Part shown: positions 1-64,000 of the stretch, piece after piece
Layout of the letters: the number at the start of each line of letters is the position of its first letter
Position numbering within the stretch: position 1 is the stretch's first letter
Assembly (NCBI GenBank): GCA_951406725.2
Contig: OX597831.1
Coordinates: 36,642,001-36,706,000 of the forward strand
Origin: Octopus vulgaris
Taxonomy: Eukaryota
Length of the DNA: 64,000 nt
Direction of reading: 5' to 3'
The notes under the pieces: model-generated
The model's input: the letters and a program-made list of their open reading frames with translations, nothing else
What the model was told of the DNA's origin: nothing
Database searches by the model: none
Position numbers and translations under genes: made by a program

Positions 1-3
1 ACA

Positions 4-410
4 AAGGCAGCGAGCTGGTAGAATCATTAGCACTTTGGGAGAAATGCTTAGTAGTATTTCGTCTGTCTTTACATTCTGAGTTCAAATTCCATTGAGATCG
101 ACTTTCCTTTCATCCTTTTGAGGTAGACAAATTAAGTCCCAGTTGTGTACTGGGGTCAATCTAATAGACTGGCTCCCTCCCACAAAATTTCAGACTTTGT
201 GCCCAGAGTAGAAGAGATTATAGTAAGGTGGCAAGCTGGTAGAAATGTTAGCACGCTGGGTGAAATGCTTAGCAGCATTTAGTCTGTCTTTACATTCTGA
301 GTTTCAAATTCCACCGAGGTCTACTTTCCTTTCATCCTTTTGGGATAGGTAAATTAAGTACCAGTTGTATACTGGAGTCGATCTAATTGACTGGCTCCCT
401 CCACCAAAAA
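4..410 (+). mobile_element. SINE family A, two head-to-tail units (tRNA-like head, Meta/MESC-like central domain)
   Basis: Repeated unit aaggcggcgagctggcagaa..gttagcacgccgggcgaaatgcttagc..ctgagttcaaattcc..gtcgactttgcctttcatcctttcggggtcgataaattaagtaccag. Other approximate copies: 2643-2838(-), 4543-4782, 8078-8520, 9057-9283, 10225-10415(-), 31621-31740, 39055-39243, 40622-40988, 52478-52685, 52710-52910. The domain name is recalled, not searched. Confidence 0.85.
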
Positions 411-1164
411 TTTGATTAATTCTCATAGTAAGGAAAATCAAAATGCTATGCCTGCTGTAGTTCAACACTATAAGCAGTTGGAGCATTGTATAACTGATGA
501 GTGCTTTGACAGGTTCCAAGGCTTTTGAAAAGAGGTTTCTTCCAGCCAAACTGAATAACATGATGACAAAGACATCAAGTAGGGCCACTGTGGCTCAATA
601 TTAATAGATGTATCATAGCTATATGTGATGCTGGGACATTCATGCCTATCTTATTTAGCAATGAGTAAAAACCCAAAATGCCTTACAACACAGTCATAAA
701 GAGAATAAGTCTGGTTTTATTAACGTACATTGATTTTGTGCAAAACCCAAATAGAAGAGAATTGCTAACTTTGCGGTTAACTTATGTAGAGACTAATAAA
801 TATATCTGATCAATCATTAAAAAAAAAGGTAGAAAAAAGGTAGAAAAAAGAATAAAACAAAACTCACTAGCTATTGATTTTTGTAGTAGTTTCATAACGA
901 ATAATAAATATTAATAAATATCGTTAGATAATCATATTAAATGATCAGTGATTCTGCAAAATATTTCTTTGACAGTGTGTATGAGTAAATAAATGTTTTA
1001 TAGAAACCTATTATAAAATATTTCCTCTCCTTATCACACAATATGATTAATATATTTTTTCCAGAGTCCTTAGATTTTTCTCAGAAGTGATGACAAATGT
1101 AATTGCTGTCTCTCTGGAGGATAAACTTTATGATATTCATTTATAAATTTTCTGTAAATAATTT

Positions 1165-1546
1165 AAACTGGCTTCCGTAGTGGTTGCATGTAAAAAGCAC
1201 CATTCGAGCATGATCATTACCAGCATCATCTTACTGGCACTTGTGCCGGTGGCATGTGAAAAAACATTCGAGCGAGGTCGTTGCCAGTGTTGCTGAACTG
1301 GCTCCTGTGCAGGTGGCATGTAAAAAACACCATTTGAGCATAGCCGTTGCCAGTACTGCCTGACTGGCCCTCGTGCCGGTGGCACGTAAAAGCACCCACT
1401 ACACTCTTGGAGTGGTTGGCGTTAGGAAGGGCATCCAGCTGTAGAAATTCTGCCAGATCGAGATTGGAGCCTAATGCAGCCATCTGGTTCGCCAGTCCTC
1501 AGTCAAATCGTCCAACCCATGCAAGCATGGAAAGCAGACGTTAAAC

Positions 1547-1577
<31 letters not shown>
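1165..1577 (+). mobile_element. Family C retroposon (SINE or RTE-type 3' tail) with internal ~65-bp tandem repeats and (GAT)n tail
   Basis: About four gtggca(c/t)gtaaaaagcacc-type units, then ggttggcgttaggaagggcatccagctgtagaaa..catggaaagcagacgttaaac(gat)n. Other copies near 8950-9400, 13528-13745(-), 21250-21395, 22560-22980(-), 32250-32430(-), 57320-57556(-), 59205-59560(-). Confidence 0.75.
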
Positions 1578-1579
<2 letters not shown>

Positions 1580-2399
1580 GGACAATGCCCACAACCATTT
1601 CACACTTTCTGAAGAATGGTGAGATTGTTGCAGTTGAAAGTTAAATTTCAACATCATTGGTTCAATATCTGCTGACAAAAAAGAGCACACAGTAAAAACA
1701 AGGGCAAAGAGGGAATTCCAAAAGGCTGCAGATCATATGAGAGAAAATGTTCAGCATAGCACGGGCTGTAAGATGATGTACAGGCAGGGCTGGCTGAAGG
1801 CACTGGCAACTCAGGCAGTTACCCAGGGCACCATGTGCTAGGGGTTACCAAGGAGGGTGTGATAAAGACAAGGAAATTTTCAGGACCGTCAGCTTGTACA
1901 TGCCAAAGTTCAGCTTGCATGGGACACCAGCAACCCTAGGGTGCAAGAGAATAGACAGGAGAGTTTGGGGGGAAAATAGAAGAGATAGGGGGATTTTTGT
2001 GGGGAGGGTATTCAGCTGGTTATGTTTAGTGGTGAATGAAAAAGTAAAGAGACAAAACCGAACATCTGGAAGTGAGTTGGTGAATCATGTTGATTAAGAA
2101 ATAATTAAGCAGTCAATGTAGCTGGTATGCAAGTACAAAAAATTAAAAGCTAATTAGCTTCAAGAAAAGCTTTTGGCTAATATATATGTGTGTGTGTGTA
2201 TATATATTAATATATGTACGTATATATATATATATATACATACATGCATACGTACATACATATGTACATACATACATGCATACATACATACCTGCATATA
2301 TTAAATTGCTTAATGAATACATACAAAATTCACTTTGAATAGGTACGAAAATTTCCCCAAAGGAAATGATTCTTTACAGATATATGATAAGTTATGTAA

Positions 2400-3900
2400 A
2401 ACTCAAGTAGTAATTTAAATACACTTCATTCCATAAAACTTCTTGAATGACTTTTAATCTGGGTGATGTATGAAGTACAGTTTCAAATACTGGCTTCACC
2501 AAAATGCCTTAATATTTTTCTTTCAGTTCTATATATATTTAGTATGATGGCATTTCACAAGTAACAACCAGCCAAACAGAAGGAAATAGGTCAGTATGTC
2601 TGATCAAGCCTTGTAGTCAACCTTCATTGATAATACAAACTCTGGCCTGAAAATTTTGGGGAGGAGGCCAGTCGATTAGATCGACCCCAGTGTGCAACTG
2701 GTACTTAATTTATCGACCCTGAAAGGATGAAAGGCAAAGTCGACCTCAGTAAAATTTGAACTCAAAACATAAAGACAGACAGAATACCGCTAAGCATTTC
2801 GCCCAGCATGCTAACGTTTCTGGCGGCTTGCTGCCTTACAAATTCTAAATATTACACACAGACTGATTTAGGAAAATATTCTGCATTGGAAAGAAATTTG
2901 ATAGTTTTGACTGTGCCAATAGAATTAATTCCAGGAAGTGCAATTTGATCATTCACAACAATATCTAGTTTAGGTGCAGCACAATGAACAAAAATGCAGC
3001 TTTTAGATATACCCTTTACCGTAGCTTTCAAAGCACCCTCCTTGGCCAGATTTTATATACTTAAATTTTCTAAATTTAATCCAAATTTTCTAAATTCAAT
3101 CCAAGTTTTCAAAACTGATCAATAATTGCATTGGCAACAGAGACCATATCCAATTCTTTTACTGTTGTAAAGCCAGGGAATTCCTTTTGAATAATGTTAT
3201 CAGATTTAATTGGCATCAACAGAATGTATGCCAAGTATGGAATACTCTCATCCCAAGAATGTCAAAACTTTCATCAGCAATTATTGAAAATCCATGAGAA
3301 ATATTGACCACAGAAACAATATCCTTTCTTATATTTTCTTCACTCTCTTGGATCAGTTCAATTTGCACATGAATAGATGCATAGTGATTAAATGTTGAAT
3401 TTTCTAAATGATCTTGTAACATCCTATCTCTAACTTGAAAATGGAACCTATATTAGAAGCTTTGTAACTTTCCAGTTATGCTTTCTTCTCCATGTAAGCC
3501 ACATAAAATTGGTGAGAGCTTTAGAAATAATTTCTTTAGATTTTCCTCCACCAGTCATTTCACAGCATTGACAAGCTGACACACTCGATTCTTTTCTACC
3601 TCGATTCTCATGGCCATAATGTTTACTGCAGCCACTTCATCATCTCAGTGCCATTTACTTGATGCAAGTCTCTTTGCATGGTCATGAAAGACATATTCTA
3701 TAAAAGGTGGGATGATAAAGGTGCTTTAAAATCCAGCTTGAACAGGTTCTGCAATGATTATGCAGAACTAACTGAATGTTACTTTCATGTACAGAAAATA
3801 GTCAAGCCTTGGTAAATATTTGCTTAACCACATCTCATGATATCCAAATGGCCCTTTTTGCAACATGTTTGAAATCATAATTTGCTGGATGTATCTAACA
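2400..3900 (-). pseudogene. Decayed hAT transposase (ZMYM1/DUF4371-like), interrupted by a SINE A
   Basis: ORF 3216-3422 reads YASIHVQIELI..IRKDIVSVVN..GFSIIADESFDI. Downstream frames give KEFPGF and IFVHCAAPKLDIVVND (the CxxH motif region). Many stops and frameshifts. A hAT-like end (cagggctggctgaagg) at ~1785 may belong to it. Confidence 0.75.
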
Positions 3901-4185
3901 TTTTACAAGAACATTGAGGTTGAGATAATCTGTGAATTTGCTTGATAATTTAACACCAAACCCTATATCATTACAATCAACAAAACTACAATATTCACAT
4001 TCACTATTATCACCTGCACAGGTATGGTTCAAAGATAATATTTTGTTTGTTGTGCAAGTTCATTTTTCATTTATTTTGAGTATTTGTTACTTGAAACTTC
4101 CTTTTCCTTCAATTTTCTTTTACATAAAATTTCTAAAGTCCATTCTTAAATTTATGTGCATATATATATATATGTGTGTGTGTGT

Positions 4186-4492
4186 GAGGAGGCACAATGA
4201 CCTTCCTAACTACTCGCAGTAGTTTTAGGATCGTGGTTTCGATTCCCAGACCGGGTGTTGTGCGTATTTACTGAGCAAAAGCATCTAAAGCTCCACAAGG
4301 CTCTGGCAGGGGCTGGTGGCGATCCCTGCTGTACTCTTTTGCCACAACATTCTCCACTCTTTCTTCTGTTGGCCTGCTCACTTAGCCAGCGGGGTGGCAT
4401 CATTTGAAGGCTAAAACAATGTGAAGGGCATTGTGACCAGCGATGTGCAACAACATCTGATAGCCTGGTCAGTCACAGTGATCATGGTGATA
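4186..4492 (+). mobile_element. SINE family D (tRNA-derived head)
   Basis: ggaggcacaatg..ggtttcgattcccagaccggg B-box head followed by aaagctccac..ctgtactcttt. Related heads and bodies at 38724-39025(+) and 44080-44462(-); tail-related copy at 17990-18290(-). Confidence 0.75.
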
Positions 4493-4868
4493 TATATATA
4501 TAAATGTGTGTGTGTGTGTGCATGTACATATAAATAGAAATAAAAGGCGGCGAACTGGCAGAAACGTTAGCATGCCGGGCGAAAATGCTTTGCGGTATTT
4601 CGTCTGCCGTTACGTTCTGAGTTCAAATTCCGCCAAGGTCGACTTTGCCTTTCATCCTTTCGGAGTCGATTAAATAAGTACCAGTTACGCACTGGGGTCG
4701 ATATAATCGACTTAATCCGTCTGTCTGTCCTTGTTTGTCCCCTTTATGTTTAGCCCCTTGTGGGCAGTAAAGAAATAAGAAATATTATTCAGTTCTATAT
4801 TTAAGAGATGAGGAATTATGTACATTATTTACATTTGACAGATATTAGTCCTCATCTTGTTTGTTCTT

Positions 4869-4914
4869 AACACAATGTTTCAGCTGATATACTCTCCAGC
4901 CTTCATCAGGTGTC
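4869..4914 (-). ncRNA. Type I minimal hammerhead ribozyme motif (CUGAUGA core)
   Basis: Minus strand: gacac CTGATGA a ggctg(gagagtatat)cagct GAAA ca TT gtgtt. Stems I and II pair; stem III CG appears decayed to CA. A 3' half of the same family is at ~22979-23066(+). Confidence 0.7.
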
Positions 4915-5166
4915 TATAACTGAGATTAGTTTATTCGTGAGTTTATTAGGTTTTTATAGCCATTTTATATCTTAATAGATAAATACATCTATCTATTTTT
5001 ACCTTAAAAATTAATACTTAACATTACAATTGGATTGTATGACATAATCCTAATCGTTAAAGTTTCAAATTTGATAATAGAGTTTTTTATAAGAAAAATT
5101 ATTATTTATTTATTTCTTAAAAAATTTTGTTTAAATATATTTGCTTATTTATTTAACTATTATCTT

Positions 5167-5266
5167 TAACCTGAAGATTGACTATGATTATAATTCGAAT
5201 TTTTAATTGAATTTAAATTATTGTAATTCGAATTGGGTTATGACCATGAAACATACGTAATGGTTT
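5167..5266 (+). ncRNA. Degenerate hammerhead motif with long stem II
   Basis: aac CTGAAGA ttg..aattcgaat..attcgaatt..cat GAAA catacg TA atggtt. Same CTGAAGAttg..catGAAAc..cgTA frame as the 54588 motif, but pairing is imperfect. Confidence 0.4.
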
Positions 5267-5670
5267 TACTTATTATATTATATTAAACTTTTTAATACCT
5301 TTTTGATATTATATAAAAAATAAATAAATAAATATAAATATTAAAAAATTAAAAGTTAAAAAATTTATAAATTTAAAATTTTAAAAATATAAAAAAATAT
5401 AAAATTTATAAATATAAATTAAAAATTTTAAATTTAAATAATTTAATTTTTAATTTTATATTTTATATATTTTGTATATTATATTAATTATATTTATTTT
5501 TATGTTTTGGTTTATGTTTTGCACTGTTTGCCTAATAGTGGTTTTATCTCTAATTTAATATATATATATATAGTTAATCCAAACATGAAAGTACAAAAAA
5601 ACACAACAATGTGAGGATGTGGAACAAATATAGTATTATTGGACGCTCAGGAAAGAAGGAAAGAAGGAGG

Positions 5671-5705
5671 GTTTAACATTTCGAGCGGAGCTCTTCGTCA
5701 GAAAC
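5671..5705 (-). ncRNA. Type I minimal hammerhead ribozyme motif (CUGACGA core)
   Basis: Minus strand: gttt CTGACGA a gagc(tcc)gctc GAAA tg TT aaac, inside a ~200-bp element flanked by (TA)n on both sides. A decayed relative lies at ~7173-7206(+). Confidence 0.75.
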
Positions 5706-5773
5706 ATAGGAGAAGGAATGATCCAGAGAAGGGAAGAAAGAGGGAAAAAAAATCGCCAACGGTACACATGCGG

Positions 5774-5822
<49 letters not shown>

Positions 5823-6051
5823 GGACTATAACACCAAAACTTACAGGGAAAAATTCAATTAGTATTAAATCAAATTTCACATTATAGATATATAATATGA
5901 AACAATGATAGACATAAACCAAACCATAAATAAAAAATAAAATATATTTTAAAACATAACTAGACCACAAAAGTACAAAAAGGAATAAAGAATATATAAT
6001 AATATATTGCATAATAGTGGTTTTTTCTCTAATTGATATATATAAATATTT

Positions 6052-6096
<45 letters not shown>

Positions 6097-6201
6097 ATTG
6101 GCTTCTTTCAGTTTTATTAACATTACGATTTGTGATATGTAAATATCTAGAAAAGACAGATAAATTTAATGAAACAAAAATTAACCACAAAAATAATAGG
6201 G

Positions 6202-6329
6202 TTATTACTTTTTAGTGGATAATATATCGGTTTGTAGTTATTAATTTTTAATTCTTAATTAGATAACCCTAATTAAGAATTAAAGATTAATAACTACAAA
6301 CCGATATATTCTCCACTAAAAAGTAATAA
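6202..6329. repeat. Near-perfect inverted repeat, ~61-bp arms, 6-nt spacer
   Basis: ttattactttttagtgga..ttcttaattag / ataacc / ctaattaagaa..tccactaaaaagtaataa. Confidence 0.9.
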
Positions 6330-6718
6330 ATATCTTAATTGAAACTTAATAATATGATTATGCGGTAATATCAAATGAAAATAAAAATAAAAATAAAATC
6401 TTTTGCTTAGAAAATAGCCTTCTACAAGTAAAGCAGTTGAACGGAGAAAGAGAAAGAATAGTATCATTGAGGGAAGAGGAGGGACAATAGTAATGCAGTG
6501 AAGGAGAGGCAGAGAGAGTAATAGCCATGACTGAAAGAGTGAGAGAAAGTAATGACTGTTTGAGAAAGATTAATGCGGAGTGCATCTTCTGTTCTCAACA
6601 TATGAATGAGAATGGAAGGGGTGAATAAAGTAAAGAAAACAGCCATTCAACTCTGTGTGAGTATATGTGTATATGTGTGTGTATGAAAAAGGGAGGTATG
6701 TGAATGTTTGTGTGTGTA

Positions 6719-6772
<54 letters not shown>

Positions 6773-7471
6773 TGTGAATGTATGAATGGAAACGTTTCTA
6801 TGTGTACAAAATAGAAAAGTACAACTCTGAAAATAAAAACTGATTTCTTCCCAATTTTGTTTGAGTATGTGTATGCATGTGTGTGATTGGGAAATATGTG
6901 AATGCTTGTATCTGCGATTGTTTAGTACTTCATTTTGTACCTCGTTTGAATTACAATTAGCCATCAATTATAAATAGCACGGGGTCAGCTAGTAAATAAA
7001 TATAGAAATGTCAAAACGGTAGTAAGATAATTAAATAAATTAAATATAAAAATCCACCACCTGACAATCACAGATGAACCAAAATTAAAATACTCACAAT
7101 ATCTTACAAATTAAATTTTTTAAAAAATCCACGAGATTTTTTATTCTCTCTCTGTTTATTTTCTCTTATTCCTTTCTGTTGAAGAGCATAGGTTTGAAAG
7201 AAAAGACTTCCACACTTTCCTGAGCATCAAACTAATACACTCGTTGGTTGTTCATTCATCTGTCTTCATCTTTTGTTTATCTATGAACTTCGACAATATA
7301 TATATAATCCTAATATTTTCAATGAACTTTTTATTATTTTCTCAAGATTTTCCCTTGTAAACTGTTTTAACATTTTTCTTATTATTATCAAAGAACGTAT
7401 ATATGCATTGTAATATTTTGTGACAACCAGTACTTAACACAACAAAGTTTTTTACAAAGCTTTTACATTTT

Positions 7472-7513
7472 ACTTTTGACAATCTTTTTCTAAAAATGTG
7501 AAACCGGTCAAGT
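7472..7513 (+). ncRNA. Hammerhead motif, U3-A8 variant core, GUC site
   Basis: actt TTGACAA tctttttctaaaaatgt GAAA ccgg TC aagt: 4-bp stem I, weak A-U stem II, palindromic stem III; (TA)n starts ~40 bp downstream. Confidence 0.65.
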
Positions 7514-7550
7514 GAATAAACACCTTTTAAAATTGCATTTTCAAACCTTC

Positions 7551-7606
<56 letters not shown>

Positions 7607-7892
7607 CAAATAAGAAAATGGAGGAACAGATTCCTTTCAATCATCAACTTACAGATAATACCAATTCATATTATTTATTAACTACTTAAATAGGAACATC
7701 CAAATCCAACAGAATAAAACAGAAGAAAACAATATACATCAATAAGTAAGATAATACCATAAAAATAATATATATATATACACACACAAACATACACATA
7801 TACATAATGCCAATACATTCCAAGCTATCACAAATAATACAGGTTCAGAGTTTGTAGAATTAACTTGTATTTAAATAAAAGAGATCCGAACA

Positions 7893-8010
7893 AGTGAAAA
7901 GCAGATTGTGTGATGTCTGTATATACAGCAATACCACATTGTGGTGAGACTTGGGCCTTGGATGTAGAGAACATGCAAAAACTAGAGAGGACTGAAGCCA
8001 GTATGCTCCC
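7893..8010 (+). mobile_element. RTE-clade LINE fragment (post-RT region)
   Basis: VKSRLCDVC / TAIPHCGETWALDVENMQKLERTEASML matches the RTE motif LYGSETW..LERxExxMLR. Confidence 0.7.
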
Positions 8011-10674
8011 TCTCTTCTGTTGTTCCTACCCCTTGCACATCCTTTTACTACTTTCTGTTTTATTCTCCTTCCTAAGTCAAGGTGGTAACCTGGCAGAATC
8101 GTTAGCACGCCGGGTGAAATACTTAGCGGTATTTTGTCTGCCGTTGCATTCTGAGTTCAAATTCCACCAAGGTCGACTTTGCCTTTCATCCTTTCAGGGT
8201 CGATTAAATAAGTATCATTTATGCACTGTGGTCGATGTAATCGATTTAATCTTTTTGTCTGTCCTTGTTTGTCCCCTCTATGTTTAGCCCCTTGTGGGCA
8301 ATAAAGAAATAAGAAATATTAGCATGCTGTGTGAAATGCGTAGCAGTATTTTGTCTGTGTTTACATTCTGAGGTCAAATTCCACCGAGGTTGGTTTTGCC
8401 TTTCATCCTTTTGGGGTCTATAAATTAAGTACCAGTTGTGTATTGAGGTCGATCTACATTCTGAGGTCAAATTCCACCGAGGTTGGTTTTGCCTTTCATC
8501 CTTTTGGGGTCTATAAATTTCACCATGTGCCTGGAGTAAAAAGATTCTCTTTCCTGAGTCACTCCATATTTCCAATATTATCCCCCTACATACAAATATT
8601 TCCTATTATATGCACCCACACCTTTACTCACTACATTAACATTAATTTCTATCTCAACCTGTTTCCTCCCTCCTCACACTCTTATGAAAGCATCCCCTCT
8701 CTCTTTCCCACCCATGTCCTCTCTCAAGCTTGTCTTCTTGCTCCTTGACAGTTTGCTTTAATACCCCCCTCACCTCACTTCCTTCTTCTTCTCTCCTCTG
8801 TAGCAAACACCTGTGCCTATCTCTCAATCATGCTTTAGCCTTTCAACACCTGGCATACAGACACCCACCTCTGCCTTCCTGTCCCAAATACTTCTTAGTA
8901 ACAATAGCCTTTTCCTTTACCATTTTCTTTGTTCTTTTCTATCTTTCAAGTCACATGACGACCTCAAAATTGCTAGTGGTTTGATAAAAAAGCACCCAGT
9001 ACACTCTGTAAAGTGGTTGGCATCAGGAAGGGCATCCAGATGTCGATACCATCCCTAGGCAGCAAAATATTAGCACTCTGGGCGAAATGCTTAGAGGTAT
9101 TTCGTCTGCCATTATATTCTGAGTTCAAATTCCGCCGAGGTCAACTTTGCCTTTCATCCTTTCGGGGTCAGTTAAATAAGTACCAGTTACACACCGGGGT
9201 CGATATAATCAACTTATTCCCTTAGTCTATCCTTGTTTGGCCCACTCTATGTTTAGCCCCTTGTGGGCAATTAAGAAATAAGAGACGGTGCCTAACATGA
9301 CAGGGGTGCTCGATATAGTTCTGCAACTGACTGGTTCCCTGTTAAACCAACTTATCTATACATGTCAGCGTGGAAATCAGATATTAAATGATGATGATGA
9401 TATGTGTGTATGTATGTATTTTCTGTTTTTGATTATTTAAATTCTTCCTTTGAAGGAAGGGCTGGTTTCTAGCAAAGATACAAAGCTCCATCATTGGACT
9501 GTAAATAACAAAAGTAACGTCACATTTAAAACCAGAGAAAAGACTTGGCATTTACTTACAAAACCAAGTACCCCATCACCTTCATCACCGATAAACTGAA
9601 AAGATTTTCAAAATTCTTTAAGGGTTTTTGAACACGAGAGGAGTTCTAACAGGTTTTGTCAGAGAAATTTCATCAAATCATTATTACGAAACACATTACG
9701 ATTTTAACGAAAATTCCTTTCTGTGAACAATTTCAAACCATTTTTGTTCTCATAAAGATTCTTAAGTAAAAAATGCAATGCAATGAAACATTGATATGTT
9801 TAAAATACAAACTCACAGACCCTCCCCAAAAAAACCCAAAAAAAAAAAACAATAAAAGATAATTTTGTTTGTTCATAATAACTTCCATTATTAATTATTA
9901 ATAGTGTGCTATTTTAAATAATTAAACGTTATAATTGCACAAGACTTAAAAAATATATGTCATTAATTTAATTCATTAATTTCCTTTATAAAAGACTGTT
10001 TTCTGTTTAAAGTTTGTTTTGATTAAGTAAACACAATAATGAAAATATTTTTTATCCAAATTTTAGAAAATTTCAGAAGCTGTAATCAAGACTAACATTC
10101 TTACTTTGTCTATTTTTTTCGGCAAAAAAAAAAAAAATCAAAACGTTTTAATGAGTCTACTCTCAGATTTGCCAATTATGTGAACAACTTACATTCATTA
10201 GCAGTTTCTTTCAGTTCCTAATTTTAGTACAAGGCCTGAAATGTAGGATGGAGGTTAGTTGATAGTGTCAACCACAATGCTTGACTGGTACTTTATTTTA
10301 TCAACCCTCAAGGAATGAAAAACGAAGTTGGCCTTGAAGGGATTTCAATTCACGACTTAAAGGAAGACAGAATATTTACCATAATTTGTCCAATGCTTCA
10401 ATGATTTTTGCCAATCAACAAATAATGTGTTAAAATTATCATTCACCAGGACAATCATGAAACACTTTAAAATTTCTTACATATTTCTGTCTTCCAGGAA
10501 GATTAACTGGATCCAAAACAGGAGCCTTACCATAATGGAGTCTTGAAGAGAACTGAAGTGAATTGGTTGTGAACAATTCTCTGCCTTTCACAAATTAATT
10601 GCTATGTTCTTAAACTCTCAAGTCATCTCAATTTATGAGCTGTGGTCTATCTTAAGTTGTCAGATTCTGGTTGG

Positions 10675-11110
10675 CAGGAGTGGCTGTGTGGTAAGTAGCT
10701 TGCTTACCAACCACATGGTTCTGGGTTCTGTCCCACTGCATGGCACCTTGGGCAAGTGTCTTTTTCTATAACCTCGGGCTGACCAAAGCCTTTTGAGTGG
10801 ATTTGGTAGACAGAAACTGAAAGAAGTCCGTCATGTATACACACGCACACACAAACACACACAAACACACACACACACACACACACATATATGTTTGTAT
10901 ATGTTTGTGTGTCCGTGTTTGTCCCCATAACATTGCTTGATAACTGATTATGGTTTGTTTATGTCCCTGTCACTAGGCGGTTCGGCCTGAGAGACCGATA
11001 GAATAAGTACTAGGCTTACAAAGAATAAGTCTTGGGGTCGATTTGCTCGACTAAAGGCAGTGTTCCAGCATGGCTGCAGTCAAATGACTGAAACAAATTA
11101 AAGAAAAAAT
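10675..11110 (+). mobile_element. SINE family B (tRNA head, CORE-like domain, internal microsatellite, LINE-like tail)
   Basis: ggagtggctgtgtggtaag..gggttc..ccttgggcaagtgtc..(CA/TG)n..ccagcatggc..cagtcaaatgactgaaac. Other copies: 14072-14450, 16515-16640, 30345-30760, 30885-31080(-), 45360-45510(-), 49900-50182, 55940-56315(-), 59716-60120(-), 62885-63090(-). Confidence 0.85.
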
Positions 11111-13256
11111 ATTAAAGAAAAGATTCAATACCAATTTGATCCCAATCTCATAATACAAAGTGACTCAAGTTCATCAAGCAACTTACCATACAACTCATCC
11201 TGTTTCAAGCAGACAACTGATAGTAATTACTGACAAACCTTAGGGTTTTCTCTTGCCTTCTTTTAAAGCTGAGGTGAGGGACAACGGAGCTATTCCCCTT
11301 CTCACAGCAGACAGCCATGGTGTGTATTTAATAATGTAAACATTTTCCTCCCACCCAAAACACAAGTAAATTCCATGAAACCATTAACGATTATAAGCAT
11401 CAATATAAGGTACGAAACGAAGAGGAAATAACTTCAAAACACCGAGGAAAAAATTATGAGAACTAACTGAAATGAATGAAATGTATTCAGAAAATAGAAA
11501 AATGATAGAGTCAGTAAAAGTAAATTATAAAGATATAAAAAAATAAGCAAGAAGTTTCGGAAATATCTGAGAAATACTGGAAGACACAGAAATGAGGAAA
11601 TATTAGAAACACTAAAAATGATTTTAAGTAACTAAAAGGTTTTAAAGTAAGAGAGCAAAAGGACTGGAAAGGAATAATGGCTAAAAATACTGAGTGACAA
11701 ATTGGAAAAAAAATATTGAAACTATAGAAAAATAAATGAAAATTGCTGAAACTATTTGAAATCAATGAAGAGGTAAAAAAAAAAAATATTCGTTACTGAA
11801 ACACAAGAAGCAAACTCTGAAAAAGATAAGAAAATCCCAAATATGACCTAGAAGGATTGAAAACAGCTAAAAAGCTCCAAAAATTATGGAACAAGACTCG
11901 GAAATGAATGAAACTGATAAAAATTATTGAAATGCAACAGGAAAAAATAAATAAAGGCACCGAAATAGTTGGAGAAAATGGAAAATGTCATGAAAATGAG
12001 TGAAACAATAGAAAATTTGAAAAATAATGGGGAAAAAATGCTGAATGAAACAGACAAGGAATGAACACAGTTGAAAGGAATTTAAAAGAACAATGAAATA
12101 TTGAAAATACTCAAAAGAAAATTACAAAAAAGATTTTAAATTTCTGAAAAAGAAGTGAAAAATACATCATTGCAAAAATTTAGTATGTGCAATAGGCATG
12201 TGTAAATGTATTTCATTTTTCAATGTGTTTGTAAGTATTTAATTAAAAGTTTCCAATCATACCATGGAAAACTTAAACCATTATGCTTCTTTTTTTAAAA
12301 TCAATGTTAATACTCGCACATGGGTTTTGAAAGAAGCTAAAGATATTAAAAATGTAATAAATTAGAATGGGATTTCTAACCATGGAGAAGTTGATCATAG
12401 AAAAGTCCTTTTAGTTATTAAATTCATTTTTCCTTCGTAAAATGAAAAATGGAAGAAAAAAAAGGAAAGAAAGACAGAAATAAAAACTGGAGATGAAAGT
12501 ATATGGTTATAAAAAAAAAAATGAGAAAAATCCTCATGGAATTACAGAAAATTTTCACAATATGCCAGTTCATGAGTGATATCAATGTAAGAGAAAAATA
12601 GATGGCAAAATATCAATTTGCTTCAGCAACTCTTATTGGCTTATTCTCAGAAACATATTTTTCTTTTCCAAAAGGTAATTTTTCTCAATAAATCAAAACT
12701 TGTGTGAAAGGGTCACTTATTCATGCTTTATTTCTCAGAATTTATTGACAGCCCATGAATATTAGGAATTCACAAAGCTATCCTTTTGCAGAAACGCATT
12801 CGTGAATTTCTCCAACACACTTTGAAATCAATGCTACAACAACAGAAGAAATTACACACACATATCTCCAAACTTCTGGTATTTTTTTCAGGGAATATAT
12901 TCCTGATACATATAGAATCAACTGACAAACCTATCATAAGAATCAGCTTAACAAACCCAAGAACTAATAAATTTATCTAACACCTTATCTATTTCTGATA
13001 ATGTTAGCATGTACAATAATCCTTTCACAAACCATTGGGATTCATAAGGCCAATGTTAGTGTTAAGCAAAGTGGGGATAGCATAAGAGTCTGTCAAAAGT
13101 CATATTTTCAAAAGACGTAGCCTATATTCTGCGGTTAAGTAAAACTGTAACAGGCAATATAAAGTCTCTTTCACAGTGACAAATGAAATGTTTTCAATGC
13201 ATTATGATCTCATGGTAGCTGTGTCAGAAGATTTATCTATTTAATATTATCATCAT

Positions 13257-13527
13257 TGTTGTGGTGAAATCCTGATACCCCTGTTGGATAGCAAGTCAAC
13301 TGTCCTAAACCATATAAAGGCATATATGCACTGTCGGTGGAGGACGGTGTGGTGCGTGCAGGTGATTTGTGACGAGAGTTGGTGAAGTCATTGAGAAGAG
13401 GTATTGTTTGTTACATGTTGTTCTGCTTCATATTTGTATTGTTATAATCTTGTTACATGTCCACGTTATAAAGTGGCATATACAGTGAGTTCAAAGAAGG
13501 ACATAACAGTGTTAACGAGACACAACA
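13257..13527 (+). mobile_element. Solo LTR
   Basis: Termini TGTTGTG..CACAACA form a perfect 7-bp inverted repeat, with ATCAT on both sides (5-bp TSD) and an internal TATAAA. Inserted in the (ATC)n tail of a family C element. Confidence 0.7.
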
Positions 13528-15547
13528 ATCATCATCATTTAACATCTGTTTTCATTGCTGGCATGGGTTGGACGGTTTGATCAGAGCTAGCAAACCTGGG
13601 AGCTGCACCAGACTCCAGTCTGATTTGGTATGGTTTTTTATGGCTGGATGCTCTTCTTAATGCCATATGCTTTACAGAGTGTGGGCTAAGTGCTTTTACG
13701 AGGCACAGGCATGAGTGGTTTTTATGTGGCATCAGCACAAGACTGTTGCAGGCCAATCCACTTCACCAAGGAGAGTGGCCTCTTCTACCGTGGAGTACAG
13801 AACTTCTTGAGTACAGGAAGGTGCCAGGTATCTCTGTCTTTTGTCATCTCAGCTGAAAGGTTTAGCATCCTTATGTCATCAATCTAAATAAATATTCAAT
13901 TGTATATATGCTTAGTACTGGGCTTGTGACTTATAATGACTCAGAGACGCTGTCAGTAGGAAAAACAATAGCTAAGGTACAAAACAAAATATCAATCACT
14001 CTTCAAAATGGCACCTTTCTCATTACATAACTAATTTTAGCTATGAGTATGCACTCAGCATCAAATATATTGTGTGGTAAGTAGCTTGCTTCCTAACCAC
14101 ATGGTTCTGGGTTCAGTCCCACTGTGTGGCACCTTGGGCAAGTGTCTTCTACTATAGCCTGGGATCAACCAAAGCCTTGTCAGTGGATTTGGTAGATGGA
14201 AACTGAAAGAAGCCCGTCATATGTGTGTGTGTGTGTTTGTGTGCCTGTCTATCCCTGCCAACATTGCTTGACAACCGATGCTGGTGTGTTTATGTTCCTG
14301 TAACTTAGCAGTTGTAGAGACCAATAGAAGAAGTGCTAGGCTTACAAAGAATAAGGCCTGGGCTCGATTTGCTTAACTAAAGGTGGTGCTCCAGCATGGC
14401 CACAGTCAAATGACTGAAACAAGTGAAAGTATAAAAGAGTAAAAGAATAACTTCTCTAATTACTAATAAACTGCTTTTAAAGTATGATTGCACCGTGAAT
14501 AACCATTCAATCTCCATTGAAGTCTTTTAATAAATCTTCTATACAGCCACCCACAGTTTCCAACCATTCACTAATTGACATTACTAATTTGTTGTACGGC
14601 AAATCTAATTTGAAAATTAAGCCGTCTTGGGAAAGAAGCTTTGAGATTTACAAAAAAGTTCAATTGTCATGAACACACAGAAAACAAAAAGAGACAAGTG
14701 GAAAGGAAGTGAGGGTTATTTCTGCTTTCAAAAGCAAATATCTCACTGTGTCCCACCAAAAGACCTTTTAAAAGAAGCCACTGCCATTCAGACAAAGTTC
14801 ATAATTGGTTGAATATTTCAATAATTATTTAGACGCTCTTCTCACTTACTTTCCGATTATCACACACATCTTTATTAGCCATTCATTCCATACATTACAA
14901 ACATAAGTGAAAAATTTCCTTTTCTTTCATAAAACGTGATGAACATAGCAAAAGCACTTTAACCTCGAATTTCAATAGGTTTAGTTGTTAAGAAATAAAT
15001 TGGCAGCAAATATTTTACACTTATTCTCTTTAGCATTCAGATATTATATTTTTCTTTTTTTCTTTTTTACCACTCTTTTTAAAACATTGTAAACATTTAT
15101 ACATTTATAGAAAAAAAAAATGAAATAAAATGTTTTTGATTTTAAATAATTCAACACTTTAAGGAAATGAATGTGACTCATTAATTGCTGTAGAGTGGCC
15201 CTAATTTCAACAGAGATCAAAATTTATTTGTTTTTTGGTTTTTGTTTTATTTATGTCTTGTCTTTCAATGTTGCAGACTTCAGGAAATCAGTATGCAAGC
15301 TAAAATGACACAAAAGCCCTGCTGACTTTCAACAAAGGGTGATAATGACTATGAATAAAATATTTCTAATTCAGAACAGTAGGACATCAAGTAAGGTATA
15401 TAAAACATGGAAGATGGTTCGTTATCTTCTAAACCGGTACTGCTATGCTAAAATTTTCAACCACTTTTCCTACATAGATTTTTACAGATTTACATTATAT
15501 TAAACACTCTCTCACTTTCTCTCTCTCTCTCACGCACATATATATAC

Positions 15548-15605
<58 letters not shown>

Positions 15606-16699
15606 CTATACATATCTGTATATACATACAAACTTATGCAAACATACATAGAAACATACATGCATACACACATACACACACTTATATAAAATGCTTGTGT
15701 GAGTGTGTGTATATGTATCTATGCCCGTGAATACCTGTGAATATATGAGTGTGTGCCTGTAGATATATATATATATACACACATATATATGTATACATAT
15801 ATATATATAGATAGATATAGATATAGATATAGATAGATAGACATACACATGCACACACACATACATATGATTCATTCACACAACATAAAAACAGGTATCA
15901 AATTATTTCTAATATCACAATCTTTCCTTTGATCCAAGACATTTAGAATCTTAAAACAATATATTATAAAGACATAAATATCCGAATTGTTTTCCTATCC
16001 AACTTCTAATGACGCATCTATAATACATTGCCAATTTTTGAGTTTAAAACTATTTCACATAAAAATAGTTATATTAACAACAAAAACATATACTTCATAA
16101 AACAAACCTAATTCTTTTAAACAAAATTCAATTTTGATACAAAATACACTTCTATCTATAGAGATTGAGCTCCTAAGGAAAGCAGGTAATTACATTTCAC
16201 AAGAATTGCTTAAACAGAATAAAGTAATTTTCTTACATAAAAAAAAAAGACATTCTATTTTCTAAATTTTTGATTAAGATATTTATTATTCTACAAAAAC
16301 TTGTTGGTTGTGAATTCAAATCTGCAAAAGATGTTTTATCATGTTTCTAGTAAAGTGTTAAGAATATGTACCACATCTTTTGAGAATCTCACCTCTCACC
16401 ACTTAGCTTTTCATGGACTGGCTAATCGCGTGTTCGTTTTACTTGGGAGAAAAAAATGTCTAGTTCTTGCAGGGACTTTTATTTTCAGGAATTCAAAGAC
16501 ATATTTTATAAACAGGCACAGGAGTGGCTGTGTGGTAAGTAGCTTGCTTACCAACCACATGGTTCTGGGTTCAGTCCCACTGTGTGGCACCTTGGGCAAG
16601 TGTCTTCTACTATAGCCTCGGGCCGACCAAAGCCTTGTCATCCAAATCTCTTGAAACTGTGGTGGTTGGTGCCTCCTCGCCATAACTGCAACTACAGTA

Positions 16700-17530
16700 T
16701 GAGGTGGTATCAAAAAATTCCTGAACTAGTTCTATAGTGCACCAACAGATGGTAGCACATGGCTGCATGTGCAATGAGAGCTAGCAGTGTCTTTCATGAG
16801 GCAGTGTGCTAAGTGACATCACTGTGGTTACTTCGCAAGTTGTGAAATTTGTGTTTTTGTGGTCACGTGAATGCCGTAGTCTGTGATTTTGTCATGGACA
16901 GGAACAAAGAGCCAATGTGGAATTTTGTGTTGAATTCGGGAAATCTGCTACAGAGACATTAAGCAAGACAATGGATCATACACAATGTTTTGAGTGGCAC
17001 AGGCATTTCAAAAGAAGAAGTATGTCCCTAGAACATGAGTGATCAGGAAGACATGTCACAAATGTCATACACCAGAAATTTGATATTGCGTATTGAGTAT
17101 TTGTCCCCCAGGGCCAGACCATCAATCGAGAGTTATGCTGCAATGTTTTGAAGCTTTTGAAGGAGGACATCCGGCAAAAGCAACCAGATCTATGGAGTGT
17201 GAAGAATTGGATTTTTTTATTGAGCTCCCCTCACTTGTGAGCTCTTTACCAAAAATAACATGGTATCACATTTGTACCTACCTTATTCACCAGATTTAGC
17301 ACCTGCATTCTTCCATGTCTTCCCCTAGATGAAAATACAGCTCAAAGGTCGGTGCTTTAACACCGATGTTGAGATCCAAAGTGAATCACAGAAGGCTCAC
17401 AACTATCTTACACAAAACAAATTCAAGGTCAAATTCCAAACGGGGCAGGAGATACTGTTAAAACTTATGTAAATAAGTTATTTTTTTTTATTAAACATAA
17501 CTAGTCCAAGAACCTTTTGACATCACCTCA
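16700..17530 (+). mobile_element. Decayed, internally deleted mariner transposon
   Basis: TA-flanked TIRs tgaggtggtatcaaaaaattcctgaactagt / actagtccaagaaccttttgacatcacctca. Remnants EQRANVEFCVEFGKSATETL, CFEWHRHFK, PYSPDLAPA and MKIQLKGRCF. Confidence 0.88.
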
Positions 17531-17682
17531 TATAGTGTACAAACCAACTATGGAAGCTCTACGTGGTCACTCAGTTTGCTGAAATAGCAGCCAAATTGCC
17601 TAATGTACCAAATCTTCATAAATATAGGATACATTAGTCAGTGTAATTTTCCCCGTCCCCATATATATATATATGAATCACA

Positions 17683-17988
17683 CAGTGTTGGACTGGCCAG
17701 GTTGCCTGATGGCAAGTGGGCCCCTGTGCCATATAGAATCCATATATGGGGCCCATTCCCTCAAGTTTGAGAAATTTTTATTCACTCCTGGAAGAATGCA
17801 TTATTTATTTCAGACAGTTGAAAAGAATACTTTTAACAAAAAAAACACAGAATTAAATGACACCATTGTAGTTGCAGGTGGACCCCCTTGTAGTTGTGGG
17901 TGGGTTCCCTAATACTTGTGGGTGGGCCCTCTTGTAGTTGTGGGTGGGTCTCCTTGCAAACAATATTTTTAGACCCAGCCCACGACTG
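17683..17988. mobile_element. hAT-type MITE
   Basis: Ends cagtgttggactgg / ccagcccacgactg with a perfect 8-bp TSD GAATCACA (17675-82 and 17989-96); subterminal ttgtgggtggg repeats. Confidence 0.85.
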
Positions 17989-18296
17989 GAATCACATTAT
18001 CGACCAGACTATCGGATGCTATTATGCATCACTGGTCACAATGCACTTTTGTATCATTTGTAGCTTTCAAATGATGCTTGATGCTACCCCATCTCTGGGT
18101 AGGTGAGCAGTATGACATTACCCTCCAATTAGAAGGTTAGTCTATTGGAGGGTCACCTATTTACAGCTGAGTGGACTGGAGTAACATGAAGTGTTTTACT
18201 CGAGAACACAATGTGCTGCCTTATCTGGAAACAGAGCTCATGATCATTAGATTGGGAGTCTTATACCCTAACCACTGGACCATGCGCTTTCATATA

Positions 18297-18702
18297 TCTA
18301 TATATATATAAAGCTGAAGTTGTCTGTGTGTGTGTGTGTGTGTGGCAGGTTTAGTAGCCTTCAACTAACACTATCTCCTCCGAGACCCTGCGGTGCAAGT
18401 TGACCAAAATTGACAGTAAGATAGAAGAAGGCTTGCTCTTCCTTCCGTAGAAGAAAAAATTCAAATCCGACCATGTTAAGATCAAAAATTATTTACATAA
18501 AAAAGGTGCTTTTTCTATGAAAATCCCTATTTTTTTACGATTTTTTGACTGCTGTGTCATTTTTTCGTGTATTTCAACCAGAAAAATGTTCACTTAAAGA
18601 GAATAACAAGCTACATAATGCAAAACTTTTACTTTTCAAAAATTCCTATTCTAAAGGGTCGAAAACAAAACAAACCCGAGCAACACCGGGCTATACTGCT
18701 AA
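18297..18702 (+). mobile_element. Non-autonomous Helitron
   Basis: Starts TCtatatatat..aaag after an A, has an internal (GT)n and a subterminal hairpin cccg-agcaacac-cggg, and ends CTAA (CTRR) before a T; no TSD. Confidence 0.75.
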
Positions 18703-19113
18703 TATTTATATAAGACTGACTTGGATTAAAAGAACAAAACAATATACATCATTATTCAACTAAGAAGAATAATTGTCCCAAGTGCAAGAGTTCATGGTAT
18801 CTTTGTGCAATGCAACAGAGTATTTCAAAAGAGAAATACGAATAACGATAATTGTGTTTTTCTCAATGGTATTAGCAGTTAAAGCAAAAAACGAAGAGTG
18901 AGTCTTAGTTCCCAACCTATATATAAGTAGCACATTTTTTTCTTGTTGGAATAATGAGCCAAACAAGGTCTTACATTGTTTAACAATATAATGTCTGTTG
19001 TTTGATGCTTAACATTAATATCATGTAAAAAATGTGAAATAAAGGAAAATAATAAAGAAATACATCAGTTCCCTGTTTATATGTGTGTGTCTGTATATGT
19101 GTTTTGTTTTTTG

Positions 19114-19150
19114 ATTTGAAAACCCCACTAGAATGGGAGAAAGCGCTAAT
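19114..19150 (+). ncRNA. Hammerhead motif, U3-A8 variant core
   Basis: at TTGAAAA cccc(actagaat)ggga GAAA gcgc TA at: palindromic stem III, stem I only 2 bp. Confidence 0.55.
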
Positions 19151-19466
19151 GATCTAAGTGATATGATATATATATAAAAAATGTAATATACAAATAAATA
19201 TCTGTAAATATAAACCATCCGATCTTCTGAGTACCTCATTTCTTCTAATATATATATATATAATCCTGGTGATTACCTTATTTCTTCTTAAATTGTTTTC
19301 ATATGCTGGCTAACCACAATGGCCCTTTAGTGGTACCTGACGGTGTGCAAGGTCCTGACGGTGTGCTGTCAATAACTGCTTAATAAAATTATACATGTGG
19401 AAATTCGTTCTTCTTGTCCTTATTTATATATGTATGTATATATATGTGTATATATATATATGTGTG

Positions 19467-19510
<44 letters not shown>

Positions 19511-19669
19511 GTGAAATAGAAAGATGAATAATCTTGTAGTAGATTAATCAAAAGTTTAACCGATACCTTAGTAGCAAAAATCACAGCAGTAAACTGTGGA
19601 GCCTAGTTCGATTTGTTTTTGCTCCGCCTCTGTTCTGTTTTTGTTTTTTCCAACGGATTTCCTATTTTC

Positions 19670-19749
19670 TTCCTGAAGAGAAAGACACAATATGGTCCCA
19701 TTATTCAATCGGATTTTGGTAAATTGTGCCTTTCGAAACACGTGTTGAA
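19670..19749 (+). ncRNA. Hammerhead motif with extended stem II
   Basis: ttc CTGAAGA gaaagacacaat..attgtgcctttc GAAA cacgtg TT gaa, inside a ~300-bp element flanked by (TA)n. Confidence 0.8.
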
Positions 19750-19894
19750 TGAAATAAAACGATTTCTGTTCAATCTGCGTTCAGCTCCATTTCTTCAATC
19801 CACCAATTATATATATATATATATATATAATATAAATGATATATAAATATAGGCATATATACATATATATATGTACATACCTACATATATATGT

Positions 19895-20076
19895 GAATAT
19901 ACATGCAGATATGGGTAAAAGACAAAAAAACGTCAACGAAATGAGAAACGAGAACATAAAAACAAAAACAAAGAAAACAAACTTTTTTGAACAACGAAAG
20001 AAACTAACAGAGAAACGAGGCAGGCAACATATAGAACATTCTCTTCATCAGTGGTCCCCTGTTTTATCTACTCTAC

Positions 20077-20126
<50 letters not shown>

Positions 20127-20358
20127 TTATTTATTTATATAAACAGTCACATCTTGTCCCTACCTTCGAAATGCGGAGTAGATAAAACAGGGGACAACTG
20201 ATGAAGAGAATGTTCTTTATGTTGCCTGTCTCATTTCTCTGTTTGTTTCATTCGTTGTTCAAGAAAAAGTTCGTTTTCTATGTTTTTGCTTTTCTATGTT
20301 CTCGTTTCTCATTTTGTTGTCGATTTTTGATGTCCTGTACCCATACATGCATGTTATA
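19895..20358. repeat. Inverted pair of one ~180-bp repeat family separated by (TA)n
   Basis: 19895-20073 (..ctcttcatcagtggtcccctgttttatctactc) is the reverse complement, with mismatches, of 20176-20358 (gagtagataaaacaggggacaactgatgaagag..). Confidence 0.85.
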
Positions 20359-20436
20359 TACATATATGCATATATTTATATATCATTTATATATATATAT
20401 GTATGTATGTATAGACATATACACACACACATATAT

Positions 20437-20534
<98 letters not shown>

Positions 20535-20788
20535 TATATTAAATTAGAGATAAAACCACTATTAGGCAAATCATATATACACACACACACACATATCTTG
20601 ATTCCTATCACAAAGTATATCAAAATTCCTATTACCATAGGGGTTAAAATAGATTGAAATTAATCTATCCTATACTAACAATAAAGATTAATTGATTTCT
20701 CTTCATTAGATTACTAATTTACACTTGTTGATACAAAACCGATTTTACTCAGGTAAACTGAAACACAGACTCAAACACACAAACTCTG

Positions 20789-20820
<32 letters not shown>

Positions 20821-20867
20821 CGTGCGTGCGTATGGTAATGGTTCCTGTGAACTTGAGGTGAATGATA

Positions 20868-21240
20868 CTATTAACACAAAGTGTAGCCTTTCCTGGACTT
20901 GTGACCATTACTTCACATCACATTTTGAAGGTTATGCATTTGCAACCCCAGAGCAGGAAATATCTAATGAACGAATGAGACACTGATGCCTTTAAAATCC
21001 CAATATGCAGCCATAAATGTCGATTATGTCACTCTTCTCTGGAGGATGTAGCAACTTGTGATCAGCAGCTGCTTAAAAATGTCATCAAGGTATTACCTTG
21101 GCTGGTTATTGTTGCTAATGCCATATACAATGCTACCTGCAGAAAAGATTGCTCTGAGATAAATGCAGATGACACCTCTGCTGTTGAATACACACATGCA
21201 TATCAAAGCAAGGGATATTGGTGGAACATTCCCATCAAAC
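20868..21240 (+). mobile_element. R4/Dong-like non-LTR retrotransposon fragment (CCHC knuckle region)
   Basis: Across frameshifts: SLSWTCDHYFTSHFEGYAFATPEQEIS, CRLCHSSLEDV, VISSCLKMSSRYYL, IVANAIYN, GYWWNIPIK. Confidence 0.7.
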
Positions 21241-24200
21241 TTCTACCAAGGGCATCCAGCTGTCGAAACTCTGCCAGATCAGATTGGAGCCGGGTGGAGC
21301 CATCTGGTTTGCCAGTCCTCAGTCAAATCGTCCAACCCATGGAAGCATGGAAAGCGGACGTTAAACGATGATGATGATGATGATGATGATGATGAATAAA
21401 GAAACACAGATACAAAGATACGTACATGCATGCATATACATATGCACTCATACAATGGGCTTCTAAATAGCTTCAACTATGCAATTTCACTCAATATATT
21501 AAATCAAGTTGAGGCTACAGTGGAAGAGGACTGCTGAAGTTAAACTGTTGCCAAAAGAGAGATCCAACCAGGAACCATGTGATTGCAAAGCAGTCTTCTT
21601 ATCCATGCAGTTATGTTTGTGCCTATACAATGATGACTGTAATGATGGCTGAGTTAGTTATAACAGAATGCAATGCAGAAATAAATTTCATGATTGAACA
21701 AGCTATTTGTTATAACTACGAAACCATCCACTGCAATGATATCTATTTGCATGAGTGAATTGTTGGGGGTTATTTTTATTTTATTTATTTTTTTTTTTAC
21801 CAAACTTTTAATATTCATACACAAGAGAAGAAGAACATTCAAAAGACATTAATGTAATTCCTAAAGATAGCAAGAATCTAATCAGAAAAAAAAGAAAAAC
21901 AAACAAAAATAGAACAAGTTTAACTAAACTAATTGGTGAATTAGTGTTATCAATTTATTCTAACTTTGCAAGCAATGAAAGGGAAATTTATGCAATAATG
22001 AATCCAACTTTGGTTCTCACCACCACCACCATGCCTACATACACCACAAATCAGAGAAAGACAATTATTTGTCAACACTGTAGTAATTTTGAGAAATGCC
22101 CATCCAATTTCTTTGCTGTTAATTAAATGAGATTCTTCAAAAAAAATTTTAAAGATATAATTCATCAGTAGTTATAGAAGACAAATGTGTATTTTAGAAT
22201 TCCACACAGTCAAGAGAAGAAAAAAAATATTTAGTGTATTCAAATTTTGATAATCCGCAGTATTAGAGCATTTAAGAACTGAGGTGGGATTATATAGGGG
22301 CAGTGAAATAGTATGCCAGTTATACAAATTGCATAACTAATCTATGGCCTATTACAGTGATTTTTGTTTTTTGGTCTTTTAATGGCATAGTCAGAAGGAA
22401 GGACAGGACTTTTGTCTTCAGACTAGAGACCAGGCTCGAATGTTTGCAATAGAGCAGATTCCATTAAAAGGTGTGCTTGATGGTGTTAATACAGAAGATA
22501 AATTAAGTCTAGGACCCAAAAAGAAGAATATTCCTCAGAAAGACTTCCACCTAGTTTCATCCTCCTCATCAACATCATTTAACATTCGTTGTCCATGCTT
22601 GCATGGGTTGGACTGTTTGACCAGGGCTGGCATGCTGGAAGGCTGCACCAGACTCCAATTTGATTTGGCATTGTTTCTACAGCTGGATGCCCTTCCTAAC
22701 ACAAATCACTCCGAGTGTGTAATGGGTGCTTTTATATGCCACCGTCACATACGCCATTTGTGTGACACTGGTATCTGCCATGACTGCGATTTTACTTGGC
22801 TTGATGGGTTTTCTTAAGCACAGTATATTGCCAAGGGTCTTGGTCATTGCCTGTGAGGTCCAACACTTGAAAGTAACTCAGCCACTTTGCCTGTGTGAGG
22901 CCCAATGCTCAAAAAATGCTTTTTACATGCCAGTTACATGACTCTAGCATCAGCCACAACTACAATTATACTTGGCTTGAAACATTGTGTTAACATCAGA
23001 TGAAACATTGTGTTAACAACAAACAAGATGAGGAGAAATATCCGTCAAATGTAAATAATGTAAATAGTATGTGCGAGATTAACAAAGCTTAAGGAAAATC
23101 GTGGTGTTCTGAGTTGGTAAAGATTATACGGTGCAATTCATAAGATATCTTAAGTTGGTATGCCATGGGAGGAAGAAGAATCCAAAAGTTTTTTTAAATT
23201 CTGTCTGAGAGAAAAGACAAAATCTTTGTAAATTCCAAAGTTTAAAAACACTTTTAATCTGCAGTCCTAATAAAATATTGCATTCCTTTTCTCCCACGAA
23301 AATTGATCAAAACTTATGAAATTTCTTAATAATGGTGACATCGAATACGAACACCATACTTACTGTATTGAGTTTATAGATCTCTCAGGGAAGAGTTCCA
23401 GCTGTTGTTTCCATGTTCAATACACAAATTAACACAGAAATTTTAAGTGAGAACAAATTAAAATCCTTCTCAGATTATTATTTATGCATTTGGGAATGAA
23501 ATTATTTCTAGCAGAAGAGTTAGAGAAAAGGGAAAGAAATGAAAGAATGAGAGTAAAATGGAGAGAGAGAGAGGGGGGGACAGGAGGGGATGGGTAAGTG
23601 AAAATAAAGTAAAGGATGAGAATATGATTAAAAGTATAAAAGTGACGTGTAGAGCATTGTTAGGGAAGGTAAGTGGAAGAAGGCTCAGAAGATGTAAGAG
23701 AGAGAGAGAGAGGAAGAAAGGGTATGTAGGAGAGCAAGAGATATAGAGAGAAAGCAAAAATAATGTAAAGGAAGGATGGAGGGAAGAGGAAAGCCGAGAG
23801 AGGAGAAATGATAAATGATAAATGAGAATCTTGAGAATTTCCAAGCATTCTTGTTAAAGATTAACATTCATTCATTTCCTTTTCTTCCTGCAATTTAATC
23901 AGAATGGGCAACATCCACAACCATATATACATATATCTTTTTCGGGGTTGCTGAGACTGGTGTGGGCAGAAATTTCTCCGAATTCATTATTCCACATCTG
24001 GCCCAAAATGTGAAATAATGTGCTTAATGAAATTTCAGAGTTCTTCCCTTGTCCCCTCTTGAAAGGGATTTTCATTAATGCTAATTACTTTACTTCTCAA
24101 TATAAGGGTGATTACAACTGATTAAACATAGTTACCAATCCAACACATTGAGTATGCTGGTCTGCACTTGGCTATTTGTTCTTTATGTAGGAGGTACCCC

Positions 24201-24359
24201 TGGGAAATTTCTCAATGTCATTATAGAATTAGATAGATGGATAGACATTTGGATTTACAAATGAGAAAAGGAAGTGCACAGTATATGAAGCAGAATGCAT
24301 TTATTAGAAGCTGGCACTTTGCTTCAGCATCACTCTAAGTTTCCAGTTTCAGCTGTTAC

Positions 24360-24379
24360 ATATATATATATATACATAC

Positions 24380-24430
<51 letters not shown>

Positions 24431-24442
24431 CTCTCTCTCTCT

Positions 24443-24476
<34 letters not shown>

Positions 24477-24704
24477 CTTATATATATATATATACATACT
24501 ATATATATATATATATATATACATACACACACACACACACATCACACACATATATATACATACATATATACATATATATATATACATACATACATATACA
24601 TATATATATATATACATATATACATACATACATACATACATACATACATACATACATACATAGATACATACATATATGTATATACATATATACACTTACA
24701 TACC

Positions 24705-24735
<31 letters not shown>

Positions 24736-24812
24736 CTTATACACGTACACGACACACACACATGTACACACATACATACACACATATGCATGAGTGTATA
24801 TGTGTGTGTGCA

Positions 24813-24853
<41 letters not shown>

Positions 24854-25018
24854 TATGTATATTTATACACATGAATGTGCATGTGTTTGCATGTATAGGA
24901 AAGAGAGAGCCTTTGTTTCCAATAAAATTATCACATATAACTCATAAAAGAATTTGAAATAAAAGAGATAAAGACATGCATACATACATACATAATACAT
25001 ACATACATACATAATACA

Positions 25019-25095
<77 letters not shown>
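24360..25095. repeat. Compound (TA)n/(TACA)n/(GA)n microsatellite field
   Basis: Read directly; source of the YI-rich ORFs. Confidence 0.95.
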
Positions 25096-25098
<3 letters not shown>

Positions 25099-27859
25099 TA
25101 GAAATGCAGAGATTATCGAAAATGATTTTACATTTAAAGTGTAGAATGTTGTAACTTTACCCATCACTGCATTCATTCTTATACAACGTTTTCAAAGGTA
25201 AATAAAATATCTTTTATGTTTGACATTAGTGTTGAACAAAGTTTTCAATGTGCTATTGGAAATGTAGATTGTTCTAGCAATGAAAAACACACTTCAATAG
25301 AATGTATGAAATCTTTGAAGTGAAATTCCCTACTTGAATACATATCAAGAGAGAATCATGCCCTACCTGTATATACTTTGTGTGTGAATACATGCATATA
25401 CATGTGTGTATGATTATATGCATGTGCATGTGTATGTGTATGTCTGTGCAGGAAAGTATTAAGAATTATCTTTTGCAGTAGATAGCACCTTTGTATTTAG
25501 GGATGGTATATAAGAGGCTATTAGATTTATGAGAAAGATGGTTACTGAGAGAAATATACTGTAGTGCCTGCTGCAATTTCTCCTTATATGGTCCCTTCTT
25601 GTCTTTAATTCTAAGCTACTTCAAAGAACAATTTCCACTGAAGGAAGTTAATAATATTGGTAGATGCTGAAATGCATGCATATAGACAGAATGAAATTAT
25701 GTTGGAGTCAACCTTATCCTTGTGCAGTGATAGATATTGAATGACTATCAGCATTTAGATATCGATTCTAAGTGAATTATATATGTGCATATGTATATAT
25801 ATATGTATATATATGAATAACTGACTATGCGAATCAATTCATATTTATAAATGCCAAAATGGAGATGAATGCATGAACGTGTGTGAATATCTATTTAGGA
25901 AGGTGTGTGTAGAGTCAAGAGTTTAGTTTAGCCTAATGCAACCAAACCACAAATTCCTGTCTTCAGATATCTATAATTTTCCTAGTGTTAACCACACTTT
26001 GCATGACATTGTCAGACATCTATTGTAAGTTGACAAATGCAATCTGCAAATGCAGTTGGAAGGACCTACACAGAAATGTTATAGAAAGTTACTCTCAAAT
26101 AAAAGTGGTTCTCAGTTCCACTATTGTTGATTAAAATAAAATACAGTAAGAAACAAAAGTGGGTGAACAACTACCATTTGATTCATGGTCTCAACAGGTA
26201 AATCTTCCAACAAACCCAAATACCAGCAATGCAAGAAAGAGCCAATGAGGAAGCGTCCACGAAGTCTTCAAATTGCAAGAAATTTCAGATAAATTACACA
26301 CTATCTTAAATAAAGAAGAATAGATTTGATAATACAGTTCTGGGTGCTTAAAAAATTGAGGACTAGAACACTGGGGGCACATAACATCATCTGTATCTTG
26401 TGTCAAATTCTTAATATCATTGATAAACTGATGTATTTAGGGGACAATGTTGGTATCCTGCACTTCATAAGAAACATTAAATGCATCAAGCATTAGTCTC
26501 AGAGAGTCTGCAAAGGACATTTATATAACTTCATCCTTCAGTCGAAACAATCTTTAAAATAATTTGTTTTCATTTATATCTAACTCAACTCAATAGAAAT
26601 TGCCCCCATATCACACCCTACAATCTTAAAAATAAAATGAAACATTGAACAATGTGACCCAAGATATACTATGTTTAAAAAACAGAATGACAAAATTGTT
26701 ATGAGTAGACTGCATTTGATTATACCTTTACTTGATCCTCAGTGTCATGATCACTCAATGTATTTTCCCACCTTAAATGTTTCACCGAGAACATGATGGA
26801 TCGAATGGATTTGTCTTAATTCTGGCTTCTGGAACTTTAGGAAGGTGAAAGACACCAAAACATGAGACAAACATGCTTTTTTAATAACATATGACTCTTG
26901 ACTTTCAGGTACCACATTAAAAAATTGGCAATTGAACTGAATAGTTATTCATCACCATCATCATCATGATTATCATCTGCAGTATTTTATGCTGCTTTTC
27001 CATGCTGACATGTGTTGGATTGTTTATTTCTGAAATGGTGTTTTATGGTAAATTATCCTCTCAGTCACCAACCTTTCCAATTGCTTCTTACAAGACATAG
27101 GGACAAAGTGCATCTATTCTGAAATCAGGATATGCAGCATAAAATAAATCAGGAGCAAAAAAAAAAAAAAAAATGTAGAAGACAAGATCAAAAGCCTGCT
27201 GCAAATCTGAACTCATAAATCATGCGCTTAATTATCTAATATCTTATTCAGTTAACTCTCTGTCCTTTAAAAAGCAGAACATGAATGAGCAAAATTTTAT
27301 TAGAGCATTTCAAAAGAATATTAATCATTCATACAGGTATGGGAGGCAACTTTAGGCATGTTTTAGCCTTAACAGATCTCTTCAGCAAGCAAACCAAAAC
27401 ATGCCCAGAGTTATCTCCCATATTTACTGAAATTATAGAAATTATATATTAACTATTGAGCTAATTTTTCCCTTCCCATTCATTAGTTTTTCTAATACGA
27501 TTCCTGATGCTCTGCATTGTTTACCCATCTCCTCCATTCCATTACTTAACCGTTGTTTTTCATGCAGATGGCATCTCTGAGTAATGTGCCCACCACATAT
27601 TCCTACACTGCTCTATTTAACAAAGATTCACACTGGGCTGTTATTGTCCCCATTTGCATTCATATTTCACTTCATCACTTATGATCAAAGACGAGACTTC
27701 AGATGTTAAGAGAAATGACTCCACTTTCTGATATGACTATTCAAAATGCAATATGCTTCAGTGAGCAAGGCCCAATATATAATATATATATATATATAAA
27801 TATATATATAAATATATATATATACATACATACATACATACATATATATACACATATCC

Positions 27860-27910
<51 letters not shown>

Positions 27911-28699
27911 TATATATGTGTATACATATATATATATATATATACATGTATAATCATGACATATGCAAGCTTCATTGGGGAGATGAATAATAAGAAATAT
28001 TTATGAAATATTTAAGTGTACATATAGATGTCCAGATATATATGTGTGTGTATGCCTCTTTCTCTGTATACTTATCATATAGAGTATAACATAAATCTTT
28101 TCTAATATTTTAGCTGAAAAATTGCCCGTTGAATTCTTCCTGAAATATGTGAATTTTGTTGTTATATTTCCTTTTCTTTCTTTTCTTTTTTTTTTGTTTT
28201 TGTAGTCTATTTCTTTAGTAGCAATTGGTTCATTCATTCCCGTAGAGTTTCCAACTTTGTCTTCGAATGAATAATTCATTTCACTCAGACACACACACAG
28301 ACACTCACACACACAATATAAAAGGACATATTTCTTTACTCCCATGGACCACGACTAGATCTTCAGACACAAATACATCGCTATAATTTCATATAACACT
28401 ATATAAGGAATATGTGTATGTAACACTATAAATATAATAACATATCTACATATACATACATATAACATGTACACATACACTCATATATAAATATCATATG
28501 CAGACATGTTCAATGTTTGCTTAATTTAATTATGATGTGTGAATGTAAGTCAGTTACAGTAGAATTAATATATCTCATTTCTTTTATTATTTTTTTTACT
28601 TCATTTATTGTCAACACTTTTTTTTTTTCCTTTTCTTTGATTCACTCTCTTATCTTAGTCCTTTATTTGATATTGAAATTCACAATTATTTCTATGCAA

Positions 28700-28734
28700 C
28701 ATTATTGCTATTATTATTATTATTATCATTATTA

Positions 28735-28787
<53 letters not shown>

Positions 28788-28803
28788 ATTATTATTATTA
28801 TTC

Positions 28804-28862
<59 letters not shown>

Positions 28863-28875
28863 ATTATTATTGTTA

Positions 28876-28961
<86 letters not shown>
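28700..28961. repeat. (TTA)n microsatellite
   Basis: Read directly. Confidence 0.97.
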
Positions 28962-29876
28962 GGTTTTGGTATTTTCCTATTCTGTATGTGTATATAAGAT
29001 GGCAGAATAAAAATAAATAAAAAGAAATGTTTTTTTGGAGAGTTGCAAAAATACGTAAAAAAATAATAATAATAAATAAAAAAAAACAAGACAAATATTA
29101 ATAAATGAAGGTTATATAGAATGGCATGCATACATGCATAAATATAGTTCTAAGTTTGGTCTGTGTAAGCAAATGTTGAATTGTATTAAGTATGATATAA
29201 TTGATGATTGTTATCGACTAGCAAGCCTTAATGCAATGTAGATTCACAATAATACAGAAGAGAGAGAGAGAGAGAGAGGGGGAGAGAGAGGGAGAGAGAA
29301 TCAACAACAACAATAATAACAAATATAAAATTAATGTCAAGATTGGAATAAAAGGCAGGACAATGTTTAAAACTCTTGCTACACCCTTCAATCTATTTCC
29401 TTTTAGACTTTCCGTCTCTTCACTTCACAGCAGACACGGTTTTGTATAATATCACTACAGCTACAACTATGGCTATTGGTACACCTTGATTTAATGGCCT
29501 TCTAATATGTTCGTCTTGAACAAATAAATGTTCTCTTCACCTTACTATTCACGAGTAATGTTAACCACATCAAAGTAGAACTCGGGAACTTGTTTCTTGC
29601 CATTCCAAAATAACTAATTACTTAGATAGAGATGATGTATTTATGTCTGAATGCATATGTGAGCGTTGATTTATTAATGCTCTACAATTATTCAGAGAAT
29701 ATATATTTTTAGTGTTCTGTAGCTGCCACCGCCACCTCCACTACTGTGGATTCTCTAATGTAAATGTAGGTGTCTGAGTCTGTGAATTATGAGAAGAGAA
29801 ATCTGACAAGTTGAAGGTAGCAGGGTTAATGTTCCTGTGTGAACAGGTATACGTGTGGTTGTGTATGTGTGCAATT

Positions 29877-29917
<41 letters not shown>

Positions 29918-31084
29918 AGTGTGTGTGTGTGTGCGATTGAGTGTGTGTGTGCGATTGAGTGTGTGTGTGTTCACACATGTGCTTGTGTGTGTGTGAATGT
30001 GTATCCTCCATAGAAAGCTGACCATGCAGTAATGGAGTTATTAGACACAGTGAATGTTAAAGTAGAATGATATGCTGTTAATCTTGCCATTTGCATTGTT
30101 TGCCATTGGTACCGCCTGCCAGTTAATAGTCAAAAGTGTCCAGGAGAACATTTGCAAGAAGCAGTGGATTTTTTTGGCTTGGGAAACGAATTGAGGTAAA
30201 TGTCAGAGTTTCTTGTTTGCAGACAGGGCAGCTTCTTATGGCTAGTTCACTTAGTTTGACACGGAGAGAGGAATAGCGGCAAGAAGGTGCACAGTAGTTG
30301 GTATAAAGCAGCAAAATCCGTATTCTTTTATTCCATCTCTACCATGTGGCTGTGTGGTAAGTAGCTTGCTTACCAGCCTCATGGTTCCGGGATCCGTCCC
30401 ACTGCAAGGCATCTTGGGCAAGTGTCTTCTAGTATAGCCTCAGGTTGACCAAACCAAAGCCTTGTCAGTGGATTTAATAGACGGAAACCGAGATAAGTCC
30501 ATCGTAAATATATATATATATATATATGTGTGTGTATGTATATGTATATATGTGTATGTGTGTCTGTATTTGTCCCTCCCACCAACATCGCTTGACAACT
30601 GATGCTGATGTGTTTACATCACTGTAACTTAGTGGTTCGGCAAAAGAGACTGATAGAATAAGTACTAGCTTTACAGAGAATAAGTCCTGGGGTTGATTTG
30701 CTCGACTAAAGGCGGTGCTCCAACATGGCCACAGTCAAATGACTGAAACAAGTAAAGTAATAACGGAAAGAATTTATCAGTACACTAATTCAATATATAC
30801 AACAATATATATAAGTGTATGGGTATACATTTTCCACTGTCTCGTATATACACACTATTATTCATATATATATATATATATATCTTCTTTTATTTGTTTC
30901 AGTCATTTGACTGAAGCCATGCTTATAGTTGAGCAAATCAACCCCAGGACTTATTCATTGTAAGCCTAGTACTTATTCTAGCAGACTCTTTCGTTGAACT
31001 GCAAAGTGATGGGGACATAAACACACCAACATCGGTTGTCAAGCAATGGAGTGGGGAACAAACACAGACACACAAACATATACA

Positions 31085-31144
<60 letters not shown>

Positions 31145-31496
31145 CAATTAAGATTCAAGTAAATTCCAATGAATTTACTTGAATTTACTTGTCAGTGAGA
31201 AGCGGCTTCAGGTCGCTTACCGTTTCCAGGGATAGACCGGGACGCTTTGTCCTCGAATGCGCATCCTATACGTTGGTTCTCCGTGGCGAACAACTTCCGC
31301 CGGACCTCGCGACGGATCATGACGCTCTCGCCGGCCTCCCCACGTCCGTTCCCCCTCGCTCCCTTGAGGACGGACCGCACGTGGGGGAGGCTGGTGATGG
31401 CGAAATGACCCGCCAACTTTTGCAACTTGTAATAAAGCCTGTCTTTGTATGAAACAATTGTACTAAAAACTAATCCATTCTTGTTGCTTCTTTCTC

Positions 31497-31573
<77 letters not shown>

Positions 31574-31741
31574 GAGAGATAGAAAGATATGCTGTACTTA
31601 ATATAGAAGCCATTATCATTAAAGCAGCATGGCAAAATGGGCAAAATGCTTACCGGCATTTCATCTGTCTTCGTGTTCTGAGCTCAAATTCTGATGAGGT
31701 CAATTTTGCCTTTCATCCTTTCAGGATTGATAAAATTAGAA

Positions 31742-32080
31742 CGAGGGTAAAGATCCCCTTTGGTCATAAATGACCATGGGATTGCACCAAGAAAGTTATC
31801 CTCCTAGGCACATATTCAGGCAATGTTGTTTATGGAAGACTGGCAGTCGCCCATGCATACCAGCTTCTCCTCTCCACGCCACCGATGTTATCCAATGGAA
31901 AAGCAAAGAACGATACAGCTTGGCACCAGTGATGTGCAAATCATTTCTACAGCTGAGTGAACTGGAGCAATGTGAAATAAAGTGTCTGACTGAAGAACTC
32001 AACATACAGACAGGTTCGGGAATTGAACTTTCTACCACGTAATTGTGAGTACGATGCTTTAACCACTGAGCCATGCACCA
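31742..32080 (-). mobile_element. SINE family E (tRNA-derived head)
   Basis: Minus strand tggctcagtggtt..agttcaattccc..ttgctccagttcactcagctg. Copy at 36770-37075(+); related heads at 33060-33375(-) and 34610-34750(-). Confidence 0.75.
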
Positions 32081-33679
32081 GGATTACATGGCTAATGTGT
32101 TCTTTTAAAAAATGGTAGAGTGTGAGTTGAAGGAGAATTGGTTGCTAATTGACTACATGGAAACGGTTGGTTCGTTTGTGTGTGTATGTGTGTGCGTGTA
32201 TGTGTGCTTGTGTGTGTGTGCCTGTGTGCCTCTGTGTGTGTGTGTGTATGCATCATCATCATTTAAAGTCAGTTTGCCATGCTAGCATGGGATGGACTGT
32301 GTGACAGGAGCTGGCAAACCGGAGGGTTGCACCAGGCTCCACTTTTGTCTATTTTGGTATGTTTTCTGTGGCTGGATGCTCTTCATGACACCAACCACTT
32401 TACAGAATATTCTGGAAGTTTTTTTACTATATATATAAATATGTGGTGGGGAAGGATGCAGACTTACAAACACACATAAACCAACACACATACACAAACA
32501 CACACAATGATATATACAAATATGTACATATACATCAATGTACACACACATATAGAAAGTAAACCAGATCTCTTTTAGACAACAAGAAAATGACCCGTGG
32601 GAAAAGTAAAGTAGGACATATAAAATATCTAAGGTGAGGTTAAAAGATAGATTTCTTTTTTAATTATCATAGCAATAATTCATCTCAGAAATTTAGATAC
32701 CGAACACAATAATGAATCTACATATCTTAACGAGAAACATAATTGTGCTTAATTTGTAGCTAAGATATATGACTAATTGAAAGAAAGAAATTACACCAGT
32801 TCCACTATCATTTCTGAATTGTAATTTATTTTAATTATATATGAAATAGCTTATTAACCGTTTTGAATTTAAAATGTTTTAGTAAGTGATAAAAATTATA
32901 TAAATGTGTACTAAAATGACAGACTGCTTATGGACAGAAAATGATAATTGAATTAATACTACAACTACTTGTTCAAGTGGAATTACCACCACCACTACTG
33001 CTATTGCTGTGAAGTACTATTATCTGGTAGTACAGCGTTGTAATTCTCTCTGTACTGGAACACCGTCGGTTATAATGATAAATGTTCCAGTTGATACGAT
33101 TTGTGGAACAACCAGTTAGAGAAATTAATGCACAAGTGACTGAGTACATCACAAACATTCGTATCCTTAACGTAGTTCTTGGAGAGATTCAGCAAGACAC
33201 AGAGCACGACAAGGCTGGCCTTTTGAATTACAGGTACAATTTACTTGTGCCAGCTGAATGGATTGGAAAAATGTGAAATAAAGTGTCTTGCTCAAGAACA
33301 CAATGCACCACCAGGAATTGAACTCATGACTTTCCGATTGTGAGCTGAATACCTCTAACCACTAAGCCACGCACTTTTACAAGTGTTGTTATGAACACCA
33401 ACCTAACGATTGCTTTTCGTGTACTCGGCACCCATTGAGAAATTTATTCTTTATATAATACACACAGATCATCATCACTCTAATATCCACTTTTCCATGC
33501 CTAGCATAAGCAACGCTGAATTCACTGAAACAAATTTTCCATACCTGAACGCCTATTTATTAGTTAGATGGCAATGGTTAGTGCACCCTTTGTACTTTGG
33601 TTCTCTTCAATAAGATCCAGTATTTAAGGAAAGAAGCACCGTTTGCTCTTGTTGCTTGCTTATATGCTGTACCCTTATA

Positions 33680-34245
33680 TTGGGTTGGCCGGAAATTTCG
33701 TGCTGATTTTTAAAGGAAAGAAAAAGGTGAATAAATACTTGCCATTACATTTTTAATCAACCAAATATGAACCATTTTGTTGCACAATATGCCTCCATCT
33801 TTCCTTTAACTTGAAAATACCCTCTTCCCAGAATTGAGGTGGTTTCATGGCAAAGAATTCATCAAGGTATCTTTTTACGTCATCTAAGGAATTGAAATTT
33901 TTACCATTAAGACTATTCTGCACAGACCTGAATAAGTGGAAATCCGAAGGAGCAATATCAGTTGAATATAGACGGTGGGGTAACATATCCCAGCCAAGCT
34001 GCAGCAATTTTTGTCTGGTTCCCAAAGCATCAAGTGCTGAAAATGAACTTTCTTATCTTCCATTTTAAAGGGTTACAGAATTAATACAGGTTATAGGAAC
34101 ATAAACCTTCTTCCACGAAAAGATAGCTTAAACCGTGCTCTAAATGGAGATTTAGTCAAATTCTATTTTATGGACTCAACCATGTTCTAAGATTAGTCGA
34201 AAGGTAAGCTACTATAAATTGGCATGAACTTTCCGGACAACCCAA
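33680..34245 (-). mobile_element. Internally deleted mariner retaining the transposase C-terminus
   Basis: TA-flanked TIRs ttgggttggccggaaa / tttccggacaacccaa. ORF 33753-34025 reads LGWDMLPHRLYSTDIAPSDFHLFRSVQNSL..GIFKLKERW..NGSY. Confidence 0.92.
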
Positions 34246-35503
34246 TATATTGCAACCATAAGTTGCATTCCACCCTTGATCTGGAGATGGAAAGCTATGA
34301 TATGGTCTGATGTACAATACTCAGAGAAAGATTCTAACTCCAGCACAGTAACTCATTCCACCAGGGAGGAAAATTGATAACCTTGCAATGTTTCCTCACC
34401 AAGTAGATGGTCTGAGTGAGTGCTATAATGCAAAAAGTAGTAGCTAGTCAGTTCTACCTCAGTGATGTTAGGAAGTGCAATGCATCATTATTTCCTAGGA
34501 AACAAAATTAAGTCAGTTTCTGCATATGGGACCCTGATGCTGCACCTTGTCACACTTGACCAAATGGAACATCCAGGACATGAAAGCTGGAGAGAGAGAA
34601 AGCCATACCACCTTGTACACATTTTCAGTTGAACCGACTGTTAAATAAAGTGCATTGCTCAAAAACACAAGGTACCATCCTATCCAGGACTTGAACCCCT
34701 GAACCTATAACTGTGAGCTCAGCACCCCTAACCACTTGGCTATGTGGCTTCTTTACACGAAATCTCAAATTAGCAGAGTAAAAGGTGTTCTGCTTCAAGA
34801 TTATTTTAATCTAGCCACTGCTTATATCTGAGAAGCGCATGCGTGTCTGTGTACATTTGTAGATATTTCAGTAAACATGTATTGACAAATAATTTCTTTT
34901 CTTTAACTCTTCACCGAGCCTTTATCGTGTTGATAAAAATGTTTACATAGATTTTCATTGAAAGAGACAAATGTAAAGGAATAACCTCCAGGCAATGGAA
35001 CAACATGAATGATGCCTGACTATTTGTCTTTTACCATTTTAACTAAGAATAAAAGTTTGTTGATTTTATTTCTCAGATTTTTCTCACTGTTAAAATATGC
35101 ATGGCTACAGAGGAATCCTGTAAAAGTAACTCTCAGCAAGTAAATATGACGAAAAGAAAAATAAGAAAGCATTGCCATTATTTGACAAATATTGAAACGC
35201 ATTTATTTATTCAGTTCAAGATTCTTCATTTTGCTTGTTTCTCTTCAGGCAAAACTATATCCAAAACAAATATTGTTTTTTGGTTTTTATATATATATAT
35301 TAGTTTGATTTTTTTTTTTTTTCATCCTTTCTGCAGCTTTCACATAACATAGTATTTTAATGCAGGAAATACGGAATTCCTAAAAGACTATAGCATGAAT
35401 TTTAATTTTATTTTTAATATCCTGTTTAGCAAAATTACTGGTGGATCAATGGTAAGATCATTCTGATTGAATTCATATAAGTTTACTATTATTATCTGAT
35501 GAA

Positions 35504-35555
<52 letters not shown>

Positions 35556-35664
35556 TGCTGATGGTGCTCCTACTTTTTTTTCTCTTATGTAATTTTGGTT
35601 TTCTAATATATTCTGTTAATAGTTATAGTTGATTGCAGATTCTGCCAATGTAAGGTATTTTACA

Positions 35665-35735
<71 letters not shown>

Positions 35736-35752
35736 TGAGATACACAGCCATA

Positions 35753-35826
<74 letters not shown>

Positions 35827-38018
35827 GCACAAATGCATATACATGTACACACACACACACATATATGTATGTATGTATATATATGTGTGTGTATATATAT
35901 GTATGTGTGTATATATATATTTACATATATATACATATATCTATGTGTGTATACACACACACACATGCACAAGGTAGTAATCTATTAGTATATACCTGAC
36001 GCCGAACAAGAAAAATTTCATCTTTTGATAAAAATCAGAAACTGAAAACCTATTTTTCAATGATTAAATCAAATTCTGACAGCCAATATTCTCATGTTAA
36101 CATAGATTACAGGATAGAAAATGAAAAGCATTTAGTTTAAAAACATAAACTTCTCACTCGCATTACATGCATACATACACTCACACTCACATGCTTACAC
36201 GCTTATCGTAGATATATTTTTATAGAAAGATGAGTGGCTTAATGCATTGCAATGTTTGATTTTCATCTCATGACTCTGAGTTCAAATGTAACTTGAACTT
36301 AACTATAGTCTTGATCAATCTGAATTATTTTGCTCACAGCAGTGTGAAAGCAAATAGGTAAGTGGTCGGATTGTTGGGCTCAAGGTCGCAGGTTCGATTC
36401 TTGGATAGGACCAGCATATTGGTCATTGAGAAAAGCATTTTATTTTGAGTGTTGGTTCGGTCTACTTGGCTAAAATGAGTATCAGAGAAGTATTGGTGCT
36501 GTGCTAACTCCTTTCAGCTGACACATCTTTGAGTCCCTGTTGGATGATAGGTGGAAGAACTGAGAGGCAGACTGTGTGTGCTCAGAATTACACAACAGAA
36601 GCAATTAACAAAAGCATTGGTACATGCTGCTAAATCATACTCGCTTGTGAGGGATGCTATGGTTCTGGTCAGTAGCCTAATTGGGTTGACAGTCTCAGGC
36701 CTCTCCAGGTGATACTTTTTATGAGGGCTGCTCTTTTGAGTCTGCTGTATATGGGGACAGCACCAGGCTTACAATCACGAGGTAGTGAGATCGATTCCTG
36801 GATCAGTATGTTGTGTTCTTGGGCAAGACTCTTTATTTCATGTTGCTCCAGTTCACTCAGCTGCAGAAATGAGTTTTGATGTCACGGATGCCAAGCTATA
36901 TCAGCCTTTGCCTTTCCTTTGGATAACATCAGTAGCATGGAGAGAGGAGGCTGGCATGCATGGGTGATTGTTGGTCTTCCATAAACAACCTTTCCTAGAC
37001 TTGTACCTCAGAAGGGAACTTTCTAGGTGCATCCCATGTTCATTCATGAACGAATGGGGTCTTTATACTTTTACAGAGACAAAAGTGGGGTAAACTCAAA
37101 GGCTGCTACAGGTAGTACATGCTCTGGTGTTCACTAAACTCAGTAAGTAAGCAATAGCTTCACTATTTATATAGTCTTAAGGTTTAGAATTGAAATGGCA
37201 TTAGCTTGGTAATGAGAGATTGGCCACAGTATATCAGGCAAGATCAGCCTAATTCTCAACCGATATTTTGGCTGCAACCATTTGATCATCTGATTTTGAA
37301 TGATTGCCAAGATCAAATAAATGTTGCTTGAAATATCATTGGCTGGCAGGCTGATGTCTCATATGCTGAGGCCTATCTCTCTTTACTAAGCTAATGTGAT
37401 TTCAATTCTACATTTTGCTACAAAGGCATTGTTAAGCCCCAGATCAATTCCAATCAAACTGACTTGCGAATAAAGGAAGTCCAATCAAGACCACTCAGTT
37501 TGTTTCTTTTCTTCAGACACTGCATCTATGACTAAATATCTACTTTCCTTAATTTACCTTCCTTTAAGACAGAGAGATATGATGGTTGTTCTTAAATCAA
37601 ATGACTACACATAATCCTTTGATGTTTCTCCTAAACAACAGTTTACTTTTAAATAAAAGGAACATATATCAAAAGAAATAATGATTACACACAAAATATT
37701 ACTAATTCTGTATGTACAGTAAAGCTGAATAGCTAAGATGTTCACTTCACAACTGCAAGTTTCTGAGTTCGATTCCACTGCGTGGTAGCTTGGACAAATA
37801 TTTTCTATAACTTCAGGTTATAAGATAGAAACTGCATAGTAGTACAGTTGGATGGATTGCAACTGTTTTTCAAAAGAAGCACCTTCATCATACGCTATGT
37901 CATACTGAATTTACTTGAGAATGATGTTTATTCAACCACTTTTACATTCAGAATCAGATAATCCAATTGATTTCACTGACTGAAATGCTCCATTACTAAT
38001 TCAATACTCAAGTCTGTT

Positions 38019-38623
38019 AAGGTGGCGAGCTGGTTGAAACGTTAGCATGCTGGGTGAAATGCTCAGTGGTATTTCGTCTGTCTTTACATTCTGAGTTCAA
38101 ATTCCGCCGAGGTCGACTTTGCCTTTCATCCTTTCAGGGTCAATAAATTAGATACCAGTTACGCACTGGGGTTGATGTAGTTGACTTAATCCGTTTGTTT
38201 GTCCACTCTGTGTTTAGCGCCTTGTGGGCAGTAAAGAAATAGGTATTTCGTCTGTCTTTACATTCTGAGTTCAAATTCTGCCGAGGTCGATTTTTCCTTT
38301 CATCCTTTCGGGGTTGATAAATTAAGTACCAGCTGCATACTAGGGTCGATCCAATCGACTTTCCCCGCCAAAATTTCGGGCCTTGTGTCTAGAGTAGAAA
38401 AGAAAAATTTAGGCACCAAGCTGGTAGAAATGTTAGCATGCCAGGTGAAATGCTTAGAGGTATTTCGTCTGTCTTTATGTTCTGAGTTCAAATTCCGCTG
38501 AGGTCGACCTTGCCTTTCATTCTTTCAGGGTTGATAAATTATGTATCAGTTGCATACTGGGGTCGATCTAATTGACTGGTCCCCTCCCCCAAAATTTCAG
38601 GCCTTGTGCCTAGAGTAGAAAAG
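38019..38623 (+). mobile_element. SINE A trimer inside one 16-bp TSD
   Basis: AATACTCAAGTCTGTT at 38003-38018 and 38624-38639 flanks three tandem units. Confidence 0.88.
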
Positions 38624-40137
38624 AATACTCAAGTCTGTTCAAAAACTGCCTTCGATTGTTTTAATAAAGAAAAAAATTGTTTTGTAGGGCTTTTATTTTT
38701 AGTAAAAGTATTTGTAATTATGTGGAGGCACATGACCTAGTGGTTAGAGCAGTGGACTTGCGGTCAAGGGATTGCAGGTTCAAATCTCAGACTGGGCGAT
38801 GTGTGTGTTTATGAGCAAAACATCTAAGCTCCACGCAGCTCCGGCAAAAGGTATTCGCGAACTTCTGCTGACTCTTACACCACAACTTTCTCTCACTCTC
38901 TCCTCCTGCACCTAGCAGCTCACCTGCAATGGACTGGTGTCCTGTCCAGGTGGGGAACCTATACATCAAGGAAACCGGGAAACCGGCCCTTATGAGCCAG
39001 GCATGGCTCGAGAAAGAACAAACAATTTGTAATTGTAAAGTTAAAAGTCAAAAGCTGAGGCAGTGCGTTAGAAGAATTGTTATCTCACATGATGAAATGC
39101 TTGTCTTTACATTCTGTTGAGGCTGAATTTGCCTTTCATATTTTCAGGGTTGGTAAAGTAAGTACCAGTTGAGTACTGGGAACAAAGTAATCAATTTAGT
39201 CCCACTACTGAAATTTCAGGCCATATGCCTATATTAGAAAGGAACATGGCAGCCAAAAGCAGGCATTTTTGTAGAATAAAGTTAGAAATTATCTGATGGT
39301 TCAGAAACCATAACTTTGGGGAGATGTGTTTGTTTTGAATCATTGCAAATTATGATTCTGAAAAAATGAATTTTTTGGTGGGAGGAGAAATTTTTGCTCC
39401 ACATTTTGGCATTATTATTTTTTTTTTTTTCAGAGTTATGCTACAAGTATTTTTGCAGAATTATAATTGGAGATTTCTAAACATATCTGAAAAAAAAAAA
39501 AAAAGACGGAAGTCAAAACTGAAAAATTACAAAATTACGCCTTGAACTTAGGTACGTTCACACACATGCATGTACACATACACATACACACAATTACCTT
39601 TGATGAGTATAGCAGACACATCTGAAAAACTAAATTTTTATTGTACTAGATAATGTCTGACTATTCTACAAGAATAGCCCAAAACCAAAATAACAGTCTC
39701 ACCACCATTAACTCTTGTTTAGTTCTCGGTTATCCCTACAAGAACTGTACTATCACCAAAAGCAATCCAGTTGTGCCCTTCATCCTTATGTGGGTATCAA
39801 AGATGACATTTTAAATTTTATAGGGTTATTATTCACAAAAGATTTGACTGCTATTTCTAACAGATTGAGCAATCACTGCAACCTTTCTCCAGATAAGCTT
39901 TGATTTAGTTTAGCTATGATGAAAGATATTCCAGCTATAACAAAAGTCATCATTTTCCTTTTAAATATTGTGTATCTTAGACTTCAATCACTAAGGTAGC
40001 TTCCTCTTCTTTTAAGATAGTAAAGTGTGATTACAGGCAGAGTTGTCAGAAAGGTGAAACATAAGGTTCAGGTAATAGAAAGAATGTTTTATCATTCAAA
40101 TACTTTCGTTCTATAAGACTTTCATTATTGTATCCCT

Positions 40138-40539
40138 CAAGGCTGGATTAAGATCCATAGAGGCTTGGAGCACTTAAAGGATTTTGGTGCCTTCATATGT
40201 ATGCAACGCAAAATATAAACAATAATAAACTAGAATACAAATTTTTATTTTCCAAAATGGAACAGAAATTTACAGTAAAATGGAAAATAATGTTTATTTT
40301 TGTATACTTCAAATTTATTTATATTTGAAAAGTTTTCTCCTACTTTTTTTTAATTGCAAAGTCTTTCATCAAAATTAATCTTATGCAACACATCTGCTTC
40401 CATACTTCCTGAATAGTATTTTAGCAAATTTAAAGTGATTTTCTTTTGTGCTGTAAATCATTTACCATTTCTGTGGTTCCCCACTTCACTTGATGCTCTA
40501 AGTATGTCCATATTTTACTTTAAGGTTAAACCATTGCTG
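40138..40539. mobile_element. Possible old hAT-type MITE
   Basis: Degenerate inverted ends caaggctggattaa / ttaaaccattgctg; no TSD visible. Confidence 0.35.
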
Positions 40540-40985
40540 CTCAACATCTATTAAAAATTGTGACCCTTCTGGCCAAACTTATAACAGCGTGGCTTCCTGC
40601 CCTCTACCATTATAAAAAGAAAATAGCAGTGAGCTGGCAGAAATGTTAGCATGCCGGATGAAATGCTTAAGAGTATATCCTCTGTCTTTACATTCTGAGT
40701 TCAAATTCTGCCAAGGTTAACTTTGCTTTTCATCCTTTCAGGGTTGATGAATTAAGTAGCTGTTGCATACTGGGGTCGATCTAATCAACTAACCCCTTCC
40801 CCAAAATTCCTGGCCTTGTGCCTAGATTAGAAAAGAAACTTTAGCATGCCGGGTGAAATGCTTAGTGGTATTTCGTCTGTCTTTACGTTATGAGTTCAAA
40901 TTCCGCCAAGGTCAACTTTGCTTTCATCCTTTCGGAGTCGATAAATTAAGTACCAGTTGCGTACTGGGGTCAGTCTAATCGACTG

Positions 40986-41332
40986 GGGCTGAGAGCACCA
41001 GAGGTTTCCATGGCCACAGGCTCGACCATAGGCCTGTCAGAGAGCAACTGATACTTTGACAGTTTGATTGTCACTGCTTCACGAGCAGTGGAGCCTGGAA
41101 TGGTAACTGAATGCACAAAGTTACTGTTAGAGATGGGGTAACAACATGTGGCATCCCAGATGAGGGGCCTACTGTCTCAGAGTGGGAAAATGATCATACT
41201 GTTCATACTGTCAAGCTTTTCACTGTCCCTTCGGTCTAGTCCTGCTGGCTCGAGCTGGGAAGGGAAGCCAGCGGCATCTAGGCCATGCTTTATGATTTCA
41301 TTAAGGGTGGCATGACATGGAAGGTGGCTACC
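40986..41332 (-). mobile_element. CRE-like non-LTR retrotransposon, restriction-like endonuclease fragment
   Basis: Manual translation: CHATLNEIIKHGLDAAGFPSQLEPAGLDRRDSEKLDSM..IFPL*DSRPLIWDATC..PGSTAREA..KLSKY..EPVAMETSGAL, matching the RH..EP..PD..WD..K..KY..ET.G pattern. Confidence 0.8.
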
Positions 41333-42204
41333 ACTATAATGGTAAAAAAAAATTATACATTGAAAGGGAAAATTTTGTCTCTATTCAACAATGTCCATGC
41401 GAATGTATCTAAGTGACAACATGCACTATATTTTTCTTTCTAAAATATTTTCAGATCCTTATCTTCTTAACCAAAGATACACATTTAATCAAAGAATGCC
41501 TAAAATTTTCAAAAGGAAAGGAAAATGAAAAAAAGCGTTTGCAAATTTTTACAAATATCTATTTTCCCTTCCTCAATTTTCAATTTGTGATCGTTGACCA
41601 AGAATGCTAAGCATCTATTACTACACTGTCCAATGTGTCCTTCCCACTTTTAGATAAAAAAGCAGTGGCTGTAAGGAATGGAGAAAATTATTACTGCTAT
41701 TACTAGCACTCACACAGAGACACCTTCGTTGGTTTCTTCACCACAAGCCAAGAAAATTCAATAAAAATGTATCTGTGAAAATTCGATATACAAATCAAGC
41801 AGATAAGAGTTTACGGCTGTTGGCAGTTTTTGAATTGCAAGTGGTATAATTAGGTTAAATAATTATCTATAAACAATTTTCTGTGGTATTAATTACAGCC
41901 AGTTTGATAGTTGATCTACTTGCTTAATAAAAAAAATTTGTCCTCTGTGTGTACGTGTGTGTGCGTGTGTCTGCGCATGTGTGCTTTAGTCAAAGACTTT
42001 GAAGAAGTCACTGGCAAATGAATTTGGTGTGAATTTAAGAATAATTAAATTATAATACAATTCAATTTAATTAGCAAAACAATTTTCTTTTTCTTTAACA
42101 AAACTTATATATTTCGTAAAACAACTCTAAAGAAGTTTAAGAGAAAATGAATGATATAGAAATGTATATGTATGGAAATTGTTTGTAATACTGTGTGTGT
42201 GTGT

Positions 42205-42440
42205 CGTCTGCAGTGGGGACAGGGACAATTTACTCTACGAAGGCTCCGTTTTAGTCTATCCACTGATATAGTGTCCTTACGATCATTGATGTCTAATAGT
42301 GAAAACATTATCCGTGCGTGAAAGAAAACGGAAAGGACCTGCATACGGTACTGTTAACGGAAGTTTTAACAATATCGTTACGCACAAAGACGTGAGTCCA
42401 AAAAGTAAAGCTTTCTTCAAGGCAGAGTTAGAAATACAAT
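42205..42440 (-). mobile_element. Gypsy LTR retrotransposon integrase C-terminal remnant
   Basis: PLTVPYAGPFRFLSRTDNVFT / DINDRKDTISVDRLK across a frameshift (GPF module). Sequence up to ~42720 may be gag debris. Confidence 0.8.
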
Positions 42441-43722
42441 TATCAAGGAAGTAAGAGGTTTTAAACAGGAGCGATATATTCAAAATTGGTAAAACTATAA
42501 ATTGTCGAGGATAAATTGAATTTATTATTGTTACTGAATATGTTAGAGTTATTTAATTTCTGGACGATTTTGTTGCCATTGTTTATGTACTTTTTATGTG
42601 CCACTGTTTATTTCTTTATCCATCAAGTATTCTCGTTTGTGGGAGCAGTCGAGTTAATTCGGATATTCTCATTTAAAAAATCATCTCTGGCTAATCGTTG
42701 AGAGGATGTTGGCGTTGCCTTCCTGGAGGTTTCCGCTCTCTGAGTGCTCTTGTTATTTTTTGTACTTCTATATATTATTCAATGGAAATTACAATTCTGA
42801 AAGAATTACACTTATTTAAACTCTCCTCGCTCGACTTTCAGAATAGCTGGAAAAGGCAAAAAATTGAGTTGGTTGTTTCCTTGGTGATACTTTTTACACT
42901 TCCCTCCCACTACAGCCTGAAGTCTGAGCACTTTTCCAGTAATTTTTTCTCTTAGAATTTTTAACTTTTAAGATTTTTTGCCCCCAATTCAGTACCCTTT
43001 TCTTTTCTAACAAGGCACAGATTGCAATTCCGCAACTCTACCAAAATAAGAAAGAGACACATATACATATAGATACATATGCACGTACTTTTGAGTATAC
43101 ATATTAATCTTTTGTACAAAATATGAACAATTAACCATTTTTGTTTAACTTCTGGTCAGTATTGAATTCAATAAGCTATCAATGTGATGTATTCATTGTG
43201 CCAGAGATCAAGTCATATAATACACAAGACCTTTGTTTATATATGCTTGTCTCTTAAATATCTGTCACGATTATTCCATGATGTAGACAGTAAATACAAC
43301 CACCATAAACCGTTTTAGCACTGGGAAAATGAAAAATTATTTTTTGCAAACACTATAAGAGAAAGATATTAAAAATTGTCATAGAAATATCCAAACAATG
43401 GAATGTCTGCTGGAGGAAAATATCATAAATTAGCAAATACAGTTACTGTGAGGATTCCACCCTTGGGAAGATAACAATGTGTGTGTATGTGCGTGTGTGT
43501 TTGTGTTTTGTGTGTGTGTGTGTGCATGTGTGTGTGCATGCATGCGTGCGTATGTGTGTGTAAAGAATAAAACTTATGATAAAAAGTTTTTTACAGAAAT
43601 ATTCAAAAGACTGTCTGAACAAAGATTATCACAAAATAGTAAAGTAGTCAAACTGCTCACGCGCGCGCCTGTGTGCATAATACTAATAAATAGATAAAGA
43701 CTTAGCATTTTGAAGACACCAG

Positions 43723-43878
43723 CATCCCTGTCGCTAAGGGGTTGCACTGGACGGCACTGCAACCTCACTATTCGATGGTGTACCATCAGATTTACTCCAC
43801 TTTAGTGACTCCACTGTAACATTATTACAAATTAGTACCCATCCAGAATATTCTGAAGTACCCCTGGCGACAGGCTTG
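43723..43878. mobile_element. Small hAT-type MITE
   Basis: TIRs catccctgtcgctaagggg / cccctggcgacaggcttg; flanks gacaccag / gacactgg match 6 of 8 bases. Confidence 0.65.
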
Positions 43879-44749
43879 GACACTGGGTAGAGTCGAAAAT
43901 GTGAATGAATGCCATGGTTAAAGTAAACCAAATCAGATTGAAGGATATAGAAAACCGTCCCATTTTAATATATTATACAAACCACGTAATACATGAGTGT
44001 CATGTAAGTCCAGACCGTTTATGAAAATGGGAAAATGTTGCCAAATTCAGAAATTAAGTGCAAACATCATGTCTTATTAGAGGAGCACTCCGTCGGTTAC
44101 GACGATGAGGGTCCCAGCTGATACGATCAACGGAACAGCTTGCTCGTGGAATTAACGTGCAAGTGGCTGAGCACTCCACAGACACGTGTGCCCTTAATGT
44201 AGTTCTCGAGGAGATTTAGCATGACACAGAGTGTGACAAGGCTGGCCCTTTTGAAATACAGGTACAACAGAAACAGGAAGAAAGAGTGAGAGAAAGTTGT
44301 GGTGAAAGAGTACAGCAGGGTTCCCCCCTCCCCCCTGCAGGAGCCTCTTGAAGCTTTAGGTGTTTTTGCTCAATAAACACTCACAATGCCCGGTCTGGGA
44401 TCGAGACCGCGATCCTACGACCGCGAGTCCGCTGCCCTAACCACTGGGCCATTGCGCCTCCACTATGTCTTATTTATTGTCTCACAGACTGAAGTGTTCT
44501 TGTAAAAAAACCTCTTTGATAAGAACATTATTCTGAAATATTTTTTGTCGTAAACCCCTTTTTTATGTTCTATTGGAGACAACAAAGCTTTCAGTTTTTG
44601 GAGAAAGGGCTTAAAATATATTCCTTCTTAATTCTTCTGTTGAAAATATCATGTAGAAGTTCTTCTATTTATTATTCCTCTTATAAGAAAGGCAGTGAAA
44701 GTAAGAGACGGTAAATTTAATTCCATAACGGAAGGTAAAATACGTTTCT

Positions 44750-45350
44750 CATTTCTTTACTGCCCACAAGGGGCTTCACACAGAGGGGACAAACAAGGAC
44801 AGACAAACGGATTAAGTCAATTATATCGACCCCAGTGCGTAGCTGGTACTTATTTAATCGACCCCGAAAGGATGAAAGGCAAAGTCGACCTCGGCGGAAT
44901 TTGAACTCAGAACGTAGCGGCAGATGAAATACCTATTTCTTTACTATCCACAAGGGGCTAAACACAGAGAAGACAAACAAGGACAGACTAACAGATTAAG
45001 TCAATTATATCGACCCAGTGCGTAACTGGTACTTATTTAATCGACCCCGAAAGGCTGAAAGGCAAAGTCGACCTCAGCGGAATTTGAACTCAGAACGTAG
45101 TGGCAGGCGAAATACCTATTTCTATTTCTTTACTACCCACGCAAGGGGCTAAATACAGAGAGGACAAACAAGGACAGACAAACGGATTAAGTCGATTATA
45201 TCGACCCCAGTGTGTAACTGGTACTTATTTAATCGACCCCGATAGAACGAAAGGCAAAGTCGACCTTGGCGGAAATTGAACTCAGAACGTAGCGACAGAC
45301 GAAATACTGCTAAGCATTTTGCCCGGTGTGCTAACGTTTCTGCCAGCTCG
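44750..45350 (-). mobile_element. SINE A trimer (one full and two headless units)
   Basis: ~180-bp period with junctions gaaatacctatttc; a similar array lies at 55232-55650(-). Confidence 0.88.
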
Positions 45351-45856
45351 ATTCTGTCATCTTTCAGTTTCTATTTATCCAATACACTGTCATGGCTTTG
45401 GTGAGTCCATGGCTAGAGTAGAATACACTTGCCCAAGGTGCCATGCAGTGGGATTGAATCCAGCAACAATGTGGTTGAGAAACAAGTTTCTCATCACACA
45501 GCCATGCTTGCGGTTGTCATATACACAACCATCATGATTATTCCACGATATGCATAGGCATAATTTATTCAATAAATACATCTATCATAATACTCTTTAG
45601 CTTTAAGGAAATGTCTTTATTGGTTTCGTTTTTTTTGTCTTTTTCTGTACACATTCGAAGAGAGATATATAAAAATTATCATAGAAATATTACACAATAG
45701 GATGTCTGGATGAAAAAAATAATAATAGTCATAAATAAGTAAATACAGAAACTGTAAGGATTCCCTCTCTAATAAGACAACGTTATATATATGTGTGTGT
45801 GTATGTATATATACATACACACACCCATATATATATACATACATACACACACACAC

Positions 45857-45896
<40 letters not shown>

Positions 45897-46013
45897 AAGA
45901 ACAGGACAGAAGATAATTTTTTTTTGTCTTATTTGTAAATGTTCAAACAAAAGAATCTCTGAAAAAATATTCCATGCATATATAGCAAATTTGTCAGATT
46001 ATATATAAATATA

Positions 46014-46708
46014 CAGTGAGAAACTAACAGCGGAGCTTCAAGCAGTCCAACGTCACTACACTAAAAAGATTGAATAAGTACCAGTTACACACTGGGGTCG
46101 ATATAATCGACTTAATCCGTTTGTCTGTCCTCTCTGTATTTACTCTTGTTTGTCCTCTCTGTATTTACAGTGGATGAGTTACAGAGATAGGCTGAGAAAA
46201 CTACAGCTTTATTCCTTGGAGTGAAGGCGTGACAGATACACAATGATATACATATGGAAAATCCGAGAATGGCTAGTACCTAACTTTGGCATTGAGTGTT
46301 ATACAAATGCCAGAACCGGCCACCATTGTAATGAAGGAAAGGTACCGTCCACTCAACCTAAATTCAGGACCAGGTATTGCAATAGTCTAGGGTTCAAAGG
46401 CCAACAGCTTTTCAATGCCCTGATACAAAAATTAAGAAATTTGAGCGAGGTGGAAGTAGATGTCTTCAAAAAGGAATTAGACATCTTCCTCTCCACAATA
46501 CTGGATGAACCAACAGCCCAGCATGAGGTACAGACGAGGGCAGCGGAATCAAACTCAGTTATACATCAAATGTACCCACAGCTGGGGAAAAGGCACACAC
46601 AGGAGTGGTTATGTGAAATACCCAGACTGGGGAAATCAGAGAAACCATGGTGGTGCTCCAGCATGACCACAGCCACATGGCTGAAACGAGGAAAAGAGTA
46701 AAAAAGTA
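46014..46708 (+). mobile_element. 5'-truncated CR1-group LINE: ORF2 end and 3' tail, interrupted by a SINE A piece (46073-46170)
   Basis: ELQAVQRHYTKKIE..MSYRDRLRKLQLYSLE*RRDRYTMIYIWKI..LFNAL..FKKELDIFLSTILDEP (ORF 46243-46701). Confidence 0.85.
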
Positions 46709-46714
46709 TGGTTG

Positions 46715-46900
<186 letters not shown>

Positions 46901-46921
46901 TGCATATGTGTGTGTGTGTAT

Positions 46922-47720
46922 GTAGAAGGTTGAAAAGGAACACATGAGTTGATATGTATAAAGTAAATAAGTCAAGGTAGAAAATGCTTAAAAGATTTTA
47001 GCATAAAGAACACTTTAGCACCGGTTTCAGTCATTGGGACTTTTTCAACTCTAAGTATGGAAAACAATTGCATTTTGGAAAAATTAAATGGAAAGTCTTT
47101 TTTAAAGAATATTTGCATGTTATTCAAATACAAGGGGCGTTTTTCTTGTTTCTCCTTGTCTGTGTCTCTCTCTTTTACTCTTGTGGGTTCAAGGTCATTG
47201 TGAATTCTTGGCAGAAAAGAAGCAGGAGAAGAAGAAGGAGATGAAGAAGTAGTAGTAGAAGAAGAAGAAGAACAAGAATGCGGGGGTGGTATGATGGTAG
47301 TAGGATGTTAAATGGTCAAGTGCCCTGCTATCCACCACGACCTTAGGATAACACACATGCAAATATAAAAAATGATACATTCAAAAGAGATACCCAAGAA
47401 TTCATTTAAAATAGTCCCAATCATTACTATAATCCCCAACGAACCACTTTTAGGTCACTTGAAGATTTAACACCCCATGACTATCATACCACTCCTGTAA
47501 TCTTTTATTATTCTTTCTCCTTCTTCTTCTTTGTCTTCTTTCTCTCCGCCACCTCCTTCATTCACTACTACTGCTGCTTAGAATAACATCCACGCAAGTA
47601 TTAAAAAACAATACATTTAAAAGAGATACCTCAAGAACTCAATCACTACTACCATCTACAAAAAGTCACTTTCAGGGCACTTGAACATTTAAAATCCTAC
47701 TACTATAATACCACTCTATA
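46922..47720 (-). mobile_element. Penelope 3'/pLTR-related segment (minus) followed by inverted partial copies
   Basis: 46922-47330 is homologous to 58560-58940 and to 48935-49420(-); 47330-47720 contains plus-orientation pieces of the same family. Confidence 0.65.
47017..47050 (-). ncRNA. Hammerhead motif, U3-A8 core, GUG at the cleavage triplet
   Basis: Minus strand: ag TTGAAAA agtc(ccaat)gact GAAA ccgg TG ct. Confidence 0.65.
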
Positions 47721-47779
47721 TATGTATATAAGTATAGATATGTATATATATATATATATATGTATATATAGATTCATAC

Positions 47780-47848
<69 letters not shown>

Positions 47849-49024
47849 CACTTATAAACACATGTATTTATGTGCGAGTGTGTGTCTGAATGTATGTCCT
47901 ACATGCAACAATTATTGTTGTTATCTAGACCCCACTGAGAGAGCTTTTGTTTCAAAGAAACCAGTTTCCTCATTCTTGAATTATTACTAATTAATAGAAA
48001 CAACAGAAATAAATCAGAAGAGCTGGAAGAAATTCATTTCAAATGAAAATGGTTTCAAAGTGGACAATTTTCTTCGTATTCTTGTTTTCCATAGAATGTA
48101 AAACGCGATTCCCAAACAACTTTTCCTGAGATTTTCAAATTTCTTATACACCACGCCTACCAAATTCCGTACCGTTTCCCTTCACTCAAGAGGTACCGCT
48201 AGCTATTTGAAGACTCTGCCAAAAGAAAGAAAAGATATGCATAGGTACAAATGTTTGAAAAGAAATTTATTTTATGTACACTATGAATAATTAAGCATTT
48301 TTGCTTAATTTCTTGACAATATTGTATATATTGAGCTACTAAAATGAATGATGTAGTATTTTTTTATTTTGCCTGTGATAGGGTCATATAATACATGACA
48401 ACACCTGGATGTGTGCGTGTGCACATGTGTGTGTGTGTGCATGTGTGTGCATGTGTGTACGTGTGTGCACATGTATCTTTTCAAGATTATTCTATAATGT
48501 AAACATAATTTATTCAGTAAATACATCTAACAAAGCTTCTTAGCATTAGGAAAATGATTTCTTTTGTGTGTGTGTGTGTTTGTGTTTGAACATTCTTAGA
48601 GAAAGATATTAAAACTTGTAATACATATCTGCAAATTACGGGCTGTCTGGATAAAAAAAAAGCACACAAGAAAATTCATAAATAAGTAAGTGCAGCTAAT
48701 GTGAGGATTTCACTATATTGCAAGGTGATATATAATTGTGAAGAATAGAAAAAAAGACAACACTCACACACACACACACTCACATATATATATATCTTTT
48801 ATCTCTTACCTGTTTCAGTCATTAGACTACAGCCATGCTGAGACCTACCTTGAAATTTTAGTCAAATAAATCAACCCTGTACTTATTTTTCAAGCCTAGT
48901 ACTTATACCTTGCTAAAATCATGATATATATATATGTAGAAGTTTGAAAAGGAACGCATGAGTTGACATATATGGAAAAATGTCAAGATGGAAAATGCTA
49001 AAATAATTTTATAAAAAACATTTT

Positions 49025-49059
49025 AGCACCTGTTTCAGTCATTGAAACTTTTTCAACTG
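49025..49059 (-). ncRNA. Decayed hammerhead motif, U3-A8 core
   Basis: Minus strand: cag TTGAAAA agtt(tcaat)gact GAAA cagg TG ct, within Penelope-related segment 48935-49420. Confidence 0.55.
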
Positions 49060-49449
49060 TAAGTATGGAGAGCAATTAAATTTTGGAAAAAATTAAAAGA
49101 AAAGCTTTTTTAAAAGAATATTTGCATAGTGTCTCTTTGTTTCTGCCTATTTCTGTCTCTCTTGTTTACTCTTGTGGGTTCGAGGTCGTTGTAAATTCTT
49201 GGTAGGGTAGAATAAGAAGAATAAGAAGAAAAAGGGGAGGAGGAGAAGAAGAAGGAGGAGGAGGAGAAGAGGAAGAAGAAGAAATGTGTGAGTGCCTCGA
49301 TAGTACTATGTTAAATGGCCAAGTGTCCTGAAAGTGACTTGTGGATAGTAGTAGTGATTGAATTCCTGAAACATCTCTTTAGAATGTTTTGTTTATAAAA
49401 TTTGCATAGGTGTTATTCTAAACAGCAATATATATATATACATATACAC

Positions 49450-49619
<170 letters not shown>

Positions 49620-49667
49620 TAAATGAAAGAATGGAGTCGAACGAAGATGTTAACAAAATTCCTTTAC

Positions 49668-49747
49668 TCTCGACACATGTTTCGAAGACAGCATTTTCTC
49701 ATTTCAAAGGAATAAAGGGTGCATTATGCAATCTTCTCATCAGGAAA
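49668..49747 (-). ncRNA. Hammerhead motif with extended stem II, GUC site
   Basis: Minus strand: tttc CTGATGA gaagattgcat..atgctgtcttc GAAA catgtg TC gaga; element flanked by (TA)n. Confidence 0.8.
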
Positions 49748-50270
49748 GAAAGAGAGCCCCTCTCGACAACAAGACAAACAAAAATTATACATATATATAT
49801 TCTATCGGCCTTTTTGCTGAACCTCTAAGTCATGGCGACGTAAACACACCAGCATTGGTTGTCAAGCAAAGTTGGGGGTACAAACATACACACACCAAAG
49901 CCTTGTGAGGGTCGACCAAAGCCTTGTGAGTGGATTTGGTAGAATGGAAACTGAAAGAAGCCCATGTATATGTGTTCGTGTGTGTATGTTTGTACCCCCA
50001 ACGTTGCTTGACAACCGATGCTGGTGTGTTTACCTCACCGTGACTTAGCGGTTCGGCAAAAGACACCGATAGAATAAGTACTAGGCTTACAAAGAATAAG
50101 TCCTGGGGTCAATTTGTTCCACGAAAACAGTGCTCCAGCATGGCCACAGTCAAATGACCAAAACAACTAAAAGAATAAAAGAATATATATATATATATAT
50201 ATGCATACATATATACATATCTTCCTATAGATATGCATATATATTTATGCGCGCGCACACACACACATAT

Positions 50271-50311
<41 letters not shown>

Positions 50312-50680
50312 CACAGACGCTCATATTTTCCAAAACATGCTTTAATATGCTATCCTATGTATCTCTCTTTTCGACTTCTTTATAGATTTTTACTAGTTAA
50401 GTACATAACTATTACAAATTTAACATGCTTCGCTCTGTAGAATTTTGCCAGGATGATGGTTTTCTTTGATAACCATGGTATAATCAATCCATTAACCATG
50501 CTCTGTTACATGAGATTCTGTCTATTGAGCAGCATAGTGCTACCAATACTGATTATTGGTTTCAAAGCGAAAGACTATTTATATTACAAAGGTGTTAGCA
50601 ATATTGCTTTCCTCTAATTCGCATCTCCTCCATCTATCTCTCCCTTCCTCCTTTCCCGTCCTTCTCACATGTGCAATCTT

Positions 50681-50719
<39 letters not shown>

Positions 50720-51110
50720 TCTCGCCCTGTTCTTTAACTCTACCCAGACCACTTGATCGTCACTTTAGCTTGTGTTAAAAGTAAAGAGGTCTTCCACTTG
50801 ACCAAGACAATCGATAGAGAATTACTTCTTCGTCAGATTAAAGAGTTACGATTATCAAAAAAAAAAAAAAAAAAAAAGAAAGGAAAGAAAGCAAAAAACA
50901 AAAAAAGCATCTAAATAATGCGATAATGCGTCACTGCTTCTGAGTTTTCCAGCTTATTTACACTTGCTGTTATTAAGTTAGTAAAAGAAGGCAGATAGCC
51001 TGTTAGTTATGGTGTTTGACCACATGATCTTGAGGTTGTGAGTTGTGAGTTCAAGAAGATTGAGTGGAAGATGGCACCACAGACTCCATACTTCTTTCAG
51101 GCATCGGCGG

Positions 51111-51344
51111 CGTCATCATCATCACCATCGTTATCACCATCATAATCATCATCATCATCATCGTCATCATCATCATCATCACCATCACCGTCATCATCAT
51201 CATCTTCATTACCATCATTGTAATCATTGTAATCATCATTATCATCATGTCATAATTACCATCATCATTATCATTGTTGTCATCATCGTCCTCTTCATCG
51301 TCATCATCACCATCATCATCACCATCATAATCATTGTCGTCATC

Positions 51345-51394
<50 letters not shown>

Positions 51395-51538
51395 AATCAT
51401 CATCATCATCATCATCATTATCATCATCGTAATCATCGTAATCATCATTATCATCATTGTCATAATTACCATCATCATCATCATTGTTGTCGTCATCATC
51501 GTCTTCATCCCCCTCCTCCTCCTCATCATCATCATCAC
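51111..51538. repeat. Degenerate (CAT)n microsatellite (expanded tail of a family C element)
   Basis: Runs into cttaacgaatgttttccatgctggcatggg, the family C 3' end on the minus strand. Confidence 0.93.
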
Positions 51539-52383
51539 TTAACGAATGTTTTCCATGCTGGCATGGGCTGGATGTCTTGACAGGATGTAAAGTTATCCCA
51601 GAGTTGGGTAGTGGCATTAAACAATGACAGATTAAGTCTACTACACTAAAAATGGAAAATTCCTCTGATAGGCTTCTTCATAGTTTCTTTGAAATAAATT
51701 CCATTCATAATACTTTGGTTAAACTACAGATGTGGTAGGGTGAACTTCCACCAGAGGGTTGGTAGTGAAATAAAACCCAGGCCTAAAAGTTGTACGGTAT
51801 CTGTGATACCGACTTCACTACTTAGCCCTGTCTTCACAATTTTTACCTGGAGCAATCATGTCATTGATCTCATTTGGTAAATGAAAAACGATAACCATTT
51901 TTTTTTTTTGGAACCCTGAAAATTTTTTTTCCTTCTGCTGCTTGTATGTGTGAACAGCGTATCAGGCTGGGATATATAAAGCAGTATCAGCCCTTGCCTA
52001 AACCACTTATCAGAATATAAATTGTCAACTTAATCATTGATCCAAACCCTTCAAATTAAAAGAAATTCTTTTTTTTTAAACTCAACTACCAGTTATTATT
52101 GTGATCAAAGATCATTGCTTTGATATCCTAAACAAATTATTTTCAAATAAATGAACTGGTAATTACAGGCCTGCACATTCCTAACACCACTCTCAAACTA
52201 ACTCAATTTAATTCATTTCTACTCATTAATTTGCTTAATCAACCATGTTAACTACATCTATCAATTCTCGTTAGATAAATTTATAAACATACTTCCTTAT
52301 TTTTATTCAATCTCATATTGTCTTTGTTCTTTTTTTCCTTTGTTTTTTAATGGATGCTTTCTACTGTAAAGCATTTCATTGTA

Positions 52384-53215
52384 GTTATATACAAAGAATA
52401 TTTAAATGGTTATTACTATGAAGGCGTGGTTGTGTAATTACACAAAGAATATTAAAGCTATTAATACTTATACAGGTAAAGTCGTGAGCTGGCAGAAAAA
52501 TTAACACACTGAGCAAAATGGTTAGTGGAATTTTGTTGGTCTTCAAATTCTGTTTGGGGTCAGTTTTGGCTTTCATCCATTCAGGGTCATTAAAATGAGT
52601 ACCAGTTAAACACTGGGGAAAATGTAATTGACTTACACCCTCCTCTCAACATTGCTGGCCTTGTGCCAAAATTTGAAACCAATATTAAAGTTATTATTAC
52701 TTATACAGGTAAGGCAGTAAACTGACAGAATTATGGACATGCCAGGCAGAATGTTTAGCAGGGTTCTGTCTGTCTTTACGTTCTGAGTTCAAGTTTCACT
52801 GAGGTCGACTTTGCCTGTCATCCTTCTGTGGTTAGTAAAATAAATACCAGTGGAACACTGGGGTCGATGTAATTGACTTACTCCCTGCTCTGAAATTGCT
52901 GGACTTGGAATCATTATTATTTATACAGGTGTGTTTATGCAGTTCCATGAGAAATATCTCAGTAATTAAGTGATTATTACCAAATAGGCATGATTGTGTT
53001 GTTATACAAAGAATATCTAATTGATTATTTTCATGCAGGCACAGTGGGGTGTTATACAAGGAATAACAAGGTAATTATTCCTTTGCATGTATGGTTGTGT
53101 TATTACACAAGGAATATATAAGTGACTAATACCTTTATAGGTATGGTTGTGTAGTTATACAAGGATTACCTAAATAATTATTCTTACACAGAAATGTTCA
53201 TAAGGTTAAGAAAGT
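52384..53215 (+). repeat. Diverged ~50-bp minisatellite with two embedded SINE A copies
   Basis: Recurring tta(t/c)acaa(a/g)gaata..attatt..aggc(a/g)tggttgtgt. Confidence 0.75.
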
Positions 53216-53660
53216 CACTTCATACCTATATGGCTTGGGTTTCATTTCACTATCAACCTGCTTGCTGAAGTACCTCCTATCATATCCTAAGGTTAACCAA
53301 AGTGTTATGGATGAAGTTTATTTCACAGAAACTATTAAGAAACCTGTCAAAGGAATCTTCCCTGTTTTTTTTTTTTTGTGATGATAAGCTTAATATTTCA
53401 CTCTATTTAACACCACCATCCAACTCTTGAGTGCTTCAGACAAATTTCTGAGTATATGTTTATGCATGTGTGTCGTGGGGTATGCAGGTTTTGACATATG
53501 ATTAAGAAATTTGCTTTGCAACAACATGGCTACAACTTTTTCACTGTGAGCAGATGTCCTCTACTATAAAGATGGACTAACCACTGCCTTGTGAATGGAA
53601 TTTGTAACTTAAGACAGTTACAAATTCCACTGTGTGTGTGTGTGTGCTTGTATGTGCGTA

Positions 53661-53700
<40 letters not shown>

Positions 53701-53969
53701 TAGATAGATAGATAGATAAATATAGATACATACATATATATGCACACGCATGTCCTCATTTACATATACATAGATATACATCAATTAGATTTAAGCATAA
53801 AATCTATATAAGATGTTATGAAGTAGCCAGCAGGTAAAACCAATTGGCGTCCATTTCCAGCAAGGCGTTACATCTCCTAATTGCCCTTAATATAATATAA
53901 TATATACATATATATATATGTATATATATATATATGACTATGTTATTTTATTATTTCACTTTTATTGAT

Positions 53970-54011
53970 GTACCCGAAGAGACCCAGAACGGGTTGAAAC
54001 ATGTGTCATAC
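53970..54011 (+). ncRNA. Hammerhead motif (CCGAAGA core variant or mutation), GUC site
   Basis: gtac CCGAAGA gaccc(agaac)gggtt GAAA catgtg TC atac, in a ~120-bp element between (TA)n tracts. Confidence 0.65.
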
Positions 54012-54428
54012 CCCATAAAATCTCGTATACTCATTCCATCTATTTCATTAATACTGTTATATATATATATATATATACATACATACTTGCATACATATAT
54101 ATAGCCCTAGGTTTCATTCAGTTTCCTTTCAATCCATTCGCAAGGGTTTGTTCTACCTGAGGTCCTCATAGAAGACTATTACCCAAGGTGCCATGCAGTG
54201 CCAACTAACCCATGGTTGGAAGAAAACAGGTTTCTTAACTACGGAGCAGTCATGTCTGCATCTACATATATAATATGATATAATATAATATAATATGATA
54301 TAATATTTTATATATATATATATATATAAGTTCAGTAAACATTTAGATTCAGTTGAATATGGTAGTTAAGTTAAAGGCACCAGAATTTGGTATGGTATTA
54401 TCCATATAATTCAAAATGGGGTGATTAC

Positions 54429-54708
54429 AATCAAAATAAGCAAAAAGGATATCCAAAGGTAATGCAATATGATCATTTCATGTGACTCCATTTAATTAAA
54501 TAATGCAAGTATTACATTAGTTTTAAAATGTAGAGCAATCTTCAGCTGCATATAAATATAGAATTTAACTAAATTCTATATTTATATGCAGCTGAAGATT
54601 GCTCTACATTTTAAAACTGATGTAATACTTGCATTGTTCAATTAAATGGAGTCGCATGAAACGATCGTACTGCATTACCTTTGGATATCCTTGTTGCTTA
54701 TTCTGATT
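54429..54708. repeat. Long palindrome: 140-bp arms, 2-nt spacer
   Basis: Centre gaattta-ac-taaattc. About 49 bp nearest the centre match perfectly; the outer arms have scattered mismatches. Confidence 0.95.
54588..54673 (+). ncRNA. Hammerhead motif with long stem II (mirror copy at 54464-54549 on minus)
   Basis: gcag CTGAAGA ttgctctacattt..aaatggagtcgcat GAAA cgatcg TA ctgc. Confidence 0.8.
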
Positions 54709-54822
54709 ATATATATATATATATATATATATATACGTTATTACATTAAAGGCTGTACCATAGGTAAAGTCACATGCTAGAAAGGGACACCAAAATTCAA
54801 ACTACTTCATCAAATATACACA

Positions 54823-54899
54823 CACACTGAAGTCGAAGGAATGAACAAAGATTCTTTTAAAAGGTTCAGTTGCATATCGAAACGATTTCATGGTCAGTG
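54823..54899 (+). ncRNA. Atypical hammerhead-like motif (CUGAAGU)
   Basis: caca CTGAAGT cga..tc GAAA cgatttcatgg TC agtg. A truncated second copy at ~55660-55722(-) has cact CTGAAGT, which would complete stem I with agtg. Confidence 0.4.
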
Positions 54900-56462
54900 C
54901 TGTAACACACACTCCATTTGTCAGTGCAAACATAACCAGAAATACATGAATATAAACACCTATGCGTACCAAACGATCACAACGTATCCACAGTGCATAG
55001 ACAAATGTTCACACTTATACATTCATGAAAAAATTTCTAGTTTATCTCAGAAATTTTTCTTTGTCCCTTTCCAGCATGTGGTTTTTCTTATAGTAACAAC
55101 CCTTAATGTGATAATATATTTTTAAAAATTATATACTTTTTATAAATTTTTTACATTTATTGGTTTTACACGCTGGTTACTTGATAAAATCTTATATAGA
55201 TTTTATCCTTATATTTAATTGATAAATATTTTCTTCTTCTCTAGGTACAAGGCCCTAAATTTTGTGGGAGGGGACCAGTCGATTTTATCGACCCCAGTAA
55301 GCAACTAGTACTTAATTTATCGACCCCAGTAAGCCTAGTACTTAATTTATCGACCCCGAAAGGATGAAAGGTAAAGTTGATCTCGGCAGAATTTGAACTT
55401 AGAATGTAAAGACAGACAAAATACCTATTTCTTTACTACCCACCACGGGCTAAACACAGAAGGGACAAACAAGGACAGACAAACGGATTAAGTTGATTAC
55501 ATCGACCCCAGTGTATAACTGGTACCTAATTTATCGACCCCGAAAGGATGAAAGGCAAAGTTGACCTCAGCGGAATTTGAACTCAGAACATAGCGTCAGA
55601 TGAAATACTTATTTCTTTATTACCCACAAGGGGCTAAACACAGAGAACAAATGAACCTTTTATGCAAATGAACCTTTTAAAAGAATCTTTTCACTATTCA
55701 ATCCCTCGACTTCAGAGTGTGTGACTTTAACATCCCTTTCCTTGGCTTTGGAGTAGTTTGACTTTAGCATCCCTTTCCAGCATTTGGTTTCACATGTAGT
55801 AACACCCCTTAATGTAATAATGTATTTTAAAATAATTATATACCTGATATTCATTTTTTACCTTAATTGGTTTTACACGCTGGCTATTTGATAAAATGTT
55901 ATCCTTATATTTAATTGATATATATATTCTTTCATTCTTTTATCCTTTTACTTGTTTCAGTCATTTACCTGTGGCCATGCTTGAGCACCACCTTGAAGCG
56001 TTTTTGTTGAACAAACTGACACCAAGAATTTTTTTTAACCTAGTACTAATTCTGTTGGTTTCTCTGCCACTCTGCTAAGTTATGGAGACATAATCACACC
56101 AACACCAGTTGTCGAGTGATGATGGTGGCACAAACACAAACACACGCACACACATATATGAAAGGCTTCTTTCAGTTTCCATCTGCCAAATCCACTCACA
56201 AGGCTTTTGTTGGTCTGAAGCTATGGTAGAAGAGAATTGCCCAAAGTTCCACACTGTGGGACTGAACCCAGAACCCTGGGATTATGAAGCAAGCTTCTTA
56301 CCACACAGCCATGTCTATGTCCCTTCTTATACATAAATGTACACAGAGAAAGAAATCTCCATAGTGTTTGAACTGCTTTCAGACTTTGTTGGCCATGATA
56401 TAAGTTTTCCCTTCCATTACTGTCAGCAACACCACTGCCATCACCAGCATCATCACCATCAC

Positions 56463-56466
56463 AATA

Positions 56467-56498
<32 letters not shown>

Positions 56499-56517
56499 AC
56501 TAATAATAATAATATTG

Positions 56518-56571
<54 letters not shown>

Positions 56572-56627
56572 TTAATAATAATAATAATGATGATAATAAT
56601 AATAATATTAATAATAATAATAATAAC

Positions 56628-56665
<38 letters not shown>

Positions 56666-56680
56666 GAAGAAGAAGAAGAT
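56463..56680. repeat. (GAT)n/(AAT)n/(AAG)n microsatellite
   Basis: Read directly. Confidence 0.97.
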
Positions 56681-57555
56681 CTGTGTAAATGTGTGAGTAT
56701 GCTGCATGATGAGGTGCACAAGTGGTTACTGGTAGTTAGAGGTTTTCTTTAAAAATTTGCTAAATTTTGATATGTTTTAAAAAATATAAATAAAAATAAT
56801 ATTTTTTTTATTTCAAAACCTGAAAGAATCTAGGAGGGGGTGGAATTATATTTGCAGAACAGTGGATAAGGAAGCATAAAATATTTCCTTGGGTAGAGCA
56901 ATAAAATAAAATAAAATGAAAGAAATTATAAAATACACATATTTTTCTGTTTTATTTCACTTTTGCATGCATGTGTGTATGTATATATGTGTGTGTGTGT
57001 GTGTTTGTGTTAATGTGTGTATCTGTTGTGTGACTTCCTCCATCCTCACTCGCTCTGCATTCCATGCACTCAAGAAAATTCACAATCTCTTTTATTTTCT
57101 AGCTTTCTCACTTTTTATCTTAAAAATAAAAAGAAACCAAACTTTTTTTTAAGCAAGTAAGTCAGCTATAGAATATTTGAAATTCTTTAGCATGCTGCGT
57201 TAAGTGTGTGTATATGTATATTTCTAAATGTCTGTGTGAGAGTATGTATGTGCAAGTATGTGTTTTTGCATGCACTTGCAAGTATGCGTGTGTTCTGTAT
57301 GCATGGTGCTCATGTGTAAACATCATCATCATCCTCATCGTTGTTTAACGTCCTCTTTCCATGCTGGCTTGAGTTGGACGGTTTGACTGAGGACTGGCAA
57401 GCCAGGAAGCTGCACCAAGCTCTAATATAATCTGGCAAGGTTTCTACAGCTGGATGCCCTTCCTAACACCAACCACTCTGAGAGTGTAGCGGGTGCTTTT
57501 TACATGACACCGGCACAGGGGCCTGCCAGGCAGCACTGGCATTGGTGACGCTCAA

Positions 57556-58266
57556 ATGACAATTGACAAGTGCATTCAACGTGCCCTTCAACTTAACATC
57601 AAGGAACTGAGACATCCCAAATCAAAGAAAAACTTACAACCAAAAGCCTTACCATACATCTCCACACACAACCCTCTCAATAACGAAGCCTTCGGCACCA
57701 TCCTCCACAACATACCCCTCCTAAAAAAAGACCACAGAATGAACACAATCCTCCAAACACACACGATCATAAAAAGCAAAAGACAGCCTAGATCCATGAA
57801 AAGTCTTCTAACACAAGCCCGAATTCACTCTTCAACACAGAAGCCGACAGTAAAAAAATGTGGAAGACCCAATTGCGGGATATGCGACTATCTAATCGAG
57901 GGTTCTGAGTTCTCCTTCAAACAGGGACAACGGTTTACAGTGAAAAGCAACTTCACATGTGCTTCGGAGAACCTAATATACTCACTAACCTGCTCCGGGT
58001 GTCAAGAGCAGTACATAGGCCAAACAAAAAATGGTTTGCGTAAACGAATGGCCCTGCACAGATCCCAGATAAAAATTCCCCAAAACAGAAAAATAGCTTT
58101 TAGCCAACACATAGATACTTGCGCCAACAAAAAAACACCAAACTTCAGAATTTTCCCCCTCTACCAATTTAGGGACGATACAACCTCGAGACAACGAATA
58201 AGTAAAGAAAATCTCTTTATTATAAAATACAGGCCACTTCTTAACGGGTCTACGACAAACAATTAA
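57556..58266 (+). mobile_element. Penelope-like element ORF, C-terminal part (linker, Cys motif, GIY-YIG endonuclease), 5'-truncated
   Basis: Open 236-aa frame: LPYISTHNP..KRQPRSMKSLL..CGRPNCGIC..FTCASENLIYSLTCSGCQEQYIGQT..LRKRMALHRSQI..H..ENLFI..LN. No RT domain; the 5' end abuts a family C element. The Cys motif suggests the Neptune type (inference). Confidence 0.92.
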
Positions 58267-58811
58267 TATAGCTCAACTTAAGAATAAAAGAAATATATAT
58301 ACACACACAAATATTACATTCCATAGAATCCATTACTAATCGCCCCAAAACAGCTATATCTTCACCCATTCATATTCTCCCTTCTCTGTTTTTTTTTTCT
58401 TCTTCTCCCTCTTCTTCTCCTTCTTCATCATCATCGTTATCATCATCATCGTCGTCATCGTCATCACCACCATCATCATCGTCATCTTCTCCTTCTCCTT
58501 CTTCTTCTTCATCGTCATCATCATCGGCACCGTCATCTTCTTCTTCTTCTACTTCTCCACCTTCTACCCCCACTAATGTCTTAAAGTATAACGCCTACGC
58601 AGCGACTGCCGGTCGCCACTGACCAGCCCAGATTTTCCCACTCCCACCCCCTCAAGAACTCACAACGACCTCGAATACACAAGTGCAAACAAGGGAGTCA
58701 GAGAAAGGCAGAATGCCACATATATCTGAACACTACTATGGAAGTATTCCTTTAAAAAAACCTTTCTTCTAATTTTTCTAAATTTTTCAAAATTTAATTA
58801 TTTAATCGTTA

Positions 58812-58849
58812 CAGTTGAAAAGGTCTCAAAATGACCGAAACCGGTACTG
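58812..58849 (+). ncRNA. Penelope-associated minimal hammerhead, U3-A8 core, GUA site
   Basis: cag TTGAAAA ggtc(tcaaaat)gacc GAAA ccgg TA ctg, ~550 bp downstream of the GIY-YIG stop on the same strand. Confidence 0.82.
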
Positions 58850-58936
58850 AAAGATTCACTATAAAATCATCTTAGCATTTTCTATTTTTGACTTGTTTTT
58901 TCATATATATCAACTCGTGTGTTCCTTTCCACCCTT

Positions 58937-58967
<31 letters not shown>

Positions 58968-59043
58968 CATTCACATACGAACATACAGATAAGAGGAAAA
59001 AATCTATCAGAAAAGGAACTCTAATCTCTCTTTAAAAAATATA

Positions 59044-59077
59044 TTTTGATAAGCATAACAAATGCGCAACCGGTAAA
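59044..59077 (+). ncRNA. Hammerhead motif, U3-A8 core, GCAA in place of GAAA
   Basis: tt TTGATAA gcat(aacaa)atgc GCAA ccgg TA aa; downstream sequence resembles that after the 58812 motif. Confidence 0.6.
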
Positions 59078-60892
59078 AAGAACTTTCACCTAATTAAATT
59101 ACTTAAATTATTTTGTCAGCATTTTCTTCATTTCCTTTTTATATATCACAACTCGTGTTCCACATCTCCTTTTTTAAATATATATATATATATACATATA
59201 TATATCATTTAAAGTCCATTTACCACGTTGGCATGGTTTAGATGGTTTGATGGGAGCTGGCAAGCCAGAAGACTATCTACTTTAATATGGTTTTTATGAC
59301 TGAATGTTTTTCCCAATATCAAGCACTGTACAGAGTGTACTGGGTGCTTTTTACATGGCACCAGCACTAGTGAGGTCACCTAATAACTTAAAAGACAAAG
59401 GCCCATCAACTGAGAAGGGGAGTGGTATTGAGAGAGATAGCTTTCTACTAGATGATGAACGGTTAAACTATGAGAGAGGGGCAGAAACAGATGTCTGGCT
59501 CTGGAGAAGATATATGGCTGCCCTAGTTAATATGAGAGAGTGAGAGAGAAGTGAGAGGACCCCAGGACTGAGACTGAACCTGGAACAATGTGGCTGGGAA
59601 GCAAGTTTTTTACCACACTGCTACTCCTGTGCCTATGCTGTTTTTCATTATTTGAATTCTTCTCTTGAGGAAAGAGCTAGTCTCTAACAAACATACAAAG
59701 CTCCATCATTGGAATCTCTTTTACTTGTTTCAGTCATTTGACTATGGCCATGCTGGAGCACCACCTTTAGCCGAGCAAATCGACCCTAGGACTTATTCTT
59801 TGTAAGCCCAGTACTTATTCTATCAGTATCTTTTGCCGAACTGCTAAGTTACAGTGACATAAACATACCAGCATCGTTTGTCAACGATGTTGGGGGGACA
59901 AACACAGACGCACAAACATATACACACACATACACACATATATATACATATATACGATGGTCTTCTTTCAGTTTCTGTCTACCAAATCCACTCACAAGGC
60001 TTTGGTTGGCTCAAGGCTATAGTAGAAGACACTTGCCCAAGGTACCACGCAGTGGGACTGAACCCGGAACCATGTGGTTGGTAAGCAAGCTACTTACCAC
60101 ACAGCCACTCCTACGCCTGTGTGATAAGTGGGATGTAGATAACAAAAGCAATGTCAGATTTTTAACTTGAGAAATGTCTTGGATATTTTTGTTATTCCAC
60201 TTACAGACTGTATTTGTAACGTACGAGTGGATTGATTCCCTTTTCTTAAAATCCTAGCATACCCAGTTTGTCACTCAGGAATTTACCCCAAAATCCACAT
60301 GCACCAGATATTATTGCTATAAATGTGAATCGATAATCCAGACACAGCAGCTGGAGATTTCGAAGCAGTTGTCCATGGTTATCCTCTCTCTCTTGTATAT
60401 ATGTATGTATATATGCATGTGTGTGTGTGTCTGTCTGTCTGTGTCTATGACTGTGTGTGCATGTGTATGCATATCTTCATGTATGTGCATGTGTTGTTAA
60501 GCTCCAGAATGTCAAGGATTAAGAATCTACAGCTAAGACATTCAAACTATGATTATTCTGTCTTATGTTCTGTAAACTGTGTTTTCAAGACAATACAATG
60601 TTATTCATTATAAATTTTCATCTTTATAAGGACAAACATAATATATAATTAATACATGTACATATTTTCTGAAGCTTCACTTAATTAATCTTACTTATAA
60701 AATATATATACCAATAAAATCAAAAATGATATTTTATATACTACAAATGAATGTTAATATAACTTCAGTGAAAAAAAAAAAAAATTATTAACAATACTAA
60801 ACTGAAGCTGGTTATTGAAAACATTCATAATTGGTTAACGATCTTTTTCAACTGTGATGTGAACATTGCCGTCTGTTATTTCCTTGCATAGA

Positions 60893-60956
60893 TTGTATGT
60901 AAGCATGTATATATGTATGTATATATGTATGTAATATATGTATATATGTATGTATT

Positions 60957-60990
<34 letters not shown>

Positions 60991-61479
60991 TGTATGTATG
61001 TATGTATGTATGTATGTATGTATGTATGTATGTATGTAGGTAGGTATGTAAGTATGTATGAATTTATGTATGTATTTATGTATGTATGCATGTATATATG
61101 TACATATGTATGTATATATGTATGTATGTAGGTATGTATGTATATATGTATGTATTTATGTATGTATGCATGTATATATGTATGTATATATGTATGTATG
61201 TAGGTATATATGTATGTATTTATATATGTATTTATGTATGTATTATATGTGCATGCATATATATATGTGTGTGTATATGTGTTTATGGTGTATGTATTTA
61301 TGCACGTATGTGTACATGTATGTATGCATGTATGTGGATGTGTATGTGCTTGCAAGTAATGCATATATGTTCAAGTATTTGCATATATGTGTGTGTGTAT
61401 ACATGCACATATATAAATATGTATATATTTAAATATATATGAATATATATATGTATATATATATCTATATCTATATCTA

Positions 61480-61510
<31 letters not shown>

Positions 61511-61528
61511 TAATATACATATTTATAC

Positions 61529-61624
<96 letters not shown>

Positions 61625-61625
61625 C
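60893..61625. repeat. (TATG)n/(TA)n microsatellite field
   Basis: Read directly. Confidence 0.96.
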
Positions 61626-61997
61626 GTATAGGAAATATGAGTCTGTGTATGATATAGTTAGAAACATATATATTTATTCGTAGATAAAGTTAATAGAAAT
61701 TTATGTCTTTGGTTGTTTGGTATTGACAAAGATTATGTTGGTGATGGGGAAGTCGGTCTGGGCAATGTGACGTCAGTGACTACTAAACTGAGAAAGAAGC
61801 GACACCAGATAGAAAAAGAAAGAAAATTTGCAAACAAAAGCAATAGATATTTTTTTTTATTATTAAATAACAATAATAATAATAATAAAAATATATATAT
61901 GAAATATATTCAAATAAATATAATGTAATAATATAATATATGTCATGGAATCATATGTATTATGTGTGTGTGTTTGTGTAAATGCAATATATATATG

Positions 61998-62053
<56 letters not shown>

Positions 62054-62136
62054 TGTGTGTAGATAGATAGATAGATAATTATATCTAGATATGTAGATGT
62101 AATATGTGTATATGAAAATGTAATAGATATATATGT

Positions 62137-62191
<55 letters not shown>

Positions 62192-62347
62192 CATACACAC
62201 ACACACACATGCACACACATATATATATACATATATATAGTTGAAATTTAAAGAAAAACCAAAGATGAAGACAAGTATCTGAACAACAAGTAGGTTTATT
62301 AGTTTATATACATACATATATAAATATCTATATATCTATATCTATAT

Positions 62348-62380
<33 letters not shown>

Positions 62381-62391
62381 TTATATAGAAG

Positions 62392-62444
62392 GAGCTTCTA
62401 CAGGACTAGAACTGTTTCATTCAAGTGAAATCTTCAGGAAGCTC
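62392..62444 (-). ncRNA. Hammerhead motif with complete monomeric stem III
   Basis: Minus strand: gagcttc CTGAAGA tttc(actt)gaat GAAA cag(ttctagtc)ctg TA gaagctc; 7-bp stem I. Confidence 0.82.
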
Positions 62445-63397
62445 ATATAATAAATTAATATATAATAAATTAATTTTACTCTGCTATGTATTGAGTACCT
62501 TATTTACTGTGGTTAACCCCGAATCAACCCGGGACCTACATATATATATATGTGGAGAACGGACGTTAAACGACGATGATGATATATATATATATGTTCT
62601 CTCTCTATATATATATGCATGTATGTATTCACATACATTCACACATAAGTGAGTAAATAAATGAAAGAACATACATCTCGATGAATATATTTTGTATGTA
62701 TTACTTATGCTTCAAACTACTTTTTGATTCAACTCCACATCACTTGAAGTTTCATGAACACATGAGGTACATCCATCTCGTTTAATGCTAAGGATGGATG
62801 TATCCTACACACATGCACACACACGAAACTCTGAATCATTAAGTGCTGAGTTTAATTAGTACTATATATATATATATTCTTTCCCTCTTTTACTTTTTTA
62901 CTTGTTTCAGTCATTTGACTGCAGCCATGCTGGAGCATTCTCTTTAGTCAAACGTGTCGACCTCGGGACTAATTCTTTGTAAGCCTAGTACTTATTCTAT
63001 CAGCCTCTTTTGCCAAACTGCTAAGTCACAGGGATGTAAGCACACCAGCATTGGCTGTCAAGCAATAGTGGGGGAACACAGTCACATAAACATATATATA
63101 TATATATATATACAAAGATTATGTTGGTGATGGGGAATATATGTCGGTCTGGGCAATGTGACGTCAGTGACTACTAAACTGAGAAAGAAGCGACACCAGA
63201 TAGAAAAAGAAAGAAAATTTGCAAACAAAAGCAATAGATATTTTTTTTTTATTATTAAATAACAATAATAATAATAATAAAAATATATATATGAAATATA
63301 TTCAAATAAATATAATGTAATAATATAATATATGTCATGGAATCATATGTATTATGTGTGTGTGTTTGTGTAAATGCAATATATATATGTATATATA

Positions 63398-63452
<55 letters not shown>

Positions 63453-63542
63453 CTGTGTGTAGATAGATAGATAGATAATTATATCTAGATATGTAGATGT
63501 AATATGTGTATATGAAAATGTAATAGATATATATGTATACAA

Positions 63543-63597
<55 letters not shown>

Positions 63598-63789
63598 CAT
63601 ACACACACACACACATGCACACACATATATATATACATATATATAGTTGAAATTTAAAGAAAAACCAAAGATGAAGACAAGTATCTGAACAACAAGTAGG
63701 TTTATTAGTTTATATACATACATATATAAATATCTATATATCTATATCTATATCTACATATATATATATATATATTTATTATATAGAAG

Positions 63790-63842
63790 GAGCTTCTACA
63801 GGACTAGAACTGTTTCATTCAAGAGAAATCTTCAGGAAGCTC
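63790..63842 (-). ncRNA. Duplicate of the 62392 hammerhead motif
   Basis: Identical except one base in the stem II loop. Confidence 0.82.
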
Positions 63843-64000
63843 ATATAATAAATTAATTTTACTCTGCTATGTATTGAGTACCTTATTTACTGTGGTTAAC
63901 CCCGAATCAACCCGGGACCTACATATATATATATGTGGAGAACGGACGTTAAACGACGATGATGATATATATATATATGTTCTCTCTCTCTATATATATA

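Follow-up and report, generated by a model that had tools for sequence, protein, structure and literature searches.

U3-A8 hammerhead motifs in Penelope-like elements of Octopus vulgaris and how far their cleavage may be required

Can a hammerhead motif with U3-A8 in place of C3-G8 serve the mobile element that carries it, and is the pair kept for the sake of cleavage? The question is raised by a 64,000-nt stretch of Octopus vulgaris DNA (contig OX597831.1, positions 36,642,001 to 36,706,000; here, the window), AT-rich animal DNA full of microsatellites from an assembly of 2.8 Gb. A preliminary description had reported six UUGANAA motifs in it, and all six were found, offset by a few bases from the positions first given and two of them on the minus strand. 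Their U3 residues (general hammerhead numbering) lie at 7476(+), 19116(+), 47048(-), 49056(-), 58815(+), and 59046(+), and N7 is C, A, A, A, A, and U in the same order. A stringent pattern, TTGANAA followed by a spacer, G[AC]A, and a 6-nt palindrome rich in GC, matched the window five times, compared with a mean of 0.005 and a maximum of 1 in 200 shuffles; the motif at 49056 was not matched because its palindrome is damaged (ACAGGT). In line with the expectation that canonical searches would miss the variant core, hammerhead families were absent among the 150 of 167 Rfam matches listed for the window, which were mostly microsatellite miRNA noise. Spurious miRNA matches below the gathering score also fell on long near-perfect inverted repeats at 54508-54629 and 20020-20230, probably a small DNA transposon or inverted insertions.

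Hammerhead motifs of the window and their elements

The motifs at 47048 and 49056 lie in decayed solo pseudo-LTRs (pLTRs) of the A/B group on the minus strand, at 46888-47214 (70-72% identity to the family-A pLTR) and 48924-49210 (75-78%). Both carry G17, which we considered as a partner change of U3 and rejected, as A17 is present in 31 of the 34 A/B-group motifs examined and these two are decayed copies. The motif at 7476 lies in a solo pLTR fragment of family C (7385-7603, plus strand; 74-91% identity to loci L008, L022, L105, and L112) with a U10.1.U11.1 mismatch, ACCGGT, and C17. Locus L112 carries a Penelope-like element (PLE) ORF 57% identical to that of family A. The motif at 19116 belongs to a solo pLTR fragment of family I (19110-19262, plus strand; 83-89% identity to L210-L220) with a C10.1.A11.1 mismatch, AGCGCT as stem III, and A17; endonucleases ∼41% identical to that of family A are carried by two loci of this family (L213 and L216). 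Stem II starts with U.U in 13/13 examined family-C motifs (window 7476-7509) and in another family (L068), and C10.1.A11.1 closes stem II in 6/7 examined copies of the large family I (window 19116-19148; L210-L220). Elsewhere in the window, a near-identical duplicated segment occupies 61943-62335 and 63352-63741, ∼1.4 kb apart, and a 158-aa frame at 46225-46701 (+) had no Pfam match; we take it to resemble the C-terminal end of a LINE ORF2.

The motif at 58815 lies in a 5′-truncated family-A PLE on the plus strand. A 3′ fragment of ORF2 at 57562-58266, recognized by Pfam and by identity to the intact unit, comprises the end of the RT thumb, a CX4CX2C linker, and a GIY-YIG domain with CCHH, the last two encoded by an open frame at 57508-58266. 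The GIY-YIG match of this ORF (E 3.2e-4, 21.4 bits) is slightly below the Pfam cut-off of 22.6, its protein is 97% identical to the L051 ORF, and the DNA at 57562-58565 is 94% identical to the intact family-A unit. The 3′ pLTR and tail follow at 58635-58944 (89.7% identity to the intact unit) and end in (TA)n, where other family-A copies also terminate at about the same position. Intact family-A units form tandem arrays with a period of 4.43 kb and are ordered as hammerhead, ORF1 (411 aa from Met), and ORF2 (784 aa stop to stop). Pfam matched RVT_1 and GIY-YIG on the intact ORF2 of families A and G, the family-A GIY-YIG at 22.4 bits against the cut-off of 22.6. These matches, together with the identity of the window copy to intact units, confirm the proposed link to a GIY-YIG Penelope ORF. 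The RT with a C-terminal GIY-YIG found here, and the pLTR-ORF-pLTR units with hammerhead and tail observed in tandem and inverted copies, are features of EN+ PLEs, and CGRPNCGIC and CSGC..H..H in the window ORF fit the CX2-5CxxC linker and CCHH of Neptune/Nematis. Judged by motifs and (TA)n preference, the element at 57562-58944 appears to be a Neptune-type PLE.

Motif anatomy and predicted fold describe a minimal type I hammerhead at 58809-58852 (+). Its parts are the 5′ strand of stem I (58809-14), U3 to A9 (58815-21), stem II (58822-36), GAA (58837-39), the palindrome ACCGGT (58840-45), A17 (58846), and the 3′ strand of stem I (58847-52). Compared with the type I core (Y3 U4 G5 A6 N7 R8 A9 / G12 A13 A14 / A15.1-U16.1 / H17, with 3 and 8 complementary), it has UUGAAAA, GAA, A..U, and A17, U3-A8 being an accepted variant. 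Stem II has 4 bp, stem I forms 5/6 pairs, and stem III is formed in the predicted dimer by 6 bp between the palindromes of two molecules. In thermodynamic folding, which is blind to the tertiary 3-8 pair, a double hammerhead was the best predicted fold, with a homodimer at -26.1 kcal/mol in which stem III forms at p 0.97, stem I in trans at p 0.98, and the U3-A17 extension at p 0.84. The dimer stem I was absent or weak in 7/10 motifs folded and strong only for A, C, and E_UA. The U3-A17 extension would mirror, by analogy, the trap that C3-G17 forms in canonical cores (PMC3884650; for this and all other papers cited, the statements apply to the sections available to us). The modeled motif is likely to cleave only slowly. 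The AG just 5′ of U3 (58813-58814) is invariant in 11/11 aligned A/B motifs and follows a pyrimidine-rich stretch, so that, besides belonging to stem I, it could act as a 3′ splice site; contigs of seven RNA runs chosen by guess contained no splice joint at AG|U3 or from stem III to ORF1, which carries no weight either way.

A different PLE family, G, carries the motif at 59046. A short copy at 58986-59205 (+), with (TA)n on both sides and 97-98% identity to L071-L080, begins at an initiator-like site ∼60 nt 5′ of its motif, where the 5′ ends of copies pile up; a first look genome-wide gave 1670 candidates, the best 92-99% identical. Its degenerate hammerhead (59046-59075, +) has a U3-A8 core, stem II GCAT/ATGC, G12-C13-A14, ACCGGT, and A17. 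C13 in place of the invariant A13, noted earlier as GCAA, proved to be fixed throughout the family: it occurs in 43/44 family-G motifs (30 loci) and in ∼84 of the first 100 of 2347 pattern matches, while A13 with a family-G stem II was found nowhere in the genome and non-C13 copies number only 19. Beside the core, two A-U pairs are followed by mismatches, and the predicted trans stem I has p 0.0. We consider this ribozyme likely crippled, and no more than likely because A13 mutants are reported to be inhibited 10-100-fold (PMC4075628).

Nevertheless, family G has amplified. It has ∼2000 motif copies and intact elements 99.4-99.8% pairwise identical, and among long copies fetched ORF1 is present in 5/5 and an intact 784-aa ORF2 in 4/5. 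With an ORF2 72% identical to that of family A at the amino acid level, it is by sequence a separate, autonomous, and very young PLE family. Both pLTR motifs of one element (L203:1388-5890) carry C13 and lack a predicted stem I but keep the ACCGGU pairing, and no other hammerhead was found in the three loci scanned. CCAAT, CACGTG, GC-box, and TATA-like motifs lie 5′ of the hammerhead in the family-G pLTR (L203:5530-5860; L076). Short copies start ∼30 nt after the TATA-like motif, at the initiator-like site, and are often head-to-head palindromes of ∼370 nt that could pass for MITEs.

Do 58815 and 59046 act together, as a functional dimer in cis? Folding predicts that both stems II form and that the ACCGGU palindromes of the two motifs pair in cis (p 0.88-0.96). 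However, the first positions of the cross stem I would be G.A/A.A/C.A at one hybrid site and, at the other, U.C/U.U/A.G, so that it can pair at neither, and the second core has C13. The motifs also come from different families (72% aa identity), the family-G copy being nested by chance in the (TA)n tail of the family-A element, and this arrangement occurs in 1/40 A-type and 1/74 G-type motifs examined, in both cases the window itself. We therefore rejected the cis dimer, whose function we regard as highly improbable.

The ORFs of these elements depart from the single ORF of EN+ PLEs. In families A, G, and C, ORF1 overlaps ORF2, which lies in the -1 frame, and a TTTTTTA heptamer, matching the general -1 slippery consensus, stands in the ORF1 codon frame (L152, minus strand; L203:2815-2821; L112:1814-1820), conserved though the ORF2 proteins are only 57-72% identical; family-C ORF1 was seen in part. 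From sequence, a programmed -1 frameshift is likely, and it would yield one fusion protein from the two overlapping ORFs of intact A and G copies. Folding gave no stable stimulatory hairpin 3′ of the slippery site in A or G and one of -6.9 kcal/mol in C. Fused ORF1-ORF2 relatives were absent among 508 candidates, which is weak evidence.

Core states at positions 3 and 8 across the genome

How widely is U3-A8 shared? We counted core states with the pattern YTGANRA N11-16 GAAACCGGT for the ACCGGT class, using the reversed pattern as a control. Genome-wide, there were 8128 matches versus 93 for the control. C3G8 accounted for 157 (control, 16), C3A8 for 236 (24), and U3G8 for 143 (21), leaving by subtraction ∼7592 U3A8, or ∼93% of the class. 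The mismatched states thus amount to 379/8128, in which the 236 overstates true mismatches because ∼30 of 100 C3A8 matches listed are one repeat with stem II unpaired in that register. The AGCGCT class had 3130 matches (control, 28), the first 100 of which, counted by eye, comprised 75 UA, 11 CG, 11 UG, and 3 CA. The census covered these two palindromes, and core conservation is partly built into its search patterns. A13 changed to G in ∼10 of the first 100 of 2347 pattern matches, the same order of magnitude as the mismatch rate. Most 3-8 mismatches are single-copy decay, and copy counts therefore reflect age rather than selection.

The statement that positions 3 and 8 always change together is true of the six motifs picked but not of the genome, where mismatched copies occur and one C3A8 subfamily has amplified. 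Similarly, the covariation proposed for stem II is real as GGTC/GACC versus AGTC/GACT (G10.1-C11.1 versus A-U) but weak within the family: an 11-sequence family alignment had two pairs with two-sided change, a number reached by 94/500 shuffles and not significant.

Family-level data are the better evidence. We selected 30 loci by endonuclease profile alone, 21 of which have a hammerhead-like motif and a downstream palindrome of 6 to 8 nt. Nineteen of these motifs are U3A8 (17 in family M/M2, with ACATGT, and 2 in family G), one is C3G8, and one is U3G8 (family N); family N is the C3G8 lineage among loci picked by endonuclease. A 21-row endonuclease tree placed U3A8 in A, G, M, C, and I and resolved N as sister to I (95/85), but not the deep branches or the root. 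Thus, U3-A8 is fixed in several GIY-YIG-linked PLE families, but its fixation by a single Penelope lineage, as first proposed, does not fit: it spans endonucleases ∼40% identical and an unrelated retrozyme, and C3G8 lineages are interleaved. Strict selection for catalysis, the other part of that proposal, fails as well, as families with C13, C3.A8, and the C10.1.A11.1 mismatch have amplified. Pairing at 3-8 has been kept, while catalysis looks weakly required. At one further locus (L239), the GIY-YIG match is unlike PLE endonucleases and resembles a host SLX1-type exon.

The retrozyme, family E, lies outside the window. It consists of short non-coding tandem repeats with a period of 360 nt and a type I hammerhead in each, with no PLE ORF2 match in tandem loci, and contains U3A8 (L063, L064, and L179-L202), C3A8 (L056-L062), and C3G8 (L031-L049) clades, including 276 U3 copies and most ACCGGT-class C3G8 matches. 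One of the seven C3.A8 loci fetched is a three-unit tandem; an endonuclease fragment without the cysteine linker lies near L058. In a tree of 38/51 rows, built with positions 3 and 8 masked after removal of 13 rows that were chimeric or divergent, the groups UA (100/99), CG (99/97), and CA (83/88) require two changes, and CA lies between the other two. The root falls among UA when set by two divergent UA rows, and a CG-side root is not rejected (p-AU 0.067). The best tree runs from UA to CA to CG, and the alternative, CA derived from CG by CpG decay, costs one extra change. By its sequences, family E appears to be partway through a switch, with the mismatched C3.A8 intermediate itself amplified.

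Template use and the role of the motif

If cleaved RNA were the template, would copies start at the cleavage site? Of the long copies examined, 30 of family A and 25 of family G, none has its 5′ end there. The nearest downstream starts are at +191 (family A) and +57 (family G) from U3, and 10 copies per set extend 5′ of the site; all 10 family-A copies reaching 5′ of +191 run through it. Short family-G copies pile up ∼60 nt 5′ of U3, where the query began, so that this pile-up is partly ascertained. Starts away from the cleavage site fit the PAc element, whose hammerhead mutants still insert (PMC11167929). Circular or re-ligated templates would give the identical 5′-end pattern.

We think it probable that 58815 is a minimal type I U3-A8 hammerhead, likely slow and predicted to act as a palindrome-paired homodimer, in the pLTR of a truncated Neptune-type PLE, and that 59046 belongs to a separate (TA)n-inserted family and is likely crippled. 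Two pLTR copies, as tandem units of one transcript or as two RNAs, would pair stems III and I in trans, U3-A8 would stand in for C3-G8, and cleavage is predicted to follow A17. Selection would likely keep 3 and 8 paired over long times but only weakly, because integration would use uncleaved (or re-ligated) RNA primed 3′ of the ribozyme. Low activity, damped further by the predicted U3-A17 extension of stem I, would suit such an integration cycle. The motif may also matter for something besides cleavage, because families with disrupted cores (C13; C3.A8; C10.1.A11.1) have amplified.

How well do other explanations account for these data? One is that the motif is kept mainly as a palindromic element for RNA pairing or protein binding and that cleavage is dispensable in this radiation. 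The intact, young family G, with C13 in both pLTRs, the ACCGGU pairing kept, and no second hammerhead in three loci, is consistent with it, as are the lack of insertions beginning at the cleavage site, the insertion of PAc mutants, and the Naiads, which have no hammerheads (PMC8557442). Nevertheless, in most families 3 and 8 are still complementary, and UA and CG replace each other as whole pairs, for which catalysis is the only ready explanation; moreover, the A13 mutation is reported to inhibit only 10-100-fold, and the state of family G could reflect a recent loss or complementation in trans. We regard this explanation as unlikely. Still less likely is that the motif is dead and that AT-biased neutral decay of its C3G8 has ended in U3A8. 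In favor of this, the family-A and -G flanks are 21-23% GC, each of the two changes is of the C>T or G>A type, there are mismatched subfamilies, and U3G8 makes up 11 of the first 100 of 3130 matches in the older AGCGCT class. Against this, the adjoining G5, G12, and CCGG persist undecayed in families A and G despite these flanks, and in the retrozyme, at 47-51% GC, U3A8 is the most diverse clade and the best tree runs toward CG (the opposite root, at p-AU 0.067, is not rejected). Simple decay was to be recognized by mismatched states as frequent as U3A8, and ∼7592 versus 379 speaks against it; this test is weak, since per-copy mismatch counts mainly measure post-insertion decay.

In a broader reading, hammerhead catalysis would be becoming optional in PLEs: an autonomous and recently active family would transpose with a dead C13 hammerhead of which just the pairing palindrome is kept, a retrozyme would have passed through C3.A8 on its way from U3A8 to C3G8, and RT-endonuclease would be made by a conserved -1 frameshift. 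We hold this reading only tentatively and think it somewhat less probable than its contrary. The role of PLE hammerheads has been stated to be unclear (PMC8557442), and the genome offers natural material for it: intact family A, with a complete core, beside its intact sister family G, which has C13 and lacks stem I, and a retrozyme whose three core states sit in almost identical flanks. These make it testable whether cleavage is needed for PLE mobility and how a compensatory core change is crossed.

Comparison with known systems

Cervera and De la Pena (2014, PMC4209133) have already described U3-A8 in PLE hammerheads, together with dimers, a palindromic helix III, and low activity, and natural U3-A8 covariation is published as well, in rare U3-A8 and U10.1-U11.1 variants (Perreault et al. 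2011, PMC3088659). With the headline claim known, its value here lies in the numbers: in this genome, most palindromic PLE hammerheads would escape descriptors tied to CUGANGA. What is new is family G with C13, the three-state retrozyme, the lack of starts at the cleavage site among 55 long copies, and the -1 slippery overlap. A limited literature search found no report of an active C13 family or a frameshifted EN+ PLE, and C13 or mismatch families may be reported already.

The closest parallel is Cercyon of Schistosoma mansoni (PMC4209133), which shares the pLTR location, U3-A8, palindromic helix III, dimer architecture, and many solo or inverted copies. There, U3-A8 gave ∼1,300 hits compared with ∼2,000 canonical min-HHRs, whereas here it makes up ∼93% of the ACCGGT class and ∼75% of the first 100 AGCGCT matches; the octopus motifs also differ in that their palindromes are 6 nt long, A17 is frequent, and families with C13, C3.A8, or a C.A mismatch have amplified. 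The covariation is the one described in PMC3088659, whose U.U first pair matches family C, whereas the A13 substitution is not in the variant section of that paper. The Neptune/Nematis EN+ PLEs (Craig et al. 2021, PMC8557442) share GxKF, DKG, RT, the CX2-5CxxC linker, the C-terminal GIY-YIG with CCHH, (TA)n insertion, and tandem and inverted copies. A single ORF is canonical for them, in contrast to the overlap at a conserved TTTTTTA found here; the Fig. 1 legend of that paper includes an optional ORF1 with a frameshift, with the clade not specified in the text available. Family E resembles metazoan non-LTR retrozymes (PMC7229834; bioRxiv 10.64898/2026.07.22.740005) in its ∼360-nt tandem repeats and type I hammerhead and differs from them in that a single family has three core states and its mismatched state has amplified. 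Finally, insertion in vitro is unaffected by hammerhead mutations in the Poseidon element PAc of Anolis (Frangieh et al. 2024, PMC11167929), in which, as is likely here, RT starts 3′ of the hammerhead with unprocessed RNA as the template. PAc has a C3-G8 core and an ORF that starts inside the ribozyme, whereas in the octopus elements the Met of ORF1 lies ∼155 nt 3′ of U3.
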